Virus record (IMG/VR): IMGVR_UViG_3300045284_000273
DNA: 64,000 nt
DNA from: an uncultured virus (IMG/VR IMGVR_UViG_3300045284_000273)
Taxonomy: Duplodnaviria > Heunggongvirae > Uroviricota > Caudoviricetes
Direction: 5' to 3' (one strand)
Shown here in pieces: positions 1-64,000 of this stretch. The stretch's first letter is position 1. Each line of letters begins with the position of its first letter. Under the pieces are notes generated by a model. It was not told the DNA's origin and did no database searches. It saw only the letters and a list, made by a program, of their open reading frames with translations. The position numbers and the translations under genes are program-made.

Positions 1-387
1 GTAGTCGGCGGTCTTGTTGTTGACCAGACCGGAGTACCAGAAGGTCAGAATCTGCTGTGCTGTGAGGGCGTTGCCGTCGTCGTTGAGAGCGCCGGAACGC
101 AAGATGTCGTTGAAGTTGTCGCGGCCCTTGGTGGCGTTGACCAGCTTGCGCAGAGCGGCCGGGTCGATCGCCGCTTGGTACTGCGCGCCAACCTCGTCGC
201 GCAATGAGAACTCGTTGTCGGTCAGGGCCTCGGAGAGGTTCATGAACTGATCGAGGGTCACCGGGCCGGTAGTCGGAGCGGGTGGGGTCTTGGCCAGGGT
301 GGTCGTGGATGGGAGTGCTGCAAGGGCGGCAGTTCCCATCAGACCGAACAGGACTTGCCTGCGTGTGGGCCGGAGTTGGGTATCCAT
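1..387 (-). CDS. Tat-exported protein, sugar/sorbitol dehydrogenase small-subunit-like (3' end outside window)
   Basis: Not in the ORF track because it runs off the window edge. Manual translation from ATG 387: MDTQLRPTRRQVLFGLMGTAALAALPS...LDQFMNLSEALT...AQQILTFWYSGLV. AAGGAGG RBS upstream, twin-arginine signal, and an I..WY.G.V motif like FAD-SLDH small subunits. Confidence 0.55.
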   Translation of the reverse strand, partial: MDTQLRPTRRQVLFGLMGTAALAALPSTTTLAKTPPAPTTGPVTLDQFMNLSEALTDNEFSLRDEVGAQYQAAIDPAALRKLVNATKGRDNFNDILRSGALNDDGNALTAQQILTFWYSGLVNNKTADY

Positions 388-521
388 ATGTACCTCCTTC
401 GGGTGACAAGCCTGACACATCGAGCGCTTGTTCACTGGCCTCCGGAAGGAGTGCTACGGTCGGCCGGACAACTTAGCTACAGGTTCCACGATCACCGGAT
501 GATAGACGTGGAAGGTCCGAG

Positions 522-1529
522 TTGATGGCTCTGACCTTCCTGACCGTCGAACCTGTCAATCCAGTAGCCAGGGAGGTCTTCGTGGCCCAATATAGCACGC
601 ACAAGCAACAGGTGGGGGATGTTGCCCGACTGCCACGGCCGGACGGGATGAGCAGGACCCAGTGGAAAGGCGTCCGGGCCTACCTGATGGCCATCGCCAA
701 GCACTACCCGAACCCCTACCCGAGCCAGGAGCGGCTCGCCAATTTGGTCGGCTGTGATGTCCGTTCCATACATCGGTATCAGAAGCTCGCCGTGGCTGCT
801 GGGTTGCTCCTGGTCATGCCCGATGCCGGGGTCAAACGATCGCTCCGAGGGCGGGTCAAGACCAACAAGTATCACATCGTTCTGCCGGACAATTGTCGTG
901 CTGTACTGCCGGACAATTGTCCTACCAAGGCTCCGCAGGAGCCTCACTTCGTGAGTCTTCCTGCTCCGCGGGCTACGCCTCTTTCTCCGAAAGAGGCTTG
1001 CCTAGTGCCTCCTTCGTCGGCACGCATGGCCCGCTGGAAAGAGCCGGAGCGACAAGTCGGCCCAGAATCCAAACCCCCTCCGGCCCGCAAGGCGGTGGCG
1101 CGCCCCACGGTGACCGGCGACATGATCGTGGCGAGCGGCGTGCGCGAGAGAGGCCGCATCGCCCCGCCGAAGCAACCGCCGTGGCGGCGGCTGACCGACC
1201 ACTTCGTGATCGAATGGACCGCCATGATCGAACACACCAAGCGGGACGACCATCTGCGCGACGTTCGCCTGCTCGATTCCCTCCGGCACTGCCAGCGGTA
1301 CCTCAACGCACACTTCCTCGGCCCCAACGCGTTGACTCCGACCGACGAGTCCAAAGTGCGAGAGTTGATCGGCCACTTCATCGAGGACGCGTACCGGGGC
1401 CGGGTGCGGATCAAGGATGGGCAGTCGGCATGGATGGCCTTTACGGGAGCTTGGGGGCGAGAGAACCGTTCGTACATCGGGGGGTCAACCGAGGACGACT
1501 TCGATCGGTACTTCGGGGGGAAGTCGTGA
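522..1529 (+). CDS. HTH replication initiator-like protein
   Basis: YPSQERLANLVGCDVRSIHRY..LAVAAGLL winged HTH typical of phage Rep proteins; first gene of the loader-helicase-primase run. Confidence 0.65.
   Translation: MMALTFLTVEPVNPVAREVFVAQYSTHKQQVGDVARLPRPDGMSRTQWKGVRAYLMAIAKHYPNPYPSQERLANLVGCDVRSIHRYQKLAVAAGLLLVMPDAGVKRSLRGRVKTNKYHIVLPDNCRAVLPDNCPTKAPQEPHFVSLPAPRATPLSPKEACLVPPSSARMARWKEPERQVGPESKPPPARKAVARPTVTGDMIVASGVRERGRIAPPKQPPWRRLTDHFVIEWTAMIEHTKRDDHLRDVRLLDSLRHCQRYLNAHFLGPNALTPTDESKVRELIGHFIEDAYRGRVRIKDGQSAWMAFTGAWGRENRSYIGGSTEDDFDRYFGGKS
882..921. repeat. Tandem 16-bp direct repeat CTGCCGGACAATTGTC (iteron-like, palindromic core GACAATTGTC)
   Basis: Copies at 882-897 and 906-921, 24-nt period, inside the rep gene. 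Confidence 0.8.
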
Positions 1530-2071
1530 GACAGGTCGAACTGGCCGGTGACTTCCGCAACCTGTCCATGGAGCAGCGCGAGCTACTGCGAGAGTGGTAT
1601 CTCAACTTGGATCAGGACATTGACCGCAAGAGCCTTTGGATCGCTGGGCCTCGGCGCGCCGGGTCGTCGTACATCGCCAAGGTGGCGATGCTCAAGCTGA
1701 TCAAGTCGATGAGTCCGGCCTGGGAGTGGCTGACTGCCAAGGAACTGATCGACGCCACTCGTACCCGGTGGACGACGGCAGACCATGTGAAGCACCACCC
1801 CGACGACTACAGCTTGTGGATGGACAACATGGCGCTGGAAGCCGAGTTCGACTTCTTCTGGCGCGAGGCGCAGTACATCGCCATCGACAACTTCCACGAC
1901 ACGCTCGACGTGAGGTTCTGGCGGCGCTTCATCCAGCCGGACCTGGAAGCTCGGTTGGAAGCTCGCAAGCCGGTGATCCTGGCCACCAACATGCTTCCCG
2001 ACCACCGTGAGTTCGCGGATATCACTCGGGTCATCGAGTCCTACTTCGTGGTGTGCCGTGCAACACGGTGA
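1526..2071 (+). CDS. DnaC/IstB-like helicase loader with degenerate Walker motifs
   Basis: GTG start overlaps the rep stop (GTGA). SLWIAGPRRAGSSYIA at the Walker A position, YIAIDNF at Walker B, KPVILATN sensor-like strand. Confidence 0.6.
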   Translation: MRQVELAGDFRNLSMEQRELLREWYLNLDQDIDRKSLWIAGPRRAGSSYIAKVAMLKLIKSMSPAWEWLTAKELIDATRTRWTTADHVKHHPDDYSLWMDNMALEAEFDFFWREAQYIAIDNFHDTLDVRFWRRFIQPDLEARLEARKPVILATNMLPDHREFADITRVIESYFVVCRATR

Positions 2072-2477
2072 CTTGGACGAGTGGGCGAGGCCCCGGTATC
2101 TCTTCGTGATCGAGGGTGTGCTGTGCGACCCACAGCCGATCACCCACAAGCGCCGCCTGCGCACCGAGAAGGTCACTGGGTATCACATCAACTGGCACGA
2201 GGTACCGATCAAGCGGGCGACGTTCATGAAAGAACACTGGCCGGACAATGGCATGGACCTGGTGACGTTCATCAGCGAAGAGTTCCTTGACGACGCGCTG
2301 CACTTCCTGATCGAGGCCCGCTTCCCGTACGACAGCGCCGCGTACACACCCTTCAACAAGTTCACATCGGTGCTTCGTTTCCAGACCGACCTGCTGGCGA
2401 TTTACGATAGTGACCCCGGTCGCCTCGACCAGTACGGCCAGAAGGGGTTTCAAGTGCAACGAGGCATGGACTTCTAG
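2058..2477 (+). CDS. Hypothetical protein, possibly degenerate HAD-like fold
   Basis: YLFVIEGVL resembles the HAD motif I (FDxDGVL) without the Asp residues; coupled to both neighbours. Confidence 0.4.
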   Translation: MQHGDLDEWARPRYLFVIEGVLCDPQPITHKRRLRTEKVTGYHINWHEVPIKRATFMKEHWPDNGMDLVTFISEEFLDDALHFLIEARFPYDSAAYTPFNKFTSVLRFQTDLLAIYDSDPGRLDQYGQKGFQVQRGMDF

Positions 2478-3802
2478 TGGACGTACAACACGCTCTCCTG
2501 TCGAAGGCCATCCTCAACGACGACTTGCGCGCGGTGGTCAACGCTCGTATCACAACAGAGTTCTTCACCGACGAGCGCTACCAGCGCGTGTTCGGCTACT
2601 TGCTCAAGCACTGGCAAGAGTACGGCATCGCCCCCGACGAGGCTGTGGTGCGCTCAGCCTTCCCGGCGCTCGACTGGGATGTGCACGTCCAGCCGGTGGA
2701 GTATTTCATCGACCGGCTGCGGGACCGCCGCAAGCGCTCCATTCTCACCGAAGGTCTGAACACGGCAGCCGGTCACTTCCAGGGCACCGATCCCGACTCG
2801 ACGCTGTTGATCGAGCAGGCCCTGCAGGAGGCTCTGATCCAGGCCCGGTTGGAGACAGCGACCGCGTTCGATCAGAACATGACCGGCGCTCGCTCGGGGT
2901 ACATGACCCTGCTCGGTCAACGGCAAGACGATCCTGGGTACCTGCGTGGTATCTCAACTGGATTCAGGGGCATCGACTACGTGACAGGTGGGTTGCAGCC
3001 GGAGCAGTACGTGGTCCTGATCGGCACGCCCAAGAGCTTCAAGAGTGCCACGCTGTTGGCCATCGCCATTGCCGTGCACAAGCAGGCCAAAGTGCCACTG
3101 TTCGTCGGTTTCGAGATGAGCAACACCGAGCAGATGGATCGCACCGTCTCGCTGCTCTCCGGTGTGAGCCTAACGAAGATCATGAACGGCACGCTGAACG
3201 CTCGCGAAGAGAAAGCGATCGACAGGGCGCTGGCCGAGATCGAAGCGATGCGCTCGTTCATCTTCTCGACCGATATCACATCAGCGACGACCGTCTCCGG
3301 CGTGCAGGCCAAGGTGCAGGAGTACCAGCCCGACGCTGTGTTCATCGACGGTGCCTACCTGATGCAGTCGGAACTGGTCCGCGTCGAGCCTGGCAGCCCG
3401 CAGGCGCTGACCAACATCTCCCGCTCGCTCAAGCGCTTGGCGCAGAGCAGCAAGATTCCGATCGCTATCACAACACAGGCCTCGTTGGTGCGATCGAAGG
3501 GCGGGTTGGGCCTGCAGTCAGCGATGTACACCCAGGCGTGGGGTCAGGACTCCGACATCTTCCTCGGTGTCGAGCGGATGGGCGAGCGAGTGGCCGACGA
3601 GACGGTGAGCACCGATCCGGTGCAGGTGAAGTTCAAGGTGATCGAGTCCCGTTCCGGCCCTCGTAAGGAAGTCATCTTGGAGTGGGACTGGAACAAGGGT
3701 CACGTCGAAGAACTCGACGCGGCTGTGATGAGACAACGCCTCGATCGGCGCAGCAACCCCTCGGCTGCTGCCGATGACGGCACAGATGCTTGGGGGGTGT
3801 GA
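2477..3802 (+). CDS. dnaB: Replicative DnaB-like helicase
   Basis: GISTGFRGIDYVTGGLQPEQYVVLIGTPKSFKS, FEMS, VFIDGAYLM, ISRSLKRLA, QDSDIFL. Confidence 0.9.
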   Translation: MDVQHALLSKAILNDDLRAVVNARITTEFFTDERYQRVFGYLLKHWQEYGIAPDEAVVRSAFPALDWDVHVQPVEYFIDRLRDRRKRSILTEGLNTAAGHFQGTDPDSTLLIEQALQEALIQARLETATAFDQNMTGARSGYMTLLGQRQDDPGYLRGISTGFRGIDYVTGGLQPEQYVVLIGTPKSFKSATLLAIAIAVHKQAKVPLFVGFEMSNTEQMDRTVSLLSGVSLTKIMNGTLNAREEKAIDRALAEIEAMRSFIFSTDITSATTVSGVQAKVQEYQPDAVFIDGAYLMQSELVRVEPGSPQALTNISRSLKRLAQSSKIPIAITTQASLVRSKGGLGLQSAMYTQAWGQDSDIFLGVERMGERVADETVSTDPVQVKFKVIESRSGPRKEVILEWDWNKGHVEELDAAVMRQRLDRRSNPSAAADDGTDAWGV

Positions 3803-4728
3803 TGGCTGTCGATCTGCGTGAGCTACTGGAGTCCGCGGGCATAGAGCGGTTACGAGAGGGGCGCAAGCAGTTCCACGGCCTGTGCCCGAAGCACTTTGAA
3901 CGAACCGGCCGCGAAGACCGTCACCCATCGTGGTCGATCAACAAGACCACCTACGCACACGGCTGCTGGTCGTGTGGCTACAGCGGCAACCTGACCGGCC
4001 TGCTGATCGACCTGACCGGCGCAGCGCCCACCGATCTGGAGCAGACACTGCACCAGGAGAGCTTCCTGCGGCGGATGGTCGAAGAGAGGACCAAGCCGCA
4101 GAAGGCCCTCGATCAGATCAGGCCGTTGCTCACCGACTGGGTGCTGATCAACATCATGCGTGATGTGCCCGAGCGTCTGCTGGCCTCCCGATATCTCCGG
4201 CGTCAAGCGATAGACGCCTATCAGGTACGGTGGGATGGCGACTCCAAGCAGTGGGTCCTGCCACTTCGTGACAGTCGGGGCCTGCTGCTCGGGGCGCAAT
4301 ACCGCCAGAAGGGTGCGGTGTTCACGCTCCCCGAGGGCATGAACAAGAGCGAGTTGATATTCGGGTATCAACAGGTGTCGCCATTCGACTCCGCCGTCCT
4401 GGTCGAGTCCCCGCTCGACGCCGTGCGCCTGGCGGGTCTTGGCATCCCGGCGTTTTCAACCCTGGGTGCTTGGGTATCCAGAGAGCAGGTCGGCATCATG
4501 GCCCGTCTGTTCAGTCACGTTGTCATCGCCCTCGACAACGACAAGGCGGGCCATGAGGCCGCCGAAGTTGTGATACCAATGCTGAGGCGACAGGGCTGCC
4601 CCGCGCTCCAGTGGGACTACACAGGCCTCACCGACGACGAGGGCAGGCCAGCCAAGGACGTGGGCGATGTGCCCCACGACGACGCACTACTGTGCGCGTG
4701 GGACCGAACGATGCGGTGGGGGTTCTGA
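3802..4728 (+). CDS. dnaG: DNA primase (zinc finger + TOPRIM)
   Basis: CPKH...CWSCG zinc finger; VLVESPLDAV and IALDNDKAG TOPRIM motifs. Confidence 0.9.
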   Translation: MAVDLRELLESAGIERLREGRKQFHGLCPKHFERTGREDRHPSWSINKTTYAHGCWSCGYSGNLTGLLIDLTGAAPTDLEQTLHQESFLRRMVEERTKPQKALDQIRPLLTDWVLINIMRDVPERLLASRYLRRQAIDAYQVRWDGDSKQWVLPLRDSRGLLLGAQYRQKGAVFTLPEGMNKSELIFGYQQVSPFDSAVLVESPLDAVRLAGLGIPAFSTLGAWVSREQVGIMARLFSHVVIALDNDKAGHEAAEVVIPMLRRQGCPALQWDYTGLTDDEGRPAKDVGDVPHDDALLCAWDRTMRWGF

Positions 4729-4729
4729 C

Positions 4730-5155
4730 GTGAGCCACAAACAGCACTATCAACTCACCGTCCTTGGGAAAGTGATCGACGTGTATTGTGATACCCTCCC
4801 CGTTGGGGACTACTGGGTCAGCATCCGGCGACGGAAACACAAGATCGCTCAGCGGCAAACAGGTCCGATCTACGATGGCAGCCCCAACTCAGTCCGAGCA
4901 GCGTTGTTATACCACGCTGTACACCAAACGACGCTCTCAAGTGTGTGGAACCATCTGTATGCCCATCGTGGGCAATTCGTCTCCGGTGCTGACCTGATCG
5001 ACTCGCACGGCACTGCAGCCTTGGAGCGTGTGCGCGAGCTTCGTCACAAGTATGGGTGGCCCATCGAAGCCAAGTCCCCAAACGGACCTGGCGTGTGGTG
5101 GTACTGCCTCGATCTACAGGCCCCACGAAGGCGAACGATCCCTCGGAGACCGTAG
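4730..5155 (+). CDS. Winged-HTH-like DNA-binding protein
   Basis: GQFVSGADL...ERVRELRHKYGWPIE pattern; GTG start just after the primase stop. Confidence 0.5.
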   Translation: MSHKQHYQLTVLGKVIDVYCDTLPVGDYWVSIRRRKHKIAQRQTGPIYDGSPNSVRAALLYHAVHQTTLSSVWNHLYAHRGQFVSGADLIDSHGTAALERVRELRHKYGWPIEAKSPNGPGVWWYCLDLQAPRRRTIPRRP

Positions 5156-5178
5156 GTGGGGACCCCAGCCCCAAAGTG

Positions 5179-5207
5179 TTGCTTATTGATACTATCTGTG
5201 AGATAGT
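5179..5207 (+). promoter_or_regulatory. Putative sigma70-type promoter overlapped by a palindrome
   Basis: TTGCTT-17 nt-GATAGT in an AT-rich patch; ACTATCT-gtg-AGATAGT inverted repeat (5191-5207); directly upstream of GGY-NN tract 1. Confidence 0.45.
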
Positions 5208-5217
5208 GCTAGCCCTT

Positions 5218-5341
5218 GGCAGGGCGCTATTGGTTCGGACTGGTCCGGCCCGGAGCGGCTTTGGCAGGGCCAGGTCGGACATGGAGCGGCAAGTAGCGGC
5301 CGGGTCGGGCAAGGATGGTTGGGTGGGGCGTGGTATGGCGA
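5218..5341 (+). ncRNA. GGY-NN pentamer tract 1 (candidate guide RNA), upstream of the RAMP gene
   Basis: About 24 units, e.g. GGT-tc GGA-ct GGT-cc GGC-cc GGA-gc GGC ... GGC-cg GGT-cg GGC-aa ... GGT-gg GGC-gt GGT-at GGC-ga. Confidence 0.7.
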
Positions 5342-5371
5342 ACACTGGAACACGGATTGGAGAACTAGAAG

Positions 5372-6112
5372 ATGAATCCACACAGACGGGTGGTACCTGC
5401 TGGGTATCACAGTGCATTGCTGACGTTGACAGGGACGAGCGCTCTGTTGATGAACTCAGGGGAGGTAGACAGAGAGGGTGACGAGTTTCGTGCCTTCACC
5501 CTGCTGAGTCAGAAGTCCAAGAAATCGTTGGACGATGATGCTCGGTTGCGGGAGATGGAGTGGGCAATGCGGCTCTATCTTGACACCGATATCGGCCCAT
5601 ATCTCCCCGGCAAGAACGTCAAGGAGATGTTGCGCTCGGCGGCTACGAAGTGGAAGAAGGGTGAGGACATCAAGCGGTCGTTGATCGTGGTGGACTATCG
5701 GATTCCACTGTTATACGACGGCCCGCGTGACCAGGAGGGGTTGTGGGACAAGGGCTATCGGTACTCGACGCTCGTGGCAAACAGCGGTATGAACCGCGGT
5801 CGCGTTGTGCGGACTCGTCCGTGCTTTGAAGAGTGGGCGATCGAAACCCTGCTGGCTTGGGACCCTGAGGACCTTGACTATGACATGCTCCGCAATGTCG
5901 TGGAGCGCTCAATGAAGTTCGGCCTCGGTGATTACCGGCCTGAGTACGGATCGTTTCTTGCTGATCTAGGGGAACCCACGATCTACAAGGAAGGCGCGCA
6001 CGTCAATGGTCCCAAGCCGACTGATCGTCTCGATCAGCAGGCGCATGCGGCGTCGGTACGTCGCGTGAGGCGAGAGCCGCCGCCTCCCGCTGCGAAGGCC
6101 AAGCGCAAGTGA
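5372..6112 (+). CDS. Stand-alone Cas7/RAMP-superfamily-like RNA-binding protein (Vipr-like)
   Basis: N-terminal strand LTLTGTSALLMN; PYLPGKNVKEMLRSAA (cf. Csm3/Cas7 PxIPGSSLKGxLR); RVVRTRPCFEEW; C-terminal glycine loop GLGDYRPEYGSF. Confidence 0.75.
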   Translation: MNPHRRVVPAGYHSALLTLTGTSALLMNSGEVDREGDEFRAFTLLSQKSKKSLDDDARLREMEWAMRLYLDTDIGPYLPGKNVKEMLRSAATKWKKGEDIKRSLIVVDYRIPLLYDGPRDQEGLWDKGYRYSTLVANSGMNRGRVVRTRPCFEEWAIETLLAWDPEDLDYDMLRNVVERSMKFGLGDYRPEYGSFLADLGEPTIYKEGAHVNGPKPTDRLDQQAHAASVRRVRREPPPPAAKAKRK

Positions 6113-6114
6113 TC

Positions 6115-6248
6115 TTCGTGGCATGGACAGGCTAGGCGAGGTTGGTCTTGGCGTGCCCAGGAGAGGTGGGCGAGGCAGCACATGGAAAGGCAAGGCTTGG
6201 CGTGGAGCAATACAGCCTCGGTTGGTATCACAGCCAACCGGGGCACCA
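6115..6248 (+). ncRNA. GGY-NN tract 2 plus conserved 3' hairpin
   Basis: TTCGT leader, about 18 pentamers 6120-6208, then ACA-GCCTCGGTTGGT-atcaca-GCCAACCGGGGC-ACCA (stem 6215-6244). Confidence 0.75.
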
Positions 6249-6410
6249 TTCGTGGCAAGGCGCGACAAGGCTGGGTGTGGAGGTCGAAGGCGTGTCGGGG
6301 TGGGGCCAGGTAGGGCACGACGTGGTGCGGTGTGGTATTGGTGGGGCAAGGTAGAGCACGGTGTGGTATATCAACAGCCTCGGTGAGGGTCAAACTTCAC
6401 CGAGGCACCA
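6249..6410 (+). ncRNA. GGY-NN tract 3 plus conserved 3' hairpin
   Basis: TTCGT leader, 23 pentamers 6254-6369, then ACA-GCCTCGGTGAGG-gtcaaa-CTTCACCGAGGC-ACCA (stem 6377-6406). Confidence 0.75.
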
Positions 6411-6546
6411 CTCGCGGTATGGTTCGGCCCAATTGGTCGGGCATGTTCCGGTGTGGCGAGGACAGGCAAGGTATTGGTGCGGCAGTGCATGGCGCGACCG
6501 GGATCGGCCGGGTCGGGTATGGCTTGGAAGGTCGTAGGGTCAGGGC
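6411..6546 (+). ncRNA. GGY-NN tract 4 (no hairpin; runs into the helicase start codon)
   Basis: CTCGC leader, about 25 pentamers from 6416. Confidence 0.7.
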
Positions 6547-8103
6547 ATGGCTCTGACCCTTCGGCCATATCAAGAAGAGGCGATCGAGCGCATCGTCCAG
6601 CGCGGTAATCTGCTGCTGGCGCTGACGATGGGTGCTGGGAAAACAGCCACCGCCATTGTTGCTATCCGCAGGCTCCGTCGTCAGCGCCGTGTTCGCTCCG
6701 GCGTTGTGTTCGCTCTCAAGAGCACCAAGTACCAGTGGGCGCACGAGATCAGCGTGTGGGACCCGAGAGCGCGTGTACAAGTGGTGGACGGCGACAAGCT
6801 GCGGCGCACATCACAGATTCGCAACGCTCACAAGTACGAATACTCGATTCTGCATTACGAAACATTGGTCAATGATTGGCAGGCGATTCGCAAGTGGTTG
6901 CCGATCGACTTCATCATCGCTGACGAAGTGACGATGCTCAAGGGCTTCACCGCCAAGCGCTCCAAGAATGCCAAGTCGATGGCCCCATATGCCGGTATCA
7001 GGATCGGCCTCTCCGGCCAGCCGGTGGAGAACCGCCCCGAGGAACTGTTCAGCATCATGGAGTTCATCGACAAGGACGTGCTCGGCGGGTTCCACCGCTT
7101 CGACCGCACGTTCATCGAGCGCGACCACTGGGGCAAGCCGAAGCGCTACAAGAACCTGCCGCTGATCGGCAAGGTGATGGGCGAGTCGATGTACCGCAAG
7201 AGCCGGGAGGACATTGCTGAGTGGCTTCCCGACATGATTGAGATACCCATGCCGATCGAACTCGATGAGCCGACGATGAAGCTCCACGATCTGGTCAAGC
7301 AGGACTTGGCCAACGCCATCGACTTGGCACTGACGATGGGTTCCACTGGCACCTTCGATGTGATGAGTCACTACGGCCGCACCGAGCAGATGGATGCCAA
7401 GGGTCTGATGGGTCAAGTCATGGCGCGGATGCTGGCGATGCGCATGCTCTCATCGCACCCTCGACTTCTCCGGCTGTCAGCAGATGCGTTTGATACCGAG
7501 CTATCGAGATGGGGCAGCCAGTACGCCAGCGACTTGAAGGCAGCAGGCATGCTCGACAACCTCCCGGCCACCACGGCCAAGCTCGACGCACTGCTGGAGC
7601 ACGTCGAAGAGATACTGGACGAAGACCCGCGGCACAAGGTCGTGGTGTTCAGCTACTTCAAGCCGATGCTGGCGATGATCGGCGCTGAGCTTGGCAAGAT
7701 GAAGATTCCGTGGGTCAAGATCACTGGTGATGTTTCAGCCAAGGAGCGTTACGCGCATATTCAACGCTTCAACAGCGACCCCATGCTCCGTGTGTTTCTG
7801 TCCTCTGATGCCGGGGCGTACGGAGTCGATCTCAACCAAGGCTCTCACCTCATTTGCTACGACCTGCCCTGGTCTGCCGGGGCCTTGTCCCAACGGATCA
7901 GCCGCATTGATCGTACGAACTCTGCCTTCGACCAGATTGTGATCGGCTACATGTACGGCGCGGGCACCATCGAAGAGCGGATGTTCAACATGCTGCTGCA
8001 GAAGCGAGCCATCTCCAAGGCGTTCATCGACGGCGACTTCGATCCTCGCTCCGGCGTCCTCAACCTCGATCTGGAGAGCCTGCGGGACTTCCTGGCGGCA
8101 TGA
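6547..8103 (+). CDS. SNF2-family helicase
   Basis: LRPYQ, MGAGKT, IIADEV, LSGQPVENRPEEL, KVVVFS, GVDL, YDLPW, QRISRIDR. Confidence 0.9.
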   Translation: MALTLRPYQEEAIERIVQRGNLLLALTMGAGKTATAIVAIRRLRRQRRVRSGVVFALKSTKYQWAHEISVWDPRARVQVVDGDKLRRTSQIRNAHKYEYSILHYETLVNDWQAIRKWLPIDFIIADEVTMLKGFTAKRSKNAKSMAPYAGIRIGLSGQPVENRPEELFSIMEFIDKDVLGGFHRFDRTFIERDHWGKPKRYKNLPLIGKVMGESMYRKSREDIAEWLPDMIEIPMPIELDEPTMKLHDLVKQDLANAIDLALTMGSTGTFDVMSHYGRTEQMDAKGLMGQVMARMLAMRMLSSHPRLLRLSADAFDTELSRWGSQYASDLKAAGMLDNLPATTAKLDALLEHVEEILDEDPRHKVVVFSYFKPMLAMIGAELGKMKIPWVKITGDVSAKERYAHIQRFNSDPMLRVFLSSDAGAYGVDLNQGSHLICYDLPWSAGALSQRISRIDRTNSAFDQIVIGYMYGAGTIEERMFNMLLQKRAISKAFIDGDFDPRSGVLNLDLESLRDFLAA

Positions 8104-8348
8104 CTGAGCAGAGCACGCCACCCACCAGAGTGCCGCTCGATGACAGATGTAAGTGCGATCACGCTTATCTCAGTTTGGGCAAGCTACACGGCATCGCGAT
8201 GGGTAAGGGTTGGGTGAGGACCAACACCCATCCTCTGTGTCCTGTACACGCTCTCTGCCAGCACTACACGATGCAGGTTCGGGCAGAGCGGTGGAATGGC
8301 CGATACCTCTACTGCAACGTTCATGGCACGAAGGGTTGCCCACGATGA
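8100..8348 (+). CDS. Small Cys/His-rich hypothetical protein
   Basis: ATGA overlap with the helicase; CKCDH, CPVH, CNVH. Confidence 0.5.
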   Translation: MTEQSTPPTRVPLDDRCKCDHAYLSLGKLHGIAMGKGWVRTNTHPLCPVHALCQHYTMQVRAERWNGRYLYCNVHGTKGCPR

Positions 8349-8450
8349 AGTGTGGGAAAGTTCTCAAGGTTCTTCTTCGACGTGCCGATCACTCTCTCGC
8401 ACCGAGTGACAACAGGGTCCGGGTGTGTACGAGATGCGGAGAACGCACAC

Positions 8451-8873
8451 ATGGAAACCCAAGAGACGCAGGACAAGGGATTCACCCTCGTTGAACTGCT
8501 CATCGTCATTGTCATCCTCGGAATCCTGGCCACCGTCACGGTGTTCGCGGTGACCGGCATCACCAACAAGGGCAAGCAGTCGGCTTGCAACTCCGATGCG
8601 AAGACTATCCAGACCGCCGAAGAGGCCTACAGCGCCAACCACGGCGTGTACACCAACAACCTGCAGACGCTGGTTGACGATGGCCTGATGCATTCGGCGT
8701 CCACCAAGTTCACGGTCAACACGTACGCCTCTGGCGCTGCGATCCCGGCCGACCTCGGTGCTGACGGCGTTGCCGGTGGCGGCGACGATCACGCTGCCAG
8801 CGTGGCCACCGTTGACACCTACCGTGTCGTCGGTGTCGCTGCCCCCGCTGATTGCGCAGGCATGACCTTCTGA
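8451..8873 (+). CDS. Type IV pilin / pseudopilin-like protein
   Basis: GGAGA RBS then METQETQDKG|FTLVELLIVIVILGILATVTVFAV: class III signal peptide with G|F cleavage site and E5. Confidence 0.9.
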   Translation: METQETQDKGFTLVELLIVIVILGILATVTVFAVTGITNKGKQSACNSDAKTIQTAEEAYSANHGVYTNNLQTLVDDGLMHSASTKFTVNTYASGAAIPADLGADGVAGGGDDHAASVATVDTYRVVGVAAPADCAGMTF

Positions 8874-9140
8874 TCTTCGGATCAGACACAAGTTTCCGTC
8901 GAACGTCAATCCACGGAAATCCGTCAGTTCTTTCCTCGAACTGACAGCGAGCGAGTCGGCCTTCGGGCCGACTCTTTCGCGTTCATGTGACCCGGCCAGG
9001 CACCCCTGCATCCACACTGGAGACTTCGTGTTACAGACGAATCTGCCACGCACGCGGGGCTAGTGGACCTACCCTGCTCCCGGCCGGGTCACAGTGGGGA
9101 TTATTACACCATCGTGATGCAGTCCGCTAGCCTGTGGGGA

Positions 9141-9611
9141 ATGGCGACACGAAAGCGCACCGTCCAGCGCCGCTCGTCCATCGACCTGATGACCGCGGTA
9201 AAGGACTACCTACTCAACCGGAGCATGCGGGAACGCTCGGCTCATTTCGAGGACACGCTCAAGAAGCAACTGATGGATGAACTTGAGGCTCGGGGCGAGT
9301 TGGAGGGAGCGTCACAGAAGCTCAGGCTCGACACGCCGCTGGAGTTCACCACCTACAAGTCGGGAAAGCCGTCTATCAAGAGCATCGTCGGTATCGAACG
9401 ACGCAAGCGCACCAGTAACACACTCGACCAGGAGAAAGCCCTGGCGTTGATCAAGAAGAAGGGACTCACCGATGAGTGCACAGAGACGATCGTCGTCCTC
9501 AACGAAGATGCCGTCCTCGCCGCCAACTTCCGTGGAGACATCACCGACAAAGAACTCGCAGCCCTCTACAGCGAGAGTACGTCGTACGCCTTCTGGCTCA
9601 CCGAAGCCTGA
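9141..9611 (+). CDS. Hypothetical phage protein
   Basis: ORF with phage-like codon usage, ATG after GGGGA. Confidence 0.6.
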   Translation: MATRKRTVQRRSSIDLMTAVKDYLLNRSMRERSAHFEDTLKKQLMDELEARGELEGASQKLRLDTPLEFTTYKSGKPSIKSIVGIERRKRTSNTLDQEKALALIKKKGLTDECTETIVVLNEDAVLAANFRGDITDKELAALYSESTSYAFWLTEA

Positions 9612-9615
9612 GCCA

Positions 9616-9801
9616 GTGCCGCACCAGCGGCCCTACGTTCCCGAAGAGGAAGAGCGCGTGCAGTTGCAGTTCCGGCTGTCGGCATCGCTGCGTGAGCGTC
9701 TGCGCAAGGAAGCACAGCGCCGCAACGTCTCGGCCAACCTGCTCATCGAGCGCGCCCTGGAAGAGGGCCTGACCAAGTGGGAGAAAGAGAAGAAGCCATG
9801 A
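9616..9801 (+). CDS. Ribbon-helix-helix (Arc-like) regulator
   Basis: VQLQFRLSASLRERLRKEAQRRNVSANLLIERALEEGL. Confidence 0.75.
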   Translation: MPHQRPYVPEEEERVQLQFRLSASLRERLRKEAQRRNVSANLLIERALEEGLTKWEKEKKP

Positions 9802-10070
9802 AGACGGTGTGGAAGTTCCCTCTCGACAGTGATCGCTCCATCATCAAGGCACCAGGCCTCGGCTCGACGTTGCTGGTGGATACACAGGGCATCTACTGGT
9901 GCGCGTGGTGCGAGGTGGACACCGACAAGCGGGATTACGCGCGTGAGTTCTTGATCATCGGTACCGGGCATCCGATGCCCGACGACAGCGAGGGTTTCAT
10001 CCACTCCAACTCATGGCAGCAAGGCCCGTTCGTGTGGCACGCCTATGAGCGTCCAGCACCTGTTGACTAG
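9798..10070 (+). CDS. Conserved small phage protein
   Basis: MKTVWKFPL...IIGTGHPMP...FVWHAYE pattern; ATGA coupling. Confidence 0.6.
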   Translation: MKTVWKFPLDSDRSIIKAPGLGSTLLVDTQGIYWCAWCEVDTDKRDYAREFLIIGTGHPMPDDSEGFIHSNSWQQGPFVWHAYERPAPVD

Positions 10071-10092
10071 TAACTAGTGCTACACTTCCTGC

Positions 10093-10575
10093 ATGCCGAA
10101 GGCACCGCAGCGAACTGAGGGCGGATACTCCTATCCAGAGAACACTGAGCAAGCGCGTGGCACTGCCCACGAGGGTGTTCACAGGCTCTACGGACAGGGC
10201 GTCGAGGCAGCGTTCCATGGCGCACCGAAGATCACCACTCCGTGGCCGTCAGCAGGCCGCACGAAGACCGATCCCGGCTACGACCTACAACGTGTACAAG
10301 CCGCGCTGAAAGACCCCTCAGCGCACATGATGGAGATGGACCCGAGGCATCTCCACGCCAACCAGCCGGGAGTCACCCGTGCTGGCGTGGACTACTACTC
10401 GGGATCGGAATACCGGGAGACAGGTCGCACGTTCGCTGATCAACACCAAGCGGGCAACCAATATCCCATCGTGTATCAACGTGGTGGCAGGAACAGGATT
10501 CTGTCCGGTCATCACAGGGCTACTGCGGCGCTGCTCCGAGGGGAGCAGTTCCATGGACTATTCATTCAGGAGTAA
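10093..10575 (+). CDS. ParB/Srx-like N-terminal domain protein
   Basis: LHANQ...YPIVYQRGGRNRILSGHHRATAA. Confidence 0.65.
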   Translation: MPKAPQRTEGGYSYPENTEQARGTAHEGVHRLYGQGVEAAFHGAPKITTPWPSAGRTKTDPGYDLQRVQAALKDPSAHMMEMDPRHLHANQPGVTRAGVDYYSGSEYRETGRTFADQHQAGNQYPIVYQRGGRNRILSGHHRATAALLRGEQFHGLFIQE

Positions 10576-10581
10576 CACAAC

Positions 10582-10788
10582 GTGAAGACTTGGATCACAC
10601 CGTCACTGGTACTAGTGACACCGGAGAGGGCCGTCAGCGAAGCGTTTGACGAGATCAAGTCTGGCGGCATCGGTCACGTCACCGATCTCGATCAGGCCCG
10701 CGCAGTCATGACGGCACTCGGCATGTCCGAAGAGGATCAGGAACAGCGCATCCACTTTGCCTTCACAGGGGAAGTGGTCGGTGGCTGA
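10582..10788 (+). CDS. Hypothetical protein
   Basis: AGGAG RBS, in operon. Confidence 0.5.
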   Translation: MKTWITPSLVLVTPERAVSEAFDEIKSGGIGHVTDLDQARAVMTALGMSEEDQEQRIHFAFTGEVVGG

Positions 10789-11095
10789 GGGCCTGCGCCT
10801 GGCCTACGTCGATGCCAACCAGCAACAGTTCATCCGCTGCAGGACACTGGGGCACGCTTGGATCGACTACGACAGCAACTGGAAGTCCGAGTTCGGGCAC
10901 CCACTGACGTTGCGCTGTGAGCGCTGTGGGATGGAGCGACGCGACACGGTGGCCTTCGTCACCGGAGAGTTGGTCACACGCCACTACACCCGGCCAGAGG
11001 GCTACGCATTCAAAGACAAGAGCGCGCCGACTCGATCCGAGTTCCGCGCGCTGCTGCTCCAGCTTCGCAACAGAGAGAGAAGGAATGGCGGATGA
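10781..11095 (+). CDS. Zinc-ribbon hypothetical protein
   Basis: CRTLGHAW...CERCG. Confidence 0.55.
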   Translation: MAEGLRLAYVDANQQQFIRCRTLGHAWIDYDSNWKSEFGHPLTLRCERCGMERRDTVAFVTGELVTRHYTRPEGYAFKDKSAPTRSEFRALLLQLRNRERRNGG

Positions 11096-11742
11096 CTGCA
11101 CAACTGTCACCAGAGAACCAGATGGTGCTCGATGAACTGGAGCGCGCGGAAGGCTCGATACCCCGGTATGACGAGAAGATGCCTCTGCCCCCACCGGCGG
11201 CCCCCGAGGCCCGAGTGCCTCGACTGTTCCCCTGCAAGTACGGCTGCACTGATGTTGGGCCGTTCACCAACCCCGGCCAACTCGGTCAGCACTACGCGGA
11301 GAACCATCCCGAGCACAAGAAGGCCAACGCCAATGCCGAGAAGGTCACTTGCACTTGTGGGCGCACTGTGACACGATCCTCGTGGCGGTATCACATGGAA
11401 CACATGCACCCCGACGTGCCTCGCTCGGAGTGGAAGAGCTACGAGGCAACGAACATGCAGGGGGAGAAGACAGAAGAAGGGCGAGTGCCGTGTCCGCGTT
11501 GTGACAAGACGCTCAAGGACAACGACTCGCTCGGCAAGCACCTGAACCGTGTCCACCACGTCAGCCGCAAGGACCTGGCCGTGATCGACAAGCCGGAGCC
11601 TGCCGACGATGACCAGCCGGTGACCATGGATGACATCGTGGTCGGCCTGGTCGAATTGCGCTGGCCGCATCACGTCCCCACACCCAAGATCAGAGAGATG
11701 TTTGCCTGGCGGGAGCATACGGAAAGGTTCCTGAATGGCTAG
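11092..11742 (+). CDS. Multi C2H2-type zinc-finger protein
   Basis: CKYGC..HYAENH; CTCG..HMEHMH; CPRCDKTL..LGKHLNRVH. Confidence 0.65.
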   Translation: MTAQLSPENQMVLDELERAEGSIPRYDEKMPLPPPAAPEARVPRLFPCKYGCTDVGPFTNPGQLGQHYAENHPEHKKANANAEKVTCTCGRTVTRSSWRYHMEHMHPDVPRSEWKSYEATNMQGEKTEEGRVPCPRCDKTLKDNDSLGKHLNRVHHVSRKDLAVIDKPEPADDDQPVTMDDIVVGLVELRWPHHVPTPKIREMFAWREHTERFLNG

Positions 11743-12166
11743 TCTCCCCGAGCAATTCGAGGGCTTGGACTATCCCGGTCGGCGTAAACCGATCAACCGC
11801 GGCAGGGCCGCACCATCACCTGAACGCCCACCGTGGGACGAGCGGCCGTTGTATTACCTGGTCGAAGGCGAGAAGCGTGAGTTCTTCGTCATCGGCCACC
11901 TGGCCAAGGCTCTCGGCTACTCGGTGCAGAGCATCCGACTGTGGGAGGACAAGGGCCTGCTCCCACGTTCCCCCTACCGATCACCGCGCACGCGCAAGCC
12001 CGTAGCTGGGGGTAGGAGCAATAAGGGCAAGAGACTCTGGACTCGCGAGCAGATCGAGGGTATCTTGCGGATTGCGAAGGCCCATAAGGTGATACTCAAC
12101 AAGAAGCCACCCACGCCAGCCTTCTCACAGGAGGTCCTGGCGTTCTTCCAGTCCCTCCTGAGGTAG
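11735..12166 (+). CDS. MerR-type HTH DNA-binding protein
   Basis: IGHLAKALGYSVQSIRLWEDKGLLP...RLWTREQI. Confidence 0.75.
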   Translation: MASLPEQFEGLDYPGRRKPINRGRAAPSPERPPWDERPLYYLVEGEKREFFVIGHLAKALGYSVQSIRLWEDKGLLPRSPYRSPRTRKPVAGGRSNKGKRLWTREQIEGILRIAKAHKVILNKKPPTPAFSQEVLAFFQSLLR

Positions 12167-12201
12167 CTACACGATTCACACTTCACACTGGGAGAAACAC
12201 G

Positions 12202-12915
12202 ATGCCTGCTCCGTCCAAGCGCACTGTGCGCCGTCAAACCGCCTCACCCAAGCCGTCCGAAGACGACGAGGAAGAGGCCCCAACCCGCTCTCGTAGAGCC
12301 TCTGCTCCGAAAGCATCCGAAGCCCTCCGCGGCGGATGGTCTGCTGCTCAGGACGTGATGGATTCCACGTCCACGTTCGCTCAGACACTCAAGCCGGAAG
12401 AGAAGGCCGTCGTCATCAAGTTCTTGGAGGACGACCCGTACGTCAACTACCGACGCCACTGGATCGAGCGCTCTGGCCCGACCGGCAAGATCGTGCGCTC
12501 GTACTCTTGCCTCAAGTCGTTCGGCAAGGAGTGCCCGCTGTGCGAGGCGGGGGATCGTGCCCAGGCCGTGGCTGCCTTCAACGTCGCTCTGATCGGTGAC
12601 GATGGCCACGCGTCGATCAAGTCGTGGGATTGCGGCCCCAAGATTTACAACATCTTGAAGACCTACGCCAACGACCCCAAGATCGCCCCGCTGACCCGTG
12701 GGTTCTTTCTCGTCAGCCGCTCCGGCAAGAAGGGCAGCGTCAACCACAACATCACTCCGGTCAAGGCCAGCGCCTTGGAAGAGGACTATGACATTCCGGT
12801 CCCCGACAAGGAAGAGTTGGACAAGCTGGAGCGGTACACGGCCGACGTGGTGGAGGTTCCGACGCGAAAGTCCCTCGATGAGATTGCGTTGGAGATCGCA
12901 GACGAGTACGCATAG
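12202..12915 (+). CDS. gp32-like single-stranded DNA-binding protein
   Basis: IKFL..., HW...YSCLKSFGKECPLCE zinc site, acidic C-terminus, directly upstream of the polymerase. Confidence 0.65.
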   Translation: MPAPSKRTVRRQTASPKPSEDDEEEAPTRSRRASAPKASEALRGGWSAAQDVMDSTSTFAQTLKPEEKAVVIKFLEDDPYVNYRRHWIERSGPTGKIVRSYSCLKSFGKECPLCEAGDRAQAVAAFNVALIGDDGHASIKSWDCGPKIYNILKTYANDPKIAPLTRGFFLVSRSGKKGSVNHNITPVKASALEEDYDIPVPDKEELDKLERYTADVVEVPTRKSLDEIALEIADEYA

Positions 12916-12918
12916 GCC

Positions 12919-14958
12919 ATGCGTGCGCCTCGACTCCTGCTGACCGCCCAGCAGGTTGAGGCCGCAGTGGCCCACCTGTCTCAGTTCGATCGCTTCGTCA
13001 TCGACATTGAGACAACGAGTGTCGATCCACGCACCAACTCGTTGCTGTGGGTCGGCCTCGGTGGGCCGAACTGCGTCTACCTGATCCCCTGCGGTCACCC
13101 CAAGGGCAACGTGCTCGTCCCCGAGCACAAAGAGAAGACCGCCGCCTTCATCCACTACGGACCCGACGACAAGCGTTCGTACACCGGCACCGGCAAGGCG
13201 TCGATGCGGATGATCGAGCACACTGTCCCGGCTATCTACGCAGCGCCTCCCGAGCAGTTGTATCCACACCAGGTCTGTGAACTGATCAGGCCACTGCTGT
13301 TCAGCGACCGCTTCAAGCTCGGTCACAATGTCAAGTTCGATCTGCAGTCGCTGGCCAAGTACTACGACGGTGTGATACCACCGCCACCGTACGACGACAC
13401 GATCATCGTGCGCCATGTCCTGTCCGAGGAACTGCAGGAGTACGGCCTCAAGTGGCTGACTTGCGAGTGGTTCGGCGTCCCCAAGGCCCAGCGCAACGAG
13501 TTCTACCCGGCCCTCGGCAAACACGGCATAGAGCAGTATGGATTGGATGAAGTCGCTCGATACCTGGCTAAGGACGTGCGTTACTGCTGGCTGATGTTCA
13601 ACCGCTTCTTCCCACTGTTGGAGTCGCGAGACCTGCTCGGCGTGTACGCCTTTGAGATGAGCGTCTACCCGGTGATCATGCGCATGGAACAGCGCGGCTT
13701 CCGAGTGGACCTGTCGAAGATGGACACCGTGCGCAAGGACTTGGAGCGCCGCATCCACGAGGTCGAGCAGCAGTGCTACATCATGGCCGGAGACGAGTTC
13801 TCACTGTCCAACACCGATGCCAAGCGCTGGGTGCTGTTCGGAGAGGACATACCCGAGTTCGGCAAGTCGAAGCGCAAGCTGCACTCGCAGAACCTCCGAG
13901 TGCTCCGGCGCACCCCGAAGGAGCAGAAGCCAGCGGTGACCGCCGACGTGTTGGAATGGTATGCCGACCGGGGCAACAAGATGGCCGAGTTCCTAGGAGA
14001 GTGGGCGGAACTGGAGAAGGTGCGGGGAACCTTCATCGAGGGTCTGAGCAGCTTCCTGCGGCCCCACAAGGACGACCTGCCGACGATCCACACCAGCTAC
14101 AAGCAGCACGGCACGGTGACCGGCCGACTGTCCTCGGCAACGCCCAACCTGCAGCAGCTTCCCCGCGGCTCGACCATTCGCGACCTGTTCGTGGCCGGAG
14201 CCGGGAACCTGCTGATCGTGGCCGACTACGACCAGATCGAGTTGCGCTGCGCTGGCTATCTCAGCCAGGACCCAGAGATGATCGCCGTCTTCAAGCGCGG
14301 CGAGGACATTCACCGCAGTGCCGCCGCGGCCATGTTCCGGCTCAACCCTGCCGACGTGACTTCCGAGCTTCGCCAGGTCGGCAAGACCCAGAACTTCGCC
14401 GTGCTCTACGGCGCTGGCCCCGACAAGATCGCCGCCGTGGCCGGGTGCTCCAAGACCAGGGCCGAGGAACTGATCAAGGGCTACTTCCAGACCTTCCCGG
14501 CGCTGGAAGAGTGGAAGTACAAGGAACTGCAACGTGCCCGTAAACGTGGCGACCGGGCCAACCCGCTCCACGATCCACCGCGTGTCGTGATACCCCCGAA
14601 CGGGCGACTCCGCAGGTTACCGGACCTGTTTGAGTTGCAGGAGGATTGGATACGGTACCGCGCCGAGCGTCAGGCGATTAACGCCATTGTCCAGGGGTTC
14701 GCTGCCAACATCACCAAGCTGGCGATGCTCGCCTTGGAGGATTCACTTCCTGACGATTCGGCAATGCTCGCTCAGGTGCACGATGAGATTGTTGTCTTGG
14801 CTCCCGAGGGTAGGACAGCGGTTGTGCTTCCCATTGTGGTCAGGACTATGGGCGATATCGTTCATCCCGAGACAGGAGAGCCGATCCTTGGAGAGATACC
14901 ACTGGTGGCTTCGGCGGCGACGGGAACTAGCTGGGCAGCAGCAAAGGCAGCGGCATGA
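12919..14958 (+). CDS. polA: DNA polymerase, family A (3'-5' exonuclease + polymerase)
   Basis: DIET, HNVKFD, YLAKD exonuclease motifs; TGRLSS, ADYDQIELR, KTQNFAVLYG, QVHDE. Confidence 0.95.
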   Translation: MRAPRLLLTAQQVEAAVAHLSQFDRFVIDIETTSVDPRTNSLLWVGLGGPNCVYLIPCGHPKGNVLVPEHKEKTAAFIHYGPDDKRSYTGTGKASMRMIEHTVPAIYAAPPEQLYPHQVCELIRPLLFSDRFKLGHNVKFDLQSLAKYYDGVIPPPPYDDTIIVRHVLSEELQEYGLKWLTCEWFGVPKAQRNEFYPALGKHGIEQYGLDEVARYLAKDVRYCWLMFNRFFPLLESRDLLGVYAFEMSVYPVIMRMEQRGFRVDLSKMDTVRKDLERRIHEVEQQCYIMAGDEFSLSNTDAKRWVLFGEDIPEFGKSKRKLHSQNLRVLRRTPKEQKPAVTADVLEWYADRGNKMAEFLGEWAELEKVRGTFIEGLSSFLRPHKDDLPTIHTSYKQHGTVTGRLSSATPNLQQLPRGSTIRDLFVAGAGNLLIVADYDQIELRCAGYLSQDPEMIAVFKRGEDIHRSAAAAMFRLNPADVTSELRQVGKTQNFAVLYGAGPDKIAAVAGCSKTRAEELIKGYFQTFPALEEWKYKELQRARKRGDRANPLHDPPRVVIPPNGRLRRLPDLFELQEDWIRYRAERQAINAIVQGFAANITKLAMLALEDSLPDDSAMLAQVHDEIVVLAPEGRTAVVLPIVVRTMGDIVHPETGEPILGEIPLVASAATGTSWAAAKAAA

Positions 14959-15170
14959 ATTGGCAGATGGCTGTGAGGCTGGTGTGTTACCGTGTCTGCC
15001 GGTGGACACTTTACTTCGTGACGACCTCGACACCCGTATCCTCGACATCGCTGATGAGCTTGCCGAGCAGTTCGTCGCGGACATGCACACCGCGGAGAGC
15101 GAGGGCGACCTTGTGCTCGCACTTGCGGGTCTCCAGCTTCACTTTCTGTCGCGGACGGCGAGGCTGTTGA

Positions 15171-15569
15171 GTGGCTGACTCGGACTGGTACCGCAACAAG
15201 CTCGCCTCGCTGCGGGGGAACGCACCCAATCCCCCGCAGCGAGCGCCGTACCAGCCGCAGCAGTTCATCGGGCAGAACCGCGGGCAGCCGAACCAGATGC
15301 AGCCGATCCCGCAGCACTACCAGCCGCCGCAACCACAGGAGCCGGTGACGATCCAGAACCTGTGGGGGGCGATGAGCTTCTGGCGTGGCGGCAAGGCCCA
15401 TCAGATCGACCGTGAGCCGTGCCCCGAGTGCGGCAGCAACCAGTATTACTCGCGTGCCGGTGGTGCCCGTCGTGGACCGCCTCCGGCACCACACTGTTAC
15501 AACTGCGGCTTCAACGGCGGGCTGTTTGAGCAGGGCGATCCGACGACCTGGGGCGCTACCACCAACTGA
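15171..15569 (+). CDS. Gln/Pro-rich zinc-ribbon protein
   Basis: CPECGSNQY...CYNCG. Confidence 0.6.
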   Translation: MADSDWYRNKLASLRGNAPNPPQRAPYQPQQFIGQNRGQPNQMQPIPQHYQPPQPQEPVTIQNLWGAMSFWRGGKAHQIDREPCPECGSNQYYSRAGGARRGPPPAPHCYNCGFNGGLFEQGDPTTWGATTN

Positions 15570-15618
15570 CCCCGGTATCAGGGGAACGTTCATCATTCCA
15601 TCAAAGGTTTGATACCTT

Positions 15619-16686
15619 ATGCCGGTGCCAGAGACGATCGAAGAGATCATTGCGTCAACCAACAAGAAGGCCAAGCGACAGGTTCTGTTCCACGGCAGCG
15701 AGTTGAAGCGGTTGACCTACGCGCGGTGCACCACCGGCTGCCTGAGCTTCGATCTGATGCTCGGTGGGGGCTGGCCGATGAACGGCATCAATGAGATAGT
15801 CGGGTATGAGTCGATGGGCAAGACGACCATCTCGATGAAGACCGTCGCCGCACAGCAGGCGCTGAATCCCGACCATCACACGGTGTGGGTCGCCGCTGAG
15901 GATTTCGACTTCGCCTACGCGATGCAGCTTGGCGTCGATGCCGATCGGATGACCTTCGTGGCCACCAACGTCATGGAAGAGGCCTACGAGTCCTGTGATC
16001 GAGTGCTCAAGGCCCGAGCCTGTGACGCCGTGATCATCGACTCCCTCCCGGCGCTGATGCCCTCGGAAGAAGACGACAAGACGATGATGGAATCGACGGT
16101 CGGCCGCAGCGCTCTGTTGACCAACAAGTTCATGCGCAAGGTGCTGTACTCATCCGGCCGGTCGATGGTCGAGCACGATCGCAGTGTGCTGGTGCTGCTG
16201 ATCAACCAGTGGCGTGAGCGTGTCGGCGTGATGTACGGCGACCCGCGGACGACACCGGGAGGCCGGGGCAAGAACTACACCTTCCTGACCCGAGTCGATG
16301 TGACCCGAGACGAGTGGCTGAAAGAGGGTGACCGTCTCGTCGGCCAGACGATCAAAGCGCAGACGATCAAGAACAAGACCCACCCGCCGCGGCGCATCGG
16401 CACAGTGGACTACTACTTCGACCACTCCGACCCCTTCCAGCCTGGCGAGTACGACCTGACCCGCGACGTGTGGGACGTGGCCATCGAGACGGGTGTGATC
16501 GAGCGCAAGGGAGCCTGGTATCACTTCAAGAGCAAGCGTTGGAACGGCAAGGAGGCGGTGTGGAAGGACATGAAGGCCGACCCCAAGCTCGTCGCCGCTC
16601 TCGATACCGAGGTAAGGAGAGAAGTTCTCGGCATCGAGCCTCCTCCGGCGGCCTCTTCTCGTAAACGCACGGTGAACAGGAAGTGA
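15619..16686 (+). CDS. recA: RecA-like recombinase
   Basis: TGCLSFDLMLGGG, EIVGYESMGKTT, IIDSL, INQWRERVGVMYGDPRTTPGG. Confidence 0.92.
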   Translation: MPVPETIEEIIASTNKKAKRQVLFHGSELKRLTYARCTTGCLSFDLMLGGGWPMNGINEIVGYESMGKTTISMKTVAAQQALNPDHHTVWVAAEDFDFAYAMQLGVDADRMTFVATNVMEEAYESCDRVLKARACDAVIIDSLPALMPSEEDDKTMMESTVGRSALLTNKFMRKVLYSSGRSMVEHDRSVLVLLINQWRERVGVMYGDPRTTPGGRGKNYTFLTRVDVTRDEWLKEGDRLVGQTIKAQTIKNKTHPPRRIGTVDYYFDHSDPFQPGEYDLTRDVWDVAIETGVIERKGAWYHFKSKRWNGKEAVWKDMKADPKLVAALDTEVRREVLGIEPPPAASSRKRTVNRK

Positions 16687-16988
16687 AGGCATGGCAACAG
16701 CAGGAGCGCCGAGTGGTCAAGCGTCGTGGTGGGCGGCAACAGCCCGGATCGGGTTCTGGCTGGCGGCACCAGAACGACGTGCGCGAGAGCAAGGTGCTGT
16801 GGGAGATGAAGAAGACGGCCAACAAGACGATCAGCGTCACGCTGTCCGACTGGGACAAGGTACGCAGCAACGCCATCCTCTCGGGTCGTATGCCTGCGAT
16901 GCATTTGGAGCTTGGTACCGGCTCCAGCCTCCGTCGTCTGGTCGTGATCAGCGAGGATGATTTCGATGAACTGCTGCCGCCCCGATGA
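16683..16988 (+). CDS. PD-(D/E)xK Holliday junction resolvase-like protein
   Basis: QERRV...PGSGS...DV...WEMKKT. Confidence 0.65.
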   Translation: MKAWQQQERRVVKRRGGRQQPGSGSGWRHQNDVRESKVLWEMKKTANKTISVTLSDWDKVRSNAILSGRMPAMHLELGTGSSLRRLVVISEDDFDELLPPR

Positions 16989-17087
16989 GCACCTGTTGGT
17001 GATGGTTTGGCGTCGGAAGCGGTGGCGTCCGTGGCGTTTGGTGTACAGCATGCGCTGTTGGTTCTGCGACCTGGAGGTACATGAGCC

Positions 17088-18092
17088 GTGACGCGCACAC
17101 TCAAGACCACTGCTCAGCAGCGCTACAAGGACACCTTCAAGGACGACGGCGTTGTGTTACCAGCGATGGAGCGCCACGTCATGCGTCAGCTTGCCACCAA
17201 GGCTCCCGACCTGACCCAGGACTACATGCACCCGAGCGAGATGTCCAAGCCCAACTGGTGCGGACGCCACGACTACTACCGGATCAGCGGCCTGCCGCCC
17301 GAGGGAGAGGGTCTGGCCAACCCGAGCTTCAGGATGAGCAACGCCTTCAGCGAGGGCCACACGATCCACGAGAAGTACCAGCGTTGGTTGTGGGAGATGG
17401 GTGTGCTGTGGGGGATGTGGGAGTGCAGGGAGTGCGGTCACATCTTCGGAGCACTGTCGCCTACCGAGTGCCAGTTCTGCCGCAGCGAGCGGCTGACGTA
17501 TCGCGAGGTGGCGCTGCGCCGAGAGCGCATCAAGGTCGAGGGCCACAGTGATGGAGCGGTGCACAAGCTCGATGACTGGTCCGGCCTCATCGAGGTCAAG
17601 TCGATCGGCATCCAGACCATCCGTTTCGAGGCCCCGAGGCTCTACAACCGCTACATGGATGGCAACGAGACGCTGGAGTCGCTGTGGTGGAAGATCAACC
17701 GGCCCTTCGCATCGCATCTCAAGCAGGGCCAGTTGTACCTGTGGCTGGCGTGGCCGCGCTACGAGCAAATCTGCTTCATCTACGAGTCGAAGTTCAATCA
17801 GGCGACCAAGGAGTTCGTCGTCACCTACAACAAGGACATGATCGCCTCCATCTTGGAGACGGCCAAGGAAGTATCACAATGCCTGCGGGTGGGAATGACT
17901 CCCGATAGGCCGATATGGGCAGAAGACTCGACGGGTAGGGTGTGCCGCTCGTGTGAGTACCGGAGAACATGCTGGGATTTGGGAGAACTGGATGAGCCAA
18001 CGAAGACGAACGATTCCCCGGTCAGAGTCCGGCGAGCGAACTCCGCCCGCCGCAAGCGGACTCTTCAGGCAGCCGCCGTTCGACCTGCCTGA
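17088..18092 (+). CDS. Cas4-like PD-(D/E)xK exonuclease
   Basis: HPS...C, GHTIHE, GHSDG, IEVKS, QGQLY, CRSCEYRRTC iron-sulfur-type cysteines. Confidence 0.8.
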   Translation: MTRTLKTTAQQRYKDTFKDDGVVLPAMERHVMRQLATKAPDLTQDYMHPSEMSKPNWCGRHDYYRISGLPPEGEGLANPSFRMSNAFSEGHTIHEKYQRWLWEMGVLWGMWECRECGHIFGALSPTECQFCRSERLTYREVALRRERIKVEGHSDGAVHKLDDWSGLIEVKSIGIQTIRFEAPRLYNRYMDGNETLESLWWKINRPFASHLKQGQLYLWLAWPRYEQICFIYESKFNQATKEFVVTYNKDMIASILETAKEVSQCLRVGMTPDRPIWAEDSTGRVCRSCEYRRTCWDLGELDEPTKTNDSPVRVRRANSARRKRTLQAAAVRPA

Positions 18093-18486
18093 CCTACCCC
18101 AGGACCTGACGATGATGAGCGACAGCAAGTTGATGCAGTTGTTCTCGGAGTACACGGCATGGCAGAACTTCGCTGCCACCCAACAGGCCGAGGCCGAGGT
18201 CGAAGAGGCCCAGGCCGACGCCAAGGTGCGCTACGTTGAGGCCCAGGCGATGGTGTCACAATGGGGCGGCGTCAAGGACAAGGTGACGGTGGCCAAGGCC
18301 GAACTGACGCTCAACGATGAGGTCGAGAAGACCCGCCAAGCGGCGCTTGTCGCCTACGCCAAGCGCAAGATGACCCAGGTGATGCACACCAACTGCGAAC
18401 GCGCCGTGTTCGTGGTCAGCAGAGAACTGTCCCGGCGCATCGGCAACGCCGGGAATGAGAGAAGGAGCAATCGGTGGACCCCGTGA
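17992..18486 (+). CDS. Coiled-coil hypothetical protein (possibly a UvsY-like recombination mediator)
   Basis: Helical Ala/Glu/Lys-rich ORF within the recombination module; function inferred from context only. Confidence 0.45.
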   Translation: MSQRRRTIPRSESGERTPPAASGLFRQPPFDLPDLPQDLTMMSDSKLMQLFSEYTAWQNFAATQQAEAEVEEAQADAKVRYVEAQAMVSQWGGVKDKVTVAKAELTLNDEVEKTRQAALVAYAKRKMTQVMHTNCERAVFVVSRELSRRIGNAGNERRSNRWTP

Positions 18487-18800
18487 AGATCACTGACCCG
18501 GTGATGGACACCGACAACAAGTACATCGTCTTTCGCAAGCCCGAGGCACTGCTCGTCTCCGATGGCTACATCACCTTCAAGGTGGACTCGGTGGTGCCTG
18601 ATGCTGTTGTGATACGACGCCAGGACCTGTTCGCCTCCCCGGCGCTGGCTTCCTACGCAGCGAGCATCGCTATTGCTATCCGTGTGGCCGAGTCCCATCA
18701 GGACATGGCTTTGGTGAGCCAACTGCTGCGGGTGGCCGACTACTTCCAGCGGCAGAGCGAGCTTGCCGCTGACGAGGGCTGGAAGTTGCCCGATGTCTAA
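18474..18800 (+). CDS. Hypothetical phage protein
   Basis: KYIVF...AVVIRRQDLFASPALASYA. Confidence 0.6.
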   Translation: MDPVKITDPVMDTDNKYIVFRKPEALLVSDGYITFKVDSVVPDAVVIRRQDLFASPALASYAASIAIAIRVAESHQDMALVSQLLRVADYFQRQSELAADEGWKLPDV

Positions 18801-18814
18801 CCAAAGGAGAACAC

Positions 18815-19249
18815 ATGAACCGTTACAGTCCAACTGACGTTGTATTTCCGATCTTCGATGATGACAAGCACGAGGACATCTTGGCGTGTCCTGTGTGTCA
18901 CGAAGAGGGAGGGCTGCACATCGACTCAGTGGTGGTTCTCACCGGGAACGGGCGCGGCATGCGGCTCAAGTCCGGTGGAGAAGATGAGCACAACGGTGTT
19001 GATGCAGTGACACTCGATGCTGATGAATGCCAGGAGCTTGCGGCACTGGCTGGCCACTTTTCAGGACCTGGGGGAGGTGTGGGACGCAGACATGTTGTGA
19101 TACTGGAAGGCGACTGCGAGCAGAACCATCGGTTTCAGGTTCACTTTCGACAAGCCAAAGGTACGACGTACATCAAGGTGCTGAACCTTGGCGGATACAC
19201 CCCCGATTGGATGACAGCGCCACCCTTGGCCGAGGACCTTTGGCCCTGA
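18815..19249 (+). CDS. Hypothetical protein (CxxC)
   Basis: AAGGAG RBS; LACPVCH. Confidence 0.6.
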   Translation: MNRYSPTDVVFPIFDDDKHEDILACPVCHEEGGLHIDSVVVLTGNGRGMRLKSGGEDEHNGVDAVTLDADECQELAALAGHFSGPGGGVGRRHVVILEGDCEQNHRFQVHFRQAKGTTYIKVLNLGGYTPDWMTAPPLAEDLWP

Positions 19250-19704
19250 GATACCTGCTGCTGCTCTTGGCGCTGAGCGCTTGCGGAGTAGCAGTTGGTG
19301 ACAAACCGGAGAAGGTGACGATCTGCCACATCCCACCAGGCAACCCGGCCAACGCCCATACGATCGAAGTCTCCCCGAACGCTGTACCCGCCCACTTGGC
19401 CCATGGCGATCATCTGGGGCCGTGCCTACCGAATGAGACGACAACGACAACGGAGGAACCGACATCAACAAGCACAACGACCCCGGCGCTACCCACTACT
19501 ACGGTGACGGTTGCGACGACGACCACGGTCGTGCCGACCACCCTCTCGCCATCCCCAACGTCCACCACATCGTCATCAACGACGCTGGTGAGTACGACGA
19601 GCACGACGACAGCCTCATCGACCGTGCCGTCGAGTACTACACCGCCGTCGAGTACTACGCCAACGACGACCCCAGTCGGCCCGACACTGCCGGGGACTAG
19701 ATGA
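19240..19704 (+). CDS. Putative lipoprotein with a small Cys/His domain and Thr/Ser/Pro-rich stalk
   Basis: TTG after GAGGA; LLLLLALSAC lipobox; KVTICHIPPGNPANAHTI...HLAHGDHLGPC; T/S-rich tail. Confidence 0.65.
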   Translation: MALRYLLLLLALSACGVAVGDKPEKVTICHIPPGNPANAHTIEVSPNAVPAHLAHGDHLGPCLPNETTTTTEEPTSTSTTTPALPTTTVTVATTTTVVPTTLSPSPTSTTSSSTTLVSTTSTTTASSTVPSSTTPPSSTTPTTTPVGPTLPGTR

Positions 19705-19869
19705 CACTCTGCGATCTGTGCACGTCGTATGTCAACGAGTCGTACACCTTCGGCAAGAAGGTGTTTCATCCCAAGGAGCGACCGTGCGACCATGTAGAGC
19801 CAGAGCGGAAATCGAACGAACCGGACGAAGAAGTGTGGAACAAGCTCAAGCAAGCGCAGGAGGAAATCT

Positions 19870-20409
19870 GTGATTCTCGGGATTGACCCTGGCCTCAGCG
19901 GTGCAGTGGCTGCCGTGTTCTACGACGGCGGGCTGGCGTGGGTGCGCGATCTGCCAGTGGTGGACAAGAACATCAACGCCACCGAGTTCTCCCACCTGTT
20001 GCGAGAGCACGACATCTCCCTGGCGGTGGTTGAGCGGGTGGCCTCGATGCCCCGCCAGGGTGTGGCTTCGGTGTTCAAGTTCGGCAAGGGCTATGGCCAG
20101 ATACTCGGTGTGCTCGCCGCTCATGAGATACCAATCTCCGAGCCGACGCCGACGCAGTGGAAGACGGCGATGAACCTCTCCAAAGACAAGGAACTGAGCC
20201 GAGCCATGGCGATCAAGACCTGGCCGAGCATGGCCGAGTTCTTCAAGCTCAAGAAGCACGATGGCCGCGCCGAGGCGGCGCTGATGGCGTTGTGGTACCT
20301 GCGCAAGACTTCTTCACTGCCCGAGCGCGTGGACACACCGACCCGTCTCACACCCGCCACCACCGAGAAGCGCTCTCGGTCGATTCCTCGGAGGTCCATA
20401 GCCGGGTAA
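19870..20409 (+). CDS. ruvC: RuvC-like Holliday junction resolvase
   Basis: ILGIDPG, VVERV, FKFG..YG, PTQWK, DGRAEA. Confidence 0.85.
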   Translation: MILGIDPGLSGAVAAVFYDGGLAWVRDLPVVDKNINATEFSHLLREHDISLAVVERVASMPRQGVASVFKFGKGYGQILGVLAAHEIPISEPTPTQWKTAMNLSKDKELSRAMAIKTWPSMAEFFKLKKHDGRAEAALMALWYLRKTSSLPERVDTPTRLTPATTEKRSRSIPRRSIAG

Positions 20410-20457
20410 GGGTCGGGTGATACCCTCCTATGGACTGGAGCACTGGAGGAACACCTG

Positions 20458-20757
20458 ATGAGCGTTGCCGACCTACAAGAACGTGAGGTCGAGAACCTGA
20501 TCCGGGTGTCAGCGACGACTCCTCCACAAGCAGTTGCCAACTCGATCTTCAAGGTCATCTTCGAGCAGCAGACCATGCCGATCATCCGCGCTATCGGAGC
20601 CGGAGCGGTGTGTCAAGCGTGCAAAGGCATCGCCATAGCGCGCGGTCTGGTGGCCACCAGAGGGCGCGATCTCGCCACCACTGTCGGTTTCGACACGATC
20701 AAGGGCAACTCGGGAACCGACATCAGCGCGCAGACCTTCCACCTCTTCCTGAGGTAG
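20458..20757 (+). CDS. spoVS: SpoVS-like (Alba-fold) nucleic-acid-binding protein
   Basis: IRVSATTPPQAVANSI...IRAIGAGAVCQACKGIAIARG closely follows the SpoVS pattern (AIGAGALNQAVKAVAIARG). Confidence 0.8.
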   Translation: MSVADLQEREVENLIRVSATTPPQAVANSIFKVIFEQQTMPIIRAIGAGAVCQACKGIAIARGLVATRGRDLATTVGFDTIKGNSGTDISAQTFHLFLR

Positions 20758-20760
20758 GCC

Positions 20761-21660
20761 ATGGGTCGCTTCACTGGCGTCTTCCGAGGTAAGGCAGTGC
20801 AGGTCAACGGCCTGTCGATCACCGCCTTCGTGCCCCAGGTGTACGGCGAGCAGCCCATCGTGGTCAGCGACTTCATCGGAGACGTTCCGGCCGACCCCGG
20901 CATGGGTTGGGTCCTGTTCCAAGCAGGCAATCCTGAGTTCCCGGTGTGGATCGGCAAGCTCGCCAGCGCTGGTGATGGTGGTGGCACTGGCGGCGGCACC
21001 AACGAGGTTTGGATCGGTCCCAACGACCCGATCCCAGCCAACCCGACCATCGAGTTGTGGTACGACGAGGACGAGACACCAGGCGGCGGCCTGCTTCCTC
21101 CCGGTGGCACGGCAGGACAGGTACTGACCAAGAACACAGCCACTGATTTCGACACTGGTTGGAGTACGCCGGTATCGCTGATCATGAGTGGCACGGAGGC
21201 TGCCAAGCCAGGGGTTCCTTCGCCGGGCACTCAGTACTTTGCCCTCAACACCTGGCGTCAATGGCTCTTCGATGGTACCGGCTGGATCATCATGGAAGAG
21301 CCGGTCCAGACCAGCTTTAACTCGGTCATCGGTGCGACCACAGGCACTATCACAACAGTGGGAGCCAAGACGTTCAACTACCGTCGATCGAACGGCAGTT
21401 GCTTCTGGGACGCCGACGTGACCATCACCACTGTTGGCACGGCTGCTGGCTTGCTCACCATGACGCTGCCGTTCGCCGTCCCTGCTGGCACAGCCTTCAT
21501 CGGCAACGGTCGTGAAGACGCCTCGACTGGCAACCTGCTGCAGGTCAAGGCCACCGGAACGACGGCCAGCGTGGGCACCTACAACAATGCTTTCCCAGGA
21601 GGCAATGGTATGCACCTGATCATGAGCGGTCGCTACCGGATGCTGACGGGGTACTCCTGA
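20761..21660 (+). CDS. Baseplate spike-like OB-fold (gp5/gpV-type) fused to a fibre domain
   Basis: FTGVFRG...VPQVYG...GWVLFQAGNPEFPVWIG resembles the gpV/gp5 OB-fold; followed by a WYD module, LPPGGTAGQVLTK and a beta-rich tip. Confidence 0.6.
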   Translation: MGRFTGVFRGKAVQVNGLSITAFVPQVYGEQPIVVSDFIGDVPADPGMGWVLFQAGNPEFPVWIGKLASAGDGGGTGGGTNEVWIGPNDPIPANPTIELWYDEDETPGGGLLPPGGTAGQVLTKNTATDFDTGWSTPVSLIMSGTEAAKPGVPSPGTQYFALNTWRQWLFDGTGWIIMEEPVQTSFNSVIGATTGTITTVGAKTFNYRRSNGSCFWDADVTITTVGTAAGLLTMTLPFAVPAGTAFIGNGREDASTGNLLQVKATGTTASVGTYNNAFPGGNGMHLIMSGRYRMLTGYS

Positions 21661-21923
21661 TGGGCGTTCTCAAGGCACGCGTCGGCGGCATCTGGGTTCC
21701 TGTCGGAGCAGGGCAGGACGAACAGGCCCAGGCATACCGTCATATCCAGACCACACCGGCCACCGTGTGGAACATCGACCACGGCCTCAGCTTCTACCCC
21801 CATGTGACAGTCGTTGACTCATCGCATCGCGAAGTGTTCCCCGACCACATCGACTTCCCATCCGCAACGACTGTCGTCGTGACCTTCACCGCCTCTGTCG
21901 GCGGCGAGGCGTATCTCTCCTAG
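21660..21923 (+). CDS. Small tail-associated protein
   Basis: MGVLKARVGGIWV N-terminus; HIQTTPATVWNIDHGL..PHVTVVD. Confidence 0.65.
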   Translation: MGVLKARVGGIWVPVGAGQDEQAQAYRHIQTTPATVWNIDHGLSFYPHVTVVDSSHREVFPDHIDFPSATTVVVTFTASVGGEAYLS

Positions 21924-21931
21924 GGGGCACC

Positions 21932-23164
21932 ATGGCTGTCTATTACGGCGTCATCGACCTGTCGAAGAACGAGCTTCGTAACGCAGCGATCCACAACCTG
22001 CCAGCGGCTCCGAGCGCTCCGGTCAAAGGTCAGGTGTACTTCGACACCACCACCAATGTTCTCTACTGGTGGAACGGCGCGGTGTGGGTTGCGGCTCAGG
22101 CCAGTGCACCGGCCACCACTGTCACCACGCAAGCGATCGGTGATGCACCTGTTGTCGGGGTGGGTCCCAACTTCGCTCGTGAAGACCACAAGCACGGCAT
22201 GCCCGCCTTCGGGGCGATCACCACTGAGACGACGTTCGGAACTGCATCCGGCAACGGCGTTGCTGCCACACTCGCTCGTTCCGATCACACACACGGCAAC
22301 CCGGTCCACGATGCGACGGCGCACGCCACCATCCCGCTGTCGGCGCTGGCCGCAGCGACCGGCCCCGTCAACATCGGCAGCCAACGCCTGGTCAATGTTG
22401 CCGATCCTGTCTCGGCTACCGATGGTGCCAACAAGCAGTACGTGGACAACGCCATCGCCGGTCTGTCGTGGAAGGACTCGGTGCGTTGTGCCTCGACCGG
22501 CAACCTCGGCCTGACCGGCCTCGCTGCCGTTGATGGTGTCACACCAAGCGCCAACGATCGCGTGCTCGTTAAGAACCAGACCACTCCGGCGCAGAACGGC
22601 ATCTATCTCGCCCAATCCGGCGCGTGGACCAGAGCACTCGACGCCGACGCTGCCAACGAGCTTGAAGGCATGGCCGTCTTCGTCAATGAGGGCACGGTCA
22701 ACGCCGACACATCATGGGTGTGCACCGCCAACGCACCGATCACCGTTGGAACCACTGCTCTGCCCTTCTCCCAGTTCCAAGGCAGCGGCACCTACAACGC
22801 TGGCGCAGGCCTGGTCCAGAACGCCAACGCCTTCGACGTGGTTGCTGGTGATACCAGCCTGACGGTGAGCGCTGATGCCGTCATCGTCAACACTGCCGTC
22901 ATCGCCACTCGGGCCTACGTGGATACGGCGGTTACAGGGGTCACCAAGAAGTTCGCCGCCGCACTCACCGGCACCATTGCCTATGCCACCGGCGAGGTGG
23001 TCACCCACAACCTGAACACACGCGACGTGGATGTGTCGGTGGTCAACGGCAACAGTCCGTGGGCCGCTATCGGAGTGGACTGGGAAGCCACCTCGCTCAA
23101 CACCGTGACGATCCGCTACAACCCGAACATCGGTGCCGGGTATCGAGCCGTGGTGATCGGCTGA
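21932..23164 (+). CDS. Tail fibre / structural protein
   Basis: GQVYFDTTTNVLYWWNG, AREDHKH, DGANKQYVD, RVLVKNQTTPAQNGIY fibre motifs. Confidence 0.75.
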   Translation: MAVYYGVIDLSKNELRNAAIHNLPAAPSAPVKGQVYFDTTTNVLYWWNGAVWVAAQASAPATTVTTQAIGDAPVVGVGPNFAREDHKHGMPAFGAITTETTFGTASGNGVAATLARSDHTHGNPVHDATAHATIPLSALAAATGPVNIGSQRLVNVADPVSATDGANKQYVDNAIAGLSWKDSVRCASTGNLGLTGLAAVDGVTPSANDRVLVKNQTTPAQNGIYLAQSGAWTRALDADAANELEGMAVFVNEGTVNADTSWVCTANAPITVGTTALPFSQFQGSGTYNAGAGLVQNANAFDVVAGDTSLTVSADAVIVNTAVIATRAYVDTAVTGVTKKFAAALTGTIAYATGEVVTHNLNTRDVDVSVVNGNSPWAAIGVDWEATSLNTVTIRYNPNIGAGYRAVVIG

Positions 23165-23165
23165 G

Positions 23166-24074
23166 ATGCCTCGTTCATTCGGCACCACCAACTCTGCGCC
23201 GTATGCCAGCGCGCCTGCAGTTGGTCCTGCCGGTGACACCTACTTCAACACCACCAACAAGATTCTGTACGTCTCGGATGGGACCACTTGGAATGATGCC
23301 GGAGGCTCAGGCAACGAGGTCACCGTCGCGCCTGACGATCCGATACCGACGTATCCGAACACCGAACTGTGGTATGACACGGACGCCCCGGCGAGTGTGG
23401 CCCCCGGTGCCGGTGTGCCTGCCGGAACCATCGCCCAGACCATCTGCGTGGTCGCCCCGACCGGCTGGCTGTTCCTCGACGGCTCGGTCATCACCAACGG
23501 GCAGACTCTCTACCCCAACCTGTGGAGTGTGATACCAGCGGCTTGGAAGAGCGGTGCCAACATCATCTTCCCCAACGCCAGCGGTCGTGCGTTGGCGTGT
23601 GCAGGTTCCGGAGCAGGGCTGACCGCCAGGGCACTCGCTGCCACGGTCGGTACAGAGACGGTGCAACTGACCGCCGCCGAGTCGGGGATGCCCGCGCACA
23701 CTCCGACCGCTTCGTCCACCAGCGTCAACATCGACCACAACCATGGGGCCTCTTCGGGCTTCCAGAATGCCGCTCACCAGCACGGTCCTTCGACTGGCGG
23801 TTTGTTCTGGGCGAACATCGGCGGTGGGTCGTTGACGGGTATCGACATTGGCGATGCTGTTTCCGGTGGTTCCAGTTACCTAGCGCACATCTCGCAAGGC
23901 GGGACAACGGCGAGCGAGAACGCCAACCACGCTCACGGCATCACTGTGAACTCGACATCGGGACTGGCACACAGCCACCCGATTACCGTCAACCAGGTGG
24001 CAGCGGTCGGTGCATCAGCGGCACACAACAACATGCAACCATCCATCTTCTTCAATGTGATGATCAAGACGTGA
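23166..24074 (+). CDS. Tail fibre protein with collar domain
   Basis: PAGTI...APTGWLFLDG...YPNL collar domain; HxH repeats; AHNNMQP. Confidence 0.8.
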   Translation: MPRSFGTTNSAPYASAPAVGPAGDTYFNTTNKILYVSDGTTWNDAGGSGNEVTVAPDDPIPTYPNTELWYDTDAPASVAPGAGVPAGTIAQTICVVAPTGWLFLDGSVITNGQTLYPNLWSVIPAAWKSGANIIFPNASGRALACAGSGAGLTARALAATVGTETVQLTAAESGMPAHTPTASSTSVNIDHNHGASSGFQNAAHQHGPSTGGLFWANIGGGSLTGIDIGDAVSGGSSYLAHISQGGTTASENANHAHGITVNSTSGLAHSHPITVNQVAAVGASAAHNNMQPSIFFNVMIKT

Positions 24075-24081
24075 GGTACTG

Positions 24082-24930
24082 ATGGGAGTCCTACGAGCAC
24101 GCGTTGGTGGCACCTGGGTGGACATCGCTGGCAGCAACGATGAGGTCTACGTCGGTCCCGATACGCCGGTCGATACCGTGACCGAACTGTGGTATGACAC
24201 CGATGAGACCGGCCCGCTGACACCACCATCGGCAGGGATGCTCAAGGCCAAGGTCGGTGGTACATGGGTGCCGGTGGCTGCAGCAGGCAGCGGTGGGGGC
24301 AGTGATGAAGTCTCCATCAGCGCTACCGATCCGATCGGCACTGCTCCGACGACCGAGTTGTGGTATGACACTGACGACGTGATGAGCGGCGCGCCGATGA
24401 ACCGGCAACTGTGTACATCAACGACTCGTCCTGTTGGCTATGACGGCTTGGAAATCTACGAGAGTGATACCAAGCGGGCCTACATTCATAACGGGATCAG
24501 TTGGGTGCTCAGCTTCGCCCCACCGTCCGAGCGCGTCTACGGTAAGACATTCGCCCCAGGCTCAACCCTCTCGGCAGGTACGGGCGGCGGTTATACCGAC
24601 TGGATGACACTCGACGCCGCAGTGCCGGTGCCGGTGTGGGCAACACGTTTCCGGTTCATGGTCAATGTCACCTATCTGCTCTTCGCCACGGCAGGTGGCA
24701 ACATCTACGGCGTGCGACTTGCTCTTGGTACGGCGTTCAGCACTGGGTTCAACTTCGATGACGCCAGCAAGAGTCACTTCGACCTGGCGTTCAACGAGAT
24801 TCTGAGCACTGTCAACCCTGGCACCAATCAGTCGCTGCGTGTGCAAGCGAACCGAGTTGGCGGTACTGGCACCTGGTCTGCTGGTACCTTTGGCACGACT
24901 GTTGGTATCACAATAGATTGGTTGCCGTAA
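24082..24930 (+). CDS. Tail fibre / receptor-binding protein
   Basis: MGVLRARVGGTWV; two ELWYDTD modules; beta-rich C-terminus. Confidence 0.7.
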   Translation: MGVLRARVGGTWVDIAGSNDEVYVGPDTPVDTVTELWYDTDETGPLTPPSAGMLKAKVGGTWVPVAAAGSGGGSDEVSISATDPIGTAPTTELWYDTDDVMSGAPMNRQLCTSTTRPVGYDGLEIYESDTKRAYIHNGISWVLSFAPPSERVYGKTFAPGSTLSAGTGGGYTDWMTLDAAVPVPVWATRFRFMVNVTYLLFATAGGNIYGVRLALGTAFSTGFNFDDASKSHFDLAFNEILSTVNPGTNQSLRVQANRVGGTGTWSAGTFGTTVGITIDWLP

Positions 24931-26162
24931 TGGGAGTCCTCCGAGCCAGAGTCGGTGGTGCATGGGTCGATATCGGTGGCGACCGCGACCAGGTATGGGT
25001 CAACCCCAGCGCTCCGACCGACCCCAACATTGAGTTGTGGTACGACACCGACGCACCGAGCCTGCTCGCCCCGGCGGTCTACGCCGGTCGCAACCTGCTC
25101 AACAACGGCCAGATGGCCGTCAACCAACGACAGGTCACCTCGGTCGCCGCCCTCACTTCCAACGTTCCTGCTGCTGATCGGCATTGGATTCAGAACAACG
25201 GCATCGGCACCATCGCCTGTTCTTACGTCCAGAACATCCCGGCCAACTTCAGTGTTGAAGTGCCAGCAGGACGGCCACGGCCCGGTCAGATTCAATACCT
25301 CTCGGTGGCCACCGCCGAAGCGGCGGGAGCCTTGGCAGCGGGCGATTACTTGCGTTGGCAGCAGGCCATCGAGGGCATCAATCTGCAACATCTCGGGTGG
25401 GGGACTCCGCAGGCACAACCAGTGACGGTGAGCTTCGATGTCTACTCCAGCGTCGCGAGCACCTTCGTCGCAGAGTTGTACCGCATCGAGACTCAGGCCC
25501 GCCATTCCGCGCAGACGTTCACTGTCGTCGCGGGTTTCCAAACGGTGACGATGACCTTCCCCGGTGACCAGACCACATTGGTCACCAACGACAGTGGTGC
25601 ACGACTGTACCTGTTCATCTATCTCGGTGCCGGATCGAACCTGACCAGTGCAGCGCTGTCGCTGCCATGGCGCAACTTCGTGGCCGGAGCCGAAGCAACC
25701 GGGGTGTCCAACAACTGGGCAGCGGGGGCGGGCAGCGTCTTCGCGCTCACCAATATGCAGCTTGAGGTTGGCGCTGCGGCCACGCCGTACGAGGTTCGCT
25801 CCATCAGCGACGAACTGCGCGACTGCCAACGGTACTTCGAGCGGATCGGCTCCACCTTGGAGGCGGTCACACCGTTCGGTGTCGGGATGAACTACAACAC
25901 CAACACTTGTGTCGCGGTGGTTCCTTTCCTTGTCCGCAAGCGAGTCATCCCTACGGTCACCTATGCCGCCGCAGCGCTGTTCTCGCTGTACACCTCGGCA
26001 GGTGCAGTCGTCGCCCTCAACTCGATCACGACGCACTCGGGAGGCACGACGGCAGTGTTGGTGACGTGCGGGACCAACGCCACCCAGGTCGCCGGTGATG
26101 CGACGATCCTGCGCGGCAACAACAACACCTCAGCATTCATCGACGTGTCGGCGGAAATCTGA
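24930..26162 (+). CDS. Tail fibre / receptor-binding protein (CBM-like)
   Basis: Start ATG 24930 (TAATG overlap); GRNLLNNGQMAVNQR...QLEVG..ATPYE...EL..CQRYF. Confidence 0.75.
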   Translation: MGVLRARVGGAWVDIGGDRDQVWVNPSAPTDPNIELWYDTDAPSLLAPAVYAGRNLLNNGQMAVNQRQVTSVAALTSNVPAADRHWIQNNGIGTIACSYVQNIPANFSVEVPAGRPRPGQIQYLSVATAEAAGALAAGDYLRWQQAIEGINLQHLGWGTPQAQPVTVSFDVYSSVASTFVAELYRIETQARHSAQTFTVVAGFQTVTMTFPGDQTTLVTNDSGARLYLFIYLGAGSNLTSAALSLPWRNFVAGAEATGVSNNWAAGAGSVFALTNMQLEVGAAATPYEVRSISDELRDCQRYFERIGSTLEAVTPFGVGMNYNTNTCVAVVPFLVRKRVIPTVTYAAAALFSLYTSAGAVVALNSITTHSGGTTAVLVTCGTNATQVAGDATILRGNNNTSAFIDVSAEI

Positions 26163-26854
26163 TGGGCGTCCTACGAGTCAAGGTTGGTGGCAACTGGGTA
26201 GACATTGGCGGGAGCAACGACCCCCTCTGGGTCGATCCCCTTGCCCCATCCGATCCGAACTACGAACTGTGGTATGACACTGGTGCTTCCAGCATGATCA
26301 GTTCGGCAGGGTCAGGACCGGAAGCGTCTCGGCCAGCAGCCAGCACGCTGACGAGCGGCCTCCATTACTTTGCCACCGACACCGGGCGAGAGTTTGTGTG
26401 CGATGGCACCGGCTGGATATGCCTGTATGAGCCGCTGCAGACCTACGCCCCGGCGACTACCAACATCAGTTTCGGTGCTTCGACCACCATCGGCGGCAAG
26501 TACGTCCGCAGAGCAGGACGATGTATTGGCAAGATTCTCTTCTACATGGGAGCGTCAGGGACAGCGGCAGTGATGGGCACTGGGCCGTTGCTTGGAGTTC
26601 CGTTCCCACCCGCCACCGATCTGGGGTTCAACGATTCCGATGGTGGCAACTCGGTGATGATCTACGACGCCACCGGCCCGAGGTTCTACGGGACCACGTA
26701 CCAGTCGGGCAGCAACCTCGGCATCCAAGCCCTTACCGTCAGCGGCACGGCTGTGATCGGCAGCACTGTTACGGCCAGCGTGCCGATGGTCTGGGCCTTC
26801 GGTGACTACATGTTCGTGAAGTTCGACTATCTGATGAACACGCCGTACCTATGA
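26162..26854 (+). CDS. Tail fibre / receptor-binding protein
   Basis: MGVLRVKVGGNWV; C-terminal part paralogous to 20761 (SGxEAxxP...YFA..T......DGTGWI...EP). Confidence 0.7.
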   Translation: MGVLRVKVGGNWVDIGGSNDPLWVDPLAPSDPNYELWYDTGASSMISSAGSGPEASRPAASTLTSGLHYFATDTGREFVCDGTGWICLYEPLQTYAPATTNISFGASTTIGGKYVRRAGRCIGKILFYMGASGTAAVMGTGPLLGVPFPPATDLGFNDSDGGNSVMIYDATGPRFYGTTYQSGSNLGIQALTVSGTAVIGSTVTASVPMVWAFGDYMFVKFDYLMNTPYL

Positions 26855-26864
26855 GGATGATCTG

Positions 26865-28007
26865 ATGGGCGTCTTACGAGTCAAAGTTGCTGGGCAATGG
26901 GTTGACGTAGCCGCCAGCGCGATCGTTCCCGGTCGCAACAAGGCAGACAACGGGGCGATGAACATTGCTCAGCGCGGCCTCACAGCGTTGACAGGTGTTG
27001 CTACCGATAGCGGTCAGCGCTTCGTTGATCGACACGCCTTCCGTAACTCCGCCTTGGGTGCAATGACATACCAGACCCAGGTCGATGGGCCACCCAACAC
27101 CGGGATCATGCAGTGCTTTGAAGTGGTGGTCACCACTGCTGATGGCGCTCCGGCAGCAGGTGACTACGGCATCTTCGCTCACGCTTTGGAGGGCCTGAAC
27201 GTTCAGGACTTCTTGTGGGGCACATCCAACGCTTTGCCGATCACAGTGTCGTGGTATCAGAAGACCAACTACCTCGGGCCGTTCATCGCTGAGATATTCC
27301 GCAACGACGCAGCACAGCGTTCAATAGCGGCTGTTGTTTCGGCGAACACCACGTCGGGAGTGTGGCAACGGCGTTCTGTCACCTTCCCCGGTGATGTCAC
27401 CGGAGTGATCACCAATGACAGTGCTGCCCGCGTGATCTTCAACCTGTTCTGTGGAGCCGGTTCGACGTACACAGGTGGCTCTTCGCTGCAGAATACCTGG
27501 GCAGCAACGGTCAACAACCAGCGCGCCTTCGGTGTCGGCAACTTGGCAGCGACCCTCAACAACTACTTGCGCATCACCGGGTTGCAGATCGAGATCGGAG
27601 CGAACGCTTCTCCGTTTGAGATGCGGCACTTTGCCGACGATCTGGCGCGCTGTCAGCGCTATGCGTTCTACCCCGGCTACAACGTGCCGACCGGGAACTA
27701 CGTCCACTGCGGCGCTGGGCAGGGTGTGAGTACTGCATCGACAGTGATGACTCATCAGTTCCCGGTGACGATGCGGGCCATCCCAACGCTGGACATGAAC
27801 TTCACTGCCTTCGCCAACTACTCATGTCACGATCGTGTCGGTGCCGCCGGGGCTTGTACGAACATCACTGCCGATGTCAACATGACGCCGACAACAGGAG
27901 CCGTGACGACTGCCAACACGGCGGCGTCGATGGTCGCCAACCGTCCGTACCACTTGCTCAAGAACTCAGGGCAAGTTGGGTGCCTCGGATGGAGCGCTGA
28001 TATCTGA
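26865..28007 (+). CDS. Tail fibre / receptor-binding protein (paralog of 24930)
   Basis: GRNKADNGAMNIAQRG, EGLNVQ...WGT, TFPGD...TNDS, QIEIG...CQRY. Confidence 0.75.
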   Translation: MGVLRVKVAGQWVDVAASAIVPGRNKADNGAMNIAQRGLTALTGVATDSGQRFVDRHAFRNSALGAMTYQTQVDGPPNTGIMQCFEVVVTTADGAPAAGDYGIFAHALEGLNVQDFLWGTSNALPITVSWYQKTNYLGPFIAEIFRNDAAQRSIAAVVSANTTSGVWQRRSVTFPGDVTGVITNDSAARVIFNLFCGAGSTYTGGSSLQNTWAATVNNQRAFGVGNLAATLNNYLRITGLQIEIGANASPFEMRHFADDLARCQRYAFYPGYNVPTGNYVHCGAGQGVSTASTVMTHQFPVTMRAIPTLDMNFTAFANYSCHDRVGAAGACTNITADVNMTPTTGAVTTANTAASMVANRPYHLLKNSGQVGCLGWSADI

Positions 28008-28061
28008 CAGGCGTGCGTGATACTACGGTATGGGTGAGACACCAGGAGGTGGCTATGCAAC

Positions 28062-28306
28062 GTGAAGAAGCGGACCCCGATCGGCAACGTGATGACCAGT
28101 ACGACCGGGAGTGGCAGGAGAACGAGGACGAGAAGGCGTACCAGGAGCGCAAGGGGGCGAGCTACAACATCACCCAGAAGCGTGCCGCTCAAGACCCCAA
28201 TGCCATGGCCTACGGTGGCCGTCGTCCGGGTGGGAGCAACGTGGTGCTCACCAACACCAGTGCCGCTGACGTTGCCGGGAGCGCGCGCCCGGTGCCGATG
28301 GGCTGA
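28062..28306 (+). CDS. Small hypothetical protein (frame and start uncertain)
   Basis: Gap between the fibre cluster and 28306; overlapping ORFs in two frames. Confidence 0.3.
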
Positions 28307-28860
28307 TGCCGACGCAACAGAGCTTCACGCCGTGGGGCGGTCGCCCGTACCCGCAGGCTCTCGACGCACCCTTCCGCGTGGCCGAGACGTTCGGTCCACT
28401 GCCGTTCGCTCACAACTATCTCGACGCAGTGAGGATGAACTGGCGGCGCACGCCGGAAGCCACGTATCCAGACGGCTACTTGGGGACGATCAACACGCGT
28501 CGTCAGGACCGGCTGCTCGATGGACTCAAGGCCCGCAGTCAGCAGCGTCCGTACACGCGCGGCATCCACAAAGGAGAGCGCCTTGATCAGCGCGACTACT
28601 TCTGGCCGGAAGAGTTCAACCTGTGGTCCGGTTTGGAAACGGAGGCAGCCGGACTGCGCTTTGCCCCGCCAAACCTGGGAGCCGAGTTGGAGTACGAGCG
28701 CTACCCAACCGACCGCAACCACCAAGGTCCTCGTAGTGTCGCCACCGGCAACCGCTACCCCGACACTCAGGCCCGAGCAGCGCACCTGCGCACGCTGGCC
28801 CCGTCGTGGAGCAGCGGACGTGGAAACCCCGGTATGGCTGTTCCTTACCCAGGTCGTTGA
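28306..28860 (+). CDS. Hypothetical phage protein
   Basis: YPDGYLGTI..RR.DRLL...RPY.RGIHKGER; TGATG coupling. Confidence 0.65.
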   Translation: MPTQQSFTPWGGRPYPQALDAPFRVAETFGPLPFAHNYLDAVRMNWRRTPEATYPDGYLGTINTRRQDRLLDGLKARSQQRPYTRGIHKGERLDQRDYFWPEEFNLWSGLETEAAGLRFAPPNLGAELEYERYPTDRNHQGPRSVATGNRYPDTQARAAHLRTLAPSWSSGRGNPGMAVPYPGR

Positions 28861-29116
28861 CGTGCGCTCGTTTACCGGAACTGAAGCACGGTTGATGAAA
28901 GGAGGCGCTGTGATAGCAGTGCTTGGAGACATCATGCAGGGCAAGACGGGGTTCGCGGATGTGATGTTCCTCGTTGCCTTCATTCTCTTCCTGATCGAGA
29001 CTCTGATCAGGCTCGTACGCCCAGCGCAGTGGGTGTACGACGGCCTGCTACTCTGCGCTGGATTGGCCGCAATAGCCCTCGGCTTTCTGGCCCTTTGACA
29101 ACCGAAGGAGACACCA

Positions 29117-29566
29117 ATGTCAGATGTGACAACGCCCGCCGAGGACCCTCTGGCCCCGGCACCCCGCACCACCGAAGGTGAAGGCCCACACCAAACCGTG
29201 AGCCTGATGCCCGAGGACAAGGACCTCGGCCCGCACTTCCCGAGCGGGATGAACACCGTCGAGGCAGCGCTCGCCGGAGCGACCGCGGGAATGTCCGAAG
29301 CCGAGATCGCCAAGGTCAAGGGTGAAGCGCCCGCTGTCGATCCGCTCACCGGCTCTCGGGCCATCGGCCCGTCCGGCACCGCCGAAGGGGAAGTTCCCGA
29401 AGCGCCAGCCGAAGGGGAAGAGTTCGACCCCGGTGGCTACACCATCGACCAAGTTCTCGCCTACGTGGACGCCAATCCAGACGAGGTGGACAGCGTGCTC
29501 GCCGCTGAAGAAGCGGGCAAAGCAAGAAGCACACTCATCACTCAACTGGAGGCACGCCAAGCATGA
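29117..29566 (+). CDS. Acidic protein with a short helical C-terminal domain
   Basis: AAGGAG RBS; FDPGGYTIDQVLAYV...EEAGKARSTLITQL. Confidence 0.65.
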   Translation: MSDVTTPAEDPLAPAPRTTEGEGPHQTVSLMPEDKDLGPHFPSGMNTVEAALAGATAGMSEAEIAKVKGEAPAVDPLTGSRAIGPSGTAEGEVPEAPAEGEEFDPGGYTIDQVLAYVDANPDEVDSVLAAEEAGKARSTLITQLEARQA

Positions 29567-29672
29567 TCCACACACCCACAGAGCCAGAGCCAACCGAGCC
29601 AGAGCCGGACGACGGCGGGAACGACGGCTGATACCTCGGTATCACGTCAACTCGTGAGCTAGCCTGCGGGAC

Positions 29673-30080
29673 GTGGCCGTCCGAGTAGATCGAGAAGTCT
29701 TCGACCCCTTGGCAGTCGGCTCGACAGCCGGAGGAATCCGGTTCGTGGATGATGGGTCGCGGCAACCTCCGTGGATACCGCGCCCATTCAGCACGAAGAA
29801 CGAGTACATCGCATCGGAGGCCTTGCGCCTGATGGAAGTCCCAGCGGACGTTCTCCGTCAGGTACGGCCTCCGATGCTTATTGACCCCTTCCCACAGGTG
29901 ATGGGTTATGACACCACTCCGCTGACGATCGAGCAGGTGCTGCAGACCGACCGCTGGGCACCCAAACAGCGCTCATTCGTGTCAGGGATCGCTACCTCGC
30001 CACGGCACGCCGACCTGCAAGAGGACATGTGGTCCGGCACAGCGCGTAATGTTGTCTCGACGCCCAATCCTGCGGGATGA
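29673..30080 (+). CDS. Hypothetical protein
   Basis: ORF in the + strand operon. Confidence 0.5.
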   Translation: MAVRVDREVFDPLAVGSTAGGIRFVDDGSRQPPWIPRPFSTKNEYIASEALRLMEVPADVLRQVRPPMLIDPFPQVMGYDTTPLTIEQVLQTDRWAPKQRSFVSGIATSPRHADLQEDMWSGTARNVVSTPNPAG

Positions 30081-30532
30081 TCGGAGAACCCATGAAGAAC
30101 GAAACACGCAGCATGACTGCCGACTTCGCACAGGGCACCGTCGATGAGACGTACATCTCGATCGCTCCCGATCGCGGCGGCTCGATCGACCACCGTCCCT
30201 ACGATCGGCTGACTTGGCCTGCTTATGGTCAGGCGGAGCGGCATATCGACCCACCGTTCTTGGAGGCCCACATCCGTCGTGCGGGCCTCCCGACAGAGCG
30301 CAAGGCACCGCTGTCGCGCTGATGCGTGAGCGGCAGCGGGAACAGTTCGCACAGGGTGCCGGTATCACTCAGCCCCTGCCTGCCCTGACCTGCTCGACGT
30401 GCGGCTTCACGTCGGAGAACCGCAAGCTCTTCAAGCGTGAAGGTGACGGTCACACCTGTTCGACCGGCCACTACACCGATGGTGAAGGCACTCAGAAGCG
30501 AGCCAAGAATCCCTACGCAAGGGGAGGCTGAG

Positions 30533-31411
30533 ATGGCCAGGATTCAACCCCGTTCCCAACCGCAGTTGCCACTGCTCAACATGCCTGCCGAGACGAAGGC
30601 ACCAGAGGTCACGCCTGGCCCTGGTATGACACCATCCGGCCCCTACCTGCCGCCCCGACAGACTTCACCACGACGGCCCGAGCAGTTGCCGATGTTCATG
30701 TCGGCCCGTGACATCATGACCAACTACCAACCGTTGGAAGGCGACCGCTCGCTCGCCTACGACCCTCGGGAAGGTGAGACGACCGCTCGCCCGTACACCA
30801 CGGCAGGCCAGCCCAACCCGCGGCTGACGACGCGCGATGTTGCCACCGGCTACGGCTGGGCGCACCACGTCATGAACACTGGCGACACTCACTACCGCTC
30901 CAACGAACAAGAAGAGACAGACGAGCAGGTCTGGGATCGCAAGCTGGACGAGTCCAAGCTGACGCTCGCTGACTACCACGAGACACACTCAGGTGGCTTC
31001 TACGGCAAGAACCGCACGCCGGGTTGGAACACCATCATGGAGCGCAGCAGCGCCCCCTCAGCGGAGTACAAGACCGGGCACACCGACACGTTCGATGACC
31101 GGCAACTCGATCAGGCCGACTACGTGCAGCGTCACCAAGAGGCGCACTGGATGGCCAAGGATGAGAACGAGAACGACTCGCTGCACGGCATGCTGAGCCG
31201 AGCCATGGAGCCTGGCGGCGAGGGCTTCACCGGCCACGTTCGTCTCGGTCAGCAGTTCGGTCCTTCAGGCAAGCGGATGATTGCCGGTGCCCACCACCGC
31301 ATCGCGATCATGAACGACATTGCTCCCGATCGCCTGCTGCCAGTGCTGCACACGCAGAGCGTTGCCGAGGCCAAGAAGGGGCGGGAAGCTGCGGTCTACC
31401 CGTACGACTGA
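30533..31411 (+). CDS. Hypothetical protein with a C-terminal ParB-like motif
   Basis: GGAGG RBS before ATG 30533; MIAGAHHRIA. Confidence 0.55.
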   Translation: MARIQPRSQPQLPLLNMPAETKAPEVTPGPGMTPSGPYLPPRQTSPRRPEQLPMFMSARDIMTNYQPLEGDRSLAYDPREGETTARPYTTAGQPNPRLTTRDVATGYGWAHHVMNTGDTHYRSNEQEETDEQVWDRKLDESKLTLADYHETHSGGFYGKNRTPGWNTIMERSSAPSAEYKTGHTDTFDDRQLDQADYVQRHQEAHWMAKDENENDSLHGMLSRAMEPGGEGFTGHVRLGQQFGPSGKRMIAGAHHRIAIMNDIAPDRLLPVLHTQSVAEAKKGREAAVYPYD

Positions 31412-31426
31412 TACCTTGGTATCACC

Positions 31427-31999
31427 ATGCCACGTCTCGTCACCTGCCACTTCTGCAAGATTCTCCAGCGCATGCCGGACGTTCACCCCAAGACACCGCT
31501 GATCCCAGCAGTCTTGGAATGGACGAGCGGCGAGCGCTACGTCTACAAGGACGAGGACGGCCACGCCGTGATGGTCCCGGCCTATGACCCGATGATGGAG
31601 GACTTCATCTCCAAGCATGAGCATGGCCGCGACGAGAGCGCAGTGATCGGCGGGATGATCCAGGTCTACCAAGTCGATCAGAAGACGTGGGACTCGGTGG
31701 ATATGGTCACCAAGATTCGCGACGAGCTTCACGCTCAGAACGATGCGTGGTACGAGGACCGTGACGAGTACCGCACGGCGGCCACCAAGTGCTACAACGA
31801 CCACGGCAACCCGGACCTTGGAACGGGTTGCCGGGACTACATGGACGACTCCAAACGATTCGGGCCAGCGACCTACAACGCCGAGGGTCGTACTATCACA
31901 GTGCCTCCCAAGTTCCGCCAATACCTGTGCTATCTGTGTCCCTATCAGTCGGCGTTCATCAACGTCGAGCTTCGACGCAGGAAGGGGTACTACCGATGA
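31427..31999 (+). CDS. Cys-rich hypothetical protein
   Basis: CHFC, C..H...C, YLCYLCP. Confidence 0.6.
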   Translation: MPRLVTCHFCKILQRMPDVHPKTPLIPAVLEWTSGERYVYKDEDGHAVMVPAYDPMMEDFISKHEHGRDESAVIGGMIQVYQVDQKTWDSVDMVTKIRDELHAQNDAWYEDRDEYRTAATKCYNDHGNPDLGTGCRDYMDDSKRFGPATYNAEGRTITVPPKFRQYLCYLCPYQSAFINVELRRRKGYYR

Positions 32000-33723
32000 G
32001 CGCTCGCTTCATGATCGACTACAACATCGGCACCGATGTATGGGGCTTCGGCTACTCCCCTGACAGTCCGTACGGCCTCACCGAAGGCGTCTACGAACTT
32101 CCCGGCCTGCCTCCTGATGGTGACTGGGTGCTGCTGGCCACAGCGTTCCATCTCGACCCCAACTCGGCTGCTGGTCTGTTGGTCCTCGCTGACGGCCACG
32201 AGTATCAACTGCTCAACACCTGGGACGAGAGCTTCCTCATCGAGGACCCTGCGCTCACGGTGACGTTCCGGCCCGAGCGCACGACGTTGCGCATCGACTA
32301 TCGCGACGGCGAGTTGGCGATGTACGTCGGCACCGATCCCGAATGGGATCACGTCGCTCAGATCGCCGTCGATGTGGTGACCGATACCGGGTTGATACTC
32401 CGCTATGCCGATGAGTCGGTACGCGCCGCGGCGATGCTCGAAGCGGCCCGTCTCCTACCCGGCCACTGGGAGGACTACGACACCCTCACCGAAGTGGAGA
32501 TGGCACCAACCCCGCCACCGATCGAGGCCCGAGTCTCAGTCGTGCAGGCCGCCACCACCAGCAACGAGCCGATGGTCTATGCCCTCGTTGGGGCACCCTA
32601 CGGCGACATGGAGTTCGACATTGGCAAGTCGTGCAGGTGGTTGGAGTACTTCAGCGATCAGATGTTCGTGCTCGACGTGAACCTCGGTGACCCTCGCTAT
32701 TGGATCGTCAACTGGGCGCTGACCTTCCCCAACTCCGAGCACGCCGTGACGAGCATCAACTTCTTCTCCCGGCCGGTGGAGTTCCGCAAGGAGCAGTTCA
32801 ATCGCGCTCAGCAGTTCTACGAGATGGACGACGAGGCCTGGGTGTTGTTCATCGACGGTACCGAGGGCCTGAGCTTCGACAACTCGACGCTGCCCAATGA
32901 CTACGCCTCGATGCCGTTCATGTCGTGGATTTACCGGGAAATCACCCGAGCGGAGACGGCGAGCCAAGTCTCTGTTGTGATACCGTTCTTCGTGTTCCTG
33001 CGATCCGCGGAGATTCAGAACGTCACCTACGACCACCCGATGAACAATGTGCTGGATGTGAACGGCGACCCGCTGACACCATCGGTGCTGCAGCCGGTGA
33101 GTGTGCCGTACTATCTCGTCGCCAACGGATTGAAGCGGCTGATCAAGGTATCGAGGTTGCGTGACCCAACGTTCAACTGGGCCGACATCGACACCCTCGC
33201 TACGCCAGCGGCCAACGTCAAGTGCCAGGTGATCAGTTACGCCTACGCCCATTGGAACCTGCAGGACATTCCTCCCGGCCAGACCGATGTCCCGGCGTTG
33301 TCTGCAGTCAACGATGACGGCTTCCGGATGCGTCAGCAGATCAGCAAGGTCCGGCCGGTTCCCGGCCTTCAGTACGCTGCCTGGGATGACGGCAGTAGCG
33401 ACCCCGCTGGTGTTCCTGGTCCCTGGGCCATGTACACCGTCACCAATACCAATCCCGACTTCGTGCCCATCACCGACACCCCTCCCACAGCACCTGCGCC
33501 TGCCACCGATGGTATTGATACCCCGCTATACGACACCGTGTTTCGGCTCAACATGCGCGACGGGGTGTGGTACGAAGGTGGCGTCAGTGGTAACACACCA
33601 CTGGTTTGGAACCCAGACGACCAGAAGTGGATGACGCCGTACGATCCGGACAAGTGGCCAAGCTCCGGGGTGGACTCTCCGGACAACCCCGACTACGTTG
33701 ACCCACCAACCCCCGTGCCATGA
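31996..33723 (+). CDS. Large hypothetical protein (possible degenerate glycosyltransferase-like segment)
   Basis: ATGA coupling; WVLFIDGTE resembles the GT-A WVLxLDADE motif. Confidence 0.5.
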   Translation: MSARFMIDYNIGTDVWGFGYSPDSPYGLTEGVYELPGLPPDGDWVLLATAFHLDPNSAAGLLVLADGHEYQLLNTWDESFLIEDPALTVTFRPERTTLRIDYRDGELAMYVGTDPEWDHVAQIAVDVVTDTGLILRYADESVRAAAMLEAARLLPGHWEDYDTLTEVEMAPTPPPIEARVSVVQAATTSNEPMVYALVGAPYGDMEFDIGKSCRWLEYFSDQMFVLDVNLGDPRYWIVNWALTFPNSEHAVTSINFFSRPVEFRKEQFNRAQQFYEMDDEAWVLFIDGTEGLSFDNSTLPNDYASMPFMSWIYREITRAETASQVSVVIPFFVFLRSAEIQNVTYDHPMNNVLDVNGDPLTPSVLQPVSVPYYLVANGLKRLIKVSRLRDPTFNWADIDTLATPAANVKCQVISYAYAHWNLQDIPPGQTDVPALSAVNDDGFRMRQQISKVRPVPGLQYAAWDDGSSDPAGVPGPWAMYTVTNTNPDFVPITDTPPTAPAPATDGIDTPLYDTVFRLNMRDGVWYEGGVSGNTPLVWNPDDQKWMTPYDPDKWPSSGVDSPDNPDYVDPPTPVP

Positions 33724-34160
33724 CCAGCACCATCTGCGTAGTGCCCGTCGAGTACGTGCTCAGCGACCTGCCCGACTTGAAGGTGGCTCAGCCCCAGCGT
33801 TGGGCGCGGCCTCTGGTCGATTCCCTCAAGCACGAGTATCGGATGATCGCTCTGACCAGTACCGAGGCCAACATTGCCGACTGGTGGCTGCGCCGGGAGA
33901 TGCTGACCGGCTGGGCCGGGGTGATGTCACAACCAGACGGCTACAACAGCTTCACCCACTGGATGGTGCGCCAGATCGAAGAGTTCCAGGCCGAGACGTG
34001 GGAGGTTGGCTTGGTGATCGGCACGGAGAACCACGCGTTGGACGAGATCAGCCGACTGGGTGTTGTCACCATGATGTTGCGATACCCGGCTAACAGAGTC
34101 GGATGGCGAGAACCGGGCGCACCCATCAGGGAGTGGACTAGCGTGGTGGACGAGTCGTAG
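33720..34160 (+). CDS. Hypothetical protein
   Basis: ATGA coupling. Confidence 0.55.
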   Translation: MTSTICVVPVEYVLSDLPDLKVAQPQRWARPLVDSLKHEYRMIALTSTEANIADWWLRREMLTGWAGVMSQPDGYNSFTHWMVRQIEEFQAETWEVGLVIGTENHALDEISRLGVVTMMLRYPANRVGWREPGAPIREWTSVVDES

Positions 34161-34169
34161 GAGGACCCG

Positions 34170-35828
34170 ATGAGCCTGTTCGGTGACTTCAAGAAGGCTG
34201 CTGGCACCATCACTGGTGCGGTGGAGAATGTTGCCAAGGGCGCTGAGTACGTCGCCACGCACCCCGACAAAGTGGTGGACACTGCGGGCAAGGTCATCAA
34301 CTACGGCATCCAGCACCCCGGCGAGGTCGGCAAGATCGCCGCCAAGGAGTTGGTGCACAGCTTCACCGATCCCAAGGAGTTGGCGATCAACGCAGCGCTG
34401 CTCGTTGGAACGATGGGCACCGGCTTCCTCGCCAAGGAGGGCGGCGAGCTTGCTGCCAAGACGGCGATCGAGGTCGGTGGCAAGACGTTGGCCAAGGTCG
34501 GTGCGGAGACGGCTGGTGAGACAGCAGGCAAGGTCGCCACCGAGACGGCGGGCAAGGCCGCTGGTGAAGTTGCTACCAAGGCCGCCGCCGAGACAGGCCG
34601 CAAGGCAGCGTTCGACACGGCGTTGGAATCGGGTCGTTGGAACCCGATCCAGAAGGCGACGACGGCGCTGCGGGAAAGCGGCGCGCAACGCATCCTGGCC
34701 GGTGGTGGCGAGAACCCGAGCCTGCTCCGCCAAGGTGTCGCGTCACTGGTCCAAGGATCGTCGGGAACGATGCCGACGCAGTTGGAGGGCATGAGCGACA
34801 CCGCCTACTCGCTGCAGAAGACGGCGTGGCGGGCCAAGCAGATCGAGAAGCGCGGCGGTCAGTTGCAGGGCTTGGAACACGGTGTGCAGGCCGCTGCCGA
34901 CCCGATGGGGTACGCGATGAGCAAGGTCGGTGGTAAGGGCGGCGGCGGTGGCATGGACGCGACGCATCCGATATCGGCGTATGGAGGCGACCCCGGTCGG
35001 TCACAGTCCTTCGCATACGGAAGTACCACCCCACAAGGTGATACCAGCATCAGTAGTGTCTCAGCGCCTCAGCAGGCTGCGCAAGCACCGTCGATGCGCA
35101 GCCGCATCTCCGAGTTCAATCAGACCGGCCGCATCCAGACGAAGAGCGGTTTCGGTATGCAGGTCAGAACCACTGGAGCCAACGGTCTGCACTTCTGGCA
35201 GGGTCCACAGCGCGAAGCGCTGGGCGGCATCGGCAAGGACTACGACTGGCGCAACCAGGGTCCGTTGCGGCCGATCCAGCAACCGAAGTACCGCGTCTCT
35301 TTCACGCAGCAGGGCAAGACTCCCGACACTGGTGGTGCCGAGCAGATCGAGGGCGGCAGCGTCGGTGCCAAGGTTCCGGCCATCGTCCCGGCACCGCAGA
35401 GTTCGATGTACGCCAAGGCGGGCCTGGCGATGGAAGTGCCCAAGGAGCCGTCGTACGGGTATGACACCAAGACCGGCCAAGGCCGTTTCGAGTTCCCCGA
35501 GTTATCACAGCCGAAGACCACATCGGGGCCGCGGATCATGCAGGCCGCTGGAAGCGGCGCGGACCGCGGCGGCCAATCGGGGCGCAACGCCTCCTTCGCC
35601 TCTGGCTCTGTCTACGGTGTCGCCGCCGATACGACGATCGGCAACACGGCCGCTTGGAACAACACCGGCCAGGGATCGTTCATCTTCCCGCAACTCGATC
35701 AGCCGAAGAGCCAGCAGCCGACCGATATCACCGAAGTCGGCAACATCAAGCCCGCCACGCCGTTGCGACCGTTGTCGATGCCACTGCAGAATCGGATGAT
35801 GAAGCCACGCCAGACCCTTGGAGTCTGA
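34170..35828 (+). CDS. Ala/Gly-rich low-complexity protein (possible internal virion protein)
   Basis: GGAGG RBS; AGETAGKVA-type repeats. Confidence 0.6.
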   Translation: MSLFGDFKKAAGTITGAVENVAKGAEYVATHPDKVVDTAGKVINYGIQHPGEVGKIAAKELVHSFTDPKELAINAALLVGTMGTGFLAKEGGELAAKTAIEVGGKTLAKVGAETAGETAGKVATETAGKAAGEVATKAAAETGRKAAFDTALESGRWNPIQKATTALRESGAQRILAGGGENPSLLRQGVASLVQGSSGTMPTQLEGMSDTAYSLQKTAWRAKQIEKRGGQLQGLEHGVQAAADPMGYAMSKVGGKGGGGGMDATHPISAYGGDPGRSQSFAYGSTTPQGDTSISSVSAPQQAAQAPSMRSRISEFNQTGRIQTKSGFGMQVRTTGANGLHFWQGPQREALGGIGKDYDWRNQGPLRPIQQPKYRVSFTQQGKTPDTGGAEQIEGGSVGAKVPAIVPAPQSSMYAKAGLAMEVPKEPSYGYDTKTGQGRFEFPELSQPKTTSGPRIMQAAGSGADRGGQSGRNASFASGSVYGVAADTTIGNTAAWNNTGQGSFIFPQLDQPKSQQPTDITEVGNIKPATPLRPLSMPLQNRMMKPRQTLGV

Positions 35829-35831
35829 TGC

Positions 35832-37205
35832 ATGCAACTGTTCTTCGCCGGGGCTGAGTCCCAGTCACATCTCGATCTGCTCCGGTCCTGTGGGGTCGAG
35901 CGCGTCGCCGTGTCGATCGCCAATCTGGCCAGACACACCCGTGATTACGCCGTGTGGGCCGGGAAAGGGCATCTGAAGGGCCTGGACTACCTGATCTACG
36001 CCGACAGCCCCACCGTGCCCGTTGGGCCGCTCTTGGAGCTTCTGGCAGGCTCTCCGAGCGAACCAGAGGGAGTTGCCGGACCTGCTGAGTGGGCAACCGA
36101 GTCGTGGCTCAACGACAGCGACATCCTGTTCCTGCCAATGTGGGACGGACACGATGCAGGCGAACTACGCCACCTGGTCGAGATGTACGACGGGGTAGTG
36201 CTCCCCGACGCCGTGGTGGACAACCAAGCCGCCGTCCGGCAGGCAAAGGCGGCTATGGGCAGAATGTCAACCTTCGGGGCGCTGACCGGCCGATCCAAGG
36301 GTGTCGATCGCTTCGACCTGTTGGTGTCGAGTGCTTGGTACGCCGTTCAGAAACACGGCGAAACCCAGGTATGGGTTGGCAACCGATTGGTGCGCCTCAA
36401 CTCCGACGACAAGCACCTCAAGCGCCAGCGCTACGCCGAGGCGATCGAAGCGATGGGCGCTGATGTGTCAGCAGTGCTCGCTGACGATCCCAAGGAGACG
36501 GCGCGCCTGGCGATCATGTCGTGGATCGCGATGGAGAAGTACCTCAGCGCAGGGCACTCGATGGTCCCGGCCACAGTTGCTAACGGCGGTATGACGAGAA
36601 CCAATCCTCAAGCACCTCGATCTCCGGAAGTTGCTAACGGAGCGTTGGAGACCCGGCACGAATCGACGCGCGCTCTGCCGGTGATGGCCTTCCAGAGCTT
36701 CGCCGTGACGCTGCAGGACGAAGAGGGCAACGAGACGGTCGAGCACCACCAACTGATCGAGTCGGCTGCCGAGTCGATGCGTCAATGTGATACCTGCCAA
36801 CTCTCTGCGGCCTGTCCCGGCTTCCAGCAGGGCGCGGCGTGCACATACCACATTCCGGTAGTGATCCGTACCAAGGACCAGCGCCAAGCGCTGTTGCGGA
36901 CGCTGATCGAAATCCAGGCTCAACGCATCTTGATGGGGTCGTTCTCCGAGCAGGTGCTGGGTGAGCCGAACGATCAGGTCGGCAAGGAGATGGATCGGCT
37001 GTTCACGATGGTCGAGCGTTGGAAGACGATCGAAGAGCAGACCACCAAACTCTCGATCGGCATCCAGGCGACCGGCCCCGACGCCGATGGCAGCCTGGGG
37101 ATGATCAGCCGCCTGTTCGGCTCACAGGCCGGTCAGAACGCCCGCATGCTGGACGTTCCAGTACTGTCGGACGAAGTGATCGAAGAGGCCGTCCCCGTCG
37201 ATTAG
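35832..37205 (+). CDS. TGT/DpdA-like barrel protein with a C-terminal Cys cluster (tentative)
   Basis: MQLFFAG, IYADS, FLPMW, SSAW...HG spacing recalls phage tRNA-guanine-transglycosylase-like proteins; CDTC..AACP..C. Confidence 0.4.
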   Translation: MQLFFAGAESQSHLDLLRSCGVERVAVSIANLARHTRDYAVWAGKGHLKGLDYLIYADSPTVPVGPLLELLAGSPSEPEGVAGPAEWATESWLNDSDILFLPMWDGHDAGELRHLVEMYDGVVLPDAVVDNQAAVRQAKAAMGRMSTFGALTGRSKGVDRFDLLVSSAWYAVQKHGETQVWVGNRLVRLNSDDKHLKRQRYAEAIEAMGADVSAVLADDPKETARLAIMSWIAMEKYLSAGHSMVPATVANGGMTRTNPQAPRSPEVANGALETRHESTRALPVMAFQSFAVTLQDEEGNETVEHHQLIESAAESMRQCDTCQLSAACPGFQQGAACTYHIPVVIRTKDQRQALLRTLIEIQAQRILMGSFSEQVLGEPNDQVGKEMDRLFTMVERWKTIEEQTTKLSIGIQATGPDADGSLGMISRLFGSQAGQNARMLDVPVLSDEVIEEAVPVD

Positions 37206-37226
37206 TAGCTAAAGGAGGTTGGAGCA

Positions 37227-37516
37227 TGCCAAACGGTCCACAGCGCAAGAAGGCGGTCAATCCCCGAGGCCCGAACAAGGTCTACGGCCAGTGGCACGGC
37301 GGTCCCAACTACGCCGTGGGTGAGCCGGAAGAGTTCCGCTCACAGGCTCACGCCAAGTCGGTGATGCAGAGCCGGATCGGCGGCTGGGACCCGGTGAGCG
37401 GCAAGCAGACGCCAGTGGTGCAGGACTCCACCATGGACCTCGCCCGAGACGCTGGCGGTGAGCCGTTCAGGCGGCTGTCGCAGACACGTCGGGGCATTCG
37501 TCGCGAGAACTACTAG
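37227..37516 (+). CDS. Hypothetical protein
   Basis: AAGGAGG RBS; last + strand gene of the block. Confidence 0.55.
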
Positions 37517-37976
37517 CGGTAGCGCCGGTAGCCGATCCCGCCGCCGAGCAACAGCACGACGACGAGCACTATCAACAGGATTGTGAGCATGTTGTGGATA
37601 GTGCCCAATTCGCTCACTTGCCAACCGCCGCCAAGGCGATCATCGCCACCAGGAGCAGGACCAGGCCGTAGAAGATGATCGTGATCGTCCGCGCCGATGC
37701 TCGCATGACGTGATTCTTCACGACGGTGACTCGATGAAATCACGTCACCGGAGCCGAGGACTGTGGAGGCTTCCAAGCTGCCCTCGGTCCCGGTGAACGG
37801 GTCAATGCATACCCAGCTATCAGGTGAAGGTCAAACAGGCCCACCCCTCCAGGGGCGGGACTTCTCCGGTCGTATGTCGCTTGGGCAGGCCAAAGTGAAA
37901 CCCCTTGTGACAAATGTCACCGCGAGGAATCGAGCGCAGCCTTCCTTATAACGGGCCGACACGCCTTCTTCTTGGT

Positions 37977-38075
37977 GAGGCCCGCCGTGCTTCTGTTGTC
38001 AACCTCTGTGGCGGCGGGCCTCAATAGCGAAAGCCCACCGCTACGGGGTACGAGGTCCCGAGCCGGTGGGCTTTC
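37977..38075. terminator. Two GC-rich hairpins at the convergence of the + and - gene blocks
   Basis: GAGGCCCGCCG/CGGCGGGCCTC (37977-38022) and GAAAGCCCACCG/CGGTGGGCTTTC (38029-38075). Confidence 0.65.
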
Positions 38076-38097
38076 TAGTTGTGTTCAAAGCGCTGGT

Positions 38098-38361
38098 TTA
38101 CGAGTCCGGCGCATCGACCAGCTTACGTTCTGAGGGGTTGTCGATGACCTGCACGACACGATCCTGCCAGGTGGCCACGTCGTCCATATCGGGGCCGAAC
38201 CGGGCGGCGTAGGCCAGCCCGACTTCCTCTTGATGGATGACTTCGCCGTCGTTGGTGACGGTCAGCATGCCGCGGTATCCGTCGCCGTCGAGCCGAGTGA
38301 CTTTGCACTGGTACTCGTTGTCATCGACGGTGTTCTCCCAAACAACGCCGAGGTCGGTCAT
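38098..38361 (-). CDS. Hypothetical protein
   Basis: Coupled to the upstream minus-strand gene. Confidence 0.55.
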   Translation of the reverse strand: MTDLGVVWENTVDDNEYQCKVTRLDGDGYRGMLTVTNDGEVIHQEEVGLAYAARFGPDMDDVATWQDRVVQVIDNPSERKLVDAPDS

Positions 38362-38753
38362 GCGCTGACGAGCTTCTTCGGCGCGCGCTTGGAGGGGCGC
38401 TTGAGGTTGGCGACCAACTCGGCCGCTTCGGCCTTGGCCTTCTCCCGCTTGGCGGTGCGCTCTTCCTTGGCCAGCGCCTTGGGACCCTTGACATCGGTGC
38501 GCTGCATGATGATCACGCCGAAGGCGTCATCGTGGCCGTTGGCCTGGTGGCGCAGACGGACCTTGGCACCGCGGGCGGTTGCCCGAGTGCGGATGATGCG
38601 CTCCATCATCAGCGGGTGTGTCTCGAAATCCTCACCCTGCTCGATCTGCCAGATGTCTCCATCCAGCCATTCGTCCCAGGGGTAGACGGCCTTCTCGGTG
38701 GTGGTGATCGAACTCGGAACCGAGAAATCGAACTTGTTGAGCTTGGTTGCCAT
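38358..38753 (-). CDS. Hypothetical protein
   Basis: CCGAAAGGA leader; YPWDEWLDGDIWQIEQGEDF. Confidence 0.6.
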   Translation of the reverse strand: MATKLNKFDFSVPSSITTTEKAVYPWDEWLDGDIWQIEQGEDFETHPLMMERIIRTRATARGAKVRLRHQANGHDDAFGVIIMQRTDVKGPKALAKEERTAKREKAKAEAAELVANLKRPSKRAPKKLVSA

Positions 38754-38818
38754 GACGGCGGTGTTCCTTTCGGTGGTATGGGGGGTTGTGATAGCAGTGT
38801 ACCCAGAGTGTGAAGGTA

Positions 38819-39446
38819 TCACACTGCGAGAATGAAGTTGGACAGAATGAATGCTGCCCACAGCCAACCGGCGTTAACCCGCTCGGTCAGCCGTCGCAGG
38901 GGTGCGAAGAGGTTGTAGACCAACCCTCGCTTGAAGAGCGCCGAGTCGGTGTTGCGGCAGAAGAAGATGCCGAGGATCATCAACTGCGGGATGAACGACA
39001 GGATCGGGGAGCGAGTCCACCCGGCCATTGAGCCGGTGTAGTCGGTCATCCGTGAGTGCAGGTAGAGCATCCACAGACCGAAGATGCGGATGAGGACGAA
39101 CACCAGGCAGAACCAAAACCAGGTTCGCCACCGACGAGCAGCGACTGCTGCCTGCCATGCGGAGTAGCCGGGATCGTTCGACAACTGCATGTGGTTGTGA
39201 TACGCCCTCGTTCCGACCCAGGCGGTCAGGAAGTCAGCGCCTGCGGTGATGATCGCCGCGAGAAGTGACGAACCGCCGCCGCCGTTGCCGCCAGAGTAGA
39301 CCGGTTGCTGCTGTGCTTGGGTCTGCTGCAACCGCTGTTGCTGCTGGTGGGCCATTGAGACGCCCAGGTTGGTGGTGGTGTGAGGGTTCATCTCATCAGC
39401 GACGGCCTTGGCCATTCGCCTGTTCTTGTCCCATTCGGATTCCATA
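38819..39446 (-). CDS. Membrane protein with a Gln-rich linker
   Basis: ATG 39446 (MESEWD); several hydrophobic segments. Confidence 0.55.
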
Positions 39447-39550
39447 ACGTTATGATACCAGGCCCGTGGTGGTAACACAACGTCGAAACATATGTTTCTG
39501 AAACGTTTGTGGTATCTTTCCGCCCGTAGCACCAACGAAGGGAGCACTCA

Positions 39551-40150
39551 ATGGACCTGGGAGTCATCGAGATCACCGAGGAAGAGGCCGAACGACGGGT
39601 GGCCGAGTATGAATCGGTCCTGGCTGCTGAGCGCAGCGCCGAGGACGAAGCCCTGCTCTCGGCCTATCGAGCAGCCAAGCGCGGCCTGCCGGTCATCAGC
39701 CTGATCAAGGCCTTCCAGATCGGCGGGTTCCACCCTAACGGGCTGCCCAAGCTGGCCATCGTCCGTGCTGATGCCAAGCAGTGCTGGGTCAGCGTCAACA
39801 GCAACGGGTCGTTGGAGTTCCGCAGCCGGGAGTGGAGCCGGAGTCGAGGGGCGCTGGTTGGCGCGAATGAAGTTCGTGTTGATACCGGGGTATCACAGTC
39901 AGGCAGCCTCGCGTCCGGACGACGGTGGAGGGGCCAGACCATCGTCCCGCTGGTGCCACCGCGGCACCGTCCGAAGAAGGGCCGTCTGCACAACTTCCAC
40001 ATCTTGTGGGAGGTCGATGAGTGGACCCCGGCACCACCCAAGGACCCGGCCCTGCTGCGGCATATCCGTGGCGACCTGTGGTCGGTGCAGGCCGTGTGGG
40101 ACTTGACCGAGCTAGAGCGACTGGTGCTCTCTCAACGGCGTACAGTGTGA
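39551..40150 (+). CDS. Conserved hypothetical phage protein
   Basis: GGGAG RBS; GLPKLAI.RAD...ILWEV..W...PKDPALL....WDLTELER. Confidence 0.65.
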   Translation: MDLGVIEITEEEAERRVAEYESVLAAERSAEDEALLSAYRAAKRGLPVISLIKAFQIGGFHPNGLPKLAIVRADAKQCWVSVNSNGSLEFRSREWSRSRGALVGANEVRVDTGVSQSGSLASGRRWRGQTIVPLVPPRHRPKKGRLHNFHILWEVDEWTPAPPKDPALLRHIRGDLWSVQAVWDLTELERLVLSQRRTV

Positions 40151-41175
40151 TTCGTGAGTGGCACGCCAGACCGCGGTGGTGATCCCAAGCGCCAAGCGGC
40201 GATGCCGCTGAACATCGTCCGTGGCGGCGGCGTGTGCGATCCCAAGGAGAAGGGTGGCCACATTCTGCGTGGCTCTAATCAGCCAGCGGTGTGCATGCCT
40301 ACTCCCGGCCCCGATCCTCGGCCTCGTTACCGACAGGCCGGGAAGATCGGCGGCAAGGCTCGCCACTCGACGCACTACTTGCAGCACCGCAAGTCTGGAG
40401 AGTGAAGCAACTCCTACTTGATGTCCTGATCGGCATCAGCATCATCGCCATCATCGTCGCCGTCTACTGGTGAGAGCACGTCTCGGAGGGCCTTCTGACA
40501 GTCTGCCCAGCCCAGTTCGTACGATGTCATACCTTGTGAGTTCGGTTGGACCGGCTCGGCCAGTTTGTGGAGGCCTTGATCCAACGCCTTCAATCGTTCG
40601 ATCGCCTCGCGAACTGGAACAGCCGTGATGTTGTGCTTCAACGCCCAATCGTTCAGGTTGTGGGCAACATCGCCAATGGTCCTCACTCTTCACCATCCCA
40701 GTCGTAGAAGTGGAACTCGCGGCCCTTGATTGTGACACCACTGTCGGGGTCGTCAACGATCCACAGACGCCTCTGGCGCTGTTTGCTCATCTCCCGGCGC
40801 TTGGCCTGTCGAGCACGAACCTGACGCCTCCTGCGGGCTTCCAGAGCGGTGTTGGCGAAGTGCCAGCCGAAGGCCGCGATGATGAGCAGCGTTGCCAGCC
40901 TCATGACGGCATCGGGGGGAAGCAGAGTGCGTGGCCGAAGAGGTCGTAGCCTCCCGGCCCGAGTCGCAGGACTACCGATTGCGGCTCCACGATCGGTTCG
41001 TGGCAGACCTCGCAGTAGGCACCGCGGATCAGCAGCCGGTGCACCAGTGAGGCCTGCATGGCGTGGGCTGCTGCCAACTCGCGGATCAGAACCATGACGC
41101 GCTTGTTCAGCTTGTTGGTGACGAACCACAGCCCGCCAGCGTAGATAAACACTGGAACGATGTAGGGCAACCAAC

Positions 41176-41580
41176 TCACGGCCGGTATCCGTCCGTCATG
41201 ACCAGTCCCATCCCTGCAGCGGTGTCGGCATCCTGGCCACTCATGCCCAGCACTTCCGGCGTGATCACCTTCCACAGTCCGCAGGCCTCACCGATGCCCA
41301 TCAGCGTCAGCGCCAGGCCCTGGTCGCCAACTGCTGATCCGATAGCGATGTATGACAGGCCGTCCGAGAGGTTGTTCTGCTGGTTGCCGAACTGATCAAT
41401 CTCTGGATAGCTGTTCAGTATCTCAACGAGCAGTGGGCGAATGTCCGCGATGGAGTTGGGGTTGACTCGCACGTCGAAGAAATGCACCTTGACCACGATC
41501 GGATTGTCGCACGGCGTCTTGGCCGCTCTGACCAGTCCGTACAGCAGTTCCAGGTTGAACTTGTCCATCCTCGTTGTCAT
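41176..41580 (-). CDS. Hypothetical protein
   Basis: ORF in the minus-strand small-gene run. Confidence 0.5.
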   Translation of the reverse strand: MTTRMDKFNLELLYGLVRAAKTPCDNPIVVKVHFFDVRVNPNSIADIRPLLVEILNSYPEIDQFGNQQNNLSDGLSYIAIGSAVGDQGLALTLMGIGEACGLWKVITPEVLGMSGQDADTAAGMGLVMTDGYRP

Positions 41581-42051
41581 ACCGTCCCGCTCTCTTTCTC
41601 TTTCTCGTCGTCGCATTCCGAACAGCCGGTGTGTACGCCCAACTCGGCCATGCCCAGCGGCGGCGCTCGGTGGATCGCATACAGACTGGTCAGGCGATGC
41701 CCTTTGCGCTCATGGCGTACCCAAGCCTCGATGATGTGGTTCTTCATTCCGCCTCCACTAGCTCTCCATTGCGAACGCACAAGCCGTTGATGATCAGCTT
41801 CGGGTACTCGGCTCGGGAGCGCTCCATCGCCTCGCTGAGTGTGAAGCGGTGAGTGGTCTTGAACTCGTCGGTGCGGTTCGACGGCGATGGTTCGTAGTCC
41901 CACCATCCGGTGTGAGACAAGGCGTAGCTGTGCCGCATCACGGCCCAGCAGTCGCCAGGGCCTCGCCACTCGATCCTGAGCGCCCATATGGTCGAGTTCA
42001 CGTCATCTTCGGGGAGGCCGGTGACAGTGTAGGTGGTGGGGCGAATGTCGA

Positions 42052-42888
42052 TCATGTGAAGTCGATCGTCTCGGCATCTGAGCCGCTGGCCCAAGCTGAG
42101 TTGCTGGTGGTGATCAAGGTGTTGCTCACTGTCGTCAGTGGTGTGGCATTCCCTGTGCTCCCAGCCCTCAATGGCTTGACGCCACAGATCGTGACCTTGG
42201 AACGATCGACCAGTATCTCATCCTCACCGCGGCGGGTCAGATAGGCCACCACGTCGGCCTTGGAACACACTCCGAAGCTGAGCACCGCACCAGCTTGCTC
42301 CAACTGAGCGAAGCGCCGCGCGAACCACTCAGCCTTGGAACGGTCCAGTGTCCACGACCAGCCGTCGTCGCGCTCGTCGGTGTGCCCTTGGAACACGGTG
42401 ATCTGATCGGGCATCGCTGCCAGCGCCTCGCGGTCGGCCTCGCTCATCATGTGCTCCCGGCCCGGTCGCTTGGCCCGCAGGAGGTTGATCCAGCGCCGCT
42501 GGTTCTGCCTGATGTTCTCGGAGTCGATCCATATCTCACTGAGCAGGTCCCAATACTGCTCATCGGTGAGCCTGCTCTTGATCCGGATGAAGGCCTCGCA
42601 GCGGTAGGGCCGCTCATGGAGGAACACGTAGTGATGCCAGTCGTTGGTGCGCAGCGCTTGGCGGCACAGTTCCTTCTTGGCCTTGAGATTCTTGTTCATC
42701 GTGGCGTTGAGGATCGGGAAGTGCATCACCGAGTAGACCAGCGGGTGCTTGATGCACTCACCGAAGGTGTCGCTGATGGTGAGATACCTCACCAACTCGG
42801 GGTCCAGGTCCTCGTACTCTCCGAAGTGGCTGACGAACTCGTCCAACTGCTCGTTGGCTTCGGCGTGTGGTGGGAACTGTTCAGACAT
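42052..42888 (-). CDS. Hypothetical protein with an ADP-ribosyltransferase-like C-terminal motif set
   Basis: ITVFQG...GWSWTLDRSKAEWFA...RGEDEILV. Confidence 0.45.
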   Translation of the reverse strand: MSEQFPPHAEANEQLDEFVSHFGEYEDLDPELVRYLTISDTFGECIKHPLVYSVMHFPILNATMNKNLKAKKELCRQALRTNDWHHYVFLHERPYRCEAFIRIKSRLTDEQYWDLLSEIWIDSENIRQNQRRWINLLRAKRPGREHMMSEADREALAAMPDQITVFQGHTDERDDGWSWTLDRSKAEWFARRFAQLEQAGAVLSFGVCSKADVVAYLTRRGEDEILVDRSKVTICGVKPLRAGSTGNATPLTTVSNTLITTSNSAWASGSDAETIDFT

Positions 42889-43233
42889 CTGTTGATACCT
42901 CGCTATCAGTGTCGTCGTCCAGATACACCGGCTCGGTGAATCGGTGGACAGGGCAGGAGCGGATCGGGATGCGGTGCATCTCTTCCATCGACCAGTGGCC
43001 GCGGATGCGCATCGGCTTGTCGCAGATGCAGACGTTGAGATAGTCCACGGCGCAGGCTCGGCAGTAGAACCTCGGCCCAGGCATGCGGTCATCCATGCAC
43101 TCGATGCCAATCTCGGCACCGTTGGAACACTCGCCCTCAGGCTCGTAGCCCAGCGGCAGGTAGCCCTCCATCACCAGGAACTCCTGCTGCTCGAAACTGA
43201 GTCCGTTGAAGCAGACCATTCCCCACCAGCCCC

Positions 43234-44460
43234 TCATCGGGTCACGCTCGTCGCCGGGTGCATTGCACCGATCTGCCCGTCATCGGGTCCCTTCCAATAG
43301 CTCTCGATCCACAGCCAGCGATGGTTCTCAGGGTTGGCTGTGCCGTCCGGCAGACGTGCCGGACCAAGGCCAGGAATGTATTGGTAGCGCCAATGCGCGC
43401 GGACCTTGACGCGGTGGTCGAGCGGCGCGCCCTGGCCACTGGCGACGTAGAACGGATCGACGTAGCGGCGCAGGCGCAGGATCGTGTAGTCGAGCAGTTC
43501 TTTGCGCTTGGCCATGTGCTCCCAGCGGCGGCGCTGAGCACGATCGGTGTCGGGGCGGTGCCTGACGATGATCTGCTGCCAGCACAGGCGCATGAACGCA
43601 TAGAACCAACGGCGCTCGTAGCCGACAGGGCTTGGAACGGTGCCCGGTATCCACTCGGCAGCATCACGGATGCCCCACGTCGAGTTGAAGGCCCACGGCA
43701 CCACGTCCACCTGCAAGAACATGGCGGGATCGTCGTACGGGTCCGTCTCGATACCGTGCTCATCGAAGCCGTTGACCCTCAGCCCAGCGGCCAGCATGCT
43801 GGCCACGTAGCCCTCGCGGTAGTCGTCGGGCGTGGTGTACATGAACAGTGAGATACCTTCTTGGATCACGCCGGTCTTGGGGTTGAGGATGCCGTCGTGG
43901 CGTTGCCAGCCGATCGCTCTGATCCACAGCTTCAAGTCGTCTCGGGTTACCCCGGTATCGGGGTCCATATCGCTGACGATGAGCGGCTTCTCCAGCACGG
44001 CGAAGCCGCAGGGGTCGAACAGGTCCGTCTCGTACAGCGGCTCGTTCTCGGCCTGCTCTGCCGCCAGAGTGACCTCATCAACGACCTCAGCGGAGATGTA
44101 GTGACTGGTGGCGTGGCTGAGCATCTGCCACTCACGGAAGGCCAGCAGAGCGCCTTGGAACGCCTCTCGCTGCCCGCCCTCAAACCGCTCCCGGCCAACG
44201 ATGGTCGTTCCCTCGATCGCAAGCTGATCCACGGCGTACTGCGAGATTCTTGGAACACCATCGGCGTCGGGGTGCCCGTAGGTCAGGCCGAACGTGATCC
44301 AGCGCAGACCATATTGAGTGTCCATCATGTTCTGCACGGCGTTCTCGTCGTTGCCGCGGGTGTCCAGCACGCGCTCGACCAACTGCTTGGCCTTGCCTGC
44401 GTCATTCCAGCGCTTCAAGTGCGCGTCCACGGTGGGACCGATGCCGGACCATCTGCTCAT
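43234..44460 (-). CDS. Conserved hypothetical phage protein
   Basis: C-terminal HRVKVRAHWRYQ...WIESYWKGP. Confidence 0.65.
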   Translation of the reverse strand: MSRWSGIGPTVDAHLKRWNDAGKAKQLVERVLDTRGNDENAVQNMMDTQYGLRWITFGLTYGHPDADGVPRISQYAVDQLAIEGTTIVGRERFEGGQREAFQGALLAFREWQMLSHATSHYISAEVVDEVTLAAEQAENEPLYETDLFDPCGFAVLEKPLIVSDMDPDTGVTRDDLKLWIRAIGWQRHDGILNPKTGVIQEGISLFMYTTPDDYREGYVASMLAAGLRVNGFDEHGIETDPYDDPAMFLQVDVVPWAFNSTWGIRDAAEWIPGTVPSPVGYERRWFYAFMRLCWQQIIVRHRPDTDRAQRRRWEHMAKRKELLDYTILRLRRYVDPFYVASGQGAPLDHRVKVRAHWRYQYIPGLGPARLPDGTANPENHRWLWIESYWKGPDDGQIGAMHPATSVTR

Positions 44461-45439
44461 CAGCAGCAGTCCCCTCCGTGGTGGCGCGGGTTGTACATCA
44501 GCCGCTTGGAGTCGGGGTAGTAGGTCGCCGTGCCTTCCCACCAGTACATCGAGTCGGCGTGCTCGCCGTCGAGCGAGTGCGGCATGTGATAGTGGCAGGT
44601 GTGCTTGGACTGGTGGCCGGGACCGGCGTACACGAACGCAGGGCAGGCGAACTCATACTCATGTGATACCAGGGTATCCAGCAGCCCTGTCAGGCGATCG
44701 TCGCCCACTATCTCAGCGATCTGTGCTCGGATGCGACTCATCAGCAGCACCACGCCAACAAGTCGTCCATCACGGCGTCCAGCCGGTCGCGAATGTCGTT
44801 GCGCTGGTCGCCGGTGAGACGTTCCAACCAGAAGTCTGGTTGACCTACCACTTTGACCTCAATGGAAACGTCTCCGACTGAGCGCTTCATGACTGCTCCA
44901 ACTCAGCAACGAGGCGGTTGACCCACTCGGTCAGTCCGGTGCGGATATCGACAACCTCTTCGATGCGCTGGTCGCCCTTGCGAACGACGAGACGCATCAG
45001 CGGCGTTCCGAGTCCAGCACCGCAGACAAGATCGAACGTCACACCATCTTCGCCCTCGCCCTCGATCCACGACTGGCACAGGAACATCGACTCTTTGCGC
45101 TCGGCTTGGAAGGTCACCGCGCTCACTTGGAGCCTCCGTTGTTGTCGATGGTTGCCTTGACGGCGATGGTCCGCTGGTCGTCGGTCCAGTTGCGGAACTC
45201 ATAGCTGGCCCACAGCAGCGTGCGCGTGATCGCGCCGACCAAGCCGTAGTTGTAAGTGTGATCCAGCCGGTCGATGATCGGCTCGATGATGGTCGTATGC
45301 ACGTCGCTGTCGGTCAGCAGTTCCAGGCAGTCATCCCAATGTGCTCCGTTGAGGCGAGGGTTCTGCTCGATGAAGTAGGCGAGAGCCTTGGAGCACTCGT
45401 CGGGCATGTGGGTCATCACCCACTCGATGTTGTCGTTGC

Positions 45440-45778
45440 TCATTGTGTTACTACCTCTTTGCCACTGCAGTGGAACGATCCGGTCGGCGGGTTGAACCAC
45501 CGCGGCGGGTGTGGATGGGGGAGTGGGCAGCGCTCGTTGAGCACTACGATCAGGCTTTCGGCCTCGGCTAGTAGCTCGGATGGTCCGGTGTGCAGTGCTC
45601 GGGCCATGCAGCGCAGCACCGACAGGCTCGGCTCTTTCTGGCCTCGCTCAATCTCGGCCAGGTAGCTCTCGCTGATGCCGATGACGCTGGCCAGGGCACG
45701 ACGCTTCTGTTGGAGCGCGGTGCGCTTGATCGTGATGATCACGCCAAGCGCCTCGGCCGGGGTCAGCGGCTTGCTCAA
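45440..45778 (-). CDS. XRE-family HTH regulator
   Basis: RALASVIGISESYLAEIERGQKEPSLSVLRCMARAL. Confidence 0.8.
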   Translation of the reverse strand: MSKPLTPAEALGVIITIKRTALQQKRRALASVIGISESYLAEIERGQKEPSLSVLRCMARALHTGPSELLAEAESLIVVLNERCPLPHPHPPRWFNPPTGSFHCSGKEVVTQ

Positions 45779-46380
45779 GGTCGCTCTCCAATCTCGAATG
45801 CGAGCGGGAACTTGGGCTGCTCTTGTGATACCGGGGTATCAGCGGCGGCGTCAATCGTCCATCCGGTGGCACGTAGCTCAAGATCAGCGAGACGTGCCGC
45901 GGCGTATTCCAGCAGCAGCAGGACGTGCTTGGCGCTGTAGCGGGTGTCGTGGGCACGATCGCTCTGGAAGGCCCACACCAGGTCGCGCAACTCGATGTAG
46001 CCCTTGAAGCCACCAATCAGCGGCTCCAAGCCCTTGGCCCGATCGACCAGGTTGTCAAGCTCGTCCTTGTGCGCCTGCTCTTCGGCGGCGCGCTTGTCCA
46101 GTATCGCCTTGCGCTCGGCCTTGACCGTGGCGCAGTACTCATCCCAGGGACCCAGGATGCCGTTCGTCTCGGCACCCTTGATATCGAACTTGGCACCCTC
46201 AAGGTGCAGCGGCGGCAACGGGTTGAGATAGTCGTCGTCCTGACCCGGCCAGGTCCAATAGACCTTGCACCGGACCTTGGTCCCCGGCTGGCCCTCGTCC
46301 AGCACGTAGCCGGGGCGGGTGTTGTAGCCGTCAGCCTTGATCGCGTAGAGCACGGTGCGGTCCATATCTCGCCGCCTCAT
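45775..46380 (-). CDS. Hypothetical protein
   Basis: Coupled ORF. Confidence 0.55.
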   Translation of the reverse strand: MRRRDMDRTVLYAIKADGYNTRPGYVLDEGQPGTKVRCKVYWTWPGQDDDYLNPLPPLHLEGAKFDIKGAETNGILGPWDEYCATVKAERKAILDKRAAEEQAHKDELDNLVDRAKGLEPLIGGFKGYIELRDLVWAFQSDRAHDTRYSAKHVLLLLEYAAARLADLELRATGWTIDAAADTPVSQEQPKFPLAFEIGERP

Positions 46381-46615
46381 GACTTGCCCTTCTTTCCAAT
46401 TCTTCCCAGCAGCCAGGTGCCTTTGGACAGGACCATGGCTTGCTCGGGCGGTGTCTCATCGGGGCGCATGGTCAGGACGGCTGCCTCGTTGGGGTGCAGC
46501 ACGACCACGCTCTCGGTCACCGTGTCGTAGTTCATCTCGACGCCGTTGGGCCACTTGACTACATCGCCCAGCTTGGGGGAGTACGTGAACATGCGTGCTC
46601 GGTTGACGCGCTCCA

Positions 46616-46933
46616 TCATTCGCCCCTCTTCGGCTCGTCGCCCTCGTCGCTGTCATACAGCGAGAGTGCGTAGGTCACGAAGTCCCACAGGTGCAGGCCC
46701 TCCATGACCTCGTTGACCGTCTTGCCCTGGCCGACCGTCTCCGACAGGAAGTCGAAGTCGTCCAGTTCGACCGTGCCGTCATCGAGCAGCGTGGCGTGGC
46801 CGATCACGGCCTCGATCGCCTCTTCGGCAATCGGAATCCAGCGCTCATCGACGGGCGGGAAGTGGTTGTGCTGCAGGTGATGGGCCAGGACGGCCGTGCG
46901 GCTCAGTCCGTATCCCAGGAGTGGTTGTGGCAT
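46616..46933 (-). CDS. Hypothetical protein
   Basis: CCGAAGGA leader; HHLQHNHFPPV. Confidence 0.55.
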   Translation of the reverse strand: MPQPLLGYGLSRTAVLAHHLQHNHFPPVDERWIPIAEEAIEAVIGHATLLDDGTVELDDFDFLSETVGQGKTVNEVMEGLHLWDFVTYALSLYDSDEGDEPKRGE

Positions 46934-47019
46934 CAGGGGTTCCTTCGGTAGTGGGGGGGTGTGGTGACTAGTGTACAGAGTTGGTACTGTGATACCAACT
47001 CGGCGGCGACAATATTTCA

Positions 47020-49341
47020 TCAGGCGTTGGCGCTCAGCGTCTGCTCAAGCAACCGGGGGATATCCATCAGGTCGCTCAGTGCGTAGTTCTCATCGCACCC
47101 GTACTTGCGCAGCACGTTCGACAGGTGCTCAGCCGATCCGTAGCCGGTTGAGAAGCCCATGCCGATGATGATCATCCCGCTCGACTTGTAGGAAGCCAGG
47201 ACGCCGGGGTTGCAGCCCTGCCAGTCCCCATCGGTCATGATCATCACAATGTGCTGTTCCTTGTCGTAGCGCTGATTGGCCAGGTCGGCCAGCGCCACTC
47301 GGGGATCGGTGCCACCGGCTGAGTTGACCACCGGGAGGTAGTCGGCGGTGTCGTTGGCATCCCACACGACCCTGGCATCGGTGTCCCACAGCACGACCGT
47401 GCAGGGGATGCCCAGCTTCTCGCAGGCCAGCTTCGACGCGAAGCCTGCTTGCGCCAGGCGCTCGGTGTAGCCACCCATCGAGCCGCTGTAGTCCAGCAGG
47501 ATCGACACGGCGACGTTGAATCCCGGCTGGTCGTCATCGACCCAGGACTTGAATACCTCGGCATCGCCAGGCTGACGGGTCCGGTAGCGGAGCACGTTGA
47601 GGATGCCGCGGCGCTGCTGCTCGACCCAGGCTGGTGCCTGGTCCATGGTCGCTGCGTAGAACGACTGCTCAAGCTCGGTGGCCAAGTTGTGCGCCGTGGC
47701 AGCCGCCTCGATATCGGGGTTTGGAGCCAGTTCGTACGGCTTCAAGTCCGATACCTGCCTATCGAGAGCGTCTTGAAAGGCCCGCACGTCGCCGTCCAGC
47801 GCGGGATCGGCATCGCGCTGCGACTCGGCCTCTTGGAGCGCTTCCTCAAGGTCCTCATCGGTCAGGTCGTTGTCGTGATCGGCAGCCTCATCGCCAGCGC
47901 CGTCGCCGCCCTCGTCATCGCTCAGGTCGTCGTCGTCATCCTCGTCGCCCTCGTCATCGAAGTCGTCGTCATCGCCGCCGTCAAGATCATCGTCTGAATC
48001 GTCGTCGTCGTGGGCATCATCGCCGCCATGGTTCTCGTCTTGCCCTTCATCCTCTTCATCCTTGGCATCGTTGGAGCCTTCGTCGCCCTTCATCGACTGT
48101 GACTCGTCGTCATCGTCGTTGGAGTCGTCGCTCTCATCCTCGTCGTCGTAGCCGTCATCGGGATCGGAGTCGCTGGTATCACCACTGTCGCCCTCGTCGC
48201 TCTCATCCTCATCGTCAGGATCGGCGGCAGGTGCGGGCTGGCCTTCCATATCATCCTTGGTGGCTCCACCCGACGCACCGAACACAACAGCGATCAGCGT
48301 CTCGGGAGCATTCCACAGGGCGTCCAGAATCTCGGCCAGGTGCTGAGCAATCTCAGGGTCGGTCAGGTCGATATCTTCCTCGGGCGTGTCCATGCTCATG
48401 GCATCCTCGGGGATCATCGACGGGTCGATCGGGATGACCAGCACGTCGTCGCCCAGGTTGTCATTGCGGTACTGGTTGTCGTGACTGGTGTCGGCCAGCT
48501 TGCTGATCGGCATTGTGATATCAATCAGCGCCTTGGCCTCGACCACGGCCTCCCACAGGGTGACGGCGTTGTCGCCCATCACGTACTTGGTGACCACGGC
48601 CTCCCAGGCCTGCGCCAGCGCTTCGCCGTCAAGGCCGCGCTGCGTGTGCTTGTAGACGAACAACTTGCGAGCACCGCGGACGATCTTGGTCGGCAGGTAC
48701 TTGCGCCAGATCAGCAGCGGCCAGTTTGCGGCGGCGTTGCTCACCGTGTCAGTCATCTCGGTCATGATGACCGGAGTGAGATACGCAGCCTTGCGCGGTG
48801 AGTCGGAGACGACGGCCGTCTCCATGCGCTGATCCTCCAACATGTTCCACGCTTGGTGGAAGCCGTTGTGATCGCGAGCGATGTAGGTCAGGCCAGCGGC
48901 CTCGACCAGTTGCCGGAACGGCATCGTCCAACGGCAGTGGCCACCTTCGTGGTAGGCCAGGCCGCGCATCGTTGCCGACAGCAGGCGCACGTCGTCATGC
49001 ATCCGGTAGCGGATGACGATCTTCTCGAAATCCGTCCAGGCGCTCATCGTCTCGGCCGGTTGCGCATTGATCGCAACGTTCAGGCCCTCAGAGGCGAGCA
49101 CTGCGGCGAACCGCTGAATGATGCCGCGGCTGACTGCGTTCTGCTCGGGCTTGGTGGTCCGCTTGTTGGTGCGGGCCTGAGTGAGCCGACGCTGAGCCTC
49201 TTCGGCAAGCTGCTCACCGAGAGCGGCCTGCTCGCGAGCCAAGCGCTGACGCTCACGCTGCATGAGTTGACGGCCAAGATCGGTCGTCACCTTGCGGCGG
49301 GGAGCCTTCGGTGCCTTCTGTGCTGCAGGGGTGTTGGTCAT
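47020..49341 (-). CDS. vWA-domain protein with an HExxH N-domain and a long acidic linker (CobT-like MoxR partner)
   Basis: YHEGGH, NMLEDQRME, a long D/E-rich tract, LLDYSGSM / GGT / MTDG MIDAS motifs. Confidence 0.85.
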   Translation of the reverse strand: MTNTPAAQKAPKAPRRKVTTDLGRQLMQRERQRLAREQAALGEQLAEEAQRRLTQARTNKRTTKPEQNAVSRGIIQRFAAVLASEGLNVAINAQPAETMSAWTDFEKIVIRYRMHDDVRLLSATMRGLAYHEGGHCRWTMPFRQLVEAAGLTYIARDHNGFHQAWNMLEDQRMETAVVSDSPRKAAYLTPVIMTEMTDTVSNAAANWPLLIWRKYLPTKIVRGARKLFVYKHTQRGLDGEALAQAWEAVVTKYVMGDNAVTLWEAVVEAKALIDITMPISKLADTSHDNQYRNDNLGDDVLVIPIDPSMIPEDAMSMDTPEEDIDLTDPEIAQHLAEILDALWNAPETLIAVVFGASGGATKDDMEGQPAPAADPDDEDESDEGDSGDTSDSDPDDGYDDEDESDDSNDDDDESQSMKGDEGSNDAKDEEDEGQDENHGGDDAHDDDDSDDDLDGGDDDDFDDEGDEDDDDDLSDDEGGDGAGDEAADHDNDLTDEDLEEALQEAESQRDADPALDGDVRAFQDALDRQVSDLKPYELAPNPDIEAAATAHNLATELEQSFYAATMDQAPAWVEQQRRGILNVLRYRTRQPGDAEVFKSWVDDDQPGFNVAVSILLDYSGSMGGYTERLAQAGFASKLACEKLGIPCTVVLWDTDARVVWDANDTADYLPVVNSAGGTDPRVALADLANQRYDKEQHIVMIMTDGDWQGCNPGVLASYKSSGMIIIGMGFSTGYGSAEHLSNVLRKYGCDENYALSDLMDIPRLLEQTLSANA

Positions 49342-49712
49342 GACAGCAATGGTACACCCTGTGCAAAGGGAATCAACCACTTTGCCCCACATTCTTTCAG
49401 AGATGTTGTGATACCAGCAGCGATGCCCTGAGAGGCCTCTGTAGGCCGTTCTAAGCGCCTCTAGCGATTGCCCGCACCTGTCATACCAACCTGACCGTTT
49501 GCGCCGATCCTGTGGCAACGAGTGTTGTGATACCGCTCGAGGTTTCCGCAGGTCAGAGGCTATATTTCAGCCATTATGAAACGCGCAGCGAAATGGCTCT
49601 GGTAACACAATTCCCAAGAAATCTTGTGTTTCGTGTTGTGTGGGGGCACCTGGGGGTGTACCGTGGTGGTCGTTCAACCAACACCCCTGATTCCGAAAGG
49701 CTTTCCCACAAC

Positions 49713-51020
49713 ATGGCTCTTGCAGCTTCACTACTCCCAGGGTTCAAGTACGAGATTCTCGGCGGAACCCTTGAGGGCGAGATTGTCACGATCGTTGACA
49801 ACACGCCCTTCCCCGACAGCGACACCGAAGGTCGCAAGCGGAAGATCACGGTCCTCTCACCTGAGGGCACCGAGTACTACATCCTCCCCCGGCTGCTCTC
49901 CAACAGCCCGGTCGGGATGGACACACCGGCACCGGCTCCGGTGACGACGATTGCGCCAGCCCTTCCCGGTGTGGCCGCTACGGTTGCTGAATTGACAGCC
50001 GTTGTCGCTCAGCCGGTCGCTGGTATCACAGTGCAGGTTCCGATCACCGATCCGATGGACCCGCGCCTCGATCACCTGCGTCCGTCACGGTCCAAGGTCA
50101 AGCGGTACATCAACCGCGAAATGGCCAACGGCATGCTCGATGTTGACTTCCTGCTGACGTTCACCAATGACGAGTACCGCGCCGAGAACGAGGGTCGTCC
50201 GGCCAACGTCATGCTCAAGGGCGATACGCAGTCCGGCAAGACGATGCTCGTTGAGGTCCTGGCAGTGCTGTGGGCCGACAAGATGGGCCTGCCCAAGCCG
50301 ATGCCGATCTTCACCATCAGTGGTTCGTCCGGTGTCACTGACTTCGACCTGTACGGACAGACGACCAGCTTCACCAATCCCACGACCGGCGTGGAAAGCC
50401 TGGTATGGCTGCCCGGTATGGTCGATCTGGCCGCGCAGGCCGGTGGCATCCTGTACCTGGATGAGGTCAACGCCATGGGCGAGCGCGTCACGTCGTCGCT
50501 GCACCCGCTGGCCGATGCCCGTCACCACTTCGTCAACCGCAATAAGGCCGTACTCCGCAACGGCACGATCCTCCCCGAGGTCACCAGCGCCCATATGGAC
50601 CTGTGGATTCTCGGTACCTACAACGAGGGCTACCGCGGCATGGGCGAGATGAACGAGGCCTTCATCAACCGCTTCCGGCACATTCGCTGGGGCTATGACA
50701 GCGCCGTCGAGTTGAAGCTGATCAAGAGCGCCGCCGTGCGCCTGCTGGGCGATGCCCTGCGGACCAGCCGTCAGCGCAACAGCATCCGCACGCCAATCGG
50801 CACCGCCGCCCTGCAGAAGGTCGAGCGCGATATCGCAGCGTTCGGTGCTGTGGTCGGGCTTGAGGTCCTGATCGGCATGTTCAAGGCCAACGAGCAGGAA
50901 ATTGTGTCGAGCATCATCGAGGATCGTTCGATCATCGTCCTGCTCAACGAAGAGGCCCGTCAGGCCAAGATCGAGGATCGCAACCGGGAGCGCTCAGGCT
51001 CTTCCCCCGAGTTCGCCTGA
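49713..51020 (+). CDS. MoxR/CbbQ-type AAA+ ATPase
   Basis: GDTQSGKT, ILYLDEVN, GTYNEGYRG, NEAFINRF; ATG after the CCGAAAGG leader. Confidence 0.85.
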   Translation: MALAASLLPGFKYEILGGTLEGEIVTIVDNTPFPDSDTEGRKRKITVLSPEGTEYYILPRLLSNSPVGMDTPAPAPVTTIAPALPGVAATVAELTAVVAQPVAGITVQVPITDPMDPRLDHLRPSRSKVKRYINREMANGMLDVDFLLTFTNDEYRAENEGRPANVMLKGDTQSGKTMLVEVLAVLWADKMGLPKPMPIFTISGSSGVTDFDLYGQTTSFTNPTTGVESLVWLPGMVDLAAQAGGILYLDEVNAMGERVTSSLHPLADARHHFVNRNKAVLRNGTILPEVTSAHMDLWILGTYNEGYRGMGEMNEAFINRFRHIRWGYDSAVELKLIKSAAVRLLGDALRTSRQRNSIRTPIGTAALQKVERDIAAFGAVVGLEVLIGMFKANEQEIVSSIIEDRSIIVLLNEEARQAKIEDRNRERSGSSPEFA

Positions 51021-51364
51021 CCCAAGACTCGGTGGCGGGGTGCGGAAGGGAAAGCCCGCCCCGCCACTGAGATACCACTCTGATACCCGACTATGAAAGG
51101 ACCACGATGGACACCATCGACAACACCACCATGCAGGCCGCTGCCGAGATTGTGCGGGTGTTCCGTTACATCAACACCCCCACCCCGATCATCCACACCG
51201 TGACAGTCACCCTCAACGGTGGACACGGTGGGGCAGACCTGATCGTCAGCACCGAGGATGAGACGCACACCTTCCAGATGCCATAAATCTTTCCCCACGA
51301 TGTAGCATTTCCCCCCACTCCCGATACACTGGTATCACACCAACCACCGAAAGGACCCCTCGCA

Positions 51365-52213
51365 ATGACCGCAATCGCACTCGCTGAGCAGCCCACCAGG
51401 GCCACCACCAGTTTCACGCTGGCCTGGGGACTGGTCAGCATCAACGTCTCAGCCTTCACCGGCACCGAGCAGACCCGCGTCGCTCGCTCCGAGTTCACCG
51501 ACGTGGACGGCACGCTCATCGCTGTCGGCCGTGCGCCGATCCGCAAGGACACCGGCGAGGTCGTGGACACAGCCGACGTGCTGCGCTACGCGCTCACCGA
51601 TCACAACGAGTGGGTGCTGCTCACCGATGACGAGATTGCCGCCTGCACCAGCCCCAAGGGCGTGGCTGAGATTGTCAGCTTCGTCCCGGCCAAGAGCGTC
51701 GGCCAGTATCTCACTGAGACGCAGTACCAGGTGCGGCCCAAGTCCAGCAAGGGCAAGGTCGAACCGGCTGCTGACCGCGCGTTCGCGCTGCTCACTCAGG
51801 CCATGAAGTCCCGCAAGGTGCTGGCACTGGTCAAGGTGGCGCTGCGAGGCCCTGCCCGCTACGCGCTGCTCGATCACGACGGCACGCTGACGATGCTCTA
51901 CACCGCCGACGCGATCCGCCAGGCCCGCCCCGGCTGCAGCGAGTACAAGTTCAGCAAGGATGAACTGGCCCTCGCTGGCAACCTGATCGACGCTGTGGGC
52001 GTTGACGCTCCGACCATCGTGGACGACACTGCGCCAGTGGTGCAGGCGTTCGTCAACTCCAAGGCCACCGGCAAGGTCGTTGCACCTGTCGAGGCTCCGC
52101 TGCCCACCATCGACCTGGCTGCCGCCCTGAACGCGTCCATCGACGCCGCCAAGGCTGCCAAGACCAAGGCCGCAGTCAAGGTTGCGAACAAGGCTCTCAA
52201 GGGCGTGGCGTGA
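51365..52213 (+). CDS. ku: Ku-like DNA end-binding protein
   Basis: TSFTLAWGLVSINV, LLTDDEI, YQVRP, AFALLTQAM, ELALAGNLID, IDLAAALNASI match the prokaryotic Ku pattern. Confidence 0.8.
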   Translation: MTAIALAEQPTRATTSFTLAWGLVSINVSAFTGTEQTRVARSEFTDVDGTLIAVGRAPIRKDTGEVVDTADVLRYALTDHNEWVLLTDDEIAACTSPKGVAEIVSFVPAKSVGQYLTETQYQVRPKSSKGKVEPAADRAFALLTQAMKSRKVLALVKVALRGPARYALLDHDGTLTMLYTADAIRQARPGCSEYKFSKDELALAGNLIDAVGVDAPTIVDDTAPVVQAFVNSKATGKVVAPVEAPLPTIDLAAALNASIDAAKAAKTKAAVKVANKALKGVA

Positions 52214-52427
52214 TGAACAGCGACGAGCTTCGCAATGTGATACCGATCGGTGGCCTGAATCCCAGGCCGGTAGCCGACAGGACGCTCTCGATCACACTCA
52301 CCGTGGAGATTGAGGTCGGCCACGATGAGTCGCCTGAGGTCATCGACCTGCGTATCTCCGATGCGGTCAAGGCCATTGAGAAGGCCCTCCCCGGCTTCAC
52401 CGTCGAGTGTGAGGATTGGGACGTGTC

Positions 52428-52712
52428 ATGACCTACGACACCAACAGATTCGCCTACGAGCAGGACCAGGACGTGTGGCTCAATTGGGAGGTCAACGGCC
52501 GCAAGTACAACAGCGACGCGATCATTCTCGATACCGCTGGGCCGGACGATGAAGGCAACATGATGGTCCTGGTGGTCGAAGAGGATGCAGATCATCTCGA
52601 TACGCCGTTCGTGATCTTCCACGTCAGTCTTGACGCGCTGGACGTGCGCCATGAGATTCAGCGCATGGAGACGTTCCGAGACGCTTTCATTGTTTGGTCG
52701 GCGTGGGCATGA
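52428..52712 (+). CDS. Hypothetical protein
   Basis: Small coupled ORF. Confidence 0.5.
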   Translation: MTYDTNRFAYEQDQDVWLNWEVNGRKYNSDAIILDTAGPDDEGNMMVLVVEEDADHLDTPFVIFHVSLDALDVRHEIQRMETFRDAFIVWSAWA

Positions 52713-53787
52713 GCGCTTCCGATACCCTGGTATCTCACGTTCAATGCGCCGCATGCGGCCGTGTGTGCCCTCCTGGTGGCCTGCAGGACAATCACGATGG
52801 GTCACTGCTGGTCTGTCGCCAGGTGACCACCTGCGCCCTCCTGTGCGATTGTGTGGAGTGCTTCGCCAACTGGCCAGCCACCACTGCCGCTCATGAGGTT
52901 GGGATCAACAGCCTTGTCGGTACACTGGTATCACAATGAGCGGCACACAGAATCCCAAGGACCTACTCGATGAGCAGGTCACCGCATACCACCAGTGGCT
53001 CAATGGCAGCCCCAAACGCAGGATGCCGTTCAGCAAGTGGCTGGTCTACCAAGCCGACAACTATCTCAGCTACGACGCCAAGCGCCTCAAGCGAGCGATT
53101 CGCCTGATGGGCAAGGACGCGCTGTGAACCGGAGACATACTGTGACATTCACCTACGCAGAGGTCGAGCAATCACTGCGAGCAACACACCGCGGCGAGTT
53201 CTCCACTTCCCCGACGATCGGCAAGCCAGTCATCACCATCGTGGACGGCGAGCAGATCGAAATCACCTACCAATCACAACAGCGACCAATGGACGGACAA
53301 TGAGCACCAACCTGCAACCCAAGTTTGAACCGATCACCGACACCAACCTGACCGAGGCGTTGAGCGAGATGCTTGACGACCATCACACGACAGGCGTGTC
53401 CTTCGTCCGTGACGATGGGGGCGAGTGGTGGGCACGCACCAACGTGCAAGGCCCTGGCTTCACCGAGGCCCGTTGGTGGCGCATCAACGGCATGCTGGTG
53501 CCTGCCACGCTTGACGGGCTGATCAGCGGAGCGCAGAAGGCCCTGCTATGACCACTGCAGCAGAGCAACGGGATATGGAGCGCAAGCGCGCCGACTACTA
53601 CGAGGCCGCACGCCAATCGTTGGAGCGCCCCGGCAAGCCCCCGTTGGGGCAACGTGCCCGAGAGTTCGGTGAAGCACTCGGCATCGGCTACACGCTGCGC
53701 GGTATGCTGAGGCGCTTCTTCTAACCAACCATCGCGCACGGCCCTCGTGGTTGGGGTCACCGTGCGACGAATCCCGCAGGTCGGGAT

Positions 53788-53841
53788 GAAAGACCCGGCA
53801 CCGTGTTCTTCCAGGGGTGGAAGGCGGTGGCCGGGTCTTTC
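53788..53841. terminator. Hairpin (likely terminator)
   Basis: AAAGACCCGGC...GCCGGGTCTTT. Confidence 0.55.
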
Positions 53842-54844
53842 GCATACCCCGGTATGGCCAGAACTTGCGACAGCCGCGACATCGAGCCGGACCCCTTGGG
53901 ACGTAACCGAACATACGTTCTTGTGACACCACGTCAACAATCTAGATTGTAAATGTTGGAAGTGGGGGAGTGTGGGTGTACGCTGGTATCACAACTACTA
54001 CCCCTGAAGGGACAGCATGCTCCTGTGGATTTATCTCATCCGTCGTTGGCGGGAACGTCAGCGGAATCGCTACCAGCCCTACGGGTGGACCAACGTGCCC
54101 AAGAAGGGCAAGCGGTCATGAGCGCCAACAACGTCCCCCAGGTCGAAGCAGCCACCGCCTTGGAAGCATTCCAGATCATCACCGCGATGCGGCCCGATCG
54201 GCACTCCGAGACGGATGGGCGGATGATGGACCGCGACGAGTTGCTTGGAACAATGGCCAAGCAACAGCGCAAGCCTTGGAACAAGGCGTCATGAATCAGA
54301 TCAGACTGCCGAAGTCCGGTTGCATCTTCATGTGCGGCGACCCCGAGTTCATCGAGGCCGTGCGCGTCGCCTTGGAACACCCTCAAGGCTTGGAACACAC
54401 ACCGGCCTTGGAACAAGATCATCAAGAGCAACCAACGCTCTTGTCGGTCGTGAGACGGGCCTAGCCCTGATCCTTTGGGGAGAAGAGCAGCCTGGCGTGT
54501 GAAGCACACGCTCAACATCGAGAACCGCGGGTGTAGCCACCCTACGTCGTCTCGGAAGGCCGCTCGGCCCGTCTCACGCAAGCCTGTAGCAGCACGCCAC
54601 CCCCACAGGCGTGCTGCTACAGTCGCGTCTCAGCAGACGAATGCGTGCCAGGACCATTCCCGCCGCCTGGCAGCGGCAACGCTGCGAATCAGAGCGTCCT
54701 GGTGGTTCCGCCGCCGCCAGGGCGCTCGCCGCGCCCCGCCGCGCGGTGGGGCTGGCCTGGTGGTATCACAACGTGACGACCGTCACAATAATCCGATGCC
54801 ACTTGGCGTTGTGATACCACGGTATGGCCTGTACCGTTGCTGCC

Positions 54845-55165
54845 ATGACAACCACACACCCCACCGTCAAGGTCGGCGCGATCACGGTCGCCGCCAACGA
54901 TCACACCAGGCACCTGAACGTCATCGAGACGCCGCAGGAATTGCAGCCCACCGAGGGCATCGGCATGTTCGTGCTGCAGAGCTACAACGGCTATCGCTCG
55001 TTCGGCCTGCTCACCGGCCGCACCACCCAGCGCTGGGGCATGGTCGTCCCGACCATCGAGCGCTACCACGTTGACACCGTTGTCATCGACGGCGCGATCT
55101 GGGGCGTCCCCGGCAAGCGCATCGCTGGCACGTACGTCACCAGGCCCGAGAACATTTCTCAGTGA
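54845..55165 (+). CDS. Hypothetical early-type protein
   Basis: Downstream of a GATACC operator-like site. Confidence 0.55.
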   Translation: MTTTHPTVKVGAITVAANDHTRHLNVIETPQELQPTEGIGMFVLQSYNGYRSFGLLTGRTTQRWGMVVPTIERYHVDTVVIDGAIWGVPGKRIAGTYVTRPENISQ

Positions 55166-55233
55166 CCACGTTGTGATACCACGGTGCACCCTGTACCGTG
55201 GTATCACACAACCACTACCCCGAAAGGCACCAC

Positions 55234-55573
55234 CGTGCACCCAGCAGATCACCCCGTATTCGCCAACATGCCCGAGACGCAGGCCGCACTGCGAGCCACC
55301 GTCGAGGTCGAGACCAGGCGGTTCACCATGGACGAGCACAACCTGCCGCCGTTCGTGGTCACCAGCGTCGAGGCCCCGCGCATGACGTTCAGCCGGTTCG
55401 TCAACGAGGACGACTCGCGCAAGCCGCACTCCGTGCTCAACATGCACGGCGTCACCGCCGTGTGCTACGACGAGGCCTTCCAGACGATCCTGGTCAGCAT
55501 CGAGAACGGCGAGTCGATCCGGATCAACATCCACGCCGCCGAGGGCGGCATGCGCATCGCACCGCTGGTGTGA
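55234..55573 (+). CDS. Hypothetical early-type protein
   Basis: CCGAAAGG leader. Confidence 0.55.
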
Positions 55574-55662
55574 CGAGCGCCACACCGAGCCACGTTGTGA
55601 TACCAGGGTATTCCGATACCCTGGTATCACACCACCAACCACTCCGAAAGGACACCCCTGAT

Positions 55663-55926
55663 ATGACCAGCAAGACCTACACACTCCCCAGCGGCGACAA
55701 GATTCGCCCGCAATCGCAGCGGCGATTCATCCTGGTGCATGAGAGCACCAAGGGCGCATTCATCGGCTATCGCAGCGACGTGCTCGATCGGGTCAAGGTC
55801 CACGGCAACTCGCGCGACATCATCATCGACCAGGTGACCGGCCTGATTCGCTTCGTGGCCCACCAGGGCGGCGACGCGGCCCGCTGGGTGACCCAGGATG
55901 AGGTCAAGGCCATGGTGACTCGATGA
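55663..55926 (+). CDS. Hypothetical early-type protein
   Basis: CCGAAAGGA leader. Confidence 0.55.
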   Translation: MTSKTYTLPSGDKIRPQSQRRFILVHESTKGAFIGYRSDVLDRVKVHGNSRDIIIDQVTGLIRFVAHQGGDAARWVTQDEVKAMVTR

Positions 55927-56516
55927 GCGCCCTGATCACCAGCATCACCGCGTGGCGCAAGGCGTTGCGCCAGGGTGACACGCTCCGCGTCGTCAACCAC
56001 GATGCACCGCAGTGCAACGGCATCCGCCCGGTGCTGCGCGTGCAGGGCAACGCCTTCACCACGCTGTTCGTCCGCAGTGACGGCGAAGAGGTCGAGACGT
56101 GGAGTTACTATCTCCCGGCCAAGCAGATGCGCCTGTCGCCTGACGGCCGCACGCTGACCAAGCTGGATGAGGCCGGTAACGAGTCGATCAGCTACACCGT
56201 GCTTGAGGGCACGGCTGCTGACCCCTTCGACCACCTGCTCGACACGTTTGAGCAGGACCTGGCCGATGCGATCACGCCGCCGTTCAACGTTGACTGGCGC
56301 GACGCCAGCACCGTGACCTACTCGGCCGAGGCCGTCGTGATCAACGATCACGTTGTCACCGTGTGCCTGGATGACGAGGGTCCGTTGACCCCGGCGTTCT
56401 ACTGGGACATTCGTGCGGTCGCTGACGACAGCGATGCCGTCGCCTGCGACTGGGCACCGTCCGTCGCGCAGGCCAAGGACGATGCCGTCATGGCAGCGAT
56501 GAGGTTGCCGCTGTGA
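55923..56516 (+). CDS. Hypothetical protein
   Basis: ATGA coupling. Confidence 0.55.
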   Translation: MSALITSITAWRKALRQGDTLRVVNHDAPQCNGIRPVLRVQGNAFTTLFVRSDGEEVETWSYYLPAKQMRLSPDGRTLTKLDEAGNESISYTVLEGTAADPFDHLLDTFEQDLADAITPPFNVDWRDASTVTYSAEAVVINDHVVTVCLDDEGPLTPAFYWDIRAVADDSDAVACDWAPSVAQAKDDAVMAAMRLPL

Positions 56517-56812
56517 ACGCCGCAGACGCCATTCGACTGGCCACGATCCTCGATCGCGTGAACGACCTGAGCACTGCGATCGGCACGCCGCTTGAGGCCG
56601 AGGTCGGCAAGCGCTATATCCGCCTGGTCATCGACTGGGGCGGGCAGCGTTCAGTCCACGCCTTCGTGGACATCATCACCGGCGACCTGTTGAAGGCCGC
56701 AGGGTGGAAGGCACCGGCCAAGGGTGCTCGCGGCAACGTGCTCGATGACGAGTCGTTCGCCCGCACGCTCAAGGTGGCCGACAAGTACGGGTCCTACCTG
56801 TACCTGCGATGA
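56513..56812 (+). CDS. Conserved small phage protein
   Basis: GKRYIRLV...SVHAFVD..TGDLLKAAGWKAPAKGARGN. Confidence 0.65.
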   Translation: MNAADAIRLATILDRVNDLSTAIGTPLEAEVGKRYIRLVIDWGGQRSVHAFVDIITGDLLKAAGWKAPAKGARGNVLDDESFARTLKVADKYGSYLYLR

Positions 56813-56851
56813 GGTTGTGATACCAGGGTATCCCCGATACCCTGGTATCTC

Positions 56852-57247
56852 ATGAACACCCCAACCACCACCACCCGAATCAATGACCTGATCGCCTCAC
56901 TGGCGACGATCAAGATGGACCGCATCGACAGCAATTACGCCTTCGCCCCGGCCAAGGCCGCTGAGTACGCCGACGATGCCGAGTACTACATGGACAAGGC
57001 CGTGCGCGCCTTCCACCGTGGCCGCAATCGCATGGCCCACCACTGGCTGGTCCGCACCATCGAGATGATGTTCCCCGAGGGCGCTGAGGTCCCCCACACC
57101 TTCCGGCTCATGCTCGACATCATCCGCGACGGCCTGGACGACGGAGTTAACCGGCCCTGCCCGTACTACGGTCGGTACCGGCTCGGCCGTGTACACCCGG
57201 CACCCAGGGCGCACGGGTCGAGCCACTGTGATACCACGATGCCCTGA
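56852..57247 (+). CDS. Hypothetical protein
   Basis: Starts right after a double GATACC site. Confidence 0.5.
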   Translation: MNTPTTTTRINDLIASLATIKMDRIDSNYAFAPAKAAEYADDAEYYMDKAVRAFHRGRNRMAHHWLVRTIEMMFPEGAEVPHTFRLMLDIIRDGLDDGVNRPCPYYGRYRLGRVHPAPRAHGSSHCDTTMP

Positions 57248-57521
57248 GACGGCCCTGTGTGGCGTTCTCAGCGCCTCTACCCCGTTTCTGGCCCTGTGAT
57301 ACCAACCGAGGCGCTAGAGGCCGTTAGACGGCAACGGTGGTATCTCAGCCATAGCCTCTGACCAGGCTTTACGTCGGTACAGATCATATAACAACCGGGT
57401 TTCCGCGTTTGCCCTGGTCACCAGCCATATTTCGAGATTGCGTTGTGATACCGTGGTATGGCAGTACACTGATCACCACAACCACCCACCCCGCCCCGAG
57501 GCGGAGAAACGAGATACCGCA

Positions 57522-58574
57522 ATGAACACCCCTGGCCTTACCCGATTCAGCCGAGTGATCAGCACCAAGCGTGCTGGCAAGTGCCACTTCTGCGCCAATC
57601 CCACACGGCCCGGATTCGACTACGCCGCTGTCAACGGACACGGCGAGTGGATCGCCGTCTGCCACCCCTGCGCCGGTTCGATCACCGCTCAGGTGCAGGG
57701 CATGACCCGACGCCTGCAAGAGGCTGCCAAGGCCGTCACGCTCGATGCCCAGGGCGAGGCCATGCTGCGCTCGATGCTCCCGGCCACCGAGGCCCACGCT
57801 GCAGCGCTCAGCGGTACCGCTGACGAGTCGCTGGCCTTCGACGTGCTGATCAAGTTGCTCGCCTCGATCACGTTCCTGGCCGATGCGACCAAGCCGCAGG
57901 CCGACACCACGCTGCTGGCAGGCCTGCAGGCCGTGGCCAACAACGCCACGGCCACCCCTCGCGACCGCTCGTTCGCCATGGACCTGGTGAACCACCTGCA
58001 GCGCAAGGGTGCGCTCAGCGAGCGCCAGGCTCCCTACGCCGACAAGCTCATCGCCCGCTACACCAAGAGCGGCAACGCGATCGCCAGCGTGCCGGTGACG
58101 CCGCTCGACAACGGCCTGTATCTCACGGTCGCTACCGGCGAGATTCACAAGCTCTACACCACCCAGAACGACCGCCAGGCTGCCAAGGTCCTCACCGTGA
58201 TCGGTGGCCACGGCTCGTTCGATTACGTCAAGGGCGGAACGCGTGAGGTCGCTCAGCGTGTCGCCAAGGGCGAGGCCCGCGTGCTCACCCAGGACGAGGC
58301 CGCTGCGTTCGGCCGTCAGCACGGCTTCTGCTGCAACTGCTGTCGGGACCTGACCGATGACCGCTCGCTGGCCGCAGGCTACGGCCCGGTGTGCGCCGAC
58401 AACCTGGGCTGGTGGTACCCCACGGCCGACGAGGCCGCTGCGATCCTGCAGCGGCCCACCACGGTCGCCTCCGACGCCTGTGAGGGCGGCGAGTGCGGCC
58501 CGGTCGGTACGTGGTCCTGCTCCAAGCACGGCGCTGAGTACCAGGCCCGCCACGGCCGCGCCGCCAACGAGTGA
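57522..58574 (+). CDS. Zinc-binding protein with a C-terminal DUF6011-like motif
   Basis: CHFC, CHPC; FG...FCCNCCRDLTDDRSLAAGYGPVCA. Confidence 0.7.
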   Translation: MNTPGLTRFSRVISTKRAGKCHFCANPTRPGFDYAAVNGHGEWIAVCHPCAGSITAQVQGMTRRLQEAAKAVTLDAQGEAMLRSMLPATEAHAAALSGTADESLAFDVLIKLLASITFLADATKPQADTTLLAGLQAVANNATATPRDRSFAMDLVNHLQRKGALSERQAPYADKLIARYTKSGNAIASVPVTPLDNGLYLTVATGEIHKLYTTQNDRQAAKVLTVIGGHGSFDYVKGGTREVAQRVAKGEARVLTQDEAAAFGRQHGFCCNCCRDLTDDRSLAAGYGPVCADNLGWWYPTADEAAAILQRPTTVASDACEGGECGPVGTWSCSKHGAEYQARHGRAANE

Positions 58575-58725
58575 GCCACCGATACCGTGGTATCACTTCG
58601 TGTGACCAACGTCACAATAAAGTGATACCACTGGTGGCCCACCAGGTTGCCCCACCCACCCCCACCCCGATACCCTGATCACTCACCAACCACCCGCCCA
58701 CGACGGCGAGAAAGAGACACCCCTG

Positions 58726-60423
58726 ATGGACCTGTTCAACAACGAGATTCTGAGCGCCGCTGCCAGCGCCGCACCTGCGCCGATCGCTCGCCTGGCGACG
58801 ATGGGCGACGACGCCTGGCTGAGCGCCAGCAAGGCCCTTGAGGCCGAGGCCAACGTGGTCGGCATGGCCCGCCCGTTCTACCCCTGGCAGGCCGCTGCCT
58901 ACCTGTACGCCAACGACTCGATCGCCCGCTGGGGCGGCGCGCTGCTGGGCGACGACATGGGGCTGGGCAAGACTCAGGTCCTGTTCGCCCTGATCGCTGA
59001 CGCACTGCGCAATCGCCCGCAGGGCGGCTATGCGATCGTGGTCGCTCCCACCGTGGTCGAGGCCGGTTACCGCCAGGACCTGGCTGCCGCCTTCCCCGGC
59101 CTGTCGCTGCACGTCGTCAAGGGGCGCAAGCCTGGCACGCTGCCCACCGCCGATATCTACCTGATCAGCGATGACTCGCTGACGATGAAGGCGTGGATGA
59201 CCACCGAGTACACCGACCAGCGCGACCGCAAGCACCTGCAGGCCACGCCGTGGGTGACCAACGCCGCCGCCGTGGTCCGCGACGAGATTCACCGCGACAA
59301 GGGCAACCAGGCCAAGCCCACCGGCCGCGCCAAGGTCATGCTGGCCGTAGGCCAGGCCCTGCGCAACATCGGCACGCCGCTGGTCGCTGCCACTGGCACG
59401 CTGCTGACCAATCGCCCCGTTGAGGCCTTCCTGCCGCTGCAGATCATCGGCGGCGACACGCTGCTGACCACGCTGACGCCTGGCGGCTCGACTGCTCGAT
59501 CCTTCCTGTGGCGCTACTGCGCACCGAAGCAGATCATCGTCCAGGGTGGCCGCAAGGCCACGGTCTACGGCGTGGACACCGCCGAGTGCGAGCGCCTGCA
59601 CGAATACCTGCGCCGGACGATCTACTGCCGCCGCGAGAAGAGCGACCTGCCCGGTGACGTGCTCCCGCACTCCGGCTGGATCGTCACCCCGCTGGCACTC
59701 CCGGCCGACGTGATGACGCGCTACAAGCGGGTCGAGAAGGACCTCTACAACCTGATTCTTGAAGAGCAGGGCATCGAGGCCGCATGGCGCGCCGAGAAGA
59801 ACGCCACGCTGCGCCAGATCGGCATGCTGTGGCAAGAGGCCGGTGCGGCCAAGACTCAGGCCGCGGTCGATTACGTCTCCACGCTCGTTGAGGGCGGCGA
59901 CCAGGCCGTGGTGTTCTACCAGCACAACGACACCCACCTGGCCCTGGCCAAGGCCTTCGCCAACGCTGGCATCGCCACGCTGACGATCAACGGCAAGGTG
60001 ACCGGCGATGCCCGTGTCGATGTGGTCAACGACTTCCAGGCCGGTGACGTGCCGGTGGTCCTGTGCAACATCAAGGCCGCTGGCATGGGCGTCACGCTGA
60101 CCGCCGCCTGCCACGCCGTGTTCGTCCAGGTGCCGTGGTCGGCAGGCGACCTCAAGCAGGCCGCTGACCGCATCCTGCGCGTCGATGCGATCACCCGCGA
60201 CCGTGCGGCCGGTGGCGGCAAGGTGACGTGGCACGTCCTGCAGTCCTGCTACGACAACGGCGACCCGACGTTCGATGCCGCCATGTGGTCGGTCCTTGAG
60301 AACAAGGCCAAGGTGTGCGATGCCGTCAACGCCGGTCGGATGATCACCATGCCGGAAGAGTCGGTCATGTACGAAGCGCTCAAGGCCTGGCAGCCCAGCG
60401 CCAAGCGTCACGGCGGCTGGTGA
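58726..60423 (+). CDS. Second SNF2-family helicase
   Basis: YPWQ, GDDMGLGKT, DEIH, TGTLLTNRPVE, GMGVTLT, QAADRILR. Confidence 0.88.
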   Translation: MDLFNNEILSAAASAAPAPIARLATMGDDAWLSASKALEAEANVVGMARPFYPWQAAAYLYANDSIARWGGALLGDDMGLGKTQVLFALIADALRNRPQGGYAIVVAPTVVEAGYRQDLAAAFPGLSLHVVKGRKPGTLPTADIYLISDDSLTMKAWMTTEYTDQRDRKHLQATPWVTNAAAVVRDEIHRDKGNQAKPTGRAKVMLAVGQALRNIGTPLVAATGTLLTNRPVEAFLPLQIIGGDTLLTTLTPGGSTARSFLWRYCAPKQIIVQGGRKATVYGVDTAECERLHEYLRRTIYCRREKSDLPGDVLPHSGWIVTPLALPADVMTRYKRVEKDLYNLILEEQGIEAAWRAEKNATLRQIGMLWQEAGAAKTQAAVDYVSTLVEGGDQAVVFYQHNDTHLALAKAFANAGIATLTINGKVTGDARVDVVNDFQAGDVPVVLCNIKAAGMGVTLTAACHAVFVQVPWSAGDLKQAADRILRVDAITRDRAAGGGKVTWHVLQSCYDNGDPTFDAAMWSVLENKAKVCDAVNAGRMITMPEESVMYEALKAWQPSAKRHGGW

Positions 60424-60459
60424 TCCCCCGCTAACCTCCCACCTGCTGGCAAGCCGTAG

Positions 60460-60489
60460 ACACCCCTGGTCCCACGACCAGGGGTGTTT
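60460..60489 (+). terminator. Intrinsic terminator
   Basis: ACACCCCTGGTC-ccac-GACCAGGGGTGT followed by TT. Confidence 0.65.
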
Positions 60490-60903
60490 GCGTTGTACGG
60501 GCCATGCGCTCCTAATGCCCGCAAACTGCCCTGTGTGCTGTTCTGAGCGCCTAGTTGCTAGCAACATGAACCACGCATCATAACGGCACCTGAGGCGCTC
60601 ACAGAGCCACACAGGCCAGTATCACAACATCGCCGCTGATCAGGCCCTACGCCATACCCTGCTATCGGCAGCAACACTGCACGCGCCCACTCAGCGCTCC
60701 CTGCGCCACGTACCAGCCCCTCATCCACCCCGGCCTCCGAGGTGCACCCAAACGGCGCTCATGACAATGGACCCCATCCCCTCCAACACAATGGAGACTG
60801 CATGCATCGAGACTATGGCGTTGCCAACTCTAGTTACTAACGCATGCACCACACCCCCTCCAACACTACTGACGCGAACGCCTCGCTGCACAGCAGCGAG
60901 ACT

Positions 60904-61140
60904 ATGGCTGTCGTGTCTCCTGCCCATAGCAGACTATGGGCAGCCATGCGTAGCGCATTTGCGCTACGCATTTAGCAACTCAACACGCTAATGGCGTGTT
61001 GTGTTACCACGATTAGCAACTAGTTGCGCAGCACTAGTTGCTAATTGCGAAACTATGGGGCGCTCACGAAGCGCCCCATAGCAGACTATGAATGGCCGGG
61101 CGCACCGGCCATTATGATACTAACGCCCCCTGCGGGGGCG
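60904..61140. repeat. Cluster of seven perfect inverted repeats
   Basis: Stems at 60920-60943, 60946-60971, 60981-61001, 61012-61045, 61053-61081, 61091-61113, 61124-61140. Confidence 0.8.
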
Positions 61141-61493
61141 TAGCACGCGCGAGTGGTCCAGCGTTCAACAAGAGTCGGGCAGTAGTGCAGGAACCAACGA
61201 TTAGCAACTCTGGTATCTCAACTTCCAGTAGTGCTCCAGGGGTGAGTAGTGCCTTCAACCGACAAGAGCGGCCTGTGGGTTACGGTTGGCGGAATGAGCG
61301 CAGAGTGTCCCAAGTTGCGGTTGCACACCAAGTGTCCCTCCGGCTATCTGGCTTGGCATCAGTGGGCCGGGAAGAAGAGCAGACGGCACTATCAGACGAG
61401 GTGCCCAGGGTGCGGGCTGTGGGTGGTCTGGAAGCGCAAGCCGAAAGAGGTGGGCGATGATGAGGTGGTCGTGGTCTGGCGTTAGCAACTCGG

Positions 61494-63936
61494 ATGGGTA
61501 GAGTTGGGATGATGCAACTCAATGACACGCCGAATGAGCACGCCTATCTGTTGCGCCTGTTGCGGCGGGAACAGGCGCGCTTGCAACGCTTGATCGAGGA
61601 CCCCGGCCCGTTGCGGGCGGGGGCGGTGGACCGCATACAGGAGGACCTGGTGACGGTGAACTCGATACTGGCCAAGTTGTGAAGCGCATCTATGTGATCG
61701 GCGGGACGTTGGTGGCGGCCAGAGAGTTGGCGCGTCAGCGGGAACTGCTGGAGCCGGATGCAGAGGTGCGGCACTACAGCGCCCACGATGTCGAGAAGTT
61801 GGCGGGTGTGCGGTTGCAGGATCACGATGAGGTGGTCACCGTGGCGATGCACCTGTGCTCGCAGCGCGCGGGCGCAGAGGTGTGGAGCATGATCAACACG
61901 TTGGAGGCGATGAGAGTGCTCAACGATCCGGAGTTGATAGCCAAAGCGGCTCGGGAGGCCGAAGAGGAAGAAGACAGGCGAACGATCGAAGAGTTGCGGC
62001 GCAAGATCGCAGAGCGGGACTTGGAGGAATACTTTGAGTGATGAGTTCTACGAGGCCGGGAAGATCGGCAAGTTCCTGCCGAGTTTGGGGGAGATGAAGG
62101 TCCATCCCAAGGTCTATGCCGAGATTCAGCGTGGCGAACATCAGGAGACGTTGAAGCCGGTGCTCAGCCAGAGTTGGGGCGAGTGGGACGTGATTGTCAC
62201 TACTGAGATACCAGCGGACAGGATCGTGTTCATCATTGCCGATGCGCAGGAGCAGGATGAGTTGCTGCACATCGCGCTGTTGCCGACCGAGGAAGAGTTG
62301 GAGATGCGCGAGATCGAGCGGTTGCGGAAGTTGATTGCGGAGCAGAGCGGTGAGTGACAGCGACGAGTGGACCCACTTGCCGTGGTGGGTCGAGGGCTAT
62401 CCACTGGCTCGGCAACTGGACGATGAGCGCTGGCTGGTGGCTTTCCATCTGGCAGAGGGGCGCGGCCGTGTTGCCGTGGCCTGTGAGCAGGACGCCACGC
62501 TGGAGGCCTATTGAATGCCCAGTTTCGAGGCGGCAGTTGTCGCCTGGACGAATTGGCCGGAGATTCCGGAAGGCTGGACTCGGCACATGTTGCCGAGCGG
62601 GAATGAGTACCCATGTTCGTGATGTGTTACCCGGCCTATGGGCCTCCGCAGACGTTCTGCAGTTGCGGGCACTACATCGAAATGCATGTGCGCAAGCCGG
62701 GGACGACGGCGGCGGTGTGTGTCGAGTGCATGGCTGTTGAGCTACAGCGGTTGGATCAGCGGCTCATCGAGCAGGGGGCGAACGTCCAGCGAGTGACGCT
62801 GGTCGAGTTGAGCGATGAAGAGCAAGAGGCGTTGGAGTTGCTGGCCCTGCGGCGGCTGTTGGAGAAGGCCCATCGGGACGAAGATGGACGATGAGCGGGC
62901 CTACAAGCCGTGGGCAGAAGTAGAGCAGTTGGCCAAGACGAGTTTCCACTGCCGGTTGTGCGGTGTCATCGAAGTCGTTGACACATCGGAGGGCTGGGTC
63001 AAACGCCATCTCGACGGCGAGCAGCATCAGGCCAAGATTGCCGAGGCCCAGAACAAGCACATGGTCGCCAACGCCGAGCGCTCGTTGAAACGCCAGGCGA
63101 AGATGGAGGCCGAGCAGCAGGCGCGCGAAGATGAGCAGGAGCGGCAGTGGTTGCGGGAAGAGATTGAGCGCATCCAGAGAGAGGACACGTTGTGATACTG
63201 TTGACCGTGGTGACGACGATCGTGATGATCGTGACGTTCTTCGTCATACGTCAGGTCCAGCACAACAAGGCCAATGAAATCCTCGACTCGTTCTTCCGGC
63301 AATATGTGCCTCAAGAACACTGGCCGGAGCACCTCAAGCCGCTGCCGGACCCTGAGATGGCCGAAATCGAAGAGTTGCGCCGCAAGTTGAAAGAGCAGCA
63401 AGAAGGGGATATGTGATGGAGAACTTGACGTGGAGATGTCACATCTGCGGAGATGAGCGGCCGGATGACAAGATCGGAGTGCGTCAGCACCTGACGATGA
63501 TCCGCGGCATCGAGGTCACTCAGAACGTGAGATACTGCACCGATCGGCCGGATTGCATCATCGGCGCAGAGAGCTTCCGGTTCGTCAGAGAGACGCTGTG
63601 ACACCACAGGAGTTGATCATCAGGGTCAAGTCGCGCCATCCGATCCAGTACGGCTTCCTCGGCAAGCTGATGATCGTCAACACCGAGAACGTGGTCGATG
63701 AGCGGATGACCGAGCGGTTCAACCGCTGTCCGGTGTGCGAGCAGTGGAGTCCGTGCGATGTGCGCGAGGTGGCCGACCTGTTGGAGCAGGAGATGGCGTT
63801 GGCCGACGACATCATGGACGTGCTGGCCCACATGGTCATCGGTTGGGAGGATCAGTTGGGTGTCGATCTGGCGCAGCATCCGGAAGTGCTGCGGGTGGCC
63901 GAGCGATACCGGGCTATGCGCGGGAGGCCACAATGA
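61494..63936 (+). other. Run of small, translationally coupled hypothetical ORFs
   Basis: ORFs 61679-62041, 62034-62357, 62613-62894, 62884-63195, 63192-63416, 63413-63601, 63598-63936 overlap at start/stop; many end in EIEELRR-type coiled coils or carry CxxC. Confidence 0.6.
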
Positions 63937-64000
63937 GCACTTCGTTCTCGGGCCTCTTGTCCGAGTTCGCAGGGCCGCGGTACCGTTTGGTCGGCACTGG

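Follow-up and report, generated by a model that had tools for sequence, protein, structure and literature searches.

A fibre repeat apparently divided between neighbouring genes may link phage proteins in gene order

In an uncultured virus of the class Caudoviricetes (IMG/VR record IMGVR_UViG_3300045284_000273), a repeat of roughly 40 residues is seemingly halved and reused as a general coupler between fibre proteins. We propose that the N-terminal hairpin of a protein (the second half, B) probably completes the open first half (A) of the product of the preceding gene, linking the proteins in gene order; the proposal is based on the layout of the halves and on covariation between neighbouring genes. 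The window is the whole stretch of 64,000 nucleotides that was analyzed, and genes are named by their first position. The eight open reading frames listed in an earlier note on this DNA were all confirmed (Table 1).

Table 1. Genes and features of the putative fibre region
Feature	Position	Strand	Description
20761 (299 aa)	20761..21660	+	gpV/gp5-like OB domain, open A, intact-like module, C-terminal body; likely chain root
Phage_base_V (baseplate spike) OB domain of 20761, aa 1-72	20761..20976	+	predicted-model comparison, weak Pfam
Open A (socket) of 20761	21001..21072	+	motif scan
21660 (87 aa)	21660..21923	+	N-terminal B, then C-terminal H domain; likely adaptor
B (plug) at 21660 start	21660..21704	+	motif scan
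H domain of 21660	21729..21920	+	small beta-sandwich, candidate second docking-domain type; fold comparison
21932 (410 aa)	21932..23164	+	N-terminal peptide, intact module, fibre body, C-terminal H domain
Intact module of 21932	22001..22087	+	
H domain of 21932 (C-terminal)	22946..23161	+	
23166 (302 aa)	23166..24074	+	N-terminal peptide, intact module, open A, tail-collar domain
Intact module of 23166	23199..23291	+	
Open A of 23166	23313..23384	+	motif scan
24082 (282 aa)	24082..24930	+	B, intact A-linker-B, open A, body
B at 24082 start	24082..24126	+	
Intact module of 24082	24139..24276	+	A, 10-residue linker, B, one chain
Open A of 24082	24304..24375	+	
24930 (410 aa)	24930..26162	+	B, open A, tail-fibre-like body (phrog_4492)
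B of 24930	24930..24974	+	
Open A of 24930	24987..25052	+	
26162 (230 aa)	26162..26854	+	B, open A, intact-like module, body
B of 26162	26162..26206	+	
Open A of 26162	26219..26284	+	
26865 (380 aa)	26865..28007	+	B only, tail-fibre-like body (phrog_4492); chain end
B of 26865	26865..26909	+	

A six-frame scan of the window recovered six A and six B halves, exactly those reported earlier, and none elsewhere. The A halves, which end in ELWYD, occupy residues 81-104 of 20761, 50-73 of 23166, 20-41 and 75-98 of 24082, and 20-41 of both 24930 and 26162; the B halves are residues 1-15 of 21660, 24082, 24930, 26162 and 26865, plus residues 51-65 of 24082. When 2,400 residues were shuffled 2,000 times, zero matches to either motif appeared, and profile scanning across all 117.5 kb of the genome yielded no further strong match. 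The open A is a two-strand half repeat of roughly 22 residues. In the intact form, A is followed by B in one chain, often in tandem, and the junction from B to A is the ordinary junction between tandem intact repeats. The second A of 24082 reads SATDP and not P.DP, a slight departure from the motif of the earlier note. As had been claimed, each open A in the window sits in the gene just ahead of one that starts with B, and the chain ends 21660 and 26865 have B without A. An additional intact-looking module lies downstream of the open A in 20761, 24082 and 26162.

The same layout, A-only > [B-A]n > B-only, was found again in related phage contigs, where B starts directly after an open-A gene in 85 of 98 informative cases and the next gene has a detected B for 82 of 109 open-A genes. 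The adjacency rule of the earlier note is strong without being absolute: the departures number 13 among the 98 B starts and 27 among the 109 open-A genes. Inserted genes account for seven of these 13 B starts, and six follow a gene without an open A; 10 open-A genes end in an H domain and lack a neighbouring B, and in 13 genes at least two A halves seem to be open. Of 29 complete chains, 23 have no B in their first gene and no A in their last. Chains comprise 2-5 genes with at least 20 different body families; they adjoin structural genes read as myo-, sipho- and podo-type. The N-terminal position of B (residues 1-15) is shared by five genes of the window and about 100 related ones, and none of the profile hits (330 for A, 203 for B) is on the minus strand. 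In 79 loci found via 21932 no A half reaches the profile threshold, so the system is optional. Among 88 newly collected loci, seven have A halves, all on contigs already in the dataset. The module had no match in 50,697 phage records (tblastn), and no A/B matches were found in selected genes around the 21932 homologues of cultured Schomber, Catera, I3 and Trina.

Two sites in consecutive genes covary. An aromatic residue after the tryptophan of A is accompanied by Gly in the B of the next gene, and V/I/L by non-Gly, in 84 of 84 links from 49 loci (63 aromatic:Gly, 21 aliphatic:non-Gly, 0 exceptions; p = 3e-20). Tested by shuffling within loci, the rule has P = 3e-6, and all 37 links of a held-out set fit it (27 loci not viewed while the rule was framed). 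On a link tree based on about 36 columns, for loci related by descent, there are at least 10 state changes. Conversely, within a gene B and A are unassociated (52 pairs, 26/21/3/2; p = 1), and in the 41 genes that carry an A of their own and have another upstream, the trans rule fits 41 and the cis rule 22. Similarity of B follows similarity of the upstream A (rho 0.32, or 0.26 once the key sites are removed) and not that of its own A (rho 0.04), even though the own A is about 20 residues from B and the upstream A is >130 residues from its stop codon in 71 of 84 links. Covariation of A(n) with B(n+1), without cis association, supports trans pairing and argues against cis pairing.

According to the proposed model, a four-strand fibre repeat is divided across gene boundaries, A in gene n and B in gene n+1, and the two halves would touch directly by strand complementation. 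Three B hairpins may complete three A halves in a trimer, a state suggested by the spike OB (20761), collar (23166) and collagen domains that these proteins also carry. The C-terminal body of each protein would swing aside on a linker of roughly 10 residues, forming a side branch that may bind a receptor. Order is likely to depend in part on the pairing residues and in part on translational coupling where genes overlap; because all five window links are of the Tyr:Gly type, the Tyr/Gly code alone cannot order them. Trans completion of the previous protein's module is supported by the 84 links and the layout in relatives, whereas the strict order that had been claimed with it is not.

The trimeric reading also leans on a weak fold-level resemblance to small trimerisation and head-fibre domains. 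The collagen XV/XVIII trimerisation domain, crAss001 chain 7qof_l and P68 chain 6q3g_HS top the fold list for the module (weak, Z 2.2-3.1), and Mtd_N (PF18454) matches the intact module of 23166, one of 28 intact modules, with E 0.014; like the A-B repeat, all are beta modules of about 40 residues, the matches being below significance. We know of no case in which any of these small trimeric fibre modules is split between genes. A sequence search of solved structures gave nothing significant for the module, and Foldseek found no hit at E 0.001 in either PDB or BFVD; the BFVD list is mostly phage fibre proteins with weak scores. Complex prediction for three copies of 23166(1-80) with three of 24082(1-103), run without controls, scored 0.33, 0.26 and 0.25 (mark, 0.32), which speaks neither for nor against the pairing.

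Several other explanations were considered. Pairing could occur in trans but unordered, with B-A proteins forming self-polymers or any B filling any A of the same class, and gene order a rough guide. We consider this unlikely, even though the window links are uniformly Tyr:Gly with near-identical B halves, some loci have an extra open A or B after B-only genes, and the A-1(L) neck fibre contains about 14 copies of one trimer (PMC10966104). Within Tyr:Gly links, B tracks the upstream A (rho 0.275 versus 0.095 for its own A), and a second covarying pair is found there, Ile/Val in A with Ala/Val in B (Z 10.1); furthermore, B mismatches its own A in 19 of 41 B-A genes, which would block self-polymerisation. 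A decidedly unlikely explanation is co-inheritance alone, recombination shuffling A(n)-body-B(n+1) cassettes whose halves never touch. The repeat has one key site at each end, such that a crossover inside it unlinks cis pairs and keeps trans pairs together; intact modules, moreover, obey the residue rule loosely (in long-loop modules, Gly accompanies 18 of 41 aromatic and 3 of 14 aliphatic residues), hence provide no independent proof of A-B contact and were dropped as support for the rule. However, both states are found in 4 of 20 body families with zero mismatch; two cassettes (L091 and L103) have bodies 81% identical, yet both sites differ together; in L023 and L066 the A upstream of a Pro-type B has Ile/Val at the site that is Tyr in the corresponding gene of L012; and in nine links A is at the very C-terminus, with no body. 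Co-inheritance also gives neither half a function. It should be noted that recombination inside the B-A repeat, which carries A(n), body and B(n+1) together, can yield part of the trans signal.

In a circularly permuted module, B would pair with A in the same chain or homotrimer, an outcome that the earlier note regarded as fatal to its reading. The spacing of about five residues between B and A in B-A genes would by geometry alone permit it. The lack of cis association largely refutes this very improbable arrangement, in which A-only and B-only end genes would be partnerless; the B-to-A junction, too, is that of normal tandem repeats. Fusion of neighbours by readthrough or frameshift, placing A and B in one chain, would be consistent with one-base stop-start overlaps at 54 of 84 junctions and with the nine C-terminal A halves. 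It is extremely improbable given the distance of A from the stop (>130 residues in 71 of 84 links, all five window links among them) and the gaps of C-terminal-A links (-1, 10, 12 and 13 bases), which leave no common frame. Both readthrough and cis pairing were rejected on these grounds, and trans completion in gene order is our preferred explanation.

The chain appears to be rooted on the baseplate. The N-terminus of 20761 resembles the OB domain of the baseplate central spike (gpV/gp5, PF04717), with TM 0.77-0.80 to PF04717 clusters (both predicted models) and weak Phage_base_V Pfam matches in 3 of 14 family members (E 0.03-0.1); C-terminal bodies differ across this family. A tail location, as given in the earlier note, would fit 20761, but 21932 matches capsid-decoration proteins. 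The H domain of 21660 aligns with CBA120 TSP4 residues 187-249 (Z 5.4, rmsd 2.0, 55 aligned) and other beta-sandwiches (Z 4-6.7); Foldseek of 21660 gave no match. This fold comparison suggests that 21660 probably ends in a docking domain and not in a receptor-binding tip, which each chain had been thought to possess. Tentatively, a second link type, from H domain to the next N-terminal peptide, would join 21660 > 21932 > 23166, and the two chains formerly regarded as separate may be one eight-protein chain rooted on 20761. Possible rather than probable is the wider reading in which all eight gene products form a single adsorption organ, ordered and branched, on the baseplate spike, with two reusable plug-socket links, one of them a split repeat with a readable residue code, and tips added by cassette insertion.

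If the model is true, it explains how these uncultured phages add and swap tips, namely by inserting cassettes into an operon; it also offers a pairing rule that a pair of point mutations can test, and a small coded connector with which protein trimers could be joined in a defined order. Owing to the two-site covariation, recombinant proteins would suffice for a direct test, with no need for phage culture.

Branched and chained phage fibres are already known; what appears to be new here is the putative reuse of a split repeat as a coded coupler, of which we found no description in the literature searched (most subscription papers lay outside the search). In known branched systems, secondary receptor-binding proteins are carried on dedicated hub domains, usually by one or a few links. 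In chaperone-usher pili, the N-terminal extension of a subunit completes the fold of the previous one and helps to set the order; with Ig folds, monomeric subunits, a chaperone and an usher, these bacterial appendages provide an analogy only. The neck fibre of Anabaena phage A-1(L), gp82-gp81(x14)-gp80, is a trimer chain built from consecutive operon genes (PMC10966104), as we infer for the window genes. In the available part of that report, however, it consists of linear beads, mostly one repeated protein, with no split repeat or side bodies; homology to the gp81/gp82C bead domain was rejected (profile comparison probability 0.1%), and no A/B motif is visible in gp80-82. Trimeric receptor-binding proteins are joined via flexible linkers by the CBA120 TSP4 XD2/XD3 and T4 gp10 docking domains, breaking three-fold symmetry (PMC8825819), and in the hyperbranched fibres of phiKp24 (PMC9700779); unlike the A/B link, these use a hub protein with whole docking domains, and the parts of the sources at hand describe no split-repeat strand complementation. 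The A/B link has no complete XD2/XD3 beta-jellyroll socket of the kind found on the primary protein in T4 gp10-like branched systems (KP32, CBA120 and G7C), whereas B would correspond to the conserved N-terminal docking peptide of the downstream protein. Such a peptide docks on the upstream protein in the branched KP32 gp37/gp38 system of a Klebsiella phage (PMC13352976), where a whole T4 gp10-like domain serves as the socket and one link joins two proteins; here, the socket would be a half repeat and the plug its other half, reused up to four times running.

The A/B split layout described in the earlier note is fully borne out: six A halves (the first half of a fibre repeat, ending in ELWYD) and six B halves (the second half) were located, including one intact A-linker-B unit inside gene 24082. 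Shuffling of the sequence produced zero chance matches to the A or B motif, and no further strong match to either was found elsewhere in the whole genome. At E 0.001, profile searches detected intact units, A followed by B, in 3,648 representative proteins; the units are often tandem, and a single protein can have as many as 23 matched stretches. Since the B-to-A junction of the window genes is an ordinary tandem-repeat junction, the gene boundaries cut within a repeat. A second apparent split pair lies outside the window, where gene 92484 terminates in an A-like motif and gene 93431, which overlaps it, opens with three B-like repeats, as if a single chain might cap a trimer with three hairpins. 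In loci L019 and L020, a collagen gene with an A-like motif at its end precedes a gene that closes with three B-like repeats.

Split-module halves and accompanying features (genes are named by start coordinate; an open A is unpaired in its own chain)
Feature	Sequence	Genes or coordinates
Open A halves	window	20761, 23166, 24082, 24930, 26162
N-terminal B halves	window	21660, 24082, 24930, 26162, 26865
Spike OB domain	window	20761-20976
SpoVS-family gene, immediately upstream of the fibre cluster	window	20458-20757
Gene resembling queuine tRNA-ribosyltransferase	window	35832-37205
Ku-like DNA end-binding gene	window	51365-52213
Second apparent split pair	source genome	G000:C1:92484-94339
Large cluster	related locus	L038:2835-16900
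HNH-like gene inside a link	related locus	L066:8930-9331
Three successive genes behind an H gene	Mycobacterium phage Catera (gp236-238)	L131:7655-10598
Short gene with terminal intact module	related loci	L143:8218-9641, L158:8236-10439

Scans for related loci yielded 120 loci including the window (67 once duplicates were removed), with 330 A and 203 B profile matches and none on the minus strand. An open-A gene lies directly upstream of 84 of the 110 strict B starts. The other 26 were classed by eye as pattern noise (4), contig-end cuts (8), a missed A (1), inserted genes (7) and an upstream gene without an open A (6), after which 85 of 98 B starts are directly behind an open-A gene. Downstream context was available for 109 open-A genes, and a detected B comes next in 82 of these; among the 27 exceptions, 10 end in the H domain discussed below and several others are detection misses. 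The rule that an unpaired A sits immediately upstream of a B gene is strong in relatives, but not absolute. Chain length ranges from 2 to 5 genes; of the 29 complete chains, 23 carry no B at the start and no A at the end. It should be noted that no A halves were found in 79 further loci retrieved via 21932, which counts against pairing in trans. The split module is real and widespread. In the L038 cluster, one gene has two open A halves and several B starts are non-adjacent; the counts of A and B, about seven each by eye, suggest true branch points.

We framed a residue rule on 17 loci, linking the position that follows the A tryptophan with the one located two residues before the B leucine. 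All 84 links (the A of one gene and the B of the next) in 49 loci obey it: 63 combine an aromatic residue with Gly, and the other 21 combine V/I/L with a residue other than Gly (p=3e-20). B and A of the same gene show no association over 52 pairs (p=1). These counts leave out duplicated nested starts and five rows of noise. Tyr packed over Gly is a common pairing in beta sheets. The rule fits all 41 genes with both partners available in trans and 22 of them in cis. It holds separately in first (43) and later (41) links, and within-locus shuffling in 15 mixed loci gives P=3e-6. All 37 links in 27 loci unviewed at framing fit as well, although every locus had contributed to the training of the profiles. 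The key residue pair has the highest mutual information (Z 21), and a second covarying pair, with which the window's five links are compatible, was detected among the 63 Tyr:Gly links (Z 10.1 versus a shuffled 95th percentile of 5.0). Intact modules obey the rule only loosely, which counts against the trans reading. The earlier proposal of completion in trans has gained strong sequence evidence that neighbouring gene products pair. In locus L066, the Tyr:Gly match is retained even though the inserted HNH-like gene separates the open-A gene from its B partner.

Crossover within the B-A repeat would carry an A, the body (the C-terminal fibre part) and the next B jointly, mimicking trans linkage, and probably contributes: the overall similarity correlation is rho 0.32 with the upstream A versus 0.04 with the own A, part of it probably due to crossover. 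However, the residue state changes at least 10 times on the link tree, which is weak (mean of 18.9 after shuffling); 4 of the 20 body families contain both states; and loci L091 and L103 differ at both sites together despite 81% identical bodies. Descent does not explain the whole trans signal.

We infer contact, trimers, branching, order and receptor binding from these patterns. Most likely, three B hairpins of a downstream trimer would complete the three open A halves presented by the trimer upstream, whose body would exit as a side branch via a ~10-residue linker; linkers breaking symmetry in this way are described for TSP4 and T4 gp10 (PMC8825819). In a monomer model of 24082(1-103) (pLDDT 79.7, pTM 0.49), each half forms short beta strands. 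Fold matches are weak (Z at most 3.1), the best including collagen XV/XVIII trimerisation domains and crAss001 and P68 chains, and Mtd_N is matched by 1 of 28 intact modules (E 0.014); together with the spike, collar and collagen domains that accompany the module within its proteins, these matches suggest a trimeric module. Because 54 of the 84 junctions are stop-start overlaps, coupled translation could help to set the order at links sharing one code.

A candidate second plug-and-socket link, at 21660-23200 in the window, would join the H domain (~65 residues, C-terminal in both 21660 and 21932) to a conserved N-terminal peptide of the next gene. Among 99 distinct H-ending genes, the next gene opens with a member of a small set of related peptides in 62, falls outside the peptide patterns in 32 and is missing in 5; conversely, all 44 genes opening with the two main peptides sit behind an H gene, a pattern for which conserved gene order could likewise account. 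The modelled H domain is similar to CBA120 TSP4 residues 187-249 (Z 5.4, other beta-sandwiches scoring alike), the XD2 docking domain according to PMC8825819. If H pairing is a link, 21660 would be an adaptor and the two chains would merge into one. The relatives P0007-P0009 fuse the N-terminus of 20761 with A and H in a single protein that lacks B. The three Catera genes share a similar short N-terminal peptide, and in this cultured phage H-type docking could be tested. In L143 and L158, the short gene is followed by one with another conserved N-terminal unit, possibly a third link type.

The N-terminus of 20761 is a baseplate-spike OB domain, pointing to the tail tip, whereas 21932 matches a "head decoration" family and PDB 9NX3, a "capsid decoration protein"; we consider a location on the tail slightly favoured. 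The source record is a complete virus genome of 117,491 bases with direct terminal repeats, the window being its initial 64 kb, and replication genes surround the eight-gene fibre cluster. We take the region at ~95-110 kb to be a contractile-tail module, with sheath, tube, hub and wedge recognised from sequence. Its hub-like and wedge-like genes adjoin, with no spike gene between them; the OB domain of 20761 is ~80 kb away from this module, which apparently has no spike gene of its own. The cultured phages closest in 21932 infect Gordonia, Rhodococcus and Mycobacterium, which hints at an actinobacterial host.

No published description of the split module was found in the literature searched, where most subscription papers were missing. 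Judged from sequence, the system would work like the A-1(L) neck fibre (PMC10966104) and the KP32 peptide-and-socket link (PMC13352976). However, its module has no homology to gp81 of the former, and its socket is a half repeat rather than the gp10-like domain of the latter; it therefore belongs to neither type, and the split-module chains are a new form of chained or branched phage fibres.
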